From Nitrospirota bacterium (lineage in GTDB: Bacteria > Nitrospirota > Thermodesulfovibrionia > Thermodesulfovibrionales > JdFR-88), in contig JAKAHV010000002.1 in NCBI GenBank assembly GCA_021825295.1, positions 70,189 through 134,188 on the forward strand: a DNA stretch of 64,000 nt, written 5' to 3'. A program made the position numbers and the translations under genes. The notes below the pieces were generated by a model. That model was not told the origin of the DNA. It saw nothing but the letters and a program-made list of their open reading frames with translations, and made no database searches. Positions 1 through 64,000 of this stretch are shown here, one piece after another (position 1 is the first letter of the stretch; each line of letters starts with the position of its first letter).

Positions 1-1
1 C

Positions 2-64
2 TGGGGGCCGCGGCAGGCCCAGACCCTCATCGAGGAGACGGGCCGAAGCTGGCTTACCGTGTGA
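2..64 (+). CDS. zwf: 3' end of glucose-6-phosphate dehydrogenase (partial, runs off window start)
   Basis: Frame 2 reads WGPRQAQTLIEETGRSWLTV* with TGA at 62-64. The WGP...GR.W tail is typical of the Zwf C-terminus, and pgl and gnd follow directly. Confidence 0.45.
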   Translation, partial: WGPRQAQTLIEETGRSWLTV

Positions 65-94
65 GGGGCGCCTCCCTGCGAAAGGCTGGTTGAA

Positions 95-883
95 ATGGCG
101 AAAAATCCGCAGGTCTTTGTGTTCGGGGAAAAATCAGCCCTGGAGGAATATCTTGCCGGCAGGTGGGTGGAGATAGCCCGGGCTGCCGTGGCTGAAAGGG
201 GTTTTTTTGCCGCGGCGCTCTCCGGGGGCAGGTCGCCTGCGGGGTTTTTCCGGAGGCTGGCCGCCATAAAGGACGCCTCCCTCTGGCGGGACACCCATAT
301 CTTCATGGTGGACGAGCGGATCGTCCCGCATGAGGATGAAGACAGCAACTGGAGAATGATGGATGAGGCGCTCTTCAGGAACGTCCCCCTCCTGCGGGAA
401 AATATCCATCCTGTCCCCACGGACTGCCGTCCCGAAGACTGCGCCCGGAGATACGAAGACGGGCTCAGGGCCTTTTTCAGGATATCCGCTGAAGGCGAAT
501 GGCCGGTCTTCGATCTTGTGCACCTCGGGATTGGAAAAGACGGACATACGGCGTCGCTTTTCCCCGGCTCGCCCGTCCTGAAGGAGAAAAAACACCTGGC
601 TGCAGCCGTTTTCCCCACGGGGCAGGCAGGCGGGGGGCATGACCGCGTGACACTCACATACCCGGTCCTGAATAACGCGAGAAACATCGTATTCCTCGTC
701 ACCGGGCAGGACAAGGCCGAGATCCTCGGGCGCGTGGCCGGAGGGGACCCCGGTCTTCCCGCCTCCGGGATCGGTCCGCGGAAGGGGAGCCTGATCGTTC
801 TTGCCGACAGCGGGGCGGCCTCCAGGCTGAAGCCCGGCTCTTACCTCACCCCCACGCTTTCGGCCCGGGAGAGGGAGGGGTAG
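95..883 (+). CDS. pgl: 6-phosphogluconolactonase
   Basis: 262-aa ORF with SGGRSP, VDERIVP and GIGKDGHTASLFPGSP, the hallmark blocks of the Pgl/DevB family. Confidence 0.85.
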   Translation: MAKNPQVFVFGEKSALEEYLAGRWVEIARAAVAERGFFAAALSGGRSPAGFFRRLAAIKDASLWRDTHIFMVDERIVPHEDEDSNWRMMDEALFRNVPLLRENIHPVPTDCRPEDCARRYEDGLRAFFRISAEGEWPVFDLVHLGIGKDGHTASLFPGSPVLKEKKHLAAAVFPTGQAGGGHDRVTLTYPVLNNARNIVFLVTGQDKAEILGRVAGGDPGLPASGIGPRKGSLIVLADSGAASRLKPGSYLTPTLSAREREG

Positions 884-938
884 CGCCGGGGACTGCAAGG
901 AGACTGAGGGTATGGCGCGGCAACAAAAAATGAAAAGG

Positions 939-1129
939 TTAGAACCTGTCTCAAAATTGATTCTGAAGCGAAAGAGAGAAGAAATCGTGGCAGACAAGGA
1001 AGAAATGTAAATCGCCCGGAGGCGCGGCAGTCCCGCCAAGGCGGGATTGAGGACGATTTCCCCTTGATGACGCCGTATGCCGCGATTTCGGCCTCTTGCA
1101 GCCGGAAGCGATTTTGAGCCAGGTTCTAA
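939..1129. repeat. Repeat family C, long copy (TIR ttagaacctgtctcaaaat / attttgagccaggttctaa)
   Basis: 19-nt terminal inverted repeats read directly. A shorter 63-bp copy lies at 34272-34334. The right end abuts the gnd Shine-Dalgarno. Confidence 0.6.
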
Positions 1130-1147
1130 AAAAGGAGGGCGATACCG

Positions 1148-2056
1148 TTGCAGATAGGAATGATAGGGCTTGGCAGGATGGGCGAGAACATGGCCAGGCG
1201 GCTCCTCAAGGGCCGCCACAAGGTGGTGGTGTACGACCGCGCGGCGGATAAGGTGAAGGAAATGGTCAAATATGGGGCAAAGGGCGCCTCTTCTTTGGAG
1301 GAGATGGTCTCGATGCTCGCCGCGCCCAGGGCCATATGGATAATGGTGCCCGCGGGCAAACCCGTTGACGACACCATTGACGCCCTCAAGGGCCTGCTCC
1401 GGAGGGGCGACCTTATAATCGACGGCGGAAACAGCCATTACAAGGACGACCTGCGGCGCGAAAAGGAACTGAAACCCCTGGGGCTGAACTACATGGACGT
1501 GGGGGTAAGCGGCGGCATCTGGGGCCTCAAGGAGGGCTATTGCCTGATGATAGGCGGGGACAGTAGGCTGTTTCGCCGCCTGGAGCCGGTCCTGAAGACC
1601 CTGGCCCCCAACAGGGAGGGATATATGTACTGCGGGACGGTCTCGGCGGGCCATTTCGTGAAGATGGTCCATAACGGGATCGAATACGGGATGATGGCGG
1701 CATATGGAGAGGGTTTTGCCCTGATAAAGGCGTCCCCGCATTCGGAGGGGCTCGATTTTTCGAGGCTCGCGCGTCTCTGGAACCAGGGCAGCGTAATAAG
1801 GTCCTGGCTGCTGGAGCTGATAGAGGACGCCTTCAGGAAAGACGGCGATCTCTCCGGGCTGGAAGGCTACGTGGAGGACTCCGGGGAGGGCCGGTGGACA
1901 GTCGAGGAGGCGGTTGAGGCGGGCGTGCCGATGCCGGTGATAGCCACATCCCTCTTCCAGAGGTTTGCGTCGAGGGGGCTCGCCGATTTTTCAAACAGGC
2001 TCCAGGCGGCCATGAGACAGGAATTCGGCGGCCACGCGGTAAAAAAGAGAAGGTAG
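1148..2056 (+). CDS. gnd: 6-phosphogluconate dehydrogenase, short (about 300 aa) decarboxylating type
   Basis: TTG start 9 nt after GGAGG. N-terminal Rossmann motif IGMIGLGRMGENMARRL, and VHNGIEYGMMAAYGEG typical of the Gnd/YqeC-like family. Confidence 0.85.
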   Translation: MQIGMIGLGRMGENMARRLLKGRHKVVVYDRAADKVKEMVKYGAKGASSLEEMVSMLAAPRAIWIMVPAGKPVDDTIDALKGLLRRGDLIIDGGNSHYKDDLRREKELKPLGLNYMDVGVSGGIWGLKEGYCLMIGGDSRLFRRLEPVLKTLAPNREGYMYCGTVSAGHFVKMVHNGIEYGMMAAYGEGFALIKASPHSEGLDFSRLARLWNQGSVIRSWLLELIEDAFRKDGDLSGLEGYVEDSGEGRWTVEEAVEAGVPMPVIATSLFQRFASRGLADFSNRLQAAMRQEFGGHAVKKRR

Positions 2057-2075
2057 ATGCAAACGGGGAAGTCAA

Positions 2076-3116
2076 ATGAAGGAGCTTATTGGAAGTTTCG
2101 ATCCCGGCTATTTCGCCTTCGTGATGGCAACCGGCATAGTGTCGATCGGCTGCCATCTGCTTGGAATGGAAGGGATTGCGGGCGTGCTGTTCCTCGCGAA
2201 CAAGGCGGCATGGATAATCATCGTTTTTCTCGCGCTTCTCAGGCTCGTTATTTTCCCATCGAGGCTCGCCGGTGATACGGGGCGCGACCGCGGGCCATCC
2301 CTGTTTACGGTGGTGCCCGGCGCCTGCATCCTGGGTGATCAGTTCGTGTTCATTTCAAATGATTACGGACCGGCCCTGGGGCTGTGGATCGCGGGTCTTG
2401 TCTTCTGGGTCCTTCTCATATACGCCTTTTTCACGGCTGTGGCGGCGGATGGACGGGCAGACCACCCGGTTCACGCGGGGTTCGGCGGAGAGTGGCTCAT
2501 ATTCGTGGTCGGCACCCAGGCGGTGTCGGTCCTGGGCACACGGCTCGCGAAGGGTTTCGCGGACAGCGGCTCCGCGTTCCTCTTTATCTCGCTGTGCATG
2601 TATCTGATAGGGGCGATGCTTTATATCGTCATAATAGGGCTCATATTTTATCGGATGTTCTTTTTTGCCATGCCGCCGGAGAGGCTCTCACCCGCGTACT
2701 GGATAAACATGGGGGCGGCTGCCATAACTACATTGTCCGGGGCGCTGCTATTGCAAAATGCGGGACGGTGGGATTTCCTTTCCGGACTGGCGCCTTTCCT
2801 GCGGGGCTTTACGCTTTTTTTTTGGGCGGCCGCGTCATGGTGGATCCCCCTGCTTGCCGCGCTTAACGCCTGGAAATATTTTTACGCTCGGCAGCCCCTT
2901 TCCTATGATGTAAAGCAGTGGAGCATGGTCTTCCCTCTGGGCATGTACACGGTGTGCACATACAGATTTTCATCCGTCTCCGGGCTGGATTTTCTCGCGC
3001 CCGCCGCCTCCTGGTTCATATATGCGGCCCTTGCCGCCTGGGCGGCCGTCTTCATAGGCATGCTGAAAAGATTGTTGGTGCTGCCGGAAAGGCTTTCGAA
3101 AACCCCTCTTCATTGA
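2076..3116 (+). CDS. TDT (TehA/Mae1-like tellurite-resistance/dicarboxylate) family membrane transporter
   Basis: 346 aa and about 10 hydrophobic segments. The N-terminal FDPGYFAFVMATGIVSIG block resembles the TDT family. Confidence 0.6.
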   Translation: MKELIGSFDPGYFAFVMATGIVSIGCHLLGMEGIAGVLFLANKAAWIIIVFLALLRLVIFPSRLAGDTGRDRGPSLFTVVPGACILGDQFVFISNDYGPALGLWIAGLVFWVLLIYAFFTAVAADGRADHPVHAGFGGEWLIFVVGTQAVSVLGTRLAKGFADSGSAFLFISLCMYLIGAMLYIVIIGLIFYRMFFFAMPPERLSPAYWINMGAAAITTLSGALLLQNAGRWDFLSGLAPFLRGFTLFFWAAASWWIPLLAALNAWKYFYARQPLSYDVKQWSMVFPLGMYTVCTYRFSSVSGLDFLAPAASWFIYAALAAWAAVFIGMLKRLLVLPERLSKTPLH

Positions 3117-3129
3117 GAGGGGGAAAATT

Positions 3130-4284
3130 CTACTTCCTCGCAAGCATGGCATCCCGCTTTTCGGCCATTGCGTGGAGGAGGGCCTGGAAGGACTCCGAGA
3201 ATTTCTCCACCCCTTCGGCTTCGAGCTGGCTTGTGACGCTGTCAATGTCCACGCCTGCGGATTTCAGGTCCATCATGGTCTGCCGGGCCCCGGCCGGGTC
3301 CCCTGGCAGGGCTGTCCTGACTTTCCCATGGTCCCTGAACGCCTCTATCGTCTCCTCCGGCATCGTGTTCACTGAATCCGGGGCGATGAGCTCCTCCACG
3401 TATTTTACGTCGCTGTAGGCGGGGTTTTTGGTGCTTGTGCTTGCCCACAGGATCCTCTGGATCAGAGCCCCTTTTTCCTTAAGTTTCAGGAAACGCCCGC
3501 CTGAAAAGGCATTTTTGTATACATCATAGGCCAGCGCCGCGTTTGCCACCGCGGCTTTTCCTGACAGGGACTCTATCTTTTCTTTCATCCGGGCCGCCGG
3601 GGCCTCTTTGTAGCGGCCGGTGAGGAGCTTGTCCGCGAGGGTGTCCACCCGGCTTACAAAGAAGCTGGCGACCGAGGCCACGCGGTCTATCGGTTTTCCC
3701 GCCTGCAGCCTTTTTTCAAGCCCGGAGATATAGGCGTCTATTACCTCCTTGTAGCGGCTGACGGAGAAAAGCAGGGTCACATTCACATTTATCCCCTCTC
3801 CTATAAGCTCCTCGATTGCGGGCAGCCCCTGCTTCGTTGCCGGCACCTTTACGAAGATATTTCTCTTTCCGGCCCAGGAGAAAAGCCTCCGCGCCTCCTT
3901 GATGGTGGCCCCGGTGTCGTAGGCAAGGTCCGGGGAGACCTCTATGCTCACATAGCCGTCAAGCCCGCCGGTTGCCTCGTAGACGGGATCAAGCATCCCG
4001 GCCGCCTCCTTCACGTCCTCTACCGCCAGCGACAGGAAAATCTCCTTGGGGTCGGATATCTTGTTTTTGAGCAGCCGCTCTATGGGCGGGTCGTAGTCAT
4101 CGCTGCCGGAGATCGCCTTCTCGAAAATGGTCGGGTTGGAAGTGACCCCGGACACGCCGTCATTTTCTATCAGGCGCTTCAGCACGCCGGCCTTCAGCAC
4201 ATGCCTGCTCAGGTAATCGAGCCAGACGCTCTGGCCCGCCTTCTTCAGATCAAGAAGCGGGTTTCCCGTTTTCATTTTTTCCAT
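3130..4284 (-). CDS. tal: Transaldolase (long form)
   Basis: GQSVWLDYLSR...VSGVTSNPTIFEKAI N-terminus and the FVKVPAT block; 384 aa. Confidence 0.9.
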   Translation of the reverse strand: MEKMKTGNPLLDLKKAGQSVWLDYLSRHVLKAGVLKRLIENDGVSGVTSNPTIFEKAISGSDDYDPPIERLLKNKISDPKEIFLSLAVEDVKEAAGMLDPVYEATGGLDGYVSIEVSPDLAYDTGATIKEARRLFSWAGKRNIFVKVPATKQGLPAIEELIGEGINVNVTLLFSVSRYKEVIDAYISGLEKRLQAGKPIDRVASVASFFVSRVDTLADKLLTGRYKEAPAARMKEKIESLSGKAAVANAALAYDVYKNAFSGGRFLKLKEKGALIQRILWASTSTKNPAYSDVKYVEELIAPDSVNTMPEETIEAFRDHGKVRTALPGDPAGARQTMMDLKSAGVDIDSVTSQLEAEGVEKFSESFQALLHAMAEKRDAMLARK

Positions 4285-4344
4285 GCTCGTTCTCGCTCCT
4301 TTTCGAATTGACGATCACATCCCCGGCAGGGGTCCCGGAAATAA

Positions 4345-6429
4345 TCAGGTCCTTGCCTTTCTGCCAAGGAGGGCCCTGGCCTTCTCCAGGATGTTTTCCG
4401 CCGTGAACCCGAAATTCTCCATGTTTACCCGGCCTGGGGACGAGGCGCCGAACCGGTCTATCCCCATGACCGCGCCGTGGCCGACAGCCGGGGGGCCCGC
4501 GTACCTGTACCAGTCGCTTGTGGCGGCGGCTTCAATCGTTATCCTTTCCGTCACATCCGGCGGCAGGACCTCGTTCCGGTAGCTCGCGCTCTGCTCTTCA
4601 AATATCTCACGGCAGGGCATGCTTACCACGCGCGCCTTCACGCCCTCGCGGGTGAGCGTCTCATATGCCTCCAGGGCGGGATGCACCTCGGAGCCGGTCG
4701 CGATGAGGATGATATCCGGTTTCCCGGATGCGAGGCCCGCGAGTATGTAGGCACCCTTGTGGAGTCCGCTCGCGGGGGCGTACTTCCGCCTGTCTATGAT
4801 TGGCAGCTTCTGCCTCGAAAATATGAGCGATACCGGTCCGGCCCTGCGCTCAAGGGCGGCCGCCCACGCCTCCGATGTCTCGTTTGCGTCCGCCGGCCTT
4901 ATGACGGTCATGTTCGGTATCGCGCGCAGGCCGGGCAAATGCTCAATGGGCTGGTGGGTGGGGCCGTCCTCGCCCAGGCCGGCAGAATCATGCGTAAAAA
5001 CGTAGATGACATGGAGCCGCATCATGCAGGCAAGTCTAATCGCGGGCCGCATGTAATCGGAAAATATCAGAAACGTGCTCGCGAAGGGCAGCAGCCCCCC
5101 GTGCAGGGCAAGCCCGCTTGTGATGGCGCACATTGCGTGCTCCCGCACGCCGTAGGCGATGTTCGGGGCGCTGAAATCCCATTTGCCGGTAGAGCCCTGG
5201 ATGGCCTCCGTGCCCGCGTCCGGCGGCTCGAAGGTGCCGCGTCCCGCGAGGGCCGTGTAGGTTGAGGGGTTTAGGTCGCCTGAGCCGCCTATCAGGGAAG
5301 GGACATAATCATAGAGCGCGTTCAAGGTCATTCCGCCGGCCTTGCGGGTGGCCACGGGTTTGTCCCCGGCCTTGAATACCGGCAGCTTTTCCTTCCAGCC
5401 GGCCGCGTATTTTCCCCCCCACATCTGGTCCCACCTGGCCTTGAGGTCCGGATAGGCCTTTGCGTATGCCTCCATCTTCAGGTCCCAGTCTTCCCCGGCC
5501 CTCCGGCCCCGCGGCAGCGCCGCACCGAATATCTTCAGCGCCTCTTCAGGGATGTGGAAGGCGGGTTCCCGGGGCCAGCCCAGGTTCTGTTTTGTGAGCC
5601 TGACTTCTTCCTCTCCAAGCGGCGAGCCGTGGGACTCGAAGGTGTCCTGCTTGTGCGGGCTTCCGTATCCGATATGGGTCCTGACCATTATGAGGGAGGG
5701 CCGCTCCGTCTCCCGCTGCGCGACCTCGATTGCGCTGCCGATGGCCGCGATATCGTTGCCGTCCTCTATCTTCTGCACGTGCCAGCCGAATGCCTCGAAC
5801 CTTTTGGCGGCGTCTTCAGTGAAGGTAAGCTCGGTCGCTCCGGACAGGCTTATATGATTGTTGTCGTAGAGGTATATGAGCTTGCCAAGCTTGAAATGGC
5901 CGGCAAGCGATGCGGCCTCGCTTGATATGCCCTCCATGAGGTCCCCGTCGCTTGCAATAGCGTATGTATAGTGGTTTACTATCTCGTGCCCGGGGCGGTT
6001 GAAATTCGCCTGGAGGAATTTTTCCGCCATCGCCATCCCCACGCCGTCTCCAAAACCCTGCCCCAGAGGGCCGGTTGTGCACTCCACCCCGCGCTCAATA
6101 TCATATTCCGGATGGCCGGGGGTGTGGCTGCCCCACTGCCTGAAATTCTTCAGCTCCTCCATCGGCATGTCGTAGCCCGTCAGGTGGAGCATGGCGTACA
6201 GGAGGGCGGAGCCGTGGCCGGCCGAGAGGATGAAGCGGTCGCGGTCAGGCCATTTCGGGTTGGCGGGGTTGAATTTTAAAAAGCGGGTCCAAAGCACATA
6301 GGCCATCGGCGCGGCCCCCATGGGCATTCCGGGATGGCCGGAATTGGCCTTTTGCACCATGTCCACGGCCAGCATCCTTATTGTATTTATGCAGAGATTG
6401 TCGATATCCAAATGCATTCCTCCTCTCAT
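4345..6429 (-). CDS. tkt: Transketolase
   Basis: [31 protein letters not shown] and the [11 protein letters not shown] ThDP motif; 694 aa. The start may be the second ATG at 6417. Confidence 0.92.
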
Positions 6430-7886
6430 ATTCCCCTTTTTTCATTTTCAACCGTGCCCATGAATTCCTTGTTCCAGTAAGGAGTGGTGAGCCTGCTCAC
6501 CTTTTCGCCGTATTCGGACATCCCTTTGTGGTAATCCGCGTCCCCGAGGGCCTGCTCCGCGTTCGTGTCGAGTGGTTTCGCGCCGAACTGCCTTATGACG
6601 CCCAGCGCCTTGTCGAAGTGGTCCCTTATGATGCAGGGCACGATGAAGTTTTGCACCTTTTCCGCGGGCTGGGCGTAGCCGTAGTCGTTTTGCCATTTGC
6701 GTATGGACTTGAAATAATCGGAAAAAAGCACGTCGTTCAGGGTCTTGCCTGCCCTGTAGAGGTCGTGGATGTTTGATAGGTAATAGGGGAAAAAGGCGCA
6801 GGGGGCCACGTTCCCGTTCCAGTCTATGTAGAAATAGCCGCCCGGTCTGCCCGCGGAGATGCAGCCCAGGGAATAGGGCCCGCCGTTCCAGAAATCGACA
6901 AGAAACAGGTTGGATTCGTGTATCATGCGCTGCTCGTTCTTGAAGAGGGCCAGCCGCTGCTCCGGGGTGATCATGAGGTCCAGGGTGTAGCTCCTGCCTA
7001 TGGGCATGTAATGGAATATCCAGCCGTAAACGGCCCCTTTCCGGCCGAAATAGAGGTCGGAGAATCCGGCGGACATTATGGCGTCCACGTTGAAGCGCGT
7101 GGCGGTTACGCTTACGCCAAACGGCACGCCGGCCTCCTTCAGGTTGTCCATCGCCCGCATTATCCTGCCGAAGACCCCCTTGCCCCGCCGCCCGTCGGTC
7201 TCTTTCTCGAAACCCTCCACCGAGATGGCCGGCGTGATGTTGCCCAGCTCTGCCATCCTCCTTGCCGTCTCCTTGTCTATCAGGGTGCCGTTGGTGTACA
7301 TCATGAAGTAGACGCCGCTGTTTTCCTCCAGGAGGTCGAAAAGCCCTTTGCCGCTGTCCCTGTCGCGGTAGAGCAGGGGTTCGCCGCCCGATATCACGGT
7401 GAAGTGGGACCCCCAAAGCTCTTTTTTCTCCTTGATGATCCTGTCGAGTATGCCGTAGCCCAGGGTCTCCGCGCTGCCCGCGGAGCTTGAGGCATAGCAG
7501 CCGGTGCAAAAGAGGTTGCATTTCCTGGTGGGGCTTATGGTCAGAAACGCCGGGGGGTATATGCCGTATTTTTCATGGAAATGCCGGGTGCGGTCTTCCT
7601 CTCCCAGCAGGATATTGCCTATGAAATTCCTCGTTATCGCCCCGAAGACCCCGGCGGATATGCGTCCGTCCGACAGCGCCGCGTTGACCGTGTGGAGCAG
7701 GTTTCCGAGCATCTTCGCGCGCGCCTTCTGGATGAGGGGCGGCCTGTCGCCGGTGTTTTTAATCACGAAATTCTCATGGAGCCTTTCTTCCGCTTTCTTA
7801 AGCAGAAGCCTCCGGATGACGTCCTGCCTCAGACAGAAATCAAGGACGCCCGGAGACAGGCGCTTCCAGATGAGGTTGAATTTCAT
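6426..7886 (-). CDS. Radical SAM protein with C-terminal Cys-containing (SPASM/twitch-like) extension, function unknown
   Basis: CNLFCTGC (CxxxCxxC) cluster motif, GGEPLL, and a later GCISAGR...[10 protein letters not shown] block. Its stop overlaps the longest tkt start by 4 nt. Confidence 0.75.
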
Positions 7887-8031
7887 GACGTCTCCTTTCG
7901 CTCATGGGGGACTGGAGGTCCGCCGCGCCAGAGACCGCGTGGAACTTTAGAGCTGCGATTGCCTGCGGTTGCAGTGTTTTTTAAATGCTCCCACTTAAAA
8001 TCCGCCTTGTCAACAATGCGCGCCCTACGGC

Positions 8032-8276
8032 AGTGTCTCAGTTTAGCAATGCAGCCGGGCGATGGCGGATTGAGCGACATGGCTTTTTTTCGTAGCCGGT
8101 GCCGGCGAAGCGAAGCGGCAGCATCTCCGGCTGTCTGAGCCGAAGGGGATCAGTCCCGAGGGACCTGTCCCTGAAGGCGAGTTTCGGAGATGCAGCGGAG
8201 CGAGGCCATGCAGCGGCAGAAAAAAAGCCCAAAAAAGCGAAATCGCCACGGTCCGGCAAATCAAACTAAGGCACTG
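8032..8276. repeat. Repeat family A copy 1 (MITE-like, imperfect TIR about AGTGCCTCAGTTTGGCA)
   Basis: Collinear with 43792-44120 apart from an internal module of about 100 nt. The ends agtgtctcagtttagca / caaactaaggcact are inverted. Confidence 0.6.
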
Positions 8277-8295
8277 ATATGTATTGCCGGCGCGT

Positions 8296-9558
8296 TTAGT
8301 CCTGGCCGTGGCACTTGTTGCAGAGGCTCCTCTGGTACGTCCCGTAGAGGGCGGCGATGTCGCGGCCGTAATAGGGGGCGTTGTTGACAAAGACATGGGT
8401 GACCCTGTCGCCTGTGTTGGCCGGATGGGACTGGGCCAGGAACTCCGCCTGGGTGTCCCATCTGGTCATCTCCGGGAAGGCGGAGGCGTGCGCCCTGTGG
8501 CAGCTCAGGCACATGGCGTTTGCGGGGGGGGACGTGGCCGGGCCGGCGGTGCTTGTGTTGCTCAGGACGGCGCCAAGGCCCCGTTCGAACGGGACGAGGG
8601 AGAGATAGGAGTTGTTTGAGTTGCCGCTGAAATCCCCGGATTTGACATAGGAATTGTAATTGTCCGCAATGCCCCTGGCAAACACGGCGGAAATGCCCGC
8701 CGGGTGGCGGTGCAGGGCGGCCGTGCCGTTGGTGGAGTTCAGGAACTTGTCATGGCAGTTGGCGCACCATTCGGACATGCCGTAGCCGTAGTCCGTGTGG
8801 CGCAGGTTGTCGTAGGTCTCCGTAAACGGCGGGGGGACCGAGACGGCCATGGGGGCGTTATAGGCGAAAGTCATGAGGAACTCGTGGTTGCCCGTATAAA
8901 ACCTGTCGCCAAGCAGCCTGTAATTGCCTGCCTGATACCCGCTTGGCACGGCCAGCCCGTATGAGCCGGACTCCACGATCGCCTCCTGGCCCGCCAGGGA
9001 GCCCCCGTTGGCCCGCCCGTGGGGGTCGTGGCAACTGTTGCAGGCAAGCGCGCTGGCTGGATATCTGATCGTGCTGCCGGGCGCCACCGTGAGCGAGGTG
9101 TCGGCGGTAAGCCCGAAGTCCGCGGCGATTATGTTGTGGCCGTGTTCCTGCCCCAGGACCGTGACGGGCTGCAGGGAAACGCCGCCGGCCTGCGGCGTGT
9201 AGGTGACATCCTCGGTGAGCCAGAAGAAATCTCCACCCGGGGTGAATGCGCTGCCGTCGGTGGTCAGCACGGATATGGGGGATTTTGAGTGGCAGTTAAG
9301 ACAGGTGGAGCTGGCATCGGAGCCCTGAAGCAGGTACGTGTTGGCCGCCTGGCCCGCCACGCCCGCCGGCAGGCCGCCGGCAACGGTGGCATTGCTGGCG
9401 CCGGGCGTTACAAAATTGTTGTGCATCGTATGGCAGCCCTCGCAATAGCCGACGCCTCCATTATGGAACGCCGAGGCGGTCTTGCCGCCGGCCGCCGCCA
9501 GGGCATAGATGACCATCACAAGGGCGGCTGCGGTGAATATGGACCTGGGGAATTTCAT
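8296..9558 (-). CDS. Secreted hexahaem c-type cytochrome, OmcS-family paralog 1 (most divergent)
   Basis: Start taken at MKFPRS, with GGAGG 7 nt upstream. Signal peptide, then FHNGGVGYCEGCHTMHN. Six CxxCH motifs: CEGCH, CLNCH, CNSCH, CANCH, CLSCH, CNKCH. C-terminus YQRSLCNKCHGQD. Confidence 0.8.
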   Translation of the reverse strand: MKFPRSIFTAAALVMVIYALAAAGGKTASAFHNGGVGYCEGCHTMHNNFVTPGASNATVAGGLPAGVAGQAANTYLLQGSDASSTCLNCHSKSPISVLTTDGSAFTPGGDFFWLTEDVTYTPQAGGVSLQPVTVLGQEHGHNIIAADFGLTADTSLTVAPGSTIRYPASALACNSCHDPHGRANGGSLAGQEAIVESGSYGLAVPSGYQAGNYRLLGDRFYTGNHEFLMTFAYNAPMAVSVPPPFTETYDNLRHTDYGYGMSEWCANCHDKFLNSTNGTAALHRHPAGISAVFARGIADNYNSYVKSGDFSGNSNNSYLSLVPFERGLGAVLSNTSTAGPATSPPANAMCLSCHRAHASAFPEMTRWDTQAEFLAQSHPANTGDRVTHVFVNNAPYYGRDIAALYGTYQRSLCNKCHGQD

Positions 9559-9732
9559 GGGCCGGCCTCCTGGCCGCATGCGGGGGTTTTTTGTTGGCCG
9601 TCCGGTTTGGATTACGCCTGACTCTGGAGAACCGCGGAGTGCTGCCCTGAACCTGTCAATTACGAACTCTCCGGCGATGCGCCGGCTGATTAAAACCTAT
9701 CAGGAATCCAGTGGGATGTCAATCTTTAAAAC

Positions 9733-9756
9733 AAAAAACCCCTGAAAATTCAAGGG
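9733..9756 (-). terminator. Rho-independent terminator of the csp gene
   Basis: Minus-strand RNA reads cccuug-aauuuu-cagggg followed by UUUUUU, immediately after the csp stop. Confidence 0.6.
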
Positions 9757-9790
9757 CTTTTTGTCTTTTATATACCGGGTTATATCGTGG

Positions 9791-9994
9791 TTATGCTTTT
9801 TTCTCCACGTTCACGGCCCTTGGCCCCTTTGGCCCCTGTTCGACGTCGAAGCTGACCGCCTGGCCTTCGGCAAGTGTCTTGAACCCGTCTGATTTTATTG
9901 CGGAGAAATGGACGAAGACTTCGTTGCCGTCATCCGCGGTGATAAAACCGAACCCCTTCGCTTCGTTGAACCATTTTACTTTGCCTGTCTGCAT
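9791..9994 (-). CDS. cspA: Cold-shock protein (CspA family)
   Basis: 67 aa; [15 protein letters not shown] and VFVHFSAI carry the RNP1/RNP2 motifs. Confidence 0.92.
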
Positions 9995-10110
9995 CTGGTG
10001 AAAAGACCTCCTTGAATTTTTAAAAAAATAACCCTATAGCCTCTCCGGGTAATGCAAAACGTGAATACTTTGCCATGGGTCCGCCCCTAAAGTCAATCTT
10101 TCTGCCAGTT

Positions 10111-10318
10111 GGGCCTGCGTCAGATTTGTGGGGCTGGTATCTGCCTGTTCCTGGAGAGAAGCGAAGAGCGGACGGATACGACGGGCCCCATCATGACAAT
10201 GGCTTGATATTCGCCCTTGGCGGCAATCCCGCCGCAGGGGGCTTACGCCCGGAACCGCGCGCTGAACGGAAGGGGCAGGCAGATGCCACGCCTTGCCCCA
10301 CAAATCTGACGCAGGCCC
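10111..10318 (+). mobile_element. MITE family B copy 1 (24-nt perfect TIR gggcctgcgtcagatttgtggggc)
   Basis: Left end 10111-10134 is the exact reverse complement of right end 10295-10318. A second copy lies at 19781-20016. There is no coding capacity. Confidence 0.75.
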
Positions 10319-10376
10319 CTGCCAGTTTTCTCACCCCTCAATCTTTCCCTATCAGGCGGTCTAAATCCAATTTTAG

Positions 10377-10409
10377 GTGAAATCACGCAAATGCCATGTG
10401 GGATTTCAC
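10377..10409. promoter_or_regulatory. Inverted repeat GTGAAATC-N16-GATTTCAC, candidate enhancer (UAS) for the sigma-54 promoter downstream
   Basis: 8-bp perfect arms. A related AAATCACGCAgAAT..GGGATTTC site sits upstream of the second sigma-54 promoter (12213-12238). Confidence 0.4.
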
Positions 10410-10565
10410 AGAGCAGGGGCGGATAGCGCCAGCGCCTCCCGAATTGGGAAACCCTGGCCAATCACCAGTGCTTTTTAAAAAGTTTGTTGTTTTTAAATGA
10501 TTTTATTTGAGTTTCTATTCAAACAATTAAATATATAGATAATTGCGAATATTTTAAAAAAGCCT

Positions 10566-10581
10566 TGGTATGCAAATTGCT
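10566..10581 (+). promoter_or_regulatory. Sigma-54 (-24/-12) promoter candidate for OmcS-family paralog 2
   Basis: TGGTATGCAAATTGCT has GG-N10-GC spacing exactly as in the TGGCAC-N5-TTGCW consensus. An AT-rich tract with an IHF-like ATTCAAacaaTTA (10517-10529) lies just upstream. Confidence 0.6.
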
Positions 10582-10740
10582 CGTACGCAAGCCAAGAGTG
10601 ATAAGAAGCAAAGGCCCCGGGGCTCAGTTGAGGCAAGGGCCGGAGCTGGACGGGAGGAGGTGGTAGTGCAGGCGAGAGTATTGGGGAGTGCATAGGACTT
10701 GCCGCCATGCCCGGCAAAAATGGTTTTCCGGGTTGGCTGG

Positions 10741-10815
10741 CGGCAAACTGGATCCGGCCGTTATCGCCGGGAGGCGAAAAAGCTGCGAGGGTTTTGGCCC
10801 CGGGCGCGGCTGCCG
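10741..10815 (+). promoter_or_regulatory. Candidate GEMM-I-like (cyclic-dinucleotide) riboswitch fold in the paralog-2 leader
   Basis: Three-way junction drawn by hand. P1 is cggca/tgccg (10741-45/10811-15). GGCAAAC is followed by hairpin tccggc-cgttatc-gccggga, then junction ggCGAAAAAGC, then P3 ctgcg...cgcgg. It resembles the GGCAAAC...GACGCAAAGC consensus as I recall it, with deviations. Confidence 0.3.
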
Positions 10816-10864
10816 GAGAAGTAACCGGACATTAAACAAAGAAGGAAGAATTAGGGGGAAATTG

Positions 10865-12139
10865 ATGAAAGCAGTCAAAGTCGCATTAATCCTTATGGCC
10901 GCCGCCCTTGTCGTCTTCGGGCTTAGCGGCGCGGCCTTCGCCTTCCATGACGGCGGCGTCGCGTACTGCGAGGGCTGTCATACGATGCACAACTCGATGG
11001 GCGGAGTGTCCAACAGCGTAGGCGGCTGGGGCTCACCCGGCGTCACCCACAACCAGTACCTGCTGAAGGGCACGGACCCCAGCTCCACCTGCCTCAACTG
11101 CCACTCCCACAAGGGTGCGAAATACAACATCTTCAGCACGGACGGCAGCTCGTATACTCCCGGCGGTGACTTCTACTGGATCACCCAGACCTATACCTAT
11201 TCGCCCTGGACCGGCAACACCGCCACCTCCCAGGCGCAGAACCACGGCCATGACATAGTTGCGGCCGACTTCAGCCTCAGCACGGATACCATCCTTACGG
11301 CTGCCCCCGGCAACGGCACGCAGCCGGTGTATTACGCCAGCAACCTGGCCTGCAACTCCTGCCACAACCCGCACGGCCGCGTAAACGGCGGTACGAGGAA
11401 CGGCCAGAAGCCTGTCGGGCAGTCCGGCTCTTACGGCTATACCCCGGTAACCGGGACGATAAACGGCAACTACAGGCTCCTCGCGGACACCTACTATCAG
11501 CCTGGCGATCCGTCCGTCTATGATCCGGCCCCGTCCGGCGTCGCGGGTTATCCCCAGGCCTTTACTTACATCGCAAACGCCCCGGTCGCGGTCGCGCCGG
11601 CTACCTTCAGAGAGGTTGAAGGTCTTGGCACGGCTGGCATATCGCACACCGACTACGGCAACGGCATCGCCGAGTGGTGCGCCAACTGCCACCAGGGCTT
11701 CCTGAACAACGACGCAACCGGCACGACCGGCACCCACAGGCACCCGGCAGGCGACAGCGCCACCCTGGGCCCCACGATCGCCGGCTTCTACAACGAGTAC
11801 GTCTCCACCGGCAACATAACCGGCACGTCGGCTAACGCCTTCCTGCCTCTGGTCCCGTTTGAAAGAGGCGCGGGCGCAACCCTGAGCTCGACCAGCACGG
11901 CGGGCCCGGACGGCACCAACGCGGCAGTTATGTGCCTCACCTGCCACAGGGCTCATGCCTCCGCCTTTGACGAGGGCACCAGGTGGGATACTCAGGCAGA
12001 GTTCATCTCCGCCTCGAGCGCTCTTATAGCCACCGCCAAGCCCTGGGTCGCCAACGCCCCGTACTACGGCTGGGACATCGTGGCCAACATGGGCTCGTAT
12101 CAGAGGCAGCTCTGCAACAAGTGCCACATCCAGGACTAA
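10865..12139 (+). CDS. Secreted hexahaem c-type cytochrome, OmcS-family paralog 2
   Basis: The real start is ATG 10865 (MKAVKVALILMAAAL...); the 10688 extension covers the leader. AFA|FHDGGVAYCEGCHTMHN, six CxxCH, C-terminal YQRQLCNKCHIQD. Confidence 0.85.
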   Translation: MKAVKVALILMAAALVVFGLSGAAFAFHDGGVAYCEGCHTMHNSMGGVSNSVGGWGSPGVTHNQYLLKGTDPSSTCLNCHSHKGAKYNIFSTDGSSYTPGGDFYWITQTYTYSPWTGNTATSQAQNHGHDIVAADFSLSTDTILTAAPGNGTQPVYYASNLACNSCHNPHGRVNGGTRNGQKPVGQSGSYGYTPVTGTINGNYRLLADTYYQPGDPSVYDPAPSGVAGYPQAFTYIANAPVAVAPATFREVEGLGTAGISHTDYGNGIAEWCANCHQGFLNNDATGTTGTHRHPAGDSATLGPTIAGFYNEYVSTGNITGTSANAFLPLVPFERGAGATLSSTSTAGPDGTNAAVMCLTCHRAHASAFDEGTRWDTQAEFISASSALIATAKPWVANAPYYGWDIVANMGSYQRQLCNKCHIQD

Positions 12140-12171
12140 TCCTGGCGGCATAGCCTTATACGTGTAGCAGC

Positions 12172-12198
12172 GCGGGGGCGGACACCGTCCGCCCCCGC
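12172..12198 (+). terminator. 12-bp GC stem-loop after paralog 2 (no U-tract)
   Basis: gcgggggcggac-acc-gtccgcccccgc read directly. No T-run follows, so it may be a terminator or an RNA-stabilising hairpin. Confidence 0.4.
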
Positions 12199-12212
12199 AT
12201 CTCCATCTGCGC

Positions 12213-12238
12213 TAAATCACGCAGAATGGGGGATTTCG
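12213..12238. promoter_or_regulatory. Second copy of the AAATCACGCA..GGGATTTC motif, candidate UAS
   Basis: taaatcacgcagaatgggggatttcg lies about 90 nt upstream of the sigma-54 promoter at 12324 and is similar to 10377-10409. Confidence 0.35.
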
Positions 12239-12323
12239 CCTGTAAAAGAGGCTTGTTCGACTTTTTGCCTTTTTGAGGGTTTTTTTGATGTTTTTCCGCC
12301 GGTTATTGTATTATGAATCCTCC

Positions 12324-12339
12324 TGGTATGTTAATTGCT
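12324..12339 (+). promoter_or_regulatory. Sigma-54 promoter candidate for the NHL gene (and possibly paralog 3)
   Basis: TGGTATGTTAATTGCT matches the 10566 site at 13 of 16 positions, with GG-N10-GC spacing. It lies 27 nt before ATG 12366. Confidence 0.6.
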
Positions 12340-12365
12340 CCCAAGCTATAGCGGAGGGCTTGCAA

Positions 12366-13355
12366 ATGGAGGATGGCAAAGTGGGCGAAAAGGCAGAGTA
12401 CGGAAGGAAAAGGTTTACGGCGGCCCTTCCTGTCTTGTTTCTCCTCCTTGCGGTCTTTCCCGGCCCCTCGCGGGCGTACGGCCTGAGGGTCAGCTACCAG
12501 TACAACCTGGCCGACTCCACCGGCGACATACCGTTTAGCTACGGCGCAAAGCTGGCCATAGACAAGTCCAGGGGCGAAGTCTACGTGACCGACTCCATGC
12601 AGGGCGGGGTCACGATTTTTAATACGACCGGAATGAGGGTCTACCGGTTCGGGGACCAGGCCGACCTGGGCTTCATAGAGGACGTCGCCATCGACAGGAA
12701 GGGCGACATCTTCACCCTTTCCTATAACGACACCAGGCAGCTCTTTTTCATCGGCCTCTGCAACTACAGGGGGGAGCTGCAGTCAAAGATTACGGTCAGC
12801 GGCCTTCCGTCAGGCTTTTCCCACTTCAAGCCCGGCCGCATCTTCTACAACAAGGGCATAATTTACCTCGCGGACGACGAGGACATGCTGGTGGCGCTTG
12901 TAAACCTCCAGGGCAAGTGCATCAGGACTTACCAGTTGAACAAAATCCTTAAATTTACGCCCAAGATGATCAGGGACGACAACAGCGCCTTCGGGTTCGC
13001 GATAGACGATGATGGCAACATGTATCTGACCATCCCGACGCTTTTCCGGGCATACCGGATCACGCCGGACGGGAAGGCCGAGACTTTTGGGAGGGGTGGC
13101 AGCGGTCCCGGCAGGTTCGGGGTCGCCGCCGGGATAGCCGTGGACGGCAACGGCTATATCTACGTCTCGGACAGGCTGCGCTGCTGCGTGCTCGTCTTCA
13201 ACAAGGACCTCAACTTCGTGACCGAATTCGGCTACCGGGGCTTCGGGCCGGGCTCTCTCATAGTCCCCAGCGACGTGGTCGCGGGTCCTGACGGGAGGAT
13301 TTACGTCAGCCAGGCAGGCAACCGGGGTGTGAGTGTTTTCAGCGCGGCTTATTAG
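12366..13355 (+). CDS. NHL-repeat beta-propeller protein, secreted
   Basis: Start at MEDGKV after gcggaggg. Signal-like LPVLFLLLAVFPGPSRA. Repeats of the type GPGRFGVAAGIAVDGNGYIYVSDRLRCCVLVF. Confidence 0.75.
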   Translation: MEDGKVGEKAEYGRKRFTAALPVLFLLLAVFPGPSRAYGLRVSYQYNLADSTGDIPFSYGAKLAIDKSRGEVYVTDSMQGGVTIFNTTGMRVYRFGDQADLGFIEDVAIDRKGDIFTLSYNDTRQLFFIGLCNYRGELQSKITVSGLPSGFSHFKPGRIFYNKGIIYLADDEDMLVALVNLQGKCIRTYQLNKILKFTPKMIRDDNSAFGFAIDDDGNMYLTIPTLFRAYRITPDGKAETFGRGGSGPGRFGVAAGIAVDGNGYIYVSDRLRCCVLVFNKDLNFVTEFGYRGFGPGSLIVPSDVVAGPDGRIYVSQAGNRGVSVFSAAY

Positions 13356-13609
13356 AACAGCCGGAAACAGGGAAGGGGGTGATTGCATAAGGGCAGCAAA
13401 AGGGTCTGCCAACCGGCCAAGGGGAAGATTTGCCGGCCGGCGGCAGGCAGGCTCCGGCCCGTCCTGCATCAGGTAGCTTTCCGTACGGGGTTATCCCCTG
13501 GAGCATCCAACGGGGCCCCCTCAAAAGGGGGAGGATGAACGGGGATATGAACGGAAAGGGCCCGGGACGGGACTCGGGAAAAGGGGGAAACCAATAACAA
13601 GGAGGGATC

Positions 13610-14902
13610 ATGAAAGCAACAAGGCTTGCTCTTGTCCTCATGGCCGCGGCCGCGCTCGTCTTCGCGTTTGCCGGCGCGGCATTCGCGTTCCATGACGGCG
13701 GCGTCGCGTTCTGCGAGGGCTGCCACACGATGCATAACTCGCTGGGCGGCGTGTCAAACAGCGTAAGCGGCTGGGGCAGCCCCGGCGTCACCCACAACCA
13801 GTATCTCCTGAAGGGCACGGACCCCAGCTCCACCTGCCTCAACTGCCACTCCCATTCGGGCGCGAGCTATCAGGTTCTGAGCACGGACGGCAGCGCCTAC
13901 ACTCCTGGCGGCGACTTCTACTGGCTCAGCCAGACCTACACCTATTCGCCCTGGTCCGGCAACACTTCGACCTCCCAGGGGCAGAACCACGGCCATACCG
14001 TGGTTGCGGCCGACTTCGCACTGAGCACGAGCACCATACTCACGGTGGCCCCCGGGGCCGGCACTCAGCCGGTGTATTACGCCAGCAACCTGGCCTGCAA
14101 CTCCTGCCACAACCCGCACGGCCGTGTAAACGGCGGCACCAGGAACGGCCAGGCGCCGGTTATGGGCTCCGGCTCTTACGGGAACACGGCTCCCAGCGGC
14201 ACGATACTTGGCAACTACAGGCTCCTCGCGGACACCTACTACGCACCTGGCGACCCGACCGTCTATGATCCGGCCCCGTCCGGTATCGCGGGCTATCCCC
14301 AGGCATTTACTTACATCGCCAACGCCCCCATAGCGGTAGCTCCGAATGTCGGCCACAGTGCCGCATCGATGCATGAGGTTGAGGGCCTGGGCACGACGGG
14401 TATCGAACACACCGACTACGGCTCGGGCGTCGCCGAGTGGTGCGGCAACTGCCACCAGGGTTTCGTGAACAACGCCGCAGACGGGACGAGCACTACCCAC
14501 AGGCACCCGGCCGGGGATACCGCCACTCTGGGCGCCACAATCGCCGGCTTCTATAATGAATATGTCTCGACCGGCAACATACACGGCACCAGCGCGAATG
14601 CCTACCTGCCTCTGGTCCCGTTTGAAAGGGGCGCGGGCGCAACCCTGAGCGCAAGCAGCACGGCGGGCCCGGACGGGGTTAAGTCGGCCGTCATGTGCCT
14701 TAGCTGCCACAGGGCGCACGCCACCGCCTTTGACGAGATGACCAGGTGGGACACCAGCGCCGATTTCATCTCCGCCTCGAGCGCTCTTATAGCCACCGCC
14801 AAGCCCTGGGCCGCCAACGCCCCGTACTACGGCTGGGACATCGTGGCCAATATGGGCTCTTACCAGAGAAGCCTCTGCAACAAGTGCCACATCCAGGATT
14901 AA
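13610..14902 (+). CDS. Secreted hexahaem c-type cytochrome, OmcS-family paralog 3
   Basis: AFA|FHDGGVAFCEGCHTMHN, six CxxCH, YQRSLCNKCHIQD. Long runs are nucleotide-identical to paralog 2. Confidence 0.85.
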   Translation: MKATRLALVLMAAAALVFAFAGAAFAFHDGGVAFCEGCHTMHNSLGGVSNSVSGWGSPGVTHNQYLLKGTDPSSTCLNCHSHSGASYQVLSTDGSAYTPGGDFYWLSQTYTYSPWSGNTSTSQGQNHGHTVVAADFALSTSTILTVAPGAGTQPVYYASNLACNSCHNPHGRVNGGTRNGQAPVMGSGSYGNTAPSGTILGNYRLLADTYYAPGDPTVYDPAPSGIAGYPQAFTYIANAPIAVAPNVGHSAASMHEVEGLGTTGIEHTDYGSGVAEWCGNCHQGFVNNAADGTSTTHRHPAGDTATLGATIAGFYNEYVSTGNIHGTSANAYLPLVPFERGAGATLSASSTAGPDGVKSAVMCLSCHRAHATAFDEMTRWDTSADFISASSALIATAKPWAANAPYYGWDIVANMGSYQRSLCNKCHIQD

Positions 14903-14927
14903 TCACCGTGGCTTAGAGGTATCTATC

Positions 14928-14957
14928 GGGGGCGGGGTTTGTTCCGCCCCCTTTTTT
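14928..14957 (+). terminator. Rho-independent terminator 1 after paralog 3
   Basis: 8-bp stem gggggcgg/ccgccccc followed by TTTTTT. Confidence 0.7.
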
Positions 14958-14963
14958 CCATCA

Positions 14964-14994
14964 GGGGCCGGCTCACCGCCGGCCCCTCTTTTTT
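14964..14994 (+). terminator. Rho-independent terminator 2 after paralog 3 (tandem)
   Basis: 9-bp stem ggggccggc/gccggcccc followed by tcTTTTTT. Confidence 0.7.
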
Positions 14995-15214
14995 GGTGAT
15001 AGGAAATTTTAGAACCTCAAAAATAAAATTTTATTGTTTGCATTTCCCTTTGGAATTTGTTGAAAGGCCGTCATACCGGTCCCGCCGGGGCGGGATATCC
15101 AGTGACTTTGCCGTGGAGCCTTAACGTCACTGGATTCCGGATTACTAAATCTGGAATGACGGCTTAAAATTCAATAGATACCCTGCAACTTGCTGCAGGG
15201 TGATTCATTTCCTC

Positions 15215-15243
15215 TTGGTATCCCGCCCGTTTTTCACTATAAT
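15215..15243 (+). promoter_or_regulatory. Sigma-70-like promoter candidate far upstream of paralog 4
   Basis: TTGGTA-N17-TATAAT read directly. It lies about 445 nt upstream of ATG 15688, with REP-like hairpins in between. A similar TATAATGGA occurs at 17709 upstream of paralog 5. Confidence 0.3.
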
Positions 15244-15687
15244 GGAGTGGATTGCGCATCCCCAAAGTTTGACTTTTTCCCTTTTCGCATGCCCCGGGGG
15301 CATGCCCACAGTGCCTGCTGGTTTATGAATTTCTGTATGTTTTTCAATAGGCTTGAATATGTGATTTTCAGGGAGTTCTAACAGGATGCGGAAAAACTAT
15401 TTTCGAGCCTTTTATCCGTAATTCCCGCGAAGGCGGGAATCCAGGTTTTTCAATGACTTATATTTAAAGTGGATTCCAAGCCGGGGAATGACGAATTTGA
15501 GACTTTTTCAACAGCCTGCTAATCAATCGTCTTCATCGGGGAAAGGAGGTGGCTTAAAAAAGATAAAAAATCGGGGCCCTTTAAAAGTTTCACAGGGAGA
15601 AGCGGGGCCTGCCGGGGGCTTGCTGCCGGCGGGCATGGAGAAACAGCGGGGAAAAGGGCATATATCGATAAGGGAGGGTATTTATTG

Positions 15688-16977
15688 ATGAAAGCTCTGA
15701 AGACCGGACTCGTCCTGCTGGCCGCGGTCTTTCTGGTTGCCGCATTGGGCGGGACTGCCATCGGCTTCCATGACGGCGGCGTGGCCTACTGCGAGGGCTG
15801 CCACACGATGCACAACTCGCTTGGCGGCGTGTCAAACAGCATTCATGGCGCGGGCACCCCCGGCACCGCTTTAAACCAGTATCTTCTCAAGGGTACGGAC
15901 CCAAGCTCCACCTGCCTGAACTGCCACTCGCAGCCGACCGGCAACAACATCCAGGTGCTGAGCCTGGACGGCACCGCCTATACGCCGGGCGGCGACTTCT
16001 ACTGGCTCAAGGAGACCTACACCTATTCTCCATGGGCCGGCGCCACCCTCACCTCAAACGGGCAGAACCACGGCCATACCGTGGTGGCAATCGACTTCTC
16101 CCTCACAACGAGCACCATACTTACCGTGGCCCCGGGGCGGGGCACCCAGCCGGAGTATTATTCCAGCAACCTGGCCTGCAACTCCTGCCATAACCCGCAC
16201 GGCCGGGTCGACGGAGGCACCAGGAGCGGCAAGGTGGGGCCGGTCGCGCAGTCCGGCTCCTACGGCTACGCCCCCATAGCCGGGACCGTAAACGGCAACT
16301 ACAGGCTCCTCGCGGACATCGGCTACGCCCCCGGCGACCCCGCCGTCTTCGGTCCGCAACCCTCCGGCGTGGCAGGCTATCCCCAGGCGTTTACTTACAT
16401 CGCGAACGCCCCGGTGGCGGTCTCGCCTATCAACTTCAAGGAGGTTGAGGGCCTTGGCGCGGCCGGCATAGAGCACGTCGATTACGGGACGGGCGTTGCC
16501 GAGTGGTGCGCCAACTGCCACCAGGGATTTTTGAACGACGCCTCTCCCCACGGCACATCCACCTACCACCGCCATCCGGCCGGCGACACCGCCAGGCTCG
16601 GCGGCCTCGCAGACCTCTATAACTCATACGTCAAATCTGGCGTCTATACCGGCGCGCAGGCGACCTCCTATCTGCCCCTTGTGCCATTTGAAAGGGGGAC
16701 AGCCACAGGGCTGGCCGCCAACAGCCCGGCGGGGCCGCTTGCGGGCGGGGCGGGCAGCGAAGCCGTCATGTGCCTTAGCTGCCACAGGGCGCACGCGAGC
16801 GCATTCGACGAGATGACAAGGTGGGACACGACCGCGGAGTTCATGTCCGCATCGAGCGCGCTGATCGCGACCGCCAGGCCCTGGGCCACCAACGCGCCTT
16901 ATTACGGCTGGGACATAGTGGGCCAGATGGGCTCCTATCAGAGGAACCTCTGCAACAAGTGCCATGTGCAGGATTAA
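15688..16977 (+). CDS. Secreted hexahaem c-type cytochrome, OmcS-family paralog 4
   Basis: ATG 15688, preceded in frame by TTG 15685. AIG|FHDGGVAYCEGCHTMHN, six CxxCH, YQRNLCNKCHVQD. Confidence 0.85.
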   Translation: MKALKTGLVLLAAVFLVAALGGTAIGFHDGGVAYCEGCHTMHNSLGGVSNSIHGAGTPGTALNQYLLKGTDPSSTCLNCHSQPTGNNIQVLSLDGTAYTPGGDFYWLKETYTYSPWAGATLTSNGQNHGHTVVAIDFSLTTSTILTVAPGRGTQPEYYSSNLACNSCHNPHGRVDGGTRSGKVGPVAQSGSYGYAPIAGTVNGNYRLLADIGYAPGDPAVFGPQPSGVAGYPQAFTYIANAPVAVSPINFKEVEGLGAAGIEHVDYGTGVAEWCANCHQGFLNDASPHGTSTYHRHPAGDTARLGGLADLYNSYVKSGVYTGAQATSYLPLVPFERGTATGLAANSPAGPLAGGAGSEAVMCLSCHRAHASAFDEMTRWDTTAEFMSASSALIATARPWATNAPYYGWDIVGQMGSYQRNLCNKCHVQD

Positions 16978-17063
16978 CCCCTCGCTCTTCCGCCGGTGTG
17001 ACCCCTCTCCCACCGGGAGAGGGTTTGGGTGAGGGGGACCAAGCCCCAAGGTGAGAATGAACC

Positions 17064-17108
17064 GGGGCCGGCAATTTTTTATTTTTAGTTGCCGGCCCCC
17101 ATCTTTTG
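17064..17108 (+). terminator. Hairpin terminator after paralog 4
   Basis: 11-bp stem ggggccggcaa/ttgccggcccc with an AT-rich loop, then a weak T-run (atcttttg). Confidence 0.5.
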
Positions 17109-17336
17109 CGCCTCCTTCTGCTCCGATAAATCCGTCATTCCCCGGCTTGACCGGGGAGTTCACGTTCCGCGCCTCCTTCAGTCTCGATTGCATCGTTAGA
17201 GTCACCAAGGCGGCCATAAGTAACGCGGCACAGTTTGTCATCGTCCCGAAAATGCCCCTTCCCCTGCCTTGTGCCTGGTATCCGCCCGGCCCTTTCGTTC
17301 GGCTCGCGCGGTTCCGGACGAGTACAAACGGCGCTG

Positions 17337-17590
17337 GGCAAAAGGCGGATGGGAACATGGCTCGCATCATTCTCGCCGGCCATCCCTGGCCGGCTCCGAG
17401 GCTTTTGCCTATCCGGACGTCCATGTCCGGATTACGGCAAAAAAATCCGCTCCCATGCCCCCATCCGCCTTTTGCCTTACACGCGATTCGCTTATACCCG
17501 GTCGTTGGAGGAGTCGCCGGACGGAAAAAAAGGATTGAGAGATCCCGCCAAGGCGGGACAGCGGCAGAAAAAAAGCAGCAAAAAAAGAAA
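17337..17590. repeat. Repeat family A, internal-module copy (no TIRs)
   Basis: It shares ggcaaaaggcggatgggaacatggctcgcatc...atccgccttttgccttacacgcgattcgcttataccc and gcggcagaaaaaaagc with 43820-44070, and carries an extra insertion in the hairpin. Confidence 0.5.
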
Positions 17591-17970
17591 GATTATAGCG
17601 CACGGGCTTTTCGCCTTAAAGTTGTTCTGATACCCCCAACCATTTATTTATCTTTTACCGCGTATTTTGCCGCACTATCACCCCATGGCATATTGCCTTC
17701 CATTCAGGTATAATGGATAAATTACAATTTTAGGTTGTGAATGCGTGAAAAGGCGCAGGATGTGGAATTGAGGTTCACAAAAGGCTTTTTGTACCGGTAA
17801 GGGGGGTGATTGCAAAAAGGGGAAAAAGGCCAGCCCGCGGGCTTTATCGCCCGGCGGGCAGTCTCCGGCCCGTCTTTGGCGGGAGGCTCAGGAAGATATC
17901 CGGATGCGTGACGGGGCCCGGGGGAAGAAACAATGGGGGAAAATAAATCCTTCAATCAGGGAGGGTATTG

Positions 17971-19260
17971 ATGAAAGCATTGAAGATCTGGCTCATACTC
18001 ATGGCCGCGGCCTTGGCCGTTTTCGCCTTTAACGGCGCGGCCCTTGCGTTCCATGACGGCGGCGTGGCCTACTGCGAGGGCTGCCACACGATGCATAACT
18101 CGGTAGGCGGGGCTGTCGTCAATACACCTGGCGGGGTAAAGGGCACTGTCGGCAACGGCCTCAATGAGTATCTACTGCAGGGCTCGGACCCGAGCTCCAC
18201 CTGCCTCAACTGCCACGCGAAAAATACGATGGGCGCGAACATCCAGGTGCTCAGCTCTGACGGCACCGCCTATACGCCGGGCGGCGACTTTTACTGGGTC
18301 AACAAGACCTACACCTATTCCCCGTGGGCCGGCGCAAACATGACCTCGGAGGGGTATAACCACGGCCACAGCGTCATAGCCTCCGACTTCGGCCTTTCCG
18401 AGGACTCTCACTTCGCGGGCAATGTGGGACCTGGCGGGACCTATCCCGCCTCCAACCTGGCCTGCAACTCCTGCCACAACCCGCACGGCCGCGTCAACGG
18501 GGGCACAAGAAACAGCGAGGGGCCGGTGAAGGCTTCCGGCTCCTACGGCCCGGGTTTCTGCACTCCTGACGCCAGCGGGATATGCGGCAACTACAGGCTC
18601 CTGGCGGACGGCCTCTACAATGCCGGCGACCCCGCTGTCTTCGGAAGCTCCTCAGCGCAGGGTTTCCCGGTGCAAGGCTATCACTACACCGCCAACGCGC
18701 CCGTTGCCGTGGCGCCGCAGGATTTCCGGGAAAAGGAGGACGGCTACGGCACAGGTTCCGGCATCGAGCACGTGGATTACGGCACCGGCATCGCCGAGTG
18801 GTGCGCCAACTGCCACGGCGCTTTCCTGAACAACAGCGGAGGGACGGGCACGGGCTACCACCGCCACCCGGCGGGCGACAGCGCCAAGCTTGGCGGCCTG
18901 GCCAGCCTCTACAACTCATATGTAAAGTCCGGCGACTATGCAGGCGACAGCAGCAAATCCTATCTGCCGCTGGTGCCTTTTGAAAGGGGCGTGGCGACGG
19001 GGCTCGTCGCAAACAGCCCCGCGGGGCCTGACGGCGCAAACGCGGCCGTCATGTGCCTGAGCTGCCACAGGGCGCACGCCTCGGCATTCGACGAGATGAC
19101 CAGGTGGGACACCAGCGCGGAGTTCATGTCCGCCTCTAGCGCGCTTATCGCCACCTCGAAGCCATGGGCCGCCAACGCCCCGTATTACGGCTGGGACATA
19201 GTGGGACAGATGGGCTCCTACCAGAGGAACCTCTGCAACAAGTGCCACGTGCAGGATTAA
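17971..19260 (+). CDS. Secreted hexahaem c-type cytochrome, OmcS-family paralog 5
   Basis: ALA|FHDGGVAYCEGCHTMHN, six CxxCH, YQRNLCNKCHVQD. An extra Cys pair (GFCTPDASGIC) is unique to this copy. Confidence 0.85.
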   Translation: MKALKIWLILMAAALAVFAFNGAALAFHDGGVAYCEGCHTMHNSVGGAVVNTPGGVKGTVGNGLNEYLLQGSDPSSTCLNCHAKNTMGANIQVLSSDGTAYTPGGDFYWVNKTYTYSPWAGANMTSEGYNHGHSVIASDFGLSEDSHFAGNVGPGGTYPASNLACNSCHNPHGRVNGGTRNSEGPVKASGSYGPGFCTPDASGICGNYRLLADGLYNAGDPAVFGSSSAQGFPVQGYHYTANAPVAVAPQDFREKEDGYGTGSGIEHVDYGTGIAEWCANCHGAFLNNSGGTGTGYHRHPAGDSAKLGGLASLYNSYVKSGDYAGDSSKSYLPLVPFERGVATGLVANSPAGPDGANAAVMCLSCHRAHASAFDEMTRWDTSAEFMSASSALIATSKPWAANAPYYGWDIVGQMGSYQRNLCNKCHVQD

Positions 19261-19296
19261 CGTTCGCGGCATAACGCATCTTTAATATGGCACAGG

Positions 19297-19323
19297 GGCG
19301 GGGCTTGCCCCGCCACGGTTTTT
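19297..19323 (+). terminator. Terminator 1 after paralog 5
   Basis: 7-bp stem gggcggg/cccgccc (19297-19314), then acggTTTTT. Confidence 0.5.
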
Positions 19324-19328
19324 ATAAG

Positions 19329-19356
19329 GGGCCGGCATTCGCCGGCCCTTTTGTTT
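19329..19356 (+). terminator. Terminator 2 after paralog 5
   Basis: 8-bp stem gggccggc/gccggccc followed by TTTTgTTT. Confidence 0.65.
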
Positions 19357-19780
19357 CCGGTTGTAAAAAGCCGGAAGAGCCTGTTGAATTTTTATGGCAA
19401 GCTTGAGTAGGCATTGTACCGTTTTCATAAACTGTTTATCTGGACAATGCCACGGCCTGGCGGATTATGATGGGGAACGGCAGTGCTTTTCAAGAAGCCC
19501 TGCCGCCGGCAGGGAAAGGAGTTTTTATGGGGAAGATCAGTCTCGGGCGAGAAATGCAATTAACCGTCATGAACCCGGGTGTCCGATTGAACGCTTTGAA
19601 CAGCCTGGCTAAAAAAGTTGTTATAAAAGCATAGGTTGCGGTTTTCATCTTGAACGGAAAACGCCAAAAAAAGGCAATGGCGCATCCTGCATCCCGCCGG
19701 GATTCAGTGGAAGCTGAATTATGGGCGTATGCGTATTAACCAAACAGGACATTTCTATTTGGCGTTGACATTTGCGATGG

Positions 19781-20016
19781 GGGCCTGCTTCAGATTTGTG
19801 GGGCCCGTATCTGTCTGTTCCCGGAGAAAAACGTATCTGCCTGTTCCTGGAGAGAAGCGAAGAGCGGACGGATACGAAGTGCTGCATCTTGACGACTTTC
19901 CGCCATTCGCCCATAAAGACGAACTAAACAAAGCCGTCCGAGTACGTCCGGAACCGCGCGCTGATCGGAAGGAGCAGGCAGATGCCCCGCCTAGCCCCAC
20001 AAATATGACGCAGGCC
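19781..20016 (+). mobile_element. MITE family B copy 2 (same orientation as copy 1)
   Basis: Ends are gggcctgcttcagatttgtggggc ... gccccacaaatatgacgcaggcc. The interior is collinear with 10111-10318 plus a short internal duplication (gtatctgYctgttccYgga). Confidence 0.7.
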
Positions 20017-20137
20017 TTTTTGTGATGTATGCGATTGACCGGGCGGGACGCCATTTTATATAATTACCAGTTTTCTATGAAGGCGTTTTTTTAAACTTCT
20101 GATTCGCAGGCGGGTTTGTAAGGAGGTTTTCTAATTC

Positions 20138-21544
20138 TTGGGTAAGCTTGCAAAAATCCCGGTCCTCGCGCTCCTGCTGATCTTCGGATGCCAGATAAAA
20201 CCACAACAGCTCCAGCCTGCCCTTGTGCATGAAGGGGAGGTTTATGTCTACATGGAGCCGCTGCCGCTGAAGGCCCAGAGGTTGAGCTTCACCTTCAACG
20301 GCGTCTATTGCATCCGGGCGGACGGCGCCTTGATACCCCTCAGGCTTCACATGGCCGGGTTCGACTCCGTGCTGGCGGGCAGGCAGAGGCTTGTGGCGCG
20401 CGGCATACTTCCGGCCGGTCAATACACCGGGCTTGCCCTTTCCGTGAAGGACGCCCACCTGAGATCGGAGGAAGGCATGCAGTCTTCCCTCCTCGTTCCG
20501 GACAAGCCGGTGAGGCGCGAGCTGCCCTTCACGGTCAGGGAAAGGGGCGGCGTGGTCATCTCCATGACCCTCCGGTACGGCCAGGCGGTCCGGGCGGGGT
20601 TCAATTTCACGCCCGCCTTCGATCTGAAGATACCCGATAAACCCGTCGATGCGCTTTTGGGCTATGTGGTGAATACCGGTTCGAACGACATCACTGTCTT
20701 TAACAAGCTGGCGATGGAGGTGACGGGGGTCATCGTCACCGGGGCGGGCCCGATGGGGATGGCCCTGGACCCGAACCTGAAGAGGGGTTATGTGGCGCTC
20801 TCCCGGGAGGACGCGATCGACGTGATAGACATGACGGAGGGCGCGGTGGTGGGCCGCATACGGCTTAACACGGGGGACAGCCCCAGCCAGGTGGCGCTTA
20901 CGCCGGACGGCGGCGCGCTGCTGTCCGTCAACACCGGCTCCAACACCGTAAGCGTTATAGACCCCGTCTCCTTCGTGGAGCGAAGCCGGATAAAGGTGGG
21001 GATACAGCCCGTCTACATACAGCTTGACCCTTCCGGCAAGAGGGCCTACGTCTTCAACTATTTCTCGAACACCATCTCCATAATAGACCTTACCTCGGGC
21101 TCCGTGGTGGCCACCGTCCCCACGGACCCCGCCCCCATAAGGGGCGCTTTTGACCGCAGCGGCGGCAAGCTTTACATAATTAACGAGAGCACTCCCTATC
21201 TCACGGTCCTGGACACCTCCAGCCTTGCCGTCATAAAGCGGCAGTTCGCCGGGCAGGGCATGAGGGCCATAAAGGTGGACACGAGATCGGACCTCATCTA
21301 CATAGGGAAAATGAACACCCCCCTTCTTGAGGTTTACGACCCGTTTACCTTCATACCGGTCGATTACATAAAAGCCGGTGAGGACCCGGCCTACATGACT
21401 ATAGACAACGACGAGAACAACCTCTGCGTGGTTGACCCCGTCCTGCGGTCGCTCATTTTCATAAGCCTGTCGAGCAGGAAGACCGTCTCCATGATCGACG
21501 TCGGCAGCGGCCCGTACTGGGTGAGCCTCATGGGGGAGAGGTAA
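20138..21544 (+). CDS. Lipoprotein with YVTN-type beta-propeller repeats
   Basis: TTG start after AAGGAGG. Lipobox LLLIFGC. Repeats of about 40 residues such as GYVVNTGSNDITVFN, SVNTGSNTVSVIDP and YVFNYFSNTISIIDL. Confidence 0.7.
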   Translation: MGKLAKIPVLALLLIFGCQIKPQQLQPALVHEGEVYVYMEPLPLKAQRLSFTFNGVYCIRADGALIPLRLHMAGFDSVLAGRQRLVARGILPAGQYTGLALSVKDAHLRSEEGMQSSLLVPDKPVRRELPFTVRERGGVVISMTLRYGQAVRAGFNFTPAFDLKIPDKPVDALLGYVVNTGSNDITVFNKLAMEVTGVIVTGAGPMGMALDPNLKRGYVALSREDAIDVIDMTEGAVVGRIRLNTGDSPSQVALTPDGGALLSVNTGSNTVSVIDPVSFVERSRIKVGIQPVYIQLDPSGKRAYVFNYFSNTISIIDLTSGSVVATVPTDPAPIRGAFDRSGGKLYIINESTPYLTVLDTSSLAVIKRQFAGQGMRAIKVDTRSDLIYIGKMNTPLLEVYDPFTFIPVDYIKAGEDPAYMTIDNDENNLCVVDPVLRSLIFISLSSRKTVSMIDVGSGPYWVSLMGER

Positions 21545-21555
21545 TGTCTTTCTAG

Positions 21556-23874
21556 ATGACTGACGGCCGGATAAAGTTTTTCAATATTCCCCTTTTTTTT
21601 TTAGCCCTCCTGGCGGCGTTTCTGGCGGCGCCCGCGCCTGCCATGGCGGGTGTAAACGCGGGGCTTGAATGGGATTACGGGGTCTTCAACACCAAAACGA
21701 CCGACAAGACGACCAACGAGACCAGCCAGTCCAGGCTCGTTTCCTTCGAGCAGATATACAGGCTGGACCTCTCCAGGAGGATATATCCGCATCTGGAGGT
21801 CCACGGGGGCGGCATATTCGACAGGCTGTCGAGCAAGTCCACCGTTGACGGCACTCCCTCCATCACCTCCACCACCAGGACGCTCAGGCCCTATGCCGGG
21901 GTATCCTTCGGCACCGCGCCCTTCAGCGTGGGCCTGGATTACAGCAGCATCGAAAGGACGACCGGTTTTTCCGGGTCCGCCTCCAGCACGCAGATAAACG
22001 ACAGCTATAACGCCATCTTCGGGTGGAGGCCCGACGGCCTTCCTCCCCTCACCGTCCAGTATTCAAGGGCCCACCAGTATGACGAGCAGCACCTCCTGAA
22101 CGACATAACGAGCGATTCGCTGAGCTGGAGCACTTCATATTCCCCGCTTAAAAACCTGCTGCTTGCATACGAGGGCTCCTGGGACAAGTCCAAAAACAAC
22201 CTCAACGACACGACCTTCACGGACTTGAACAACAGCGGCCGCGTCTCCTACGCCAGGGGGTTCTTCAACAACCGCGTCATGATGAACACGGATTACAACA
22301 CCCACTACGACCAGACGGAGACCGAGGTCACCACCACTTCCAGCGGGCTGGTCTATTTCCAGGTCTTCCCGTTCAACGGGTTCTCCCTTGAGAGTGTAAC
22401 GGCGCCCGCGACGACGGCGTTCCAGCAGAACCCGGACGACATGACGTATCAGGACAAGGCGCTCACGGACGGCGACACCAAGACCAGCGCGGGCATAGAC
22501 GTCGGCTGGGGGAACTATCAGCAGAAGAACAACTCCCTCGCGAACTGGAACATGGGACTGAAATTCCAGGACACGCCCGCCGTCAACGCCCTTTTCGTCT
22601 ATGTCGACAGGGACGTCAGCCAGCTTTTATCCGAGGTCCCGAACCCCTTCAACTGGCAGGTCTGCACTAGCGCGGACAACCAGAACTGGTCGTGCCAGCC
22701 TGTGGTGGCGCTCTACCAGCCCTTCGGCCAGCCGCCAAACCAGAACCCCAGGTTCGAGATAGACCTGCCCGGGGACCTGAATTCGACGTGGGTGAAGGTC
22801 GTGGTAAACCCCCTGAACCCCTCGACCCCGGTGGTCCTTTCGCAGTCGCAGTTTCAGCACATATACGTTACCGAGGTGCAGGCCTTCGAGCGCAAACAGG
22901 CCCGCGAGGTGCAGGGCCAGACGGAGACCGCATCTTCGTCCCAGTACGACCTGAGCCTGCGGGCGTCCCTGCTCAGCCGTCCGCAGCTTTTCTACGACTT
23001 CAACCTGATCTATTCCATCAACTCCGGCTCCGGACAGCCCAGCACCACAAACTACACGATATCAAACGGTTTTACGGTGCTGCACAGGTTCAGCAGCATA
23101 TTGACCGGCACTGCCAGGGTCTCCCGCGACGAGGTCGAAAACGAGGCCGGCACCGGGACATCCTATCTCTACAGCGCGTCTCTGACCGCCGTGCCTGTGC
23201 CCGCCCTGAACGACAACCTGATCTATAGCGGCTCCACTTCCTCCGCCGACGGGATAACCACGACGACAAACGCGGTGTTTCTGAACAATACCGCGGAACT
23301 CTACCAGGGCATAAGCGCGTATGCCAGGGCGGGCGTCAATTTCGGCAGTTCGAGCAACGGCATCGAGAGCACGAGCTACACTTACAATTTCGGCTCGACC
23401 CTCACCCCGTACCGCACCCTTTCCCTGAACATGGACTATTCCGAATCGCACACCTCCGAAAACGGCGTGCCCGTCCTGCCCGGCGTCCAGCCCTCCACGG
23501 TCACTCCGCAGGCGAGCTCGGAATTCCACACGAATACCGCCGACGTGTCGGTCTCGTGGTCGCCGTTCAGCACGCTTTATGCCGTTTTGGCCATCGACTA
23601 CGTCTCCACGGAGCAGACCTCCCGCACGGCCTACAATTACAACGTAAGCTGGTCTCCGTTTCCGTATGGCGCGGTCCAGTTCTCCTTTGCGTACAACGAG
23701 TCCATAGGGACGGGCCCCGACGCGCCCACCTCCAGGACGATAAGCCCCAGCATGAGGTGGAGGATAGCGCAGCGCACGTTCCTGGACGTCTCCTATGCGA
23801 TACTGAAAAGCGAGGACGACCTTGCCGTTTCGAATTCGGACTCTGTCTATGCGACGTTCAAGAAATTCTTCTGA
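21556..23874 (+). CDS. Large outer-membrane beta-barrel protein with an internal discoidin/galactose-binding-like segment
   Basis: Signal peptide ...APAPAMA. Alternating Ser/Thr/Tyr-rich beta-strand pattern and a C-terminal ...YATFKKFF ending in Phe. The central NWNMGLKF...WQVCTSADNQNWS...WVKVVV...IYVTEVQAF resembles an F5/8 type C domain. Confidence 0.55.
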   Translation: MTDGRIKFFNIPLFFLALLAAFLAAPAPAMAGVNAGLEWDYGVFNTKTTDKTTNETSQSRLVSFEQIYRLDLSRRIYPHLEVHGGGIFDRLSSKSTVDGTPSITSTTRTLRPYAGVSFGTAPFSVGLDYSSIERTTGFSGSASSTQINDSYNAIFGWRPDGLPPLTVQYSRAHQYDEQHLLNDITSDSLSWSTSYSPLKNLLLAYEGSWDKSKNNLNDTTFTDLNNSGRVSYARGFFNNRVMMNTDYNTHYDQTETEVTTTSSGLVYFQVFPFNGFSLESVTAPATTAFQQNPDDMTYQDKALTDGDTKTSAGIDVGWGNYQQKNNSLANWNMGLKFQDTPAVNALFVYVDRDVSQLLSEVPNPFNWQVCTSADNQNWSCQPVVALYQPFGQPPNQNPRFEIDLPGDLNSTWVKVVVNPLNPSTPVVLSQSQFQHIYVTEVQAFERKQAREVQGQTETASSSQYDLSLRASLLSRPQLFYDFNLIYSINSGSGQPSTTNYTISNGFTVLHRFSSILTGTARVSRDEVENEAGTGTSYLYSASLTAVPVPALNDNLIYSGSTSSADGITTTTNAVFLNNTAELYQGISAYARAGVNFGSSSNGIESTSYTYNFGSTLTPYRTLSLNMDYSESHTSENGVPVLPGVQPSTVTPQASSEFHTNTADVSVSWSPFSTLYAVLAIDYVSTEQTSRTAYNYNVSWSPFPYGAVQFSFAYNESIGTGPDAPTSRTISPSMRWRIAQRTFLDVSYAILKSEDDLAVSNSDSVYATFKKFF

Positions 23875-23970
23875 CGGATATATGAAAAGACTATGGCGGG
23901 AGGGCGGAAAATATTGACAAACAATAATGGAAACTATCATAATTACCGAACCAAATGTTCGGGAACAATA

Positions 23971-24537
23971 ATGGCTGACCTGAAGCGAATCGTCCTGCTT
24001 GCCGTCGTGCTGGCCCTTGCGGGCTGCGGCGGAAAGGCCGGCGTTTATCACGACAAGAACATGGATTTCGGCTCCATCCGCACCGTGGCCGTGATGCCGT
24101 TTATGAACCTCACTTCGGACGCCGGCGCGGCTGAAAGGGTGAGGGACGTCTTTTCGGACTCGCTTCTTGCCACTGGCGCGGTGTACGTGCTTCCCTCCGG
24201 CGAGGTGGCCCGCGGGCTGGCCAGGGCGGGGGTGAACACGCCTTCCGCGCCCGCCCCGTCCGAGGTCAAGACCTTCTGCAGTTTTGTGAAGGCTGACGCG
24301 GTCATCACCGGGGTCATAAGGGAATACGGGGAGGTCAGAAGCGGCAATACCTCCTCCACCATCATCTCCGTCAGCCTTCAGATGATGGAGGCGCAGAGCG
24401 GCCGGATTGTATGGTCGGCCTCCGCCACTGAAGGCGGCATCACCATCTGGGACCGGCTTTTTGGAGGGGGCGCCGAGCCTATGAACGCCATTACGCAAAA
24501 AGCCGTTGATGAGCTTATCAAGAAGCTTTTCGCGTAG
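23971..24537 (+). CDS. Small lipoprotein (LpoB/DUF799-like, VAVMPFMNLT motif)
   Basis: Start at MADLKRIVLL; lipobox LALAGC. The TVAVMPFxNxT block is typical of that lipoprotein fold. The family call is tentative. Confidence 0.5.
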   Translation: MADLKRIVLLAVVLALAGCGGKAGVYHDKNMDFGSIRTVAVMPFMNLTSDAGAAERVRDVFSDSLLATGAVYVLPSGEVARGLARAGVNTPSAPAPSEVKTFCSFVKADAVITGVIREYGEVRSGNTSSTIISVSLQMMEAQSGRIVWSASATEGGITIWDRLFGGGAEPMNAITQKAVDELIKKLFA

Positions 24538-25654
24538 CTCCTTCCATCTGCTTGTTGCTGCCGTGCTGGTCCTTGCGGGCGTGGTCTGCGGGTGCGCGGG
24601 CCCCGGCGTCAGGACCCCTCCGGTGCCGGGCTCGTACGGCAGGAAGATGACAGTCGTGGTCCTGCCGGTCCAGAACTTGAGCAGGACGGACGCCCCGCTC
24701 AGGGACATCAGGCGTTTGTTCGAGGAGCGGCTGAGCAAGCTTGGCCTGAAGGTCGTTCCGGAAAGTGTCGTGGAGCAGGTGATGGCCAGGCACCGGATGC
24801 GCGACGTCGGGGGGCTGGACGCCGAAATGTCCAGGGCCTTCGGCAAGGAGGCCGGCGCTGGCGCGGTCCTCATTACCGACCTTGAGCTCTACGACCCCTC
24901 CTATCCTCCAAAGCTGGCGCTTACCGTCAGGCTGGTTGCCGCGGGGTCGGACGAGCCTGAAATCCTCTGGATGGACAGCGCCGGACTTTCAGGCAATGAC
25001 AAGCCCGGCCTCCTTTCGCTCGGCATTGTGCGCAATCCCCGCGCGCTGCTGGAAAAGGCGGCCGCCCGCCTCACGGACTCGCTGAGTGACGCGCTTTCCG
25101 GCCGCTGGTCGAAAGCCCCGGGCGTGGTCATGGCGGACAGGTTCAGGCCAGATAGATATTACAAATCACCCCTGCTGGACCCCAGCCGGAGGTACACGGT
25201 CGTGGTGGCCCCGTTCTACAATCTCAGCCACAGGAGCGAGGCGGGCAACATAATGATGCTGCATTTCGTGGAGCAGCTTTGCCGTCACAGGAAGCATTTT
25301 CGCGTGATCGAGCCCGGCCTGATAAGACACGAGTTCCTCAATGAAAGGATAATCATGAACGACGGCATATCCTTCGCCAATGCCGATGCCCTTTTCAGCC
25401 AGTTGCGCGCGGACCTGATTGTCACGGGCAAGGTCCTGGACTACCAGGACTACAAGGGGGCCCAGGGCAATCCCTCGGTCAATTTCGACACCATTGCGAT
25501 CGAAAACAAGAGCCACGAGGTGATCTTTTCCTCCGCCGATTCCGCAACCGGCAACAAGGGCGTTTACTTTTTCGACCGGGGCAGCATAAGCACCGCCCAT
25601 GCAATGGCGTCCGCGATGGCGAGGTCCGTCGTGGAGCTTATGATAAAGGGATGA
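24506..25654 (+). CDS. Lipoprotein with two LpoB/DUF799-like modules
   Basis: Cys-containing signal LAGVVCGC. Two internal copies of the motif: MTVVVLPVQNLS and YTVVVAPFYNLS. It overlaps the preceding gene by 32 nt. Confidence 0.5.
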   Translation: MMSLSRSFSRSSFHLLVAAVLVLAGVVCGCAGPGVRTPPVPGSYGRKMTVVVLPVQNLSRTDAPLRDIRRLFEERLSKLGLKVVPESVVEQVMARHRMRDVGGLDAEMSRAFGKEAGAGAVLITDLELYDPSYPPKLALTVRLVAAGSDEPEILWMDSAGLSGNDKPGLLSLGIVRNPRALLEKAAARLTDSLSDALSGRWSKAPGVVMADRFRPDRYYKSPLLDPSRRYTVVVAPFYNLSHRSEAGNIMMLHFVEQLCRHRKHFRVIEPGLIRHEFLNERIIMNDGISFANADALFSQLRADLIVTGKVLDYQDYKGAQGNPSVNFDTIAIENKSHEVIFSSADSATGNKGVYFFDRGSISTAHAMASAMARSVVELMIKG

Positions 25655-25748
25655 GGGAAAGGGCGTGTATTTCTTTGGAAATCACGGCCTCAATTTTTAA
25701 CTTGAATTTCTTAAAGGGTATATGTTTAAATTTTAGGTCTTTAATATT

Positions 25749-27599
25749 ATGAACTTTAGCTTGGAAACGCATAAGCCTTCAGCAGCCGGTCGTATCTGGA
25801 AGTCAACCTGCCTGGATTTTTCGCCGCGTAAAGCCCTTGTGGCGGTGGTGCGGGCCGCAGCGGCAGCCATGATATCCGCATCTGTTGTCCTCGTCCTTGG
25901 GATGCCGGCCTTCGCATCCGGAGCAACAGCAAAAACCCACAAGCTGCCGGTTATCGGCGGCAAGGATGTGGTTGCCACGGTTGAGGGGGAGCCCATAACG
26001 GTGGATGAGTTCAATCAGGCCATCGGGATGATACACGAGAAGATGACCGGGGAGAAGAAGGCCACCCCCATAGATTACTCCAGGATACTGGACCGCCTGA
26101 TAGCGGTGAAGCTCGTCGGGCTGGAGGCCAGGAACATCGGGCTTGACGACCTGCGGGAAGTCAAGGACTTCATGAAGGCGTACACCACGAAGACGCTCAT
26201 AGTGATGGAGGTGGCGGACCACCTGAAAGACGCGAAGCCGGACCCCGCCCTCGTGCGGAAGATTTACAGGGCCTATGTGAAGCAGTACAAGCTTGAATCC
26301 GTTGACTTCAAGGTCAAGTCCTTCGCGGACGAGGCGAAAAAGAAGATGGCCGCGAAGAAGAATTTTGAGAAGGTCGTCTCCGACGCGATCAAAAAAGGCA
26401 TCGCCCAGGGCGATATAAAGGGCAGCCTCACGAAACCCGAAAAGATGCTGATGCCGGTGGCCGAAGAGGTCAGCCGGATGAAGCCTGGCCAGATAAGCCC
26501 GGTGATACCGGCGGGCGTAAACAATTATGTTATCGTGAAGCTCGTCGGGTTCGCCTATCCCAAAGACCCAGCCGCCATGAAGAGGGCGCAGAGGGACGCC
26601 CTGCAGTACGAGCAGGTGAAGCTCTACGGCGCCTATGTGAGCCAACTGGCGAAGAAACACGTGAAGGTGCATAAAGACGTCATGAAGGCGCTGGACAAGA
26701 TCGATTATGCCTCCAAGAAGTTCGATATGGCCAAATTCATGAAGGACAAGCGCGTCCTGGCGGATGTGGACGGGGCGCGGCCCATCACGGTTGGAGACCT
26801 GGGGGCCGAGATGGACAAGTACTTCTATCACGGCACGGACAAGGTCGCGAACAAGAAGATTCTGCAGATAAAGGACAAGCTCTTCAACGATATGCTGGCC
26901 AAGAGGCTCCTGGTCGAGCAGGCGCGCAAGCATGGCGTGGACAAGGCTGAGAAATACAAGCAGATGGTCGCGGACCGCGAAGCGGGGGTGCTTTTCGAGG
27001 AATTCATGAAGAGGGTTGTCGCGCCGGACGTGAAGGTCGGCCTCGCCGAGCTGAAGACATACTACAAGGGGCACATTGGGGACTTTTCCTCTCCCCGGAT
27101 GGTGAAGGTCAGGAGCATGGCCTTTGCGAAGCGCCAGGACGCCATGACGGCCGCCGCCATGCTCGAGAAGGGCGACAGTTACGGATGGGTAAAGACCAAC
27201 GCCGCCGGCCAGTTGCCGAAGGGGGCGAAGGGGGCGAAGGGGGTGCTTGATTTCGGCGGGGGTCTCATAACATTTTCCAGCATGCCGGAGGGCGCACAGA
27301 AGGCCCTGGCTGACGCGAAGGAAGGCGATAACAGGGTCTTCGCCTATTCCAACCTGTTCTATGTGCTGTTCCTTGAAAAAAATGTTCCTCCCAAGCCGCA
27401 GTCCTTCGACACGGTGAAGGAAGACATTTACAAGAAGGTGTACACGCAGAAATTCAACCAGGCTGCCGATGTCTGGATATCCAAGCTGAAGAAGGCCTAC
27501 AAGGTCCGGATATTTGACGCGTCCCTCAAACTGGACGAGCCGGCGGTGTCCGGGGGCAAGACGGAAACAACCCAAAAGACGGAAACAATCAAAAAGTAA
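25749..27599 (+). CDS. SurA-like periplasmic chaperone / PpiC-type peptidyl-prolyl isomerase
   Basis: Lys-rich helical chaperone regions flank a parvulin-like segment (PRMVKVRSMAFAKRQDAM...GDSYGWV). The true start is probably internal (GTG 25839 or ATG 25869), giving the signal peptide ...VVLVLGMPAFA. Confidence 0.6.
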   Translation: MNFSLETHKPSAAGRIWKSTCLDFSPRKALVAVVRAAAAAMISASVVLVLGMPAFASGATAKTHKLPVIGGKDVVATVEGEPITVDEFNQAIGMIHEKMTGEKKATPIDYSRILDRLIAVKLVGLEARNIGLDDLREVKDFMKAYTTKTLIVMEVADHLKDAKPDPALVRKIYRAYVKQYKLESVDFKVKSFADEAKKKMAAKKNFEKVVSDAIKKGIAQGDIKGSLTKPEKMLMPVAEEVSRMKPGQISPVIPAGVNNYVIVKLVGFAYPKDPAAMKRAQRDALQYEQVKLYGAYVSQLAKKHVKVHKDVMKALDKIDYASKKFDMAKFMKDKRVLADVDGARPITVGDLGAEMDKYFYHGTDKVANKKILQIKDKLFNDMLAKRLLVEQARKHGVDKAEKYKQMVADREAGVLFEEFMKRVVAPDVKVGLAELKTYYKGHIGDFSSPRMVKVRSMAFAKRQDAMTAAAMLEKGDSYGWVKTNAAGQLPKGAKGAKGVLDFGGGLITFSSMPEGAQKALADAKEGDNRVFAYSNLFYVLFLEKNVPPKPQSFDTVKEDIYKKVYTQKFNQAADVWISKLKKAYKVRIFDASLKLDEPAVSGGKTETTQKTETIKK

Positions 27600-27622
27600 A
27601 AACCGAAGGACGAGCGGGTGGT

Positions 27623-29611
27623 ATGTCTACTTTGAAAGCAAAAACCAGGCTGGCGCTGCTAATAACGGTGAGTCTTCTTGTTGCATCCGGGGCGGTCCTG
27701 TTTTTCGCGGCCGGCGGACAGGCCGCGTGGAAATTCAAGCAGCAGGGGTGTCTTGACTGCCATAAGGATTTCGGAAAGAAGTATCTTCCCATGAAGGACC
27801 TTCACCCCGGCGTCAAGGACGACAAGTGCGAGGACTGCCACCTGCGGCACGGCCTTATACCCAAGCTCCTTCTGAAGGACATAGGCAACGACCTGTGCCT
27901 GAAATGCCATGAACCGAAGAGTCTGGGCCTGGACAAGAAACACATCCACTCGGCGCTCACCATGGGGGGCAAATGCACCTCCTGTCACGACCCGCACGGC
28001 TCGGACCACAGCCAGCTTCTGAAGGCGGACGGCAACGGCCTGTGCTACCAGTGCCACAAGAAGGCGGAGTTCGAAAAGAAGGACGTCCATCCGGTGATCG
28101 CGTCCCAGGGTTGCAGCGCCTGCCACCTGCCGCACAGCTCGGACCAGCCTGATTTGCTCAAGGGCGGCGAGTCCAAGCTCTGCGTTTCCTGCCATGACAG
28201 CTCGAAAGGCTCCTTCAGGAAGGAGCACGGCGGCTATCCGGTGGAGAAAAGCTCCTGCACAATGTGCCATAACCCTCACTCCTCGTCCAACCCGGACCTG
28301 CTCAAGACCAGCGTGCATAATCCGGTGGAAAACGCCGAGTGTTCAATGTGCCATGTGCCGGCCGGCTCGGCCAAACCCTTTGATGTGACCAAAAAGGGCA
28401 GCGAGCTTTGCTATCAATGCCACGACAAGCAGCAACTCACGGCCGGAGGCACCGTGGAACACAAGCCGTTCGAGCAGGGAGCATGCCTTTCCTGCCATAA
28501 CCCGCACGCCTCCGAAAACGGCAAGCTCCTGTTAAAAAACGGCAACAGGCTTTGCCTGTCCTGCCACAAATCCATGGCCACGCCGGTATCCGATAACCAT
28601 GCCCCTGTACAGAGCAAGACGGGATGCCTCTCATGCCATCAGCCGCATGCCTCCAAAAACGACAATCTGCTCGTGCAAAAGGGCGAGGCCCTGTGTTATA
28701 GCTGCCATGCCAAGGAAAAGGAGGCGCTGAAGGCCAAATACCAGCACTTCCCTTTCAACTCCGGCATGTGCACGTCCTGCCATGACCCGCACGGCTCGAA
28801 CCTGCCGTACATATTCAAGGGCAGGATGGACGATGTCTGCTATTCGTGCCATACGGACGCCCGGGAGAAATTCGCCAAGAATATCGTCCATCAGCCGGTG
28901 AGCATCGCATCGTGCAATTCCTGCCATTCTCCCCACGGCTCCGACAACAAGGACATACTTAAGGCGGAGGGCTCGAAGCTCTGCGTGCAGTGCCACAGCG
29001 GCTTCATGAAACCAGCCGCCCAGGACGGCTCAACACATCCGCCCTTCAAGGAGGGCATGTGCCTTACGTGCCATGACCCCCACGCGAGCAACCTGACGGG
29101 CATGCTCGTTGAAAGGCAGGACAAGATATGCTTCCAGTGCCATTCGGACATATCGACCGGCATAAGCAACGGGACCAGCGTCCATCAGCCGGTCAAGGAC
29201 GGCCTCTGCACCAAGTGCCACAGTCCTCACAAGTCCAAGCTGCAGAACCTTTTGCTTGCGCAGAGCCCGGACCTCTGCCTGAGCTGCCACAAGGCGATAT
29301 TAGCCAGGATAAAGGGGCCGCATGTCCATCCGCCGGCCACCGGGGACTGCCTGAGGTGCCATAAACCGCATTTCTCGGACAAGCCTTCGCTCGTCGCGGC
29401 CAAATCGCTTCAGGAGCTTTGCGGAAGCTGCCATAACCTCACGGACAACGCCTTTGCCAAGGCGCATATCGGCATAAGCGCCAGCGTTATGGACTGCACG
29501 AGCTGCCACGAGCCTCACGGTTCGAAATCGAAGGACCTCTTCAAGGACGTGGTGCATCCTCCCTTTGAGGGCGGCATGTGCGAGCAGTGCCACATTGTGG
29601 TGAAGAAATGA
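27623..29611 (+). CDS. 26-haem c-type cytochrome (paired-CxxCH repeat architecture)
   Basis: I counted 26 CxxCH motifs in 662 aa. A unit of about 50 aa recurs: H.P(V/F)..G.C..CH.PH.S....LL.......C..CH. N-terminal membrane anchor or signal. Confidence 0.9.
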   Translation: MSTLKAKTRLALLITVSLLVASGAVLFFAAGGQAAWKFKQQGCLDCHKDFGKKYLPMKDLHPGVKDDKCEDCHLRHGLIPKLLLKDIGNDLCLKCHEPKSLGLDKKHIHSALTMGGKCTSCHDPHGSDHSQLLKADGNGLCYQCHKKAEFEKKDVHPVIASQGCSACHLPHSSDQPDLLKGGESKLCVSCHDSSKGSFRKEHGGYPVEKSSCTMCHNPHSSSNPDLLKTSVHNPVENAECSMCHVPAGSAKPFDVTKKGSELCYQCHDKQQLTAGGTVEHKPFEQGACLSCHNPHASENGKLLLKNGNRLCLSCHKSMATPVSDNHAPVQSKTGCLSCHQPHASKNDNLLVQKGEALCYSCHAKEKEALKAKYQHFPFNSGMCTSCHDPHGSNLPYIFKGRMDDVCYSCHTDAREKFAKNIVHQPVSIASCNSCHSPHGSDNKDILKAEGSKLCVQCHSGFMKPAAQDGSTHPPFKEGMCLTCHDPHASNLTGMLVERQDKICFQCHSDISTGISNGTSVHQPVKDGLCTKCHSPHKSKLQNLLLAQSPDLCLSCHKAILARIKGPHVHPPATGDCLRCHKPHFSDKPSLVAAKSLQELCGSCHNLTDNAFAKAHIGISASVMDCTSCHEPHGSKSKDLFKDVVHPPFEGGMCEQCHIVVKK

Positions 29612-30981
29612 AAGGAGAAGGGGCCAAGTTGAGGTTTTTTACCAGATCGCTGTTTGTCCCGCTCATAATGGCACTTTGCCTGGCCGGACTCGGCGCCGTG
29701 GGCTTGATCAGGGCCGCACGGGCCGACGACGCCAGTTATCTTCTAAAACCCGGCGCCAGGGGGAAGGTGTGCCTCACATGCCATGATGATTTTGCCGCCA
29801 AGCTGAAGGACGCCTACGTGCACACGCCCGTCAAGGACGGGGACTGCACCGGATGCCACAGTCCGCATGCCTCCTCCCACGGCAAACTGCTGTCGGCCTC
29901 CACCCGGGGCATCTGCTTTACCTGCCACCCGGATATAGTCCCCCAGAATGCGGTAAGCACGCATCCGGTGGCGGCTGAGGGCCATTGCGTAAAATGCCAC
30001 GACCCCCACGCGTCAAACAACCCGTTTCATCTGCTGAAGTCCGGCAACGAAGTTTGTTTCCAGTGCCACAAAAATATGGAAAAGAGGGTTTCCACGGTCA
30101 AGTTCAAGCACTGGCCGGTCGAAAAGGGCTGCACCAATTGCCACAGCCCTCACGGGTCGGCGGCATCGGACTACCTGCTTGTAAAGAAGGTGCCGGACCT
30201 CTGCCTGGGCTGCCACAAGATAGACAGCCCGGAGATCGCGAAACAGCACAATAACTACCCGGTGCAAAACGCACGCTGCACTACCTGCCATAATCCGCAC
30301 GGCTCGAACACGGCGGGCATCCTCTACGACAACGTCCACCCGCCGATGGCGGCGAGGATGTGCGACCAGTGCCACGAGGGCAATGCCTCGCCGACCCCTC
30401 TGAAGGTGAAGGCCCAGGGGTATAAGCTGTGCGCCAAGTGCCATGCGGACAAGATAAAGGACATACTGGCAAAAAACAGGGTCCACTGGCCCCTGCTGAG
30501 CAAGAAGGGCTGCCTGAACTGCCACAGCCCGCACGCGTCCGTCCAGAAGGATCTGCTGAGGGCCCCGATGATAGAGCTGTGCGGGAAATGCCATTCGGAC
30601 ACAATAGCGCGCCAGGCCAGATCCAAGACCAAACACAAGCCGATCGAAGAGGGGAAATGCACGGCCTGCCACGACCCTCATTCCTCCAATTATGTCTTCC
30701 TCATAAACCAGCCGGCGGCTGGAAACGCGAACCAGCCGGCCGCGGGCAAAAAAGTGCTGGACCAGGCGACCCTGATAGTGGACCTGTGCGGCTCATGCCA
30801 TAATTACCAGATGCATTCCACGCACCCGGTAGGGGCAAAGGTGGTGGACCCCAGAAACAAGAACCTCCGTGTCCAGTGTCTTTCCTGCCACCGCGTCCAC
30901 GGGACCGACAACAAGGACATGCTCCATTTCTGGCCCATAACCGACATGTGCACACAGTGCCATACGGAATACAAGAGGTGA
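29608..30981 (+). CDS. 16-haem c-type cytochrome
   Basis: 16 CxxCH counted. ATG 29608 overlaps the upstream stop (ATGA). Signal peptide ...GLIRAARA. Same paired-CxxCH repeat type. Confidence 0.9.
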   Translation: MKGEGAKLRFFTRSLFVPLIMALCLAGLGAVGLIRAARADDASYLLKPGARGKVCLTCHDDFAAKLKDAYVHTPVKDGDCTGCHSPHASSHGKLLSASTRGICFTCHPDIVPQNAVSTHPVAAEGHCVKCHDPHASNNPFHLLKSGNEVCFQCHKNMEKRVSTVKFKHWPVEKGCTNCHSPHGSAASDYLLVKKVPDLCLGCHKIDSPEIAKQHNNYPVQNARCTTCHNPHGSNTAGILYDNVHPPMAARMCDQCHEGNASPTPLKVKAQGYKLCAKCHADKIKDILAKNRVHWPLLSKKGCLNCHSPHASVQKDLLRAPMIELCGKCHSDTIARQARSKTKHKPIEEGKCTACHDPHSSNYVFLINQPAAGNANQPAAGKKVLDQATLIVDLCGSCHNYQMHSTHPVGAKVVDPRNKNLRVQCLSCHRVHGTDNKDMLHFWPITDMCTQCHTEYKR

Positions 30982-30986
30982 TTAAA

Positions 30987-31913
30987 GTGAAGGGCAAGCT
31001 TAAACCGGCGAGAGCCTTTTTGACTTTGGTTTTTTTGACGTTGCTTGTGTTTTTCCCGGGCAGGTCATTTGCCCTGATGCGCATTAAGCTGCAGCCCCTC
31101 ACGCCGGTGTATGCCGCGCACAATGGCGGCCTGCTTGCGCCGGAGGGAGTGGCCGTCAGCGCCAAATTCCATGAGATAGTGATTTCGGACGCCGGGCATG
31201 CGCGCCTGCTTAAATATACGTTTGCGGACGATAAAGCCACGGGCTGCACGGAAATAAAACTGCCCCAGGTGCCTTATCCCCTGAAGGTCCAGGTGAACTC
31301 GAAGGGGGAGATATTCGTCCTGGACGGCAGGCAGCGCAAGATCGCGCGCCTGGCCCCGGCCGGCACGTTCGAGGGATATGTAGAGCCCGCCGGGATGCCG
31401 GACCCTGATAACTTCGTGCCGAAGAGTTTCAGGATAGGCCCGAATGACGATATCTATGTCCTTGATATCATGGGCGCGCGGGTTGTCGTTCTGGGCCCGG
31501 ATGGGAAGTTCATCAGGCAGATACCCTTCCCGGATGGGACCGGATTCATGACCGATCTTGCAGTGGACGAGTCCGGCCGGATAATCGTTTCGGACGGCCC
31601 GAAGGCCGTTTTGTACGCGGCGCAGGCCAACGCCGCCTCCTTTACCCCCCTTACGGGAAGTCTGCACGAGTACATCGACTTTCCCGCCAACATCACGACC
31701 GATTCAAACGGCATCGTTTACGTCTCCGACCAGAACGGCGGCAGCATCATCCTGATCGGCAAGGATGGCTCCTTCCAGGGACGGCGCCTGGGGCTCGGCT
31801 GGAACAAGGGGCTTCTCTATTTCCCGGGGCAGATCTGCCTGGACGGGGATGGCCACCTGCTCATTGCCGACAGGGAAAACAACCGGATACAGATTTTCAA
31901 GATAGTCGAGTAA
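30987..31913 (+). CDS. NHL-repeat beta-propeller protein, secreted (second copy in island)
   Basis: GTG 30987 lies 6 nt after the previous stop. Signal FLTLLVFFPGRSFA. Terminal repeat GQICLDGDGHLLIADRENNRIQIFK. Confidence 0.7.
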   Translation: MKGKLKPARAFLTLVFLTLLVFFPGRSFALMRIKLQPLTPVYAAHNGGLLAPEGVAVSAKFHEIVISDAGHARLLKYTFADDKATGCTEIKLPQVPYPLKVQVNSKGEIFVLDGRQRKIARLAPAGTFEGYVEPAGMPDPDNFVPKSFRIGPNDDIYVLDIMGARVVVLGPDGKFIRQIPFPDGTGFMTDLAVDESGRIIVSDGPKAVLYAAQANAASFTPLTGSLHEYIDFPANITTDSNGIVYVSDQNGGSIILIGKDGSFQGRRLGLGWNKGLLYFPGQICLDGDGHLLIADRENNRIQIFKIVE

Positions 31914-32019
31914 ATGAAGCGTGTTGCCCGCGGCCGGTTCCGGGGCAGCTCAGGCATGCATGATAAAAATTAAAAATTCCATACATTGGATTTCTGCCTG
32001 AGCGGGGGAAGACCGATTT

Positions 32020-34275
32020 TTGCATATACTCGGCATTTCAGCCTACTACCACGATTCGGCGGCCTGTCTTGTAAAAGACGGGCGGATTGTCGCCGCCGCG
32101 CAGGAAGAACGCTTCACACGTAAAAAGCACGATCATGCATTCCCCGCAAACGCCATAGCCTATTGTCTGCGCGAGGGCGGAATCGGCGCGGACGATCTGG
32201 GGCTTGTGGCATTTTATGACAAGCCGTTCGTCAAATTCGAGCGCATACTAGAGACCTCCCTGGCATTTGCCCCCCGCGGCATAGGGACATTCGTGAAGGC
32301 CATGCCGCTGTGGCTGCGCCAAAAACTCTGGATACCGGACCTGATAGCCGGAAGGCTTGGCTATAAGGGGAAAATGGTCTTCGCGGAGCACCACGAGTCC
32401 CATGCGGCATCCGCCTTCTTCCCGTCGCCTTTTGAGCGGGCGGCGTTTCTTACCATAGACGGCGTGGGCGAATGGGCGACCTCCTCGTGGGGCGTGGGCA
32501 AGGGTAACAGGGTCCGGCTAATGTCGGAAATCATCTTCCCGCACTCCCTGGGGCTCCTATATTCCGCTTTTACCTATTTCACCGGGTTCAAGGTCAATTC
32601 CGGAGAATACAAGCTCATGGGGCTGGCCCCCTACGGACAGCCCAGATATGTCAGGCAGATATACGACCACCTGATCGACTTGAGGGAGGACGGCTCTTTC
32701 AGGATGAACATGGAATATTTCGATTACTGCGCCGGCCTAAGGATGACCAGCCCGGCCTTTGAGCGGCTCTTCGGGGGCCCGCCGCGCAGGCCGGAGGGGC
32801 CGGTAACGGAGAGGGAGATGGACCTGGCCCGCTCCGTCCAGGCGGTCACGGAAGAGGCCGTCCTGAGGATGGCGAGGCACGTGAAGAAGCAGACCGGCGA
32901 AAAATACCTCTGCATGGCTGGCGGTGTGGCCCTGAACTGCGTGGCCAACGCGAAACTTCTGGGCTCCGGCATCTTTGAGGACGTCTGGATACAGCCCGCC
33001 GCCGGAGACGCGGGCGGCGCCGTCGGGGCTGCCATGATAGCGCACCACCATTATCTCGGAAACCCCGCGCCTGAAAAAAAATCCGGCAATGACCTGTTCT
33101 CCGGCGCATATCTTGGCCCCTCCTGGAGCGACGGGGAGATATCCGGTTTTCTCACCGGAAACAAATTGCCCTTCAGACGGCTTGAAAACGGGGAGCTCCT
33201 TGACCGCGTGGCCGGATGGCTCGATGAGGGCAAGGTCATCGGCTGGTTCCAGGGCAGGATGGAGTTCGGGCCGCGGGCCCTCGGAGGCCGCTCGATAATA
33301 GGCGACCCCCGGAGGCCGGATATGCAGAAAAGGATGAACCTGAAGATAAAATTCAGGGAGAGTTTCCGCCCGTTTGCGCCGTCCGTCCTCCTGGAGGAGG
33401 CGCCGGACTGGTTTGAGACCGGCCATGAGAGCCCCTATATGCTGCTTGTGGCCGATGTGAAGGGGGATAAACGCGTCGCTCCCAAGCCCGGCGATGAGGG
33501 GCTCCAGGGGCTTCAGAGGCTTGAGACGCAGAGGTCCGTCATCCCGGCCGTGACGCACGTGGATTTCTCTGCGCGGCTTCAGACCGTAAGCGCCGGCGGC
33601 AACCCCCTCTATTATGCCCTGATAAGGAAATTCCACGAAAAGACGGGCTGCCCGGTAATCGTTAATACCTCCTTTAACGTGAGGGGCGAGCCCATAGTGG
33701 CCTCCCCGCTTGACGCCTACCGCTGCTTCATGCGCACCGGGATGGATGTCCTTGTCATGGGCAACTGCGTGCTTCTGAAGGAGGACCAGCCGGACCAGCC
33801 TGGGCTGGCACAGCCGGGGCCGCATCCCGAAACGAAGGCGCGTGCCGGCTTCATCAATGACATCAGGGAGGATGTCCGGGGGCTGGACTTGTCCGGCAGG
33901 AACCTCAGAAAATTCGGCCTGCAGACAGGCGTCCTGCTGATCGCCCTCGCGGGGTTTTCCGCCTTCAGGGGCAAGACCCACCCCGCGGCCTTTGCCTTTG
34001 CGGCCGGGGGCCTGCTTGCGGCGGCTGGGCTGATAATGCCCGGCGCTCTGAGGCGGATATGCATGGCCTGGATGACTGCCGCCTTCTGTCTGGGCTGGCT
34101 GGTCTCGCGGATCATTCTGACTGGACTCTTTTTCCTCGTGATAACGCCGGCCGGGTTGGTTGCCAGGTTTTTGGGGAAGGATTTCCTGGACATGGATTTT
34201 CGGGGCGCCGGGGCGGATACCTATTGGGTGGCAAAGGAAGTCCGGAAAGACAATTCATACGAAAAGATGTATTAG
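32020..34275 (+). CDS. NodU/CmcH-family carbamoyltransferase fused to an SxtJ-like membrane domain
   Basis: TTG start; MHILGISAYYHDSAACLV...AAQEERFTRKKHD N-terminus. The last 150 aa or so carry 3-4 hydrophobic segments of the kind usually encoded by a separate downstream gene. Confidence 0.8.
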   Translation: MHILGISAYYHDSAACLVKDGRIVAAAQEERFTRKKHDHAFPANAIAYCLREGGIGADDLGLVAFYDKPFVKFERILETSLAFAPRGIGTFVKAMPLWLRQKLWIPDLIAGRLGYKGKMVFAEHHESHAASAFFPSPFERAAFLTIDGVGEWATSSWGVGKGNRVRLMSEIIFPHSLGLLYSAFTYFTGFKVNSGEYKLMGLAPYGQPRYVRQIYDHLIDLREDGSFRMNMEYFDYCAGLRMTSPAFERLFGGPPRRPEGPVTEREMDLARSVQAVTEEAVLRMARHVKKQTGEKYLCMAGGVALNCVANAKLLGSGIFEDVWIQPAAGDAGGAVGAAMIAHHHYLGNPAPEKKSGNDLFSGAYLGPSWSDGEISGFLTGNKLPFRRLENGELLDRVAGWLDEGKVIGWFQGRMEFGPRALGGRSIIGDPRRPDMQKRMNLKIKFRESFRPFAPSVLLEEAPDWFETGHESPYMLLVADVKGDKRVAPKPGDEGLQGLQRLETQRSVIPAVTHVDFSARLQTVSAGGNPLYYALIRKFHEKTGCPVIVNTSFNVRGEPIVASPLDAYRCFMRTGMDVLVMGNCVLLKEDQPDQPGLAQPGPHPETKARAGFINDIREDVRGLDLSGRNLRKFGLQTGVLLIALAGFSAFRGKTHPAAFAFAAGGLLAAAGLIMPGALRRICMAWMTAAFCLGWLVSRIILTGLFFLVITPAGLVARFLGKDFLDMDFRGAGADTYWVAKEVRKDNSYEKMY

Positions 34276-34334
34276 AACCTATCTCAAAATTGATTTCAGC
34301 CTCTTGCAGCCGGAAGCGATTTTGAGATAGGTTC
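34272..34334. repeat. Repeat family C, short hairpin copy
   Basis: ttagaacctatctcaaaat...attttgagataggttc. It covers the carbamoyltransferase stop codon and ends just before the next Shine-Dalgarno. Confidence 0.6.
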
Positions 34335-34350
34335 AAAAGAGGAGGCGTCA

Positions 34351-34509
34351 ATGGGAAAGGCTGCAATCATAGCCCAGTATTTCGAGTTTCTGAGGCACAA
34401 CAAGAAATGGTGGCTTCTGCCGATAGTGCTCTTGCTGGTCCTTCTTGGCGCGCTCATCGTGCTGACGCAGACAAGCGCGCTTGCGCCGTTCATATATACG
34501 CTTTTTTAA
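34351..34509 (+). CDS. DUF5989-family small membrane protein (52 aa; too short for the ORF track)
   Basis: My own translation is MGKAAIIAQYFEFLRHNKKWWLLPIVLLLVLLGALIVLTQTSALAPFIYTLF*. GAGGAGG lies upstream. The APFIYTLF tail and its position after a carbamoyltransferase fit that family. Confidence 0.7.
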   Translation: MGKAAIIAQYFEFLRHNKKWWLLPIVLLLVLLGALIVLTQTSALAPFIYTLF

Positions 34510-34609
34510 AATGAAAAAAACTCCCTGCATCAGTTTATTCCAAGGGGACCAGTCCCAAAGGCACCAGCTCCCCTGCCGGGGGAAAGACCAATGGATAAGG
34601 CAAAAAAGA

Positions 34610-34899
34610 GGCTCTTCAGGGTTTAGTATGGGTGTAAAATAGTTTTTTTTGAGGAAGATGGCAGGGGCACAGGGTTGAGAGGGCGGGGAAGGCTGTTATC
34701 TCCTCTCCCTCGAGGGGAGAGGCAGGGAGAGGGGTGCTTAATAATGAGAGGGTGCTTAATAATGACTGACAGACTGATTGGTTATGCTAAAGAGCTGAGA
34801 ACCCATTCCACGGATGCTGAGCGATTATTATGGCGTCATTTACGGGCAAAGCGTTATCCCTCCCCTCAAGGGAGGGGGAATACCCACAGAAAACCCGGT
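34610..34899 (+). repeat. Repeat family D copy 1 (contains a DUF559-type N-terminal gene remnant)
   Basis: It is the reverse complement of 37934-38195, which I read through base by base. It encodes only [31 protein letters not shown]... followed by GC-rich filler. Confidence 0.7.
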
Positions 34900-34993
34900 A
34901 GAACCCAAAATAAAGAAGGGCGGGCGGGGGGCATCCGCTTTACTTTATTCCGTTTATAATTTATGCTTTATGTTTACAGGAGGTATTTTCCCG

Positions 34994-36436
34994 TTGGAAT
35001 TGCACCAGCTTGGAGTGGAGGAGTTAAAAAACGTCCTGGACAAAGGCGGGGTGTCCCCCGCGGAGGTCCTGGACTCCGTTTTCAAGCGCATAGACGCCAT
35101 CCAGGAAAAGGTGAAGGCCTTTGTCACCCTCACGCGCGAGCAGGCATACGGGATGGCCGCCGCCGCTGGCGCCAGGGGTGCTGGCGCCCTTGCGGGAATC
35201 CCGATTGCGATAAAAGACAACATCTGCACGAAGGGGATCAGGACCACCTGCTCTTCCAGGATGCTTGAGAATTTCGTTCCGCCCTATGAGAGCACGGTCA
35301 CCGGGAGGCTCCTGGAGGCCGGATATGTGCTTGTGGGCAAGACGAACCTGGATGAGTTCGCGATGGGTTCGTCGACGGAGAACTCCGCTTTTTTTACGAC
35401 CAGAAACCCATGGGACCTTGACCGGATACCCGGTGGAAGCAGCGGAGGCTCGGCCGCGGCCGTAAGCGCGGGTATGTGCGCCGCCGCGCTGGGTTCCGAT
35501 ACAGGCGGCTCCATAAGGCAGCCGGCGTCTCTGTGCGGCGTTGTCGGTCTGAAACCCACATACGGCAGGGTATCCAGGCACGGGCTTGTGGCATTCGCCT
35601 CATCCCTGGACCAGATCGGGCCGATCACAAAGACCGTGAAGGATGCGGCCATTCTTCTGAATATAATCGCCGGGCACGATGCCGCCGACTCGACCTCCGC
35701 TCCGATGCCCATACCAGATTTCACCAGACCGGCGGGAATGGACATAAAGGGGTTTAGGGTGGGCATACCAAAGGAATACTTCATACCGGGCATGGACAGG
35801 GAAGTTGAAGCGGCCGTCCTTGCCGCGGTAAAACAGCTTGAGGCCCTGGGGGCCATTCCGGTCGAGGTGAGCCTGCCGCATACGGCCTATGCCATCGCCA
35901 CCTATTACATACTTGCCACCTCGGAGGCTTCCTCCAACCTGGCCAGATACGACGGCGTGAAATACGGGTTCAGGGCCGGTGGGAAGGACCTCCTGGAGAC
36001 ATACATGAACACGAGGGCGCAGGGTTTCGGCCCGGAGGTCAAAAGAAGGATAATGCTTGGCACCTATGCCCTCTCATCGGGTTACTACGAGGCCTATTAC
36101 GGCAGGGCGCAGCAGGTCAGGACCCTGATAAAAAAGGATTTTGAAGAGGCGTTCAAGTCGGTCGACATCATAGCCACGCCGACCTCCCCCACTGCGGCCT
36201 TCAAGGTGGGCGAGAAGGCAGCGGACCCTCTCCAGATGTATCTTTCCGACATATTTACGATCTCGATAAATCTGGCAGGGCTGCCAGGCATCTCGGTGCC
36301 GTGCGGGTTTACCCGCGAGGAACTGCCCATAGGGCTTCAGCTCATAGGGAGGCATTTCGACGAGGAGACAGTCATCCGGGTTGCGCATGCCTATGAGCAG
36401 TCGACTGACTGGCACGGCAGAAGGCCTAAACTTTAG
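34994..36436 (+). CDS. gatA: Glu-tRNA(Gln)/Asp-tRNA(Asn) amidotransferase subunit A
   Basis: TTG 34994, 10 nt after AGGAGG, gives [13 protein letters not shown], a typical GatA N-terminus. Amidase signature [11 protein letters not shown]. The longer ORF starting at 34814 runs into repeat D1. Confidence 0.9.
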
Positions 36437-36472
36437 GCCGGAACTTTAGGAAGGAAATCCCCGGAAAAGGCA

Positions 36473-37915
36473 ATGGGTGAAAGCGACATATACGAAGCGG
36501 TGATCGGTCTTGAAGTCCATGCGCAGCTTCTGACGGACTCCAAGATATTTTGCGGCTGTTCCACGAAGTTCGGCCTGCCGCCAAATTCCCAGACCTGTCC
36601 GGTCTGCACCGGCATGCCGGGCTCTCTGCCCGTGCTGAACCGCAAGGCGTTGGAGTTCACGATAAAAACGGGCCTGGCCATGAATTGCATCATAGCCGGC
36701 TTCAGCCGGTTTGCAAGGAAAAACTACTTCTATCCCGACCTCCCGAAGGGCTATCAGATAAGCCAGTACGAGCTGCCCGTATGCGAGCATGGATACGTGG
36801 AGATAAACGCCGGCGGCAAGGTCAAAAAGATAGGGCTTACCCGCATCCACATCGAGGAAGACGCGGGCAAAAACATACACGAGGGCGGCCCTTACAGCCT
36901 GGTCGATTTGAACCGCGCCGGGGTGCCGCTCATGGAGATAGTCTCGGAGCCCGACATGAGGAGCCCCGAGGAGGCCGGGGCCTACATGCGCAAGCTGAGG
37001 ACGATACTTCGCTATATAGGGGTCTGCGACGGCAACATGGAGCAGGGTTCGCTTCGCTGCGACGCGAACGTCTCGGTGAGGCCGGAAGGTTCAGGCGCGT
37101 TTGGCACAAAGGTGGAGCTGAAGAACATGAACAGTTTCAAGTTCGTCGAAAAGGCGCTCGAATATGAGATCAAAAGACAGATAAGCGCCGTAAAAAAAGG
37201 CGAGCGGATCATCCAGGAGACGAGGCTCTGGGATTCCGCGGCCGGCGTCACCCAGCCCATGCGCACGAAGGAGGAGGCCCACGATTACCGCTATTTCCCG
37301 GAGCCGGACCTGGTCCCCTTCATGCCGGCCGAGGAATGGGTCAGGGAGATTGGGGCCTCGATCCCGGAGCTGCCGGACGCCAGGCGCGCAAGGTTTGTCC
37401 AGGCCTATGGCCTGCCCGAATACGATGCCGACCTGCTTACGTCCGAGCGGCCGCTTGCGGAGTGGTTCGAGGAGGCCGTGAGGCTCGGGGCCCAGCCGAA
37501 GCCGGCAAGCAACTGGATAATGGGCGAGCTGATGAGACTTTTAAATGAGGACGGGATATCCGTGGAGGCATCCCCGCTTGCCCCCGCGGGACTGGTCGAG
37601 CTGCTTTCCCTCATCGATGCTGGCACGATAAGCGGCAAGATCGCCAAGACCGTCTTCGAGGAGATGTACCGGAGCCGGAAGCCCGCATCCGCGATAGTGA
37701 AGGAAAAAGGGCTGCTGCAAATCAGTGACGAGTCGGAGCTTTCATCCCTCATCGATCAGGTCATCGGGGCCAATCCGAATGAGGCCGGCAGATACAGAGG
37801 CGGGGAGGAAAAGCTTTTGGGGTTCTTCGTCGGACAGGTAATGAAGGCCACCAAGGGCAAAGCCAACCCGGGCATGATTAATAAATTACTTAAAGAAAAG
37901 CTCAAAAAAGATTAA
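36473..37915 (+). CDS. gatB: Glu-tRNA(Gln)/Asp-tRNA(Asn) amidotransferase subunit B
   Basis: [29 protein letters not shown]-terminus and a C-terminal GatB/YqeY tail; 480 aa. Confidence 0.92.
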
Positions 37916-37933
37916 ATTTATTTGTTTTTTTGG

Positions 37934-38195
37934 CTACCGGGTTTTCTGTGGGTATTCCCCCTCCCTTGAGGGGAGGGATAACGCTTTGCCCGTAAATGAC
38001 GCACAATAATCGCTCAGCATCCGTGGAATGGGTTCTCAGCTCTTTAGCATAACCAATCAGTCTGTCAGTCTTAAGCACCCTCTCCCTGCCTCTCCCCTCA
38101 AGGGAGAGGAGATAACAGCCTTCCCCGCCCTCTCAACCCTGTGCCCCTGCCATCTTCCTCAGGAAAAATTAACCCATACTAAACCCTGAAGAGCC
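37934..38195 (-). repeat. Repeat family D copy 2 (inverted relative to copy 1)
   Basis: ctaccgggttttctgtgggtattccccctcccttgagggg...gaagagcc is the reverse complement of 34610-34899, with small indels. Confidence 0.7.
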
Positions 38196-38314
38196 GTTTT
38201 TTTAACCCGGGTTTTTTATTTTGGCTTACGCCCGGAACGGCCTGACCGAATGAATAGTCAGGCAGGTAAATGGGCGGCAAGCGGGGTAATTGGTCTCCCT
38301 GGCCGTTATTATAG

Positions 38315-39187
38315 TCAGCCCCTTATTATCCTCATGCTTATGTCCGCCGCCGGGGCGGAGTGCGTTATCGAGCCTGTGGAGATGAGGTCCACGCCGGTTT
38401 CGGCTATCCGGCGGACGTTTTCGAGGGTCACGTTGCCGGAGGCCTCAAGCAGGGCCCTTTTGCCGCAAAGCCTGACGGCCTCTTTCATCTCGGGGATGCC
38501 CATGTTGTCCAGCATGATTACGTCCGCGCCGGCCTCGAGCGCCGCCTTCACCTGGGCCAGGTCCCCGGTTTCGACCTCTATTTTCAGGAGGTGCATGCCC
38601 TGTCTTTTCGCGAGCGCCACGGCTTTTTTTATCTCTCCGACCGCCGCTATATGGTTGTCCTTGATGAGGATGCCGTCGAAAAGACCGAACCGGTGATTGG
38701 TCCCCCCGCCCGCCCGGACCGCGTATTTCTCCATGTAACGCATTCCGGGGGTTGTCTTCCTGGTGTCGCAGAGTTTTGCGTCGAGGCCCTTCAGTGCCTG
38801 TACGAATTTTCCCGTAAGGGTGGCGATGCCGGAGAGGCGCTGCAGCACATTCAGCGAGACCCGCTCGGAGGCAAGCAGTGAGGCCGTCCGGCCCGTTATC
38901 TCCGCAAGGACGGTGTTTTTTTTCGCCCTTGAGCCTTCCCTGACCATGGGCCTGAAAACCGTGCGGTCATCCACAAGCCGGAAGACTAGCCCGGCGAAAG
39001 GCAGGCCGGCGGCGATGAAATCCCCCTTCGCGACGAGTCTGGCGGAGGATTTTTGTCTGTCGTTCAGCAGAAGACGGGAGGTTATATCGCCCTGGGGCCC
39101 GAGGTCCTCCTCCAGCGACATGGCGAGAAACCGCCGAATATGGGCGGGCAGGTGAAAATAAAAATCCGTTTCGCCCGTTTCTTTCAC
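38315..39187 (-). CDS. nadC: Nicotinate-nucleotide pyrophosphorylase (quinolinate phosphoribosyltransferase)
   Basis: ERVSLNVLQRLSGIATLT, DTRKTTPGMRYMEKYAVRAGGGTNHRFGLFDGILIKDNHI. Confidence 0.9.
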   Translation of the reverse strand: MKETGETDFYFHLPAHIRRFLAMSLEEDLGPQGDITSRLLLNDRQKSSARLVAKGDFIAAGLPFAGLVFRLVDDRTVFRPMVREGSRAKKNTVLAEITGRTASLLASERVSLNVLQRLSGIATLTGKFVQALKGLDAKLCDTRKTTPGMRYMEKYAVRAGGGTNHRFGLFDGILIKDNHIAAVGEIKKAVALAKRQGMHLLKIEVETGDLAQVKAALEAGADVIMLDNMGIPEMKEAVRLCGKRALLEASGNVTLENVRRIAETGVDLISTGSITHSAPAADISMRIIRG

Positions 39188-39208
39188 TTCGCTTTCAGGG
39201 CAGCAGCC

Positions 39209-39694
39209 TCAGGAGCGGTTCCTTAAAAGGGAGAGGAACCCGAGCACGCCGCCTATCATCGCTCCAAGGCAAAGGGCGGTCTTGGCGTTAAGAAGCGTTG
39301 TCACACTGCCCTCCACGTTTCCGGCGATGAGCAGCACGGAGGCGCTGTTTTCCATCTTCACCTCCTTCGCGGCCACTATGGCGGCCGCGGCCCTGGTCAT
39401 CACGGCCTGTTCCTTGGCGACGGCAATCGGCGAGAAGGCGAAGTTGAGCTGAGTGTTGTTGCCGACCACAACGCCCGCAAGGGACTGATTGACGCTTACG
39501 TCGCCCCCGCGCAGTATTCCGTTTGCCCCCTGAGTGACATCTATCTTTTCCCCGTCCACGCTGAGCGCCGCCACCTGCTGCATCTGCACGCGGGAGCCCT
39601 CCACGCCGCGCACCGTGGAATTCCTGATGTTGACAAACTCGGCTTCAACAAAGCTAAGGTCCTTGCCCTCCAGAGAAAATGTCTGTTCAGCCAT
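39209..39694 (-). CDS. Hypothetical protein with C-terminal membrane anchor
   Basis: 161 aa. Repetitive beta-rich body (VxGxxV-type) and a hydrophobic tail [18 protein letters not shown]. Its start overlaps the valS stop by 8 nt. No family recognised. Confidence 0.4.
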
Positions 39695-42353
39695 TTTCCA
39701 CCTCCATGCTTTTGAGCCTGTTTATGCTCTCCTCAAGATTCCGCTTTTTGTCCTCCAGCTCCCGGCATTTCGCCTTTTCCTTCGCCACCACGGCCTCCGG
39801 CGCCTTGTTTACAAACTCTTCATCCATAAGCTTTCGAAGGCAGAAGTCCAACTCCTTGCCGGTCCTGCCCAGTTCCCTGCCAAGTCTGTCCAGCTCCGTC
39901 TCGATGTCAAGCAGACCCGCCACGGGCACGTAGACCTCCAGCCCCTGCATTACGTTGACGGCGGCCTTTTTGGGTTTTTGGTCCTCAATCCCCGTTCCGA
40001 TAATTATACTATCCGCGCCCGCAAGGCGCTTTATATAAGGCACATGCCTTTTGAGGGTATCGGCGGCCGCCCCGGAATAGGCGTTCACGATGACGTTCAC
40101 CTTCGCGCCCGGCCGGATGCCCAGCTCCCCCCTTATGTTTCTGACCGCGCTTATGGCGTCGATGACCGGGCCCATCTGCTCCTCCGCCTCAGGGAACCGG
40201 GGCAGGTCTTTGGGATAGGCTGCCGTCATTATGCTCTGCCCCTTTCCCGCGGGGGCAATCGTCTGCCAGAGTTCCTCGGTTACAAAGGGCATGAAGGGGT
40301 GCAGGAGTTTCAGGACCATATCCAGGGTATGCAGCAGGCACCAGCGTATGCCCTTCGCCTGGCCGGCGTCTTCGAGCCCCGTCTTGGCAAGCTCTATGTA
40401 CCAGTCGCAGAATTCATGCCACAGAAACTGGTACAGCCTGTTTGAGGCGTCGTTGAAGCGGTATTCCTCAAGGGCCAGGTTGATTTCCTCCGCGGCCTGG
40501 GAGAGCCTGCTTAATATCCAGCGGCTGGGCAGATCGGAGACGCCGTCTATGGAGCCGGCCGCCTCTTCCTGCGTGTTCATCGATATGAATTTGGAGGCGT
40601 TCCACAGCTTGTTGATGAAGTGCCTGTAGCCCTTGACGCGCTCTTCCGAGAATTTTATGTCCCGGCCCTGCGCGGCAAAGGCCGCAAGCGTAAACCGGAA
40701 GGCGTCCGCGCCATACTTGTCGACGATGGTGAGAGGGTCCACAACGTTGCCCTTGGACTTGCTCATCTTCTGTCCTTCCTGGTCCCGCACGAGCGCGTGG
40801 ATGTAAACGTCCCTGAATGGCACATCCCCCATGAATTTCAGCCCCATCATGATCATGCGGGCGACCCAGAAAAACAGTATATCGAAGGCCGTCACGAGGG
40901 TGCCAGTCGGATAAAAGCTCTTCAGGTCGGGTGTCTCTTCGGGCCACCCGAGCGTGGAGAAGGGCCAGAGCGCGGAGGAAAACCACGTGTCGAGCACGTC
41001 CGGGTCCTGCTCCGGCGCCGCCCCCCCGCACCTGGGGCATGCCTGCGGGGTCACGCGGGCCACTATCACCTGGCCGCATTGCCTGCAATACCACACCGGA
41101 ATCCGATGCCCCCACCATATCTGCCTCGATATGCACCAGTCCTTTATGTTTTCCATCCATGCGAAATAACTGTTGCTCCAGCCCTCGGGGATTATGCGCA
41201 CCCTGCCCTGCCGCACCGCCTCTATGGCCTCGCGCGCAAGGGGCTCTACCCTTACATACCACTGGGGCGTGGAAAGCGGCTCTATGACGGTCTTGCACCT
41301 GTAGCAGTGGCCGATGGAGTGGGTGTATTTTTCCTCCTTTTCCAGCAGGCCGAGGGATTTCAGGTCCTCCACCACCAGCTTTCTGCATTCGTAGCGGTCG
41401 AGCCCGGCGTATCTCGGGCCCGCCTGCGCGGTCATCTTCCCGTCCGCCCCGATCACGCTGACGGACTCCAGGGGCGGGCTCTGCCTTTTGCCTATCTCCT
41501 CGTCGTTAAAATCGTGGGCAGGGGTCACCTTTACAGCGCCGGTGCCAAACTCCATTTCGACAGCCGGGTCCGCCACAACGGGGATTTGCCTGCAGGTAAG
41601 GGGAAGGTCGAGCTTGCGGCCGATCAGTTCATTGTAGCGCCCGTCTGCCGGGTTGACGGCGACGGCCGTATCCCCGAGCATCGTCTCCGGCCTTGTTGTC
41701 GCGACCAGCACATGGCCCTTTCCCCCGGAAAGCGGATATTTTATATAGGTGAGGATGCCTTCCTCCTCTTCATGCTCCACTTCGAGGTCGGACAGCGCGG
41801 TGCGGCAGCGCGGACACCAGTTTATCAGCCTTGCGGAACGGTAAATAAGCCCCTCTTCGTAGAGCTTCACGAAGACGGTCCGTACGGCCTCTGAAAGCCC
41901 GTCATCCAGGGTGAAGCGCTCCCTGGACCAGTCAGCCGACGCCCCCATCACCTTAAGCTGATGGATTATCCTTCCGCCGTATTCACCCTTCCATTTCCAG
42001 ACCCTTTTTATGAACTCCTCCCTGCCAAGCTGGTGGCGGTCTGTTTTCTCCTTCGCCAGCTCCCTCTCCACCACATTCTGCGTCGCTATGCCTGCATGGT
42101 CGGTGCCCGGCAGCCACAGGGCCCTGGCGCCCTGCATCCGCCTCCACCTGACAAGGACGTCCTGAAGGGTCGCGTTGAGCGCATGGCCCATGTGAAGGGA
42201 GCCTGTTACGTTCGGGGGCGGGATGACGATGCAATACGGGCGGCCGGAGGGATTTACCTCCGGTTTAAAAAGACTTTTTTCGAGCCAGAAATCGTACCAT
42301 TTCCGCTCAATAGTCTTTGGATCGTAGCTCTTGCGCTCCGCCTGATCGGACAT
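39687..42353 (-). CDS. valS: Valyl-tRNA synthetase
   Basis: [16 protein letters not shown] (HIGH region), KMSKSKGN, and a C-terminal coiled coil; 888 aa. Confidence 0.95.
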
Positions 42354-42370
42354 AGGGATGTGTCTTTCTT

Positions 42371-43321
42371 TTAAATCCCCTGCTTGATGGATTCTATCTC
42401 TTTTTTAATGATGGATTCGGCAAGCTCCGGCACGGTCTCCCATACTACCCGCTCGATCTCTTTTTTCATGCCGGCGACGGCGGCCGCGGTGGCCTGGGAG
42501 ACAAGCGATTCCAATGCTGCCGGCAGGGTCTCGCCGGCAATTTTCTGCACGGCTTCGTTTATGGCCGGCGCGGCGGCCTCCCGCACAATGACTGTGAGGT
42601 CCAGCTTCTCCATGGACTCCCGGATGGAAGCAGCCACCCGGGCCTCGATTGCCGCCTTTATCTCCTCCGGGCTGATAACCGGGGTCTGCAGTTTCGCAGC
42701 GGCGGCGTCTCCCGCTTCAGCGGGGGCAGCCACGGTGGCGGCGTTCTGGGCAGCCATATCCGCGGAGAAGGCGGTTTCTTCAACAGGCGAAACCACCACT
42801 TCCTTCACGTAATGCTCGGAAACGATTTCCTCCTCCGGATTTTCAAGAAGCTTTTCATCGCCCAATCCGCCGGTAAAATCCGCTTCGCCGGCCGCCTGGG
42901 CAAGTATCTCGCCAAACCCTTCAGCCGCGGTTTCGGCTTCCGCTTCAGCCGGGAGGGCCTTCCGGAGTTTTGAGACGAGGTCGTGTGATTCGAACGGCTT
43001 TATAATGTAATCGTCAGCGCCGGTCTTTTTGATAAGCTCTTCATCCACGGTCTCGAACGCGCCGACCATAAGTATGACCGGTATGGAGTGGGTCGCCGGG
43101 GAGCTCTTGATCGTCTGGCAGAGCTCATAGCCGCCCATCCTGGGCATCTCCACATCCGCAAGCACGATATCGGGCTTGAAGGAAGAAAGCGCCTCCAGCG
43201 CATCTTCCCCGTTGCCCGTGAGTTTCAGCTCGAAACCCTCATCGGCAAGGACAAGCTCGACGACCTTCTGAATGGTTATGCTGTCATCGGCAAGAAGGAG
43301 CTTTTTGCTTTTGTTCCCCAT
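42371..43321 (-). CDS. CheY-like response regulator with Ala/Glu-rich C-terminal extension
   Basis: Receiver motifs LLLADDS...[18 protein letters not shown]...IKPF. The C-terminal 180 aa are low-complexity with no recognised output domain. Confidence 0.75.
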
Positions 43322-43518
43322 AGCGTTCGATTTTATTGTCTGTATTTTAAAAAGTCAAGAAAACCCCGGTATTAAAATCATCCCTTCCCGGCCCTTCCCC
43401 GCACTGGTGGAGAGTTTAATCAAAGGCCGCAAGCTAAATCCCCTCCGTCTCAGGAGGGGATTTGGGAGATGATCCTTTCCTTAAGCCATGCCGAGGACAC
43501 GCCTCAGCGGGAAGGGCT

Positions 43519-43710
43519 TCAGCAGCCGCCAGAGCCGGACGAAGTCATGCCACCGAAGGGGCCAAAACCCCCCGAGCAGGCGAAGCTCGACATCTTCTTC
43601 GTCACCTGGGCGGATTTGCACTTCGGGCAGACGGGCTCCTCACCAGCCTTTATCTTGAGGAAGGTAAACTCGGCTTTGCACTTGTCGCACTTGTATTCGT
43701 AAACGGGCAT
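43519..43710 (-). CDS. FmdB-family zinc-ribbon protein
   Basis: MPVYEYKCDKCKAEF...CPKCKS has the CxxC...CxxC pattern of that family. Gly/Ser-rich tail. Confidence 0.75.
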   Translation of the reverse strand: MPVYEYKCDKCKAEFTFLKIKAGEEPVCPKCKSAQVTKKMSSFACSGGFGPFGGMTSSGSGGC

Positions 43711-43791
43711 TTTCTGCATCCCTCCGGCATAGTTTAAATTTTACGAAACTATTTTAGTTTAGAATAAAAGTCCATCCGGGTCAACGGCGTG

Positions 43792-44120
43792 AGTGCCTCA
43801 GTTTGGCAATGCAGAGCGGGGCAGAAGGCAGATGGGAGCATGGCTCGCATCCGCCTTCTGCCTTACCCGCGATTCGCTTATACCCGTTTGTTTGGAGTCG
43901 CCGGGCGATAAAAAACGGATTGAGCGGCATGGTTTTTTTCATCTTTTCACGCCGATGCCGGCGAAGCGTAGCGGCCGCATCTCCGGCTGTCTAAGCCGAA
44001 GGGGGTTATCCCCGAAGGCGAGTTCCGGAGATGCAGCGGAGCGAGGCCATGCAACGGCAGAAAAAAACCCAAAAAAGCGAAAGGCGTTTTTTATCGCCCG
44101 GCTATGCCAAACTGATGCAT
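43792..44120. repeat. Repeat family A, most complete copy (MITE-like, with nested long-hairpin module)
   Basis: TIRs agtgcctcagtttggca / tgccaaactgatgcat. Internal hairpin ggcagaaggcagatg...catccgccttctgcc. Collinear with 8032-8276 and partly with 17337-17590. Confidence 0.6.
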
Positions 44121-44191
44121 TACTCAACGGCGGGGCTTCGGCGCAGTCGCGATTGACAAAATCTCCCCCGCTCCTTTATCATTTAATTTCG

Positions 44192-45067
44192 ATGTATTTT
44201 CAAGACCTTATATTGAAACTGCACGAGTACTGGTCGAAAAAGGGCTCGGTTATCCTGCAATCCTATGACATGGAGGTCGGGGCCGGGACGTTTCATCCCG
44301 CGACTTTCTTCAAGGTGCTGGGGCCGGAGCCATGGAAGGCGGGGTATGTGCAGCCGTCCAGGAGGCCCACGGACGGGCGTTACGGAGAGAACCCAAACAG
44401 GCTGCAGCACTATTACCAGTACCAGGCCATACTGAAACCCTCCCCTGTGAACTGCCAGGAGCTCTATCTTGAAAGCCTCGTCGGGCTGGGCATCGAGCCC
44501 CTGAGGCATGACATCCGCTTCGTGGAGGACGACTGGGAATCCCCTACCCTGGGCGCATGGGGGCTGGGCTGGGAGGTCTGGCTTGACGGCATGGAGATCA
44601 CCCAGTTCACCTATTTCCAGCAGATAGGCGGCATCGATCTGAAGCCGGTCCCGGTGGAGATCACTTACGGCCTGGAGCGCATAGCGATGTACCTTCAGGA
44701 GGTCGACAGCGTCTACGACCTTGAGTGGACCCGGGGGATAAAATACGGGGACATCCACCATATGTCCGAAGTGGAGTTCTCAAAATTCAATTTCGAGCTG
44801 GCAAACACGGAATTTCTCTTCCGCCAGTTCGATTCCTTCGAGGCCGAATGCATCAGGCTGCAAAAGGAGGGCCTTGTGCTGCCCGCATACGAATACTGTC
44901 TGAAATGCTCCCATACCTTCAACCTGCTTGACGCGAGGGGCGTGCTGTCGGTGACCGAGAGGACCGGCTACATAGCAAGGGTAAGGAACCTGGCCAGGCT
45001 CTGCGCGAGGGGATACCTGAAGCAGCGCGAGGAGATGGGATTTCCGCTTTTGAAGGATGAGGGGTGA
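44192..45067 (+). CDS. glyQ: Glycyl-tRNA synthetase alpha subunit
   Basis: ATG 44192 gives [36 protein letters not shown], the canonical GlyQ N-terminus. The upstream part of the 43793 ORF lies in repeat A. Confidence 0.92.
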
Positions 45068-47115
45068 AAGAGCTTCTCTTTGAGATAGGGGTGGAGGAAA
45101 TCCCCGCAAGATTTCTGCCGGGGGCGATGGAAAATCTGAAGTCCTCCGCCAAAAGGCGCTTCGAGGAAAACGGGCTTTCATTTTCCTCGATCGATGTCTT
45201 TGCCACCCCGAGGCGTCTTGCCCTGATGGTTCAGGGCCTGCCCGAAAGGCAGCCCGACAGGGTCAGGATGGTCTTCGGCCCTCCGAAAAAGATCGCCTTC
45301 GACAGGGATGGAAAGGCGACCAGGGCGCTTACCGGTTTTGCGGATTCGCTGGGCGTAAGGCCGGAGGACCTTGTGGAGAAGGAGAAAAACTCCGGGCTTT
45401 ACATGGCGGCCCTCATCCAGGAGAAAGGCAGCCCGCTGAAGGACGTCCTGCCTGGTATGCTGAAAGAGATACTGCTTTCGCTTGGCTTCCCTAAATCAAT
45501 GAGGTGGGGCGAAGGGAGCCTGAGGTTTGTAAGGCCCGTAAGGTGGCTGACCGCGCTTCTGGGCTCCGAGATACTGGGATTTGAGATTGACGGAATAAAG
45601 AGCGGAAACATAAGCAGGGGCCACAGGTTCCTCTCGTCGGGCGCCTTCCAGTTGAGGGAGGCGAAGTCGTACGAAAGCGTCATGAAATCAAGTTTCGTGA
45701 TAGTAAATCCGGCCGTAAGGCGGGAGATCATCATGGGGGAGCTTGAGCGGCTTGCCGCAACCGCGGGCGGCAGGCCCGTCCTGGACCCCGGCCTCCTGGA
45801 TACGGTCATAAACCTGGTCGAATATCCCGTCGGCATGCTCTGCGAATTCCCGAAAGAGTACCTAGAGCTTCCGGAAGAGCTCCTTGTGACGGTGATGCAG
45901 GACCATCAGAAATATTTCGCCGTGAAGGATGAAAAAGACAGGCTCCTCAATTATTTCATAGTCATCGCCAACACGCTCAGGGAAAACTACTTCATGGTAA
46001 AGGCGGGCTCTGAAAGGGTGATAAGGGCGCGTTTCGAAGACGCAAGGTTCTATTACCATGAGGACCAGAACCGCTCGCTCCGGCAGCGGGTGGATGAGCT
46101 GAGGAAAGTGGCATTCCATGAGCGGCTTGGCAGCCTTGAGGACAAGGTCAGGCGCATGGAAAGCCTTGCCGTCCATATTGCCGGGGCTGTTTGCCCGGGA
46201 TCGGTCGAGCTGGCAAGGCAGGCCGCGCTCATCTCAAAGAGCGACCTGGTTACCGGCGTTGTAAGGGAGTTTCCAGAGCTTCAGGGAATAATGGGCAGAT
46301 ACTACGCCTTAAACGACGGGGAGCCGGAAGAAGTGGCCCAGGCCATCCTGGAGCAATACCTCCCAAGGCACATGGGCGACAGCCTCCCGTCAACGGACAT
46401 AGGCGCGGTCCTGGCGCTGGCGGACAGGCTGGACAATATCGCCTCTTTCTTCCACCTCGGGCTTGCACCGACCGGCTCGGAAGACCCATTCGCCCTGAGG
46501 AGGCAGACCATCGCCTGCGCCCAGATCCTTATTGAGGGGGGCTTCGAACTCGCGATTGAAGAGCTTGCCGGGGTGGCGGTGCGCGGGCTCAAGGCAGCAG
46601 ATGCGCTTAAAACGGAGATAATGCGCTTTTTCGAATCCAGGCTGCCCCAGATATTCGAGGCGAGGGGTTTTGAAAGCGATTTGACGGACTGCCTGCTTCC
46701 CTTGTCATCCGGGTTGCCCCTGAAGTATGTCCTTGAAAGGGGCAACGAATTGAAACGGTTCCGGCAGTCTCCATCCTGGGGCCCCTTTTTGGCCGCCATA
46801 AAAAGGGTAAAAAATATCCTTCCAAAGGACAAAAAGCTGGCGCCTGTCGACAGCGGCCTCTTCAGGGAGCCCGCTGAAAGGGAATTGTTTGAGAAGCTGT
46901 CCGCCCTTGAGGCATCACTTGGCGTCCTTTTGCCGGAACGCAGCTATGAGAAGGCGCTCCGGGGCCTCTCCGGCTTGACCGAAACGGTAAACGCTTTTTT
47001 TGATGCCGTGCTCATAATGGACAAGGACGAACGCATAAGGGAGAACAGGCTCTCTCTTCTTGGCGGCATATGGGGGCTTGCGCGCAAATTCTGCGACTTT
47101 TCAAGGCTCTCCTAG
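45064..47115 (+). CDS. glyS: Glycyl-tRNA synthetase beta subunit
   Basis: [18 protein letters not shown]-terminus; 683 aa; overlaps glyQ by 4 nt. Confidence 0.92.
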
Positions 47116-47138
47116 CGGCTTGATTCGAGAATAATTGT

Positions 47139-47168
47139 TTGACAAGGCCGCGGTTTTTTTGATATAAA
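47139..47168 (+). promoter_or_regulatory. Sigma-70 promoter candidate for tRNA-Asn
   Basis: TTGACA-N18-TATAAA ends 10 nt before the tRNA 5' end. Confidence 0.55.
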
Positions 47169-47178
47169 ATATAGATGT

Positions 47179-47251
47179 TCCTGGGTAGCTCAGCCGGCAG
47201 AGCGGGTGGCTGTTAACCACTTGGTCGGGGGTTCGAGTCCCTCCCCAGGAG
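47179..47251 (+). tRNA. tRNA-Asn (anticodon GTT)
   Basis: Cloverleaf folded by hand: acceptor tcctggg/cccagga, D arm gctc-agccggca-gagc, anticodon arm ggtgg-ctGTTaa-ccact, T arm ggggg-ttcgagt-ccctc, discriminator g. Confidence 0.9.
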
Positions 47252-47272
47252 CTTACAAACCTGAGCAAGAAA

Positions 47273-47551
47273 ATGCCTTTCTATGCGTATATCTTACAAA
47301 GCGAATCCTCGGGCGGTTATTATTGCGGATCAACTTCTGATATAGCCAGAAGGATTCAGCAGCATAACGACTCCAAATATAAGCTCACTTTGACTACGAA
47401 GCGTTTTCCTGGCCCCTGGAAGTTGATCTATTGCGAAGAACATTGCGATAGAAAGTCGGCTATGAAACGTGAAAAATACATCAAAGCAAGAGGTATTAGC
47501 CGTTTCCTGGCTGAATTTCAGCCGGCAGAGTCCCGCCCGAGGCGGGATTAA
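47273..47551 (+). CDS. Small stand-alone GIY-YIG nuclease-domain protein, copy 1
   Basis: FYAYILQSESSGGYYCGSTSDIARRIQQHN...KREKYIK fits the GIY...YIG...R...E pattern of YhbQ-like GIY-YIG proteins of 90-100 aa. The last 17 codons or so are read from tRNA-like DNA. Confidence 0.75.
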   Translation: MPFYAYILQSESSGGYYCGSTSDIARRIQQHNDSKYKLTLTTKRFPGPWKLIYCEEHCDRKSAMKREKYIKARGISRFLAEFQPAESRPRRD

Positions 47552-47586
47552 CCACTTGGTCGGGGGTTCGAGTCCCTCCCCAGGAG
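47505..47586 (+). other. tRNA-Asn-derived tRNA-like element 1 (acceptor and T arms kept, anticodon arm replaced by a GC hairpin)
   Basis: tcctggc...tcagccggcagag-tcccgcc cga ggcggga-tt-aaccacttggtcgggggttcgagtccctccccaggag. 37 nt at the 3' end and 13 nt of the D loop are identical to the tRNA. The D stem is destroyed and there is no anticodon loop. Confidence 0.7.
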
Positions 47587-47607
47587 CTTACAAACCTGAG
47601 CAAGAAA

Positions 47608-47886
47608 ATGCCTTTCTATGCGTATATCTTACAAAGCGAATCCTCGGGCGGTTATTATTGCGGATCAACTTCTGATATAGCCAGAAGGATTCAGCAGCAT
47701 AACGACTCCAAATATAAGCTCACTTTGACTACGAAGCGTTTTCCTGGCCCCTGGAAGTTGATCTATTGCGAAGAACATTGCGATAGAAAGTCGGCTATGA
47801 AACGTGAAAAATACATCAAAGCAAGAGGTATTAGCCGTTTCCTGGCTGAATTTCAGCCGGCAGAGTCCCGCCCGAGGCGGGATTAA
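47608..47886 (+). CDS. Small stand-alone GIY-YIG nuclease-domain protein, copy 2 (identical)
   Basis: Identical 92-aa translation to 47273-47551. Confidence 0.75.
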   Translation: MPFYAYILQSESSGGYYCGSTSDIARRIQQHNDSKYKLTLTTKRFPGPWKLIYCEEHCDRKSAMKREKYIKARGISRFLAEFQPAESRPRRD

Positions 47887-47921
47887 CCACTTGGTCGGGG
47901 GTTCGAGTCCCTCCCCAGGAG
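47840..47921 (+). other. tRNA-Asn-derived tRNA-like element 2
   Basis: Same sequence as 47505-47586, followed by a different flank (gttttcctctc). Confidence 0.7.
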
Positions 47922-47950
47922 TTTTCCTCTCTTGACTTTCAATTTCGGCT

Positions 47951-48171
47951 CTACCGGGTTTTCTGTGGGTATTTCCCCCTCCCTTGAGGGGGGGGGATGA
48001 AGGGGAGGGTGTTCTATGCTTCTGCAGCCGGTTCAGTATGTTGACCGCCGTCCAGCTCGATTACAATCTTCTTTGAGAGGAGATAACAGCCTTCCCCGCC
48101 CTCTCAACCCTGTGCCCCTGCCATCTTCCTCAGGAAAAACTATTTTAACCCATACTAAACCCTGAAGAGCC
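47951..48171 (-). repeat. Repeat family D copy 3 (ends conserved, middle replaced)
   Basis: It shares ctaccgggttttctgtgggtat..ccctcccttgaggg and gagataacagccttccccgccctctcaaccctgtgcccctgccatcttcctcagg...gaagagcc with 37934-38195. Confidence 0.6.
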
Positions 48172-48282
48172 TCAATTTCAATTTCCTGGGTGTCCGGTTT
48201 CGTTTCCTTTTCGCATGTACCCGAAGCGGCAGCCTCTTTTTTGTTATAATCCTCACCTGATGAGAGCGTTTCTGGTGCCGGG

Positions 48283-49011
48283 ATGAGACTTCCACAGCGG
48301 ATGAAATGGTCGCATGTAAGGCGGCTTTACGAGGCGATTGAGCCCCGCCTGAAGGCGTCTCCCGTAAAACTCGAAAAGCCCGACGGCGGCCGGGTCCTCG
48401 TCCTCGCGCCCCATATAGACGATGATGTAATCGGCTGCGGCGGGACACTGGCAAAACATGCCGCCGCCGGGGATGAGGTCATGGCCCTGTACTTCGCCGA
48501 TTGCACGCAACCCCGGATACTGGAAGCAAAAGCCGCGGCCTCCATTATTGGCATCGGCAGGCTCGAGTTTCTGGAATTCGGCTCCAAGCAACTTTACGGC
48601 CGCCGGAGGGAGGCGGCGCAAAAACTGAAGGAAACATTTGAAAAATTCAGGCCGCATACGGTGTATCTGCCCTCCCTGTTTGACCGGCACAACGACCATC
48701 TTGCCGTAAACCACATCCTCTGCGGCCTTTTCGGTGAGACGCGCCTCGACTTTACCGTCTGCTCATATGAGGTCTGGACCCCCCTTGTGCCGAATCTTGT
48801 CGTGGACGTAACCTCCACGATGGACAAAAAAAGAGAGGCCATCTCCAAATACGCCAGCCAGCTTGCCTCCAACGACTGGCTTGACGCGGCTGTCTGCCTT
48901 AACCGCTACCGTGCCGTGGTCTGCGGAGCTGGCCGGTATGCAGAGGTTTTTTTCATGCAATCGATGGAAAAATACTTCGATCTCTGGAGGGATGTTTACC
49001 CCGGTGTCTAG
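48283..49011 (+). CDS. PIG-L/LmbE-family deacetylase
   Basis: VLVLAPHIDDDVIGCGGTLAKH matches the (A)HPDD-x-GxGG signature region. Confidence 0.75.
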   Translation: MRLPQRMKWSHVRRLYEAIEPRLKASPVKLEKPDGGRVLVLAPHIDDDVIGCGGTLAKHAAAGDEVMALYFADCTQPRILEAKAAASIIGIGRLEFLEFGSKQLYGRRREAAQKLKETFEKFRPHTVYLPSLFDRHNDHLAVNHILCGLFGETRLDFTVCSYEVWTPLVPNLVVDVTSTMDKKREAISKYASQLASNDWLDAAVCLNRYRAVVCGAGRYAEVFFMQSMEKYFDLWRDVYPGV

Positions 49012-49027
49012 GAGGCCGCTTACGATA

Positions 49028-50140
49028 ATGAACCTCCTTTCAGGCGGCGGAATGGGCGGAGCCGACATACTCGCCCTGGACATCTCGAAAGCGCTCAAAA
49101 AAAATGGGCATGCGGTCATATTCGGCTGCCCGGGGGACAACGCGCTTGCCCCGGCGGCAGAGGCCGCGGGGCTCAGGCTTTTTATCCTCGACCGCCAGGA
49201 GATCACGGATTTTGACGCCCTGGGCTCTTTCATAAGGTTTTGCCGGGACGAAAAGGTGGACATCATTAACGCCCATCACTCCAGGGGCAGGCATTTTCTG
49301 GCCGCGGCAAGGTATCTGGGGCTGAAATCGAAAACCGTCTTCACGAGGCACTGCCTTTGCGGCGGGCTTCCCCTGCTGGGGCTTTTCTTACACAACTTCG
49401 CGGCCGACTTGAACATAGCGGTCAGCCGGGCCGTAAGGAAAAGCCTCCTTGTTGGCGGCATGCTGCCCGGCAGGGTGAAGACCGTATACGGCGGGATCGA
49501 CATTGAAAGGTTCGAGAACGTCCCTCAGGCCCTGGTTGAAGAGGCCAGGGGGAAATACGCCCGCCCCGGCGTCTTCAATATAGGCATCGTCGGGAGGTTT
49601 CAGGAGGCCTCGCTAAGGACGGACAAGCCCTCAATGAAAAGGCACGAGGTGCTCTTCCGCGCGCTGGCGGGGCTGAAGATGGATTTTAACCTCCTTGTGC
49701 TGGGGCCCTCGGACAGGAGGTCGCTTGAAATAATGATGGATTTGGCCCGATATCACGGCCTCGATGGGGAAAAGATCACGCCATGCGGGTTTCAGGCCGA
49801 CCCCTCCCCTTTCTACAAGCTGATGGACATAAACGTTCTGCCCTCCCCAAGGGAGGGGCTGGGGCTTGCGCTGATAGAGGCTATGGCGGCGGGGGTGCCC
49901 TGCATCGGGGCGGACGGCGGAGGCATCAGGGAGATAATAACCGACGGCAGGGACGGTTTTCTCATAAGGCCGGGCGACAGCCGGCAGTTGGCCGGGAAAA
50001 TCGGGCTCCTCCTGAATGACGCGGGCCTGAGGGCGGCATTCATTGAGGCGGGCAGGAAAAAGGCAAGGGAGCTTTTTGACATCCGCGAGAATGTAGGGCT
50101 CCTTGAAGACGCCTTTTACGGGATCCTGCCGGCCCGCTGA
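49028..50140 (+). CDS. Glycosyltransferase family 4 (GT-B, retaining)
   Basis: Start at MNLLSGGGMGGAD. PSPREGLGLALIEAMAAGVPCIGADGGGIREII carries the E-x7-E region. Confidence 0.75.
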   Translation: MNLLSGGGMGGADILALDISKALKKNGHAVIFGCPGDNALAPAAEAAGLRLFILDRQEITDFDALGSFIRFCRDEKVDIINAHHSRGRHFLAAARYLGLKSKTVFTRHCLCGGLPLLGLFLHNFAADLNIAVSRAVRKSLLVGGMLPGRVKTVYGGIDIERFENVPQALVEEARGKYARPGVFNIGIVGRFQEASLRTDKPSMKRHEVLFRALAGLKMDFNLLVLGPSDRRSLEIMMDLARYHGLDGEKITPCGFQADPSPFYKLMDINVLPSPREGLGLALIEAMAAGVPCIGADGGGIREIITDGRDGFLIRPGDSRQLAGKIGLLLNDAGLRAAFIEAGRKKARELFDIRENVGLLEDAFYGILPAR

Positions 50141-50323
50141 AGCATGGCCGCAGCAGGCAGATGCGCCCCGCATCCCGGCGAGACCTTGTATTGAGATTTT
50201 AAGTTTCAATGCGTTATTCTATCTACAGGGGAAAAATCCGTGTCGTTTCTGGAGCATTCTTATTAATAATTTTGGTTAAGGGTTGATGCGCATTTTTACA
50301 ATGAAAGTGCGAAACGGACCGGC

Positions 50324-51784
50324 ATGGAAATAAAATCGCTGCCACGGAACGAGGACTGGTTCGGAAGGATCTTTGAGGACAACCCGGCGGGCATGATAAT
50401 AGCCGGCCTGGACCTGGGCTATATCAGGGCCAACCCTGCCTTTTGCCGCGCGACCGGGTATGCTGATGAGGACCTCCGCGGCCTGCGCATTACGGACATC
50501 GTCCACTCCGGCGACCGTGAGGCCGCGGCTGATATGCTGGAGCGGCTTCTTAAGGATGAGATATCCTGCGCGCGGCTTGAAAAGCGATACGTGAAAAAAA
50601 ACGGGGGTCTTTTATGGGGCAACACCATGTTTTACCCCGCGCGTGACGCCCTGGGCAAGCAGCTTTACCTGATCGGGATGGTCGAAGACATCACCGAAAG
50701 GAAGCAGGCGGAGGAAGACAGGGCGCTGCTTTCCGCGGCGGTCTCCTCTTCGTCCGACGCCGTGGTCATAGCGGCCACCAGCGGCAAGATACGCTATGTC
50801 AACTGGGCATTCGAAAAGATAACGGGATATCAGAAAAAAGAGGTTTTGGGCGCCAATCTGAAAGACCTGGCAAAAAAAACCGGACAGGCCTGTTGTTTTC
50901 CGGACGCCTTTGATGAGACCGTCAGGACCGGCAATCTCTGGACCGGGACCACCGCCGGCACAAGAAAAGACGGCACGCCTTATACCGTCGAGGATACAAT
51001 CGCCCCCGTCAGAAATCGTGCCGGAAAGGTCGTAAACATGATAGTCATGAAGAGGGACATAACGGAAAAGCTGCGCCTGGAGTCCATTGCCGAGGCGGTC
51101 AACACGATGGACAACATAGGCTACATATTCTCCGGCATAAGGCACGAGATAGGCAACCCGGTAAGCTCCGTGAAAATGGCCCTGAGCGTCCTTCGCAGCA
51201 AACTCGACGACGGCTGCACAAGGGAGCTTATAGACAAATACCTGGACAGGGCCATGGCCGAGCTCTCCAGGATGGAATATCTTCTGAAGGCCATGAAGAG
51301 CTTCAATATATATGAATCTCCCGACATCAGGGACATGGACATGACGGCCTTCACAGACAATCTCGGGAGCCTGCTTGTAGAGGATTTCAAAAAAAAGGGC
51401 ATACAGATCGGGGTCATGGTGCAGCCCGGGGCCGGCTGCGCCCATGCGGACCCGAGGGCGCTCCAGCAGGTCCTGCTGAACATAATCACCAACGCCGCCG
51501 ACGCCCTTGAGGGCAGGCCCGCCCCGAGGATAGACATAAAGGTGATGAAAATGGCCGGCCGGATACTCGTACACGTGGAGGACAACGGGTGCGGGATGCC
51601 GCCGAAGCAGGTCAAGGACGCCTTCAGGCCCTTTTACACCACAAAGCCGAACGGCACCGGGCTGGGGCTCATGCTGGCCAAAAAGATGATCACCAGGATG
51701 AAGGGCACCATCGAGATTTCAAGCGAACAGGGCGTGGGCACCGCCGTGGACATATTCATTCCGGAGGGTACGGATGGAAAATAA
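50324..51784 (+). CDS. PAS-domain sensor histidine kinase
   Basis: Two PAS-like modules, an H-box GIRHEIGNPV, and the ATPase blocks NAADAL, DNGCGM and GTGLGL. Confidence 0.85.
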   Translation: MEIKSLPRNEDWFGRIFEDNPAGMIIAGLDLGYIRANPAFCRATGYADEDLRGLRITDIVHSGDREAAADMLERLLKDEISCARLEKRYVKKNGGLLWGNTMFYPARDALGKQLYLIGMVEDITERKQAEEDRALLSAAVSSSSDAVVIAATSGKIRYVNWAFEKITGYQKKEVLGANLKDLAKKTGQACCFPDAFDETVRTGNLWTGTTAGTRKDGTPYTVEDTIAPVRNRAGKVVNMIVMKRDITEKLRLESIAEAVNTMDNIGYIFSGIRHEIGNPVSSVKMALSVLRSKLDDGCTRELIDKYLDRAMAELSRMEYLLKAMKSFNIYESPDIRDMDMTAFTDNLGSLLVEDFKKKGIQIGVMVQPGAGCAHADPRALQQVLLNIITNAADALEGRPAPRIDIKVMKMAGRILVHVEDNGCGMPPKQVKDAFRPFYTTKPNGTGLGLMLAKKMITRMKGTIEISSEQGVGTAVDIFIPEGTDGK

Positions 51785-53156
51785 ACCGGGTAGAAAAATC
51801 CTGATAATCGATGACGACAAGACCTTCTGCCAGTCCCTCAGGGAGTACCTGGAACAGGACTCCCTCAGCGTCATGGTCGCCAACACGGGGGCCGAGGGGC
51901 TTTCCGCCAGTTCCGCGGGCGATATCGATGTCGTCCTGCTGGACCAGAAACTGCCCGATGTGGAAGGCGATTCGCTCTGCACCTCCCTTCTCAATTACAA
52001 CGAACAGACCAAGATCATTTTCATCACCGCCCATGCCAGCTACGAAGGCGCCGTGAAGGCGATAAAGTCCGGGGCCTTCAACTACCTCACCAAGCCGTTC
52101 GAGCTGGCGGAGCTGGACCACGCGATAGAGCACGCCCTGCGGACAACCGAGCTTGAAAATGTCGAGCAGATACATAAATACCGAAGCGCCAAGGAGAGCG
52201 AAGAGGCGGTGCTCGTAGGCGAAAAGGGCGGCCTCGCCTCGATTTCAAATCTTATCGAATCGGCTGCCTCAACCATGGCCCCGGTGCTTATCACCGGAGA
52301 GACCGGCACAGGCAAAAACGTGATCACCAAGGCCATACATTACAGGAGCCCGCTCAGGCGGGCCCCCTTCATCAGCATAAACTGCGCCGCGCTCCCTGAG
52401 AACCTGATAGAATCGGAGCTCTTCGGCTACCAGAAGGGGGCCTTCACAGGCGCTGTCTCCGCGAAGAAAAGCATTTTCGAGATGGCCGAAGGCGGCACCC
52501 TGCTTCTGGATGAGATCGGGGAGATGCCCCTGCACCTGCAGTCCAAACTGCTGGGGGTCCTCGAGGACCATAAGATACGCCGGCTGGGCAGCGAGCTGAT
52601 AAGGACCGTAAACGTCCGCATAATAGCCGCAACGGGCAAGGACCTGGAAAAGTGCCTCGGCGAGAGTTTCAGGAAAGACCTTTACTTCCGCCTGAGCGTC
52701 ATACGCGTACATGTGCCTCCGCTCAGAGACCGCAAAGAGGACATACCGGCGCTGTTCGATTACTTCCTGTCGAAAATTCCTGGCGGCAGGGAGATGGTCT
52801 TCCCGGAACCGGAACTGAAAAAATGCATCGAGTACCCCTGGCCTGGAAACATTCGCGAGCTTAAAAACATAATCGAACGCTCGGTGATACTCCAGAAAAA
52901 TTCCGGGGTGCTCAGGCCCTCCGAACTCCTGGCCTGTCCGTCCGAATGGGAAGGAGGACAGCCGGCCGCGCCGGGAGATGGCGCAGTGGCCGCCGCCACC
53001 CCCGGGGAGGACCTGCTCAGCCTGGCCGAGGTGGAAAAAAATTATATCAGACACGCCCTTTCCAGACTTTCAGACAACCTGACAAGAACCGCAAAGGCCC
53101 TCGGCATCTCGCTGTCCACCCTTAAGAGAAAAGTGAAAGAATATGGGCTAAAATGA
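51774..53156 (+). CDS. Sigma-54-dependent response regulator (NtrC family)
   Basis: Receiver domain, AAA+ GETGTGKNV, GAFTGA (ESELFGYQKGAFTGA), and a C-terminal Fis-type HTH. It overlaps the kinase gene by 11 nt. Confidence 0.9.
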   Translation: MENKPGRKILIIDDDKTFCQSLREYLEQDSLSVMVANTGAEGLSASSAGDIDVVLLDQKLPDVEGDSLCTSLLNYNEQTKIIFITAHASYEGAVKAIKSGAFNYLTKPFELAELDHAIEHALRTTELENVEQIHKYRSAKESEEAVLVGEKGGLASISNLIESAASTMAPVLITGETGTGKNVITKAIHYRSPLRRAPFISINCAALPENLIESELFGYQKGAFTGAVSAKKSIFEMAEGGTLLLDEIGEMPLHLQSKLLGVLEDHKIRRLGSELIRTVNVRIIAATGKDLEKCLGESFRKDLYFRLSVIRVHVPPLRDRKEDIPALFDYFLSKIPGGREMVFPEPELKKCIEYPWPGNIRELKNIIERSVILQKNSGVLRPSELLACPSEWEGGQPAAPGDGAVAAATPGEDLLSLAEVEKNYIRHALSRLSDNLTRTAKALGISLSTLKRKVKEYGLK

Positions 53157-53162
53157 CCCGCT

Positions 53163-53177
53163 GGTTCAAAATGAACC
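53163..53177. promoter_or_regulatory. Perfect palindrome GGTTCA-AAA-TGAACC, candidate activator site
   Basis: Read directly. It lies about 90 nt upstream of the sigma-54 promoter at 53267. Confidence 0.3.
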
Positions 53178-53266
53178 ATCCAAACAATTCACTCCAAGAT
53201 CGGTCCGCCCTGGCGTAGCCTTTGAAACTCCCCGTTTTTTAAAGTAAAAATTTAAAACCCGCAAGC

Positions 53267-53282
53267 TGGCATCCTATTTGCA
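53267..53282 (+). promoter_or_regulatory. Sigma-54 promoter candidate
   Basis: TGGCATCCTATTTGCA is a near-consensus -24/-12 element with exact spacing, 17 nt before ATG 53299. Confidence 0.7.
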
Positions 53283-53298
53283 CTATTACTGTTAATCC

Positions 53299-53769
53299 AT
53301 GAATGCTACAGACGCCGGCATAAAGAATATATTGTTGGTGGACGACGAAAAGTCGTTTCTGCTGAGTCTTGCGGAAGGGCTGAAGGATTCCGGGGTGGGG
53401 CTCGGAATACTAACGGCTGAAAACGGCAGGCAGGCGCTTGAGGCATTCAGGGCCGGCTCCAGGATAGACCTTCTGGTCACCGATTTAAAAATGCCGGAGA
53501 TGAACGGTTTCGAGTTGCTGGCTTCCGTGGAAAAGGATTTCCCCGGAACCAGGGTCATCGTGCTTACCGCTTTCGTTACGCCGGAGATCGACGAGCAGTT
53601 AAAGGCAATCAGGGATTACGTTTGCATCGAGAAGCCTGTGGAGTTCGATGAATTGAGGCGCAGGATAATGTATGAACTTGGCTTTGTCCCCGGGCAGGGG
53701 GAGATGTTCGGCATTAAAGAAGACTCCGGGCGGTTCGAATTTTTAACTGAAACTTATCTAGCGCCGTAA
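53299..53769 (+). CDS. Single-domain response regulator (CheY-like)
   Basis: ILLVDDE...IDLLVTDLKMPEMNGFELL...IEKP receiver motifs; 156 aa. Confidence 0.8.
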   Translation: MNATDAGIKNILLVDDEKSFLLSLAEGLKDSGVGLGILTAENGRQALEAFRAGSRIDLLVTDLKMPEMNGFELLASVEKDFPGTRVIVLTAFVTPEIDEQLKAIRDYVCIEKPVEFDELRRRIMYELGFVPGQGEMFGIKEDSGRFEFLTETYLAP

Positions 53770-53794
53770 TCGCGGCGAATTCAAGGGGGTTGCA

Positions 53795-54067
53795 ATGAGA
53801 GAAACCTACGAGGGCAATTTGGCTTTGTTGGATGCCGTAAGGCTGCCAAATGACACGATGTACAAGAAGAGCGTGAAGAGCCTCGCTGAGGCCATCATCC
53901 TTCAGTCGATGGAAGACTTCTGGAGCAACGCTTACAGGCAGGAAAGCATCGAGTTCTTCAAGGGTGAGGGCTTCAAGGTCTGTGCGGAGATCGCCGGAAT
54001 GGGGCATGACGAGCAGTCAAAGGTGCTGGAGATGCTGGCGGGCGGCATGAGCGAAGTGTTGCACTGA
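53795..54067 (+). CDS. Hypothetical protein (90 aa)
   Basis: ORF with aaggggg upstream, sandwiched within the sigma-54-driven unit. No family recognised. Confidence 0.4.
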   Translation: MRETYEGNLALLDAVRLPNDTMYKKSVKSLAEAIILQSMEDFWSNAYRQESIEFFKGEGFKVCAEIAGMGHDEQSKVLEMLAGGMSEVLH

Positions 54068-54100
54068 TTCTAAAAATAATAAAGCGGGAGGACTCAAATA

Positions 54101-54307
54101 GTGTTCAAGATGAATTGCTGGGATTACTGGAAATGCTCGCGCGAGCAAAAAAGCGGCTGCCCCGCTTACCCGAACGCCGGAAGGGTCTGTTTCGTCGTCG
54201 AGGGCACGCGGTGCGACGGGTCGATGCAGGGTGCGTATGCCCAGAAGATAAGCGGCTGCAGGGGATGCGAATTCTACAAGGGAATGATAATAACGAAAAG
54301 CCTTTGA
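54101..54307 (+). CDS. Cys-rich small protein, possibly a two-CW-type domain
   Basis: MFKMNCWDYWKCSREQKSGCPAY...CFVVEGTRCDG...CRGCEFY has 7 Cys in 68 aa. The NCW(D/E)xxKC...CPA opening resembles my memory of the two-CW domain. GTG start 9 nt after gggagga. Confidence 0.45.
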   Translation: MFKMNCWDYWKCSREQKSGCPAYPNAGRVCFVVEGTRCDGSMQGAYAQKISGCRGCEFYKGMIITKSL

Positions 54308-54360
54308 CGGCATGAAATCCCTTGTAAACCCCGCGGGACAAAGCGCGGGAGGACAAAAAA

Positions 54361-54386
54361 ACGCCCGAACCGTTGCGGGCGTTTTT
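54361..54386 (+). terminator. Rho-independent (bidirectional-looking) terminator
   Basis: 7-bp stem acgcccg/cgggcgt, flanked by AAAAAAA upstream and TTTTT downstream. Confidence 0.7.
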
Positions 54387-54444
54387 ATTGATATGCCCGC
54401 GGCCAGGGGACTGGGCAATTTCAAATATGTGTGACCAAATTCAC

Positions 54445-54474
54445 TTGACGCAAAAAACGCTTTTTTTGTAGTAT
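54445..54474 (+). promoter_or_regulatory. Sigma-70 promoter candidate
   Basis: TTGACG-N18-TAGTAT lies about 60 nt upstream of ATG 54537. Confidence 0.5.
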
Positions 54475-54536
54475 CTTTGCAAAGCCGTGACGTAATTCGT
54501 GAATATCTCTCCAGTTCCGAAGGAGGCGTATTAAAC

Positions 54537-54926
54537 ATGAGAGTGCCTTTTATGCGTCAGGTTTCATGGTATCTTGTTTTCGCGATGTTCGTTATCGGCA
54601 TAGCTCCCCGGGTGGAGGCCAGCTTTTCTCCTTCCGGACTTGTAGCGCTGCCGCAGTTCGACAGGGCGCAGGACCTTAATAAAATCCAGCAGGCGCTTGA
54701 GGGCAAAATGGTGGCCAGGCGTCTCGCGGACCTCGGCTTTACAAAGGCGGAGATCAACTCCAGGCTCTCTCAGCTCAGCGACGCCCAGTTGCACCAGGTC
54801 GCGCAGAAGCTGGACAAATTAAAGACCGGCGGCGACGGGTTCGAGTTCCTCATTGCCCTGCTGATCGTGGTTGTGCTGGTGATATTGATCCTCCAGATGA
54901 CGGGACACAGGGTAATAGTAAGATAG
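54537..54926 (+). CDS. PA2779-like small secreted/membrane protein
   Basis: Start ATG 54537 after GAAGGAGG. Signal peptide, helical middle (KIQQALEGKMVARRLADLGFTKAEINSRL), and a C-terminal TM. It is followed by a C39-like peptidase, as in the PA2778/PA2779 pairing I recall. Confidence 0.45.
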   Translation: MRVPFMRQVSWYLVFAMFVIGIAPRVEASFSPSGLVALPQFDRAQDLNKIQQALEGKMVARRLADLGFTKAEINSRLSQLSDAQLHQVAQKLDKLKTGGDGFEFLIALLIVVVLVILILQMTGHRVIVR

Positions 54927-55098
54927 CGCGCCGCTTGAAAGCCTTTTGGTCTTGAAAACGCAGATCATTTTCGCTCAAGGTTCAGACAGACGCAGAAGCA
55001 ATCCGGGCGCCTTGCGGCGCCCGTTTATCTTATCGATCACCGCCGCGAGGCGTCCGTTATCGGTAGCCGCCGAGTTTTACCTGGCGGCCCGCGCCTTC

Positions 55099-55737
55099 AT
55101 GCGCCAGGAAGCGATCCGTGCCGCATCGCTCTTCCTGGTGCCGGCCTTGCTCCTGGCCTCCTGCGCCGCAACAGGCCTGAAAGTCCCCGCGCAGAGCGTC
55201 ACGGATGGGGCCCGCGTCCTCGAAAAGGTCCCTTTCTATCCGCAGAAAGAGCACCAGTGCGGCCCCTCATCGCTTGCGGAGGTCCTGAATTACTACGGAG
55301 CAAAAACTGACGCGGCCGCGATTGCCCGCGCCATTTACAGCAGGACTGCCCGGGGGACCCTCGATATGGACATGCCCATTTACGCCGTCAGGGCCGGATT
55401 CAGGGCAAGGCAGTACCGGGGCACGGTGCAGGACATCAGGAAAGAGATAGCCGGCGGGCGGCCCCTTGTTGTATTTGTGGATTACGGGTTCTGGGTTTAC
55501 CAGCGGGGGCATTTCATGGTTGTAGTCGGGTACGACAAGGACGGCGTCATCGTCCATACGGAAGATACCCCCTTCAAACATGTGGACTGGCGTTCATTCC
55601 TGGGCACGTGGAAGAAAACCGGCTACTGGACGCTTCTTATAACTCCGAAGGAGAGCGGATCTAAACTGAATGTGCCCCGGGGGCGGACGGCGGGCCCGGA
55701 TGCCGCCCGGGTCTTTAATGAAGGAGGCGCAAGATGA
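55099..55737 (+). CDS. C39-like (PA2778-type) cysteine peptidase lipoprotein
   Basis: Lipobox LLASC. FYPQKEHQCGPSSLAEVLNYYG carries the catalytic-Cys block typical of papain-like C39 domains, with a later GHFMVVVGYD His block. Confidence 0.6.
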   Translation: MRQEAIRAASLFLVPALLLASCAATGLKVPAQSVTDGARVLEKVPFYPQKEHQCGPSSLAEVLNYYGAKTDAAAIARAIYSRTARGTLDMDMPIYAVRAGFRARQYRGTVQDIRKEIAGGRPLVVFVDYGFWVYQRGHFMVVVGYDKDGVIVHTEDTPFKHVDWRSFLGTWKKTGYWTLLITPKESGSKLNVPRGRTAGPDAARVFNEGGAR

Positions 55738-56234
55738 TCCGGCCCGCAAACAGCTCGCGGGCGGCCAAGGCCGTTTTGGCTGTTGTCGCGCTCGTGCTGC
55801 TTTCCTCATGCGCGTCGCTGCCAAGGATCATAATCCTCCACGACGCGCTGACGCCGGAGGAACATCTGAACCTCGGGGTGGCCTACGAGAAAAAGGGCGA
55901 TCTTGACGCCGCGATGAAGCAGTACAGGGCCGCCTCGAAAAAACTCCCCGTCGCGTATGAGTACATGGGGAACGTTTGCTTCGGGAAGAAGGATTTCAGC
56001 CAGGCGGAAAAATACTACAAAAAGGCCATAGAAAAAGACCCCGGCAACCCCGATGCCTACAACAACCTGGCGTGGCTGTACTACACGGAAAAGATAAAGA
56101 TGGATGACGCGCTGAGGCTGGCCACCACCGCGACCAGCCTGAAGGTTTCAGACCCTTCAAGGGAGGCGCTTTACAGGGACACTCTGAAGAAGATCAGGCA
56201 ATATCTGTCTTCCGCTGGAAACAGCGGCAGATAA
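55734..56234 (+). CDS. TPR-repeat lipoprotein
   Basis: Lipobox LLSSC. TPR-like LNLGVAYEKKGDLDAAMKQYRAA and AEKYYKKAIEKDPGNPDAYNNLAWLY. ATGA overlap with the peptidase gene. Confidence 0.7.
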   Translation: MIRPANSSRAAKAVLAVVALVLLSSCASLPRIIILHDALTPEEHLNLGVAYEKKGDLDAAMKQYRAASKKLPVAYEYMGNVCFGKKDFSQAEKYYKKAIEKDPGNPDAYNNLAWLYYTEKIKMDDALRLATTATSLKVSDPSREALYRDTLKKIRQYLSSAGNSGR

Positions 56235-56328
56235 CGGCTTACTAAAATATACATTAGCAAAGCCACATTCGGCCCATCTGCTGTCCGGCTTGTCCGGAAT
56301 CTTTCTTTGTGGTGTTCTTAGTAAGTTT

Positions 56329-59055
56329 TTACGCCGGTCTTATATAAACCCTCGTATCAATGGCGGCGCATCCCCTGCCCTCATCGAATACGGCAAGCGG
56401 ATTTATCTCCATCTGCTCGATCTCCGGGACCCCCTCGATCAGCACCGAAAAGCGGAGTATCGCCTCGGTGAGCGCCTTTATGTCCCTGGGCGGCCTTCCG
56501 CGCCAACCCTGAAGCAGAGGCAGGCTTTTCAGCCTGGCAAGCATCCTGCCCGGATCCAGGTCGGTAAGCGGATGCAGGGAAAACGAGACGTCCTTCATAA
56601 GCTCCACCTGTATTCCGCCAAGGCCCACCATCACAAGGGGCCCGAATGTGGGGTCCATCGTCATGCCCAGTATCACTTCCTCTCCGCCATGAATCATCGG
56701 CTGAAGGGTCACCCCCTGCATTTCGCCCAGGCGGCCGGCCTCCGAGAGACGCCGCCTCATGAGGATGAAATTTTCCCTCGCCTCTTCCGCGGACCTTAAG
56801 TCGAGGGCGACCCCGCTTACGTCGCTTTTGTGCACGATGGTCGAAGAGCGCAGTTTCAGTGCCACGGGGAAACCGATTTGCTCCGCTTTTTCCGCGGCCT
56901 CCTCCGGGGTAAAGGCTATCCTGGCGCCTGCCGAGGCAATGCCGTAGAAACCCAGGAGCGCTTCGCTTTCTTCCGGCATGAGCCAAAAACCCGTGCCGCG
57001 CGGCCCCCTCGCCTCCGAGGCCTTGACGGCCTGCGAGACATATTTGACCGCCGCCTCTTCATCCATGCCGGCAAGCTTTGGCGGCCTTCCCTCTTCAGTC
57101 TTGCGAAACGCCGCGTACTGGCAGGCGCGCGCCAGCGCTCCGATTGCGTCTTCGGGGAACAGATACAGGGGAACGGATTTTTTCGGGGGGCCGGTCTCAA
57201 GATTCACCGGCGGCCCCTTCATCGTCATGAAGCACGCGACGACCGGTTTGCCGCCGGCATAGCGGCTCATCACTTCCCTCACGGCCGCGGCAACATCCTC
57301 CGGGCGGGTTACAAGAGGGGGTATATAGATCACCAGAAGCGCGTCTATCGCGGGGTCCTCCAGCATCGCCCGCATCGCCTTCAAGTAGGATTCTGCCGGG
57401 GCGCTTGCTATCATATCGACGGGGTTGCCGAGCGCGGCCGCCTCCGGCAGGAATTCCCCCAGACGTTTGAGGGTGGCTTCGGACAGCGGCGGCACCTTGA
57501 GCCCCCACCCGGCAGCCGCATCCGCCGCGAGCACGCCGGGCCCGCCGGCGTTTGTCAGGATGCCTATGTTCGGCCCGCCGGGATATGGCTGGCTGGAGAG
57601 GAATTTAGTGACGTTGAACATCTCCTCGATGGTATCCACGCGTATCACCCCGGCCTGTCTGAACAACGCCTCCACCGCCACTTCGGCGGCCGCAAGGGCG
57701 CCCGTGTGGGAGGTTGCCGCCCTTGCGCCCACCTCGGATTTGCCCCCCTTGACGACCACCACCGGCTTTTTCCTCGAAACGCGCCTCGCGATGCGGCTGA
57801 ACTTCCGCGGGTTGCCCAGCGATTCCATGTAAAGGACGATGATGTCCGTGTTCTCGTCGTCCTCCCAAAACTCCAGAAGGTCGTTGCTGGAGATGTCCAT
57901 GCGGTTGCCGATGCTGACGAAATTGCTTATGCCAAATGACATGCTCCTCGCGTAATCGAGGAGGGCCAGCCCCAGGGCTCCGCTCTGCGACCCTATGCTG
58001 ATTTTCCCGCAAGGCGGGGCGACGGGGGAGAAGGTTGCGTTCAGGCTTGTTCCGGGATTGCAGTTGAGGATGCCCAGGCAGTTTGGCCCTATCACCCTCA
58101 TGCCGTAGGAGAGTACTTTTTCAAGCAGCCTTTTCTCCCTCTGCCTGCCCTCGCCTCCCGCCTCGCCGAAGCCGGCCGAGACGATCACCAGGCCCCATAC
58201 GCCCCTTTGCCCGCATTCCTCGACGATGTCGAGCACAAGCGGGGCCGGCACCACGATCACCGCCAGGTCGATGTCCCCGGGTATTTTCAGCACGGAGGGG
58301 TATGCGAGCACCCCCCCGACGGATGTCGCATTCGGGTTTACGGGATAGACGACGCCCTTAAAACCCCCCAGCAAAAGGTTCCTGAATATCGCGCCCCCCA
58401 CGCTTTCGGGGTTTCTGGAAGCCCCTATGACGGCCACTGTGTGGGGGTAGAGCATCTTGGCCACCCCGGCGGAGCGCGCTATATGCTCCCGGTACGCCTG
58501 CCTCTTTTCGTACTCCTCCTGCCCGCTCAGATCGATGGAGTACTCGTAGGTGCCCTCATCGAAGATTTTTTGGAACTTAAAACCGCTTTCCTCCAGCACC
58601 TCAACCATCCTGGTGTTTTCCGGGATCACGCGGGCCACGAACCGTTTTACGCGGTAGCGCGCCGCAGCGGAGGCAAGCTGCTCCAGAAGCGCGGTGCCGA
58701 TCCCCCGCACCTGGATATTGTCCTCCACCACAAAGGCGACCTCGGCGTTCCTGCCCCCGGTCATCAGAAACCACCTGCCCACGGCCACTATCCGCTCCTG
58801 TTCACGCTCGCCCATCGTTGCCACATAAGCGACCGTCTGAGGAGGCTGCGTCTCCGTGTAATAGGTCAGCTCCGCGTCGGTTATGTGTTTCTTTGTATAC
58901 CCGAAGCGCAGATAGCGGCTCCATTCGCTGAGGCGGTAGAAGAACTCCTCGAGCCTCTTCCTGTCGTCGCGCATTATGGGCCTCACCCGCAGCCTCTGGC
59001 CTGTCCTCAGCACGACGTCCATGACTTCGCTGTTATGGTTGGTAGGGACCGGCAT
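56329..59055 (-). CDS. GNAT acetyltransferase fused to an ADP-forming acyl-CoA synthetase-like protein (Pat-like, GNAT N-terminal)
   Basis: N-terminal GNAT (VRGIGTALLEQL). CoA-binding VAVIGASRNPESVGGAIFRNLL. Succinyl-CoA-synthetase-like and ATP-grasp parts; 908 aa. Confidence 0.8.
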   Translation of the reverse strand: MPVPTNHNSEVMDVVLRTGQRLRVRPIMRDDRKRLEEFFYRLSEWSRYLRFGYTKKHITDAELTYYTETQPPQTVAYVATMGEREQERIVAVGRWFLMTGGRNAEVAFVVEDNIQVRGIGTALLEQLASAAARYRVKRFVARVIPENTRMVEVLEESGFKFQKIFDEGTYEYSIDLSGQEEYEKRQAYREHIARSAGVAKMLYPHTVAVIGASRNPESVGGAIFRNLLLGGFKGVVYPVNPNATSVGGVLAYPSVLKIPGDIDLAVIVVPAPLVLDIVEECGQRGVWGLVIVSAGFGEAGGEGRQREKRLLEKVLSYGMRVIGPNCLGILNCNPGTSLNATFSPVAPPCGKISIGSQSGALGLALLDYARSMSFGISNFVSIGNRMDISSNDLLEFWEDDENTDIIVLYMESLGNPRKFSRIARRVSRKKPVVVVKGGKSEVGARAATSHTGALAAAEVAVEALFRQAGVIRVDTIEEMFNVTKFLSSQPYPGGPNIGILTNAGGPGVLAADAAAGWGLKVPPLSEATLKRLGEFLPEAAALGNPVDMIASAPAESYLKAMRAMLEDPAIDALLVIYIPPLVTRPEDVAAAVREVMSRYAGGKPVVACFMTMKGPPVNLETGPPKKSVPLYLFPEDAIGALARACQYAAFRKTEEGRPPKLAGMDEEAAVKYVSQAVKASEARGPRGTGFWLMPEESEALLGFYGIASAGARIAFTPEEAAEKAEQIGFPVALKLRSSTIVHKSDVSGVALDLRSAEEARENFILMRRRLSEAGRLGEMQGVTLQPMIHGGEEVILGMTMDPTFGPLVMVGLGGIQVELMKDVSFSLHPLTDLDPGRMLARLKSLPLLQGWRGRPPRDIKALTEAILRFSVLIEGVPEIEQMEINPLAVFDEGRGCAAIDTRVYIRPA

Positions 59056-59110
59056 GCGAAACTATCCCCCCCCTTGTGCTTTAAAAATTCTACCAGCTAT
59101 GAGGGAGTTT

Positions 59111-60571
59111 TCAAGAAGTCTCTCCGTCCCGGTCCGCCGGCAGGTCAATCTCGACCAGCAGACCGCCGCCCGGGGCGTTGACGGCCGTCACCTCGCCGCC
59201 ATGCAGGTGGACCGCCCTTTCGGTTATGGCCAGGCCGATGCCGGCCCCGCCGGTCACCCTGTCCCTGGCCTCGGTGACGCGGAAGAAGGGCCGGAAAATC
59301 TCCTTGAGCGCCTCCTCCGGCACGCCAGGCCCGTGGTCGCGGACCCTGATTAGCGCATGCGGCCGCCCGTTTCTCTGGAGCCGCTCCATCGTGATTTCAA
59401 CCTCATCGCCCTCAGGGGTGTAGCGAAGGGCGTTTCTTACCACGTTTTCGATCGCCCTTCGGAGCATCTCCGGAGAGGCAAAAATGTTTATTTGGCCGTC
59501 ATCGCCAGGGAGGAATTTTACGGAGCGGTTCATGCCCCTGGCCTCAAAGTCGGAATCCCCGGCTATTTCATGCACAAGTAACGGCAGGTCGACAAGGGTC
59601 TTTTCCAGCCTTTCCGTCCCGCTTTCAAGCAGCGTAAGGGTTACCAGCTCCGCGATAAGGCGGTTGAGTCTCTCCGCCTCGCGCTCTATCCTGTCCAGCG
59701 GCCCCGCGGCCTCCTCCGGGGAGTTTTTATTTTTTTGTCTTGCAAGTTCCAAAGCCACGCGCAGACGCGCAAGCGGAGAGCGCAGTTCGTGGGATATGTC
59801 CCGGATAAGGCGCTGCTGCGCCCCGACCAGAGACTCTATCCTCTCGGCCATGCCGTCGAAATCCCTGCCCAGGGCGCCGATTTCGTCGCTTCTCCCGCTT
59901 AGACGGCCACCGGCCCTCGCCCTGAGATTCCCGGCGGCAAGCTGATGGGTCGCCTCACGGAGGCGGCGTATGGGAGCGGTCAGCCGCCAGGCAAGTCCAT
60001 AGCAGACGATGCCTCCGATGATAAGCGATACCAGACCCCGGAGGCCGAAGAAAAACCGTAAATAACCTTTCGGGCTGGGCACCCCCCTGAAAGGTATATC
60101 AGGCCACCGGCCGGCGACCGTATAAAGCCGGCCCTGCACGTTGGCTGCCGCCAGCGGCATGACGAGGACATAGCCCTTGCCGTCAATCCTGGAGAGGATA
60201 TTTTTATTTTTGCCCCCTGCCCCGCGGACCTTTGCAGCCATGTCACGAATGACGGGCGGCGGCCCGGGACCACCGGCGGATAATGCATTTCCGTCCGCAA
60301 ATAAAAAGAGGCCAATGCCGGTGGATCTTTCCAATCCGGACGAAAACCTCCGGAGCGCGGGCAGCCCGCCCCGCGCGTATTGCTTAAGCGCCGTTTGCCC
60401 GTAAACGGTGAGGACCTGCCCCAGGACCCTGTCCCGTTCAAGTTCGACCCGGCGAAAATGCCTGGCTATCGGCCCTACCTGCGCGCCAAAGGTGATAATG
60501 ACAAGAGTGACGCTGGTCAGTATCATCGCCAGCCAGAACCAGAGAAATATCTTTATGAAAAGGCTTCGCAT
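59111..60571 (-). CDS. Envelope-type sensor histidine kinase (HAMP-HisKA-HATPase, CpxA/BaeS-like)
   Basis: Two TM segments, a HAMP domain, the H-box RDISHELRSPLARL, and GGAGIGLAI. Confidence 0.85.
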   Translation of the reverse strand: MRSLFIKIFLWFWLAMILTSVTLVIITFGAQVGPIARHFRRVELERDRVLGQVLTVYGQTALKQYARGGLPALRRFSSGLERSTGIGLFLFADGNALSAGGPGPPPVIRDMAAKVRGAGGKNKNILSRIDGKGYVLVMPLAAANVQGRLYTVAGRWPDIPFRGVPSPKGYLRFFFGLRGLVSLIIGGIVCYGLAWRLTAPIRRLREATHQLAAGNLRARAGGRLSGRSDEIGALGRDFDGMAERIESLVGAQQRLIRDISHELRSPLARLRVALELARQKNKNSPEEAAGPLDRIEREAERLNRLIAELVTLTLLESGTERLEKTLVDLPLLVHEIAGDSDFEARGMNRSVKFLPGDDGQINIFASPEMLRRAIENVVRNALRYTPEGDEVEITMERLQRNGRPHALIRVRDHGPGVPEEALKEIFRPFFRVTEARDRVTGGAGIGLAITERAVHLHGGEVTAVNAPGGGLLVEIDLPADRDGETS

Positions 60572-60630
60572 CCGGAACTATTTCCCGGGAGATGAGCTGT
60601 TGCCGCCTGGGGGAAAAAACTCAGCATCGG

Positions 60631-61356
60631 CTATGTCTTGTTTTTGGCCGTCTCCGGTGAAAACGGATAAATATAGCCCGTCCCACGGATTGTCTTTATC
60701 CTGGGGGCCCCGTCTTCGCCGCGCCCAAGCTTTTTCCTGAGGTTGCTGATATGGACATCGATACTGCGGTCGTAAGGCGAGATGCCGTGGCCCAGCACCT
60801 TCCTGGAAAGGTCTTCCCTGCTTACGAGCCGGCCGGCATTTAAAAGCAGTTCCTCCAGGAGGTTGAATTCGATCGCGGTCAGCTCCAGCCTCTCCCCCGC
60901 GCGAACGACCGTCCTGGCCCCGGCATCCAGAACCACGTCTCCAACGCTCAACGGCAGCGGACCGGACGCATCCGGCGCGCCGCTTTCATGCCCCGCGCGG
61001 CGCTTGATGGCGCGGATCCTCGCAACCAGCTCGCGGGGATTGAAGGGTTTCGGCAGATAATCGTCGGCGCCCATCTCAAGCCCAACAATGCGGTCCACAT
61101 CATCGCCGCGGGCCGTAAGCATCAGCACCGGAATCCGGCAGCCGCGCTCCCTTATATGGCGCAGCACTTCAAAACCGCTCGCTCCGGGCAGCATCACATC
61201 GAGCACCGCCAGGGCGTGACCGCCCGAAAGCAGACGCTCCATCGCCTGCAGCCCGTTATGAACCGAATCCACATCGAACCCCTCAGGCCTTAGATAATCC
61301 TTCAGTAGCTCACAGAGTTCCATGTCGTCGTCAATTACGAGTATGCGGTCCATCAT
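60631..61356 (-). CDS. OmpR-family response regulator
   Basis: Receiver ILVIDDD...LDVMLPGASGFEV, plus a winged helix LTAIEFNLLEELL...SIDVHISNLRKKL. Confidence 0.9.
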   Translation of the reverse strand: MMDRILVIDDDMELCELLKDYLRPEGFDVDSVHNGLQAMERLLSGGHALAVLDVMLPGASGFEVLRHIRERGCRIPVLMLTARGDDVDRIVGLEMGADDYLPKPFNPRELVARIRAIKRRAGHESGAPDASGPLPLSVGDVVLDAGARTVVRAGERLELTAIEFNLLEELLLNAGRLVSREDLSRKVLGHGISPYDRSIDVHISNLRKKLGRGEDGAPRIKTIRGTGYIYPFSPETAKNKT

Positions 61357-61607
61357 ATTATTTCTTACCTATTTTACCCGAAATACTTGAAGGAGTTTGT
61401 AAAGAATTGTAAAGAAACCTTCCGCTTTTTTTACAAAACTTTTACTTTTTTAACATCTCTTAACCCATGTTTTGGAAGGCATATTGTATGATAAATAGTG
61501 ATGCAAAAACAAAAATGTGGTTGTGCGCCGAAAGTCTTTCAAATAAAAACTCCATATGCGGGGGCAACACGCGGATGGGATTTTTTTGCAGAAGGAAGAA
61601 CCGTAGA

Positions 61608-62930
61608 ATGAAAATGAAGATTACAAGGGTTTTGTGCTCAATATTCCTTGCCGGTCTGCTCGCGCTTGCGTGGGCATCTGTAGTCCTGGCTGGGATGCCG
61701 GTAAAGAAGGGCTCCGTCCTGACGCTCCAGGATTGTATCGTGATAGCATTGAAGATAAACCCTCAGTTGGCCGCCGCCGGCAACACCCTTCTTGCCGCCC
61801 AAAGCAGGATAGGCGAGGCAAAGTCCGGGTATTATCCCCAGGTAGACTGGCAGACGGACTACACGCATTTTTCATCGACCACGGGCGGGCTTTCTTTTGG
61901 ACAGGGCGCCTTCACGAGGGTGACGACAAGCCAGAATAATTTCCAGTCCGGCCCTGCCCTCACCCAGAACATTTACGATTTCGGCAAGACCAAAAGCCAG
62001 GTGCAGATTGCAACTTACAACAGGGATGCCTCCCGGCAGGATTATGAAAACGTATCGCTTGGGATAGTCCTCAGCGTGAAGACCGCCTATTACGGCGTAC
62101 TTCAGGCGCAGAGGAGCCTGGCGGCCGCGGAAAAGGTGGTGAACCAGGCCCGGGAGCATCTGAAGCAGGCACAGGGTTTTTTCCAGGTCGGGACGGCGCC
62201 AAAGATAGACGTGGTCAATGCAGAGGTAACTTTGAGCAACGCGCAGCTCAGCCTGATACAGGCGCAAAACGCCGTGCAGATAGCCTGGCAGAACCTGAAT
62301 AACGCGATGGGTGTGCCGGATGCCCCCGAATACCGGATCGAGGACAACCTTGCCTACAGGCCGTATCCGATTACATTCGAGGAGGCGCTCAAAAGGGCAT
62401 ATTCGGACAGGGCGGACCTCAGGGCGGCAATGTTCAGGGTGAAATCCTCGGAGCAGTCCTTTAGACTGGCCCAAACCGGCTATTACCCGGCCATATCGGG
62501 AAGCGCCGGATACACCTGGAGCGGCGACAGCCTGCCGCTGGACCATGGCTGGAACGTCGGCGCCACACTCACCGTTCCGATATTCAGCGGCTTTCTCACT
62601 AAAAAACAGGTCGATGAGTCGACCGCGAATTTAAACGTGGCGCGGGCCAACGAGGAGACCCTGAGGCAGCAGATATACCTTCAAAACAGGCAGGCGTATC
62701 TGAACCTGCAGCAGGCCGCCAGCAGCATAGCCACGGCGAAGACCGGCCTGAAGCAGGCGCAGGAAAACCTCGACCTCGCAAACGGCAGGTATGCCGCCGG
62801 GGTCGGCAGCAACATCGAAGTCACCGACGCCCTCACCACTTTCACCAGCGCCCAGACCGCCTACATAAACGCGCTTTACAGCTACAAGACGGCTGAAGCA
62901 AACCTCGAAAACGCAATGGGGGCCAAATAA
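61608..62930 (+). CDS. TolC-family outer-membrane efflux protein
   Basis: Start at MKMKITRVLCSIFLAGLL. Two repeats of the OEP helical pattern (AKSGYYPQVDW..., AQTGYYPAISGSAGY...). Confidence 0.8.
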   Translation: MKMKITRVLCSIFLAGLLALAWASVVLAGMPVKKGSVLTLQDCIVIALKINPQLAAAGNTLLAAQSRIGEAKSGYYPQVDWQTDYTHFSSTTGGLSFGQGAFTRVTTSQNNFQSGPALTQNIYDFGKTKSQVQIATYNRDASRQDYENVSLGIVLSVKTAYYGVLQAQRSLAAAEKVVNQAREHLKQAQGFFQVGTAPKIDVVNAEVTLSNAQLSLIQAQNAVQIAWQNLNNAMGVPDAPEYRIEDNLAYRPYPITFEEALKRAYSDRADLRAAMFRVKSSEQSFRLAQTGYYPAISGSAGYTWSGDSLPLDHGWNVGATLTVPIFSGFLTKKQVDESTANLNVARANEETLRQQIYLQNRQAYLNLQQAASSIATAKTGLKQAQENLDLANGRYAAGVGSNIEVTDALTTFTSAQTAYINALYSYKTAEANLENAMGAK

Positions 62931-62931
62931 A

Positions 62932-64000
62932 ATGACAAAAGGGAAGAAAACGCTCGCCATCTTCGTGGTCCTGGCCCTGGCGGGCGGGGCCCTTGCCTTA
63001 ATTATCCACGACGGGAAAGGCAAGGAGCCAAAGTTCAGGACTGAAACGGCCTCAAAGGGGGTCATCAAATCCACTGTCACCGCGACGGGGACCGTAAACC
63101 CGGTGACGACCGTCCTTGTCGGCACGCAAGTCTCCGGCACCATCAGGAATATATATGCCGATTTCAATTCGGTGGTCAGGAAGGGGCAGTTGCTGGCCCT
63201 CATAGACCCGATGACGTTCGAGGCCCAGCTCAGCGAGGCCAGGGCCAATTATATTTCCGCCAAGGCGGACCAGGACAAGGCCGCCGCCACCCTTGCGGAC
63301 GCCAAAAGGACGATGCTCCGCAACAAGAAGCTGCTTTCGGAAAACCTGATCGCCCAGAGCGACTTCGATACCGCGGAAACAAATTACGAGACCGCGCGGG
63401 CGGCTGTGGAAGCGGCAAAGGGGCAGGTCTCCCAGACCGAGGCGGCGATGAAGTTCGCCCAGACCAATCTCCGGTATACGCGCATTATTTCGCCCGTAAA
63501 CGGCACCGTGGTGGCCAGGAACGTGGATGTCGGCCAAACAGTGGCCGCCAGCTTCCAGACCCCCACGCTCTTTTCCGTCGCGCGGGACCTCAGGAAGATG
63601 CAGATAGACACGAGCGTCGACGAGGCCGACATCGGCAGCGTCAGGAAGGGACAGGCCGTCGAATTCACGGTGGACGCCTACCCTGAGATCACTTTCAGGG
63701 GGAAGGTCTCGCAGGTGAGGATAAACCCGACAATCGTGCAAAACGTCGTCACGTATGACGTTGTCGTCCAGGTGGACAACAACGACCTGAAGCTGAAACC
63801 CGGCATGACCGCGAACGTCACAATTATAACGGCCGTAAAGCGGGACGCGCTCAGGGTGCCAAACGCCGCCCTGAGGTTCAGCATGCCGGAAGCCCTTCAG
63901 CCCGGCCCTCGCAAGGCCGCGAAGAGGTACGGCCCCGGCGTCTGGGTGCTCGAAAATGGAAGGCCCAGGCGCGTGGCCATCAAGACGGGGCTCACGGACG
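62932..64000 (+). CDS. Efflux periplasmic adaptor (HlyD/MacA-like), 3'-truncated by the window end
   Basis: Not in the ORF track because no stop is reached. My translation is MTKGKKTLAIFVVLALAGG...GTVNPVTTVLVGTQVSGTIRNIYADFNSVVRKGQLLALIDP...YTRIISPVNGTVVARNVDVGQTVAA, typical of a membrane-fusion protein. Confidence 0.8.
   Translation, partial: MTKGKKTLAIFVVLALAGGALALIIHDGKGKEPKFRTETASKGVIKSTVTATGTVNPVTTVLVGTQVSGTIRNIYADFNSVVRKGQLLALIDPMTFEAQLSEARANYISAKADQDKAAATLADAKRTMLRNKKLLSENLIAQSDFDTAETNYETARAAVEAAKGQVSQTEAAMKFAQTNLRYTRIISPVNGTVVARNVDVGQTVAASFQTPTLFSVARDLRKMQIDTSVDEADIGSVRKGQAVEFTVDAYPEITFRGKVSQVRINPTIVQNVVTYDVVVQVDNNDLKLKPGMTANVTIITAVKRDALRVPNAALRFSMPEALQPGPRKAAKRYGPGVWVLENGRPRRVAIKTGLTD

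Follow-up and report, generated by a model that had tools for sequence, protein, structure and literature searches.

A tRNA-Asn-derived element pair in a Nitrospirota genome as the probable scaffold of a small GIY-YIG nuclease and hairpin cassette

Downstream of the tRNA-Asn gene of this Nitrospirota genome lie two identical tRNA-like elements, each of them overlapping the end of an open reading frame for a predicted small nuclease, and the question is what such elements could be doing there. A sequence-only reading of the locus had described them as degenerate tRNA copies that exactly retain an acceptor/T-arm minihelix, either as a signal for RNase P and RNase Z or, as a fallback, as a nuclease or recombination site. 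The present analysis suggests that the elements are probably the tRNA-derived scaffold of a nuclease/hairpin cassette resident at tRNA-Asn, and not decayed tRNAs kept for RNA processing. The coordinates below are positions in the window, which is the whole stretch of 64,000 nucleotides analysed, and every feature given lies on its forward (+) strand.

The intact tRNA-Asn(GTT) gene (47179..47251; ARAGORN; Rfam RF00005, 65.1 bits) is the only tRNA-Asn gene that ARAGORN finds in the whole genome assembly. It begins 10 nt after the end of a promoter-like TTGACA-N18-TATAAA read from the sequence at 47139..47168, which was missed by the simple promoter scan because the scan accepts only a -10 hexamer that ends in T. 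Repeat search revealed that the 3' part of the gene opens a 335-bp unit (47213..47547), which is followed by a second, identical unit (47548..47882; 100% identity, 335-bp spacing). The first unit consists, in this order, of tRNA positions 35-73, a 21-nt spacer (20 nt if the tRNA end of ARAGORN, 47252, is taken), an ORF, a segment derived from the D-loop and a hairpin. A third, terminal copy of tRNA positions 35-73 (47883..47921; sequence reading and repeat search) closes the array, which stops just past the discriminator (ccaggag, then ttt). The count of two perfect 335-bp units is that of the assembly, and the bin may come from short reads. After the array, a terminator scan gives a weak terminator-like hairpin with a T-run (47944..47958). 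Between the tRNA-Asn gene and the ORFs the simple scan detected neither promoter-like nor terminator-like sites, as the sequence-only reading had said of terminators, and since a spacer of 20 nt holds neither, it is plausible from the sequence that the ORFs are co-transcribed with tRNA-Asn. The ORFs have a GC content of 0.42-0.48, lower than the 0.54-0.63 of the flanks.

The two ORFs (47273..47551, from ORF listing and Pfam; 47608..47886, from ORF listing and sequence comparison) are identical, and each is predicted to encode a single-domain GIY-YIG nuclease of 92 aa. Pfam PF01541 matches residues 3-71 of the protein with an E-value of 4.9e-16, without a second domain, and Y6, Y17, R27, H31, N32 and E67 are invariant among 29 homologs. 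The AlphaFold2 model (mean pLDDT 83.7) has a GIY-YIG fold over residues 1-82. Its nearest folds are UPF0213/BH0048 and Slx1 (Foldseek E 1.4e-4 to 3e-2), with I-TevI farther away (E 0.68), and the tail encoded by the hairpin, residues 83-92, is predicted to be disordered. It was found that the protein is 33% identical, end to end, to the GIY-YIG protein of a relative of the same order (G026), whose gene has canonical NTS-type hairpins in its flanks. In sequence and in fold the ORF is equally near to UPF0213/Slx1 and to this canonical hairpin-flanked type, UPF0213 structures giving similar E-values. PHROGs and PADLOC gave no match to the ORF, and the only NCBIfam hit was a group I intron endonuclease below threshold (16 bits against a 56-bit cut-off). 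The 335-bp unit codes for this ORF alone, and a recombinase or integrase gene is absent from it. On the choice between transfer and vertical descent with repeated loss, the protein tree is poorly resolved (78 columns, with only 4 of 66 inner branches well supported) and offers at most hints, one being the position of a Gemmatimonadota row within its Desulfobulbaceae/Syntrophaceae group.

The tRNA-Asn-like elements (47505..47586 and, by sequence reading, 47840..47921) are identical and stand exactly where they had been placed. The first takes in the final 15 codons of ORF 1 together with its stop and reads tcctggc / tgaatt / tcagccggcagag / tcccgcc-cga-ggcggga / ttaacc...ccaggag. Several details of the sequence-only reading were borne out: tcctggc could form 6/7 acceptor pairs with cccagga; the tRNA-Asn at 47179-47251 has the same T arm, 3' acceptor strand and discriminator; the D stem is altered (gc to tt at positions 10-11); and a perfect 7-bp GC hairpin stands in the place of tRNA positions 25-34. 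The stop codon TAA of ORF 1 (47549-47551) is T36-A37-A38 of the Asn anticodon loop. What did not survive is the description of degenerate copies with an exactly retained minihelix. The copies lie in a 100% repeat without decay, an acceptor stem is absent from both the RNA MFE fold (-39.6 kcal/mol) and the centroid fold, and the Rfam tRNA model RF00005 gives no match on 47505-47586 or 47840-47921 even at E<=10. In the MFE fold the 5' strand of the element is taken into a local hairpin, CUGGCUGA-AUU-UCAGCCGG, from the palindrome ctggctga-att-tcagccgg (47507..47525), which ties up the would-be 5' acceptor strand and was not seen in the related loci compared. That strand is also codons F78-L79-A80 of the ORF, within a conserved RFL motif; at the corresponding place in related loci a median of 4/7 positions agree with the host acceptor, a degree of match for which the TTC CTN codons of RFL account. 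The stretch from position 35 to the 3' end is inside the 100%-identical 335-bp repeat, so that its intactness reflects a very recent duplication and not selection against decay; the intact T arm and 3' acceptor are here part of the youngest repeat. Two other candidates were rejected: a second functional tRNA, since at this locus ARAGORN and the Rfam model find the intact tRNA-Asn only and neither element, and an intron-like insertion in the anticodon loop, since the upstream tRNA-Asn is uninterrupted.

The hairpin shows a different picture. It occupies 47529..47549 as ag/tcccgcc-cga-ggcggga/tt, in place of tRNA positions 25-34, and a pattern search finds it again in unit 2 at 47864..47884. Its stem is perfect over 7 bp and reaches 9 bp when an A-T and a G.T pair at the foot are included. 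Alignment of further copies, which the sequence-only reading had proposed as a check, gave covariation in this stem: across 61 hairpin copies 98.4% of the cells are paired and compensatory changes occur in 4 of 9 pairs, while none of 500 shuffles scored as high. The outer stem TCCCG/CGGGA and the flanks are kept in sequence too, beyond pairing. The hairpin is found at 21 ORF ends whose stop comes before or inside it; it is conserved as a structure, translated or not. A terminator role was rejected because no T-run follows it. Recurrence of the hairpin in other repeats, which had also been pointed out earlier, is well above expectation, with 5 matches to the pattern in the window against 0.05 expected and 84 genome-wide against 14 for a reversed-pattern control, and its core occurs in some 80 other genomic places within unrelated repeats. 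Relatives without the ORF clade also have tens of hairpins (50 in G001, 54 in G005), and therefore the genome-wide hairpins need not depend on the ORF.

About 80 related loci from many phyla were compared. tRNA-Asn(GTT) is present in 52 of 71, usually 40-130 nt upstream and on the same strand. The left junction falls at tRNA position 24 in 58/71 cases and the right junction at position 35 in 60/78; the design of ORF, hairpin and tRNA copy with the same two junctions, after 24 and before 35, recurs across many phyla. Among the 51 loci with a same-strand tRNA-Asn the hairpin is kept in 36, and the T arm with the 3' acceptor in 10. When 49 distinct hairpin-bearing tRNA-Asn copies were mapped on the host tRNA, the 5' acceptor was retained in 17, the 3' end in 13 and both in none. 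One further full-length hairpin-bearing copy, outside the 49, occurs in L037. Copies joined to an ORF begin at tRNA position 9-12, and ORF-less copies stop near position 48, without a T arm. As many as 30 of the 49 modules have no adjoining ORF, 25 of those being upstream of an intact tRNA. The T arm is often exchanged for a second hairpin in related loci: in a sister lineage with the same D-loop, ORF-linked and downstream copies carry a second hairpin in place of the T arm, and the upstream ORF-less copies have no T arm. If any part looks like a recognition element, it is the hairpin and the sequence directly beside it (tRNA positions 10-24 and 35-48) and not the helix of acceptor and T arm. 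The fallback idea of a nuclease or recombination site pointed in the right direction.

Linkage was surveyed in 201 genomes of the same order. The hairpin module was present in 13 of the 14 genomes with the clade ORF (E<=1e-25) compared to 3 of the 187 without it, the controls gave 0 hits, and in the 12 cases read from coordinates the module lies within about 300 nt of the ORF. The ORF and the hairpin module travel together. The cassette was not found in the same-genus G002 nor in family relatives, where glyS and tRNA-Asn are followed after 55-125 nt by the next gene; it is an insertion beside the sole tRNA-Asn gene. The 5 nt CTTAC after the tRNA are common to the locus and the empty site of G002, a stretch too short to decide whether the insert starts after the tRNA or in the anticodon loop. 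More distant relatives lie between tRNA-Ala and a 5'-truncated tRNA-Ala copy, without the hairpin. Tandem arrays were seen elsewhere too, with five copies in L022 (on a 5-Mb contig), four in L053 and two each in L051, L062 and L075, and G024 has at least three hairpin modules with one scored ORF on a single contig. In metagenome contigs the exact tRNA/spacer/ORF junction pattern gave 0 matches, and the D-loop/hairpin junction pattern found the sister clade only. Comparison of two cassettes on one Hydrogenedentota contig (L063/L064) gave no readable boundary of a mobile unit, because the second site also begins with a tRNA remnant.

These observations have to be weighed against readings in which the elements act in RNA. 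In one of them the acceptor/T-arm minihelix would be recognised by RNase P and RNase Z, whose cuts would free the nuclease mRNAs from a read-through transcript begun at the tRNA promoter. The gap of just 20 nt from tRNA to ORF, free of promoter-like and terminator-like sites, would suit such punctuation, as would the intact T arm, 3' acceptor and discriminator of both copies with 6/7 acceptor pairs possible, and cutting at the 3' border (47586) would part the two ORF messages neatly. However, no acceptor stem forms in the MFE fold, neither element is hit by the tRNA covariance model at E<=10, and RNase P acting at 47505 would break the ORF at codon 78 of 92, leaving a non-stop mRNA which has lost its stop codon. 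A processing site is, moreover, already supplied by the intact upstream tRNA. The arm-specific pattern is absent from other copies: the 5' acceptor is not kept in ORF-linked copies beyond the median 4/7 of the RFL codons, the T arm and 3' acceptor persist in 10/51 loci, both acceptor strands in 0/49 copies, and a second hairpin often replaces the T arm. We consider this reading very improbable. Another RNA-level role, in which the hairpin would stabilise the 3' end of the nuclease mRNA in the manner of REP elements or act on its translation, with the tRNA flanks as by-products of insertion, is rather unlikely. In its favour, bacterial mRNAs are known to gain protection from GC hairpins at their 3' ends, as with REP elements; the stop codon of nearly every family member lies at or within the hairpin, and compensatory changes in the stem fit RNA equally. 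Such a role does not explain why 30/49 modules adjoin no ORF, 25 of them upstream of an intact tRNA, nor why the core is at some 80 other genome sites in unrelated repeats. The sequence conservation of TCCCG/CGGGA and the flanks mirrors the sequence-specific recognition of Ssn.

A third possibility places the event in DNA but dispenses with hairpin recognition. The tRNA copies would be attL/attR duplicates left by an integrase, or a double-strand homing endonuclease would cut tRNA-Asn and the hairpin would destroy the spare site. In favour of this, integration into tRNA genes classically leaves an intact tRNA and, behind it, a direct repeat that runs from the anticodon loop to the 3' end. The cassette was also not detected in close relatives, and distant relatives are flanked by tRNA-Ala and a 5'-truncated tRNA-Ala copy with no hairpin. 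Yet there is no integrase, the 335-bp unit making a 92-aa protein only, and this protein is without the DNA-binding domain that known GIY-YIG homing enzymes have and is nearest in fold to the structure-specific Slx1/UPF0213 group and not to I-TevI. The supposed target is left intact in the functional neighbouring tRNA, and mere destruction of a site needs neither hairpin covariation nor duplication of the hairpin into other arms. An explanation of this kind is unlikely.

The reading that we prefer is that of a small, probably selfish cassette, whose ORF has its last codons and stop read from a tRNA-Asn copy with the hairpin for positions 25-34. If it works as the Ssn family does (Chenal et al. 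2025), the nuclease would bind the hairpin in single-stranded DNA, as at replication, in a transcription bubble or in incoming DNA, and would nick a few bases 5' of it, in the flank derived from the D arm. The anatomy of the locus suggests the rest: the intact tRNA and the partial copies form direct repeats, and break repair or unequal recombination between them could shift the copy number, giving the perfect tandem of 2 x 335 bp here and arrays of 2-5 copies elsewhere. The same tRNA repeats may admit the cassette to the conserved tRNA-Asn gene of a new host with the intact tRNA kept. Insertion is beyond what a hydrolytic nuclease alone can explain, and here we infer a recombination route. More tentatively, the cassette may be an autonomous mobile element of an undescribed kind, in which an ssDNA hairpin-specific GIY-YIG enzyme is combined with its hairpin in a duplicated piece of a tRNA gene that is essential and universally conserved; the tRNA would then serve as portable homology for cross-phylum entry and tandem amplification, always leaving one working tRNA. 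This possibility is rather doubtful at present.

Punctuation of RNA would have meant a new role for tRNA remnants in bacteria, and the comparative evidence is against it. What remains of interest is a branch of hairpin-associated mini GIY-YIG enzymes linked in many phyla to a single tRNA gene, with junctions exact to the base and units amplified in tandem; tRNA is not mentioned in the one paper characterising the Ssn enzyme family (Chenal et al. 2025, PMC11893778). If the nuclease acts on the ssDNA hairpin, the cassette would be a simple natural system for the spread of Ssn-type enzymes and repeats, a question left by that paper (PMC11893778). It would also be a case of a selfish element occupying an essential single-copy gene without killing it, and the family could be a source of new ssDNA nucleases that are sequence-specific and have defined sites.

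The locus can be compared with several known systems. tRNA punctuation, familiar from the mitochondrial punctuation model and from bacterial tRNA-mRNA co-transcripts such as the tufB operon, shares with it a tRNA directly upstream of an ORF without a terminator, and here also an intact T arm and 3' acceptor; the cassette differs in that its elements have no predicted acceptor stem or covariance-model match, their 5' border is inside the ORF, and the family as a whole does not conserve the acceptor/T-arm pair. Elements that integrate into tRNA genes, which Williams reportedly classified in 2002 and whose attL/attR duplicate the 3' part of the gene, likewise show an intact tRNA with a displaced partial copy from the anticodon loop, and they too are patchily distributed and not found in close relatives, whereas the cassette is 335 bp long, has no integrase, forms tandem arrays and has its junction marked by a conserved hairpin. 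Free-standing GIY-YIG homing endonucleases (phage Seg proteins, I-TevI) are similar as selfish-looking genes beside a highly conserved gene. Unlike them, the cassette protein has no DNA-binding domain and a fold nearer to Slx1/UPF0213, and its target gene is regenerated intact. In REP/BIME with RAYT (TnpA-REP) and in IS200/IS605, to which Chenal et al. liken Ssn (PMC11893778), a small enzyme gene is again accompanied by genome-wide GC hairpins recognised as ssDNA. Covalent strand transfer is, however, not to be expected of the cassette enzyme, which is a predicted hydrolytic GIY-YIG and no tyrosine transposase of the HUH type.

Ssn is the remaining system. Ssn proteins, among them SsnA of Neisseria meningitidis, consist of one GIY-YIG domain and are ~94 aa long, the active site being formed by Y6, Y17 and E64 (SsnA numbering). 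They leave dsDNA and RNA uncut and cleave ssDNA on the 5' side of a hairpin with the core TTCCCGCG..GCGGGAA; the cognate hairpins adjoin the gene and have many genomic copies (Chenal et al. 2025, PMC11893778). The flanks of the hairpin are different: those of the cassette are tRNA-Asn (..GGYAGAG, TTAACC..) and those of Ssn CGTCAT and ATCYRG. The published SRM search sequence, HGTCWYN(0-2)YYVSBRHN(0-5)WNVSBRGN(0-2)RNCYNB, had 0 matches on either strand of 47100-48000, the palindrome core alone being in common; it covers 1/84 of the genomic hairpins and shows hardly any genome-wide excess over its reversed control (43 against 24). In addition, the cassette gene keeps to a single tRNA gene, a copy of which it overlaps, and its protein is 32-33% identical to the canonical hairpin-flanked type. 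The likeness lies in the protein, with its one GIY-YIG domain, its length of about 92-94 aa and its Tyr6, Tyr17 and Glu around position 64-67 (residues matched to the positions named in PMC11893778, not to an SsnA sequence), in a GC hairpin core TCCCGC/GCGGGA directly by the gene, in tens of genomic hairpin copies within mosaic repeats and, in many related loci, in hairpins on both sides of the gene. Ssn is the closest known system, and it is by this analogy that the cassette can be likened to the Ssn family.

The cassette, a 92-aa GIY-YIG nuclease ORF with a hairpin and a partial tRNA-Asn copy, occupies a fixed position within a single tRNA gene. glyQ and glyS lie 5' of a promoter-like site (TTGACA-N18-TATAAA, 47139-47168) and of an intact tRNA-Asn(GTT) at 47179-47251, the single tRNA-Asn found in the 2.89-Mb assembly. 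ORF 1 (92 codons, 47273-47551) follows after a spacer of 21 nt, or 20 nt with ARAGORN's tRNA end (47252), and ORF 2 (47608-47886) is the same as ORF 1; the product is one GIY-YIG domain (PF01541, E 4.9e-16). A repeat search revealed a 335-bp unit in two copies of 100% identity (47213-47547 and 47548-47882), a count which is uncertain, the source possibly being a short-read bin; its first 39 bases are present once more at 47883-47921. The first base of the unit is tRNA position 35 (TTAACC...), and the last base of the array is the discriminator. Between the cassette and a PIG-L-like gene lies another repeat (47951-48171), with two modules (47943-48074 and 48075-48178), which is present on many contigs of the same genome and also in relatives.

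It had been proposed in the sequence-only reading that the tRNA-Asn-like elements at 47505-47586 and 47840-47921 retain exactly a minihelix of acceptor and T arm, as a processing signal would. As a description of 47505-47586 that reading is correct to the base: tcctggc and cccagga can pair at 6/7 positions, the T arm is the same as in tRNA-Asn, as are the 3' acceptor strand and the discriminator, D-stem positions 10-11 are altered, and tRNA positions 25-34 are exchanged for tcccgcc-cga-ggcggga. The claim of exact retention is undercut by the perfect repeat, by codons which the protein imposes, by a fold lacking the acceptor stem and by a null result with the tRNA model. The perfect repeat takes in everything from tRNA position 35 on, spacer and ORF included, so no decay has happened there and the arms were not "spared". 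The "5' acceptor strand" of the element consists of ORF codons F78-L79-A80; throughout the ORF family R77 is invariant and is followed by F/Y-L, therefore TTC CTN is imposed by the protein. The predicted RNA fold of the element (-39.6 kcal/mol) has three local hairpins and no acceptor stem, the 5' strand being held in CUGGCUGA-AUU-UCAGCCGG. The palindrome ctggctga-att-tcagccgg (47507-47525 and 47842-47860; 8 bp as RNA), a third local hairpin, is made by the bases disrupting the D stem together with the D-loop, and was not seen in related loci. The Rfam tRNA model gave no match to either copy at E<=10. Moreover, an RNase P cut at 47505 would hit codon 78, and the message would lose its stop codon. 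The absence of a visible terminator was borne out, as a sequence scan found neither a terminator-like nor a promoter-like site between the tRNA-Asn and the ORFs. Co-transcription of ORF and tRNA in the window is plausible, and with it the processing site would be the intact tRNA itself.

Arm-specific retention did not hold in further copies. In 49 distinct copies the hairpin occupies positions 25-34 and both flanks could be mapped (short-word BLAST, fixed thresholds); of these, 17 keep the 5' strand, 13 the 3' end and none both. The ORF-joined copies (n=19) lack the 5' acceptor strand because they start at tRNA position 6-14, mostly 9-12. The ORF-less copies (n=30), 25 of them upstream of an intact tRNA (22 loci), start mostly at position 1, and 28 of the 30 lack the T arm and 3' acceptor because they end around position 43-56. 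At the RFL position, 9 copies match the host 5' acceptor at 3/7, 27 at 4/7, 12 at 5/7 and 3 at 6/7, two of the last three being the window's own. At the ORF end of 51 other loci with a same-strand tRNA-Asn, the hairpin was found in 36, the TTAA and anticodon 3' strand in 30, the D-arm in 25 and the T arm in 12, 10 of them with the 3' acceptor as well. In related loci the lost T arm is often exchanged for a second hairpin of the same kind. A sister lineage on twelve metagenome contigs, with the same CAGCCGGCAGAG D-loop, shows this exchange in ORF-linked and downstream copies, and its ORF-less upstream copies are without the T arm altogether. An extra full-length copy (L037, 1874-1956) is a tRNA-Asn with only positions 25-34 exchanged for the hairpin, called tRNA-Phe(aaa) by ARAGORN; it lies upstream of its ORF, and downstream are the intact tRNA-Asn and two further partial copies. 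What the retention pattern marks as the conserved core is thus the D-arm with the hairpin and positions 35-48, the reverse of an acceptor/T-arm helix.

A protein search gave 44 relatives of the ORF at 48-66% identity. Many end in AQ(L/S)VESR(R/P)RRD, which is the translation of a tRNA D-arm (GCTCAGYYGGTAGAG) together with the TCCCGCC..GGCGGGAT TAA that comes after it. Scanning one genome per species gave 164 confirmed stretches, from which 80 loci were kept, several at contig ends, in Thermodesulfobacteriota, Hydrogenedentota, Acidobacteriota, Zixibacteria, Nitrospirota, Verrucomicrobiota, Gemmatimonadota and other phyla. A tRNA-Asn(GTT) is within the fetched stretch at 52 of 71 loci in which the ORF was found by motif search, usually 40-130 nt upstream on the same strand. 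When each host tRNA was mapped onto its own locus, 92 distinct hairpins abutted tRNA-derived sequence, with the left junction after position 24 in 58/71 and the right junction before position 35 in 60/78. At 35 of 74 distinct ORF ends, T36-A37-A38 of the Asn anticodon loop serves as the stop codon; 29 of these stops come after the hairpin (class 1), and in the other 6 (class 2) the native anticodon stem is translated and the ORF ends ..GGC*. Tandem arrays were found, five-fold in L022 (a 5-Mb contig), four-fold in L053 and two-fold in L051, L062 and L075, and one contig of genome G024 holds one scored ORF and three or more hairpin modules. A bacterial-looking cassette of typical form, with tRNA-Asn, occurs on a contig labelled Bathyarchaeia (L009), where the archaeal label is possibly a binning error. 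Two cassettes 25 kb apart on one Hydrogenedentota contig (L063/L064) have 450 bp in common at 99.3% identity, and a locus in a Nitrospiraceae bin, of another phylum (L073), is 93% identical over about 610 bp, by either transfer or mis-binning. In two related genomes (G013, G021) a more distant relative of the ORF adjoins tRNA-Ala(GGC); in the one read (L098, 76-525, of G013) the tRNA is on one side of it and, on the other, a tRNA-Ala copy truncated at its 5' end (positions 13-73), which has no hairpin and is translated whole (..IIQLGERLNGIQEVGGSIPLSST*).

The hairpin is structurally conserved. In an alignment of 61 distinct copies, picked by the 5' strand and downstream TTAA only, the stem covaries, with standard pairs in 98.4% of cells and two-sided changes in 4 of 9 pairs (27 cells); 0/500 shuffles matched these figures, and pairing falls to 22-54% in slid registers. 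Almost no variation is seen in the outer TCCCG/CGGGA or in the AG and TT beside it, and the inner pairs covary (CC/GG, CT/AG, CG/CG, AC/GT, AT/AT). At 21 ORF ends the hairpin is present with the stop lying before or inside it, and the hairpin-encoded residues 83-92 are predicted to be disordered (pLDDT 51-56 vs 90 or more for most of the fold). For these reasons the constraint acts on the nucleic acid, on its sequence as well as its pairing. The recurrence of the motif noticed earlier was confirmed (5 in the window vs 0.05 expected); genome-wide the pattern occurs 84 times, against 14 with the pattern reversed as a control, and its copies are found within several families of mosaic repeats. 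The hairpins TCCCGCC..GGCGGGA at 1031, 15080 and 17543 are within MITE-like repeats (938-1133, with inverted ends ttagaacctgtctcaaaat / attttgagccaggttctaa; about 15005-15130; about 17337-17590), whose mosaic families are found again on many of the genome's contigs.

The site is empty in kin. In G002, of the same genus (flanks 80-83% identical), and in five family relatives the order is glyS, tRNA-Asn, 55-125 nt and the PIG-L-like gene. As the sampled relatives lack the cassette and GC is 0.42-0.48 in the ORFs vs 0.54-0.63 around, the cassette was either acquired by the window's lineage or lost from every relative sampled. Its patchy occurrence among phyla speaks for gain, but the protein tree is too weak to prove this. 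By analogy with Ssn, the nuclease would most likely bind the hairpin specifically and nick single-stranded DNA. Replication or heavy tRNA transcription would open the DNA, the nicks would fall in the flank derived from the D-arm, and repair from the neighbouring tRNA repeat would cause units to be gained and lost. The nearly universal sequence of the tRNA repeats could let the cassette recombine into the tRNA-Asn gene of a new host. The partial copy is downstream of the intact tRNA in some arrangements and upstream in others, the outcome expected if crossing over took place to either side of the hairpin. The precise junctions may come from shared ancestry of the module, later homogenised to the host tRNA, and not from repeated site-specific insertion.

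The Ssn family (CDD cd10448; Chenal et al. 2025, PMC11893778) comprises GIY-YIG nucleases of about 94 aa with a single domain. Their target is a hairpin repeat (NTS, CGTCATTCCCGCGMAVGCGGGAATCYRG; SRM in the wider sense), which they bind as single-stranded DNA only, cutting a few nucleotides 5' of it, and they leave dsDNA and RNA untouched; the repeats flank the gene and are plentiful genome-wide (PMC11893778). The word tRNA is absent from that paper, and our literature search found no description of a tRNA-nested layout. The published SRM pattern does not match the window hairpin, and the ORF is, in sequence and predicted fold, about as close to UPF0213/BH0048 and the Slx1 nuclease domain as to the canonical hairpin-flanked type. 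The window's genome carries two near-canonical NTS copies; a near-canonical Neisseria-type NTS hairpin (ccgtaatTCCCGCGAAGGCGGGAatccagg) lies at about 15423-15438 of the window (C17:85611), and similar copies are on contigs C14 and C27. A paralog of the canonical hairpin-associated type (MKNFYIYIVTNETRTVLYTGITSNL...) lies on another contig (C63:38871-39101) with no such hairpin within 1.5 kb, and a truncated gene of this type at C5:16762-16872. Of 201 sampled genomes from the same order, 16 carry the tRNA-flanked hairpin module (controls 0), and these belong to 7 of 13 families; it is present in 13/14 genomes with the clade ORF (E<=1e-25) vs 3/187 without, and within about 300 nt of the ORF in 12 cases as read from coordinates, a linkage that is an association and not a statistic, related genomes not being independent. 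Some relatives without the clade ORF still have tens of such hairpins. In two relatives (G025, G026) canonical NTS-type hairpins adjoin GIY-YIG genes, one of which is 33% identical to the window ORF over the whole domain, and the palindrome core of NTS is the same as that of the window hairpin.
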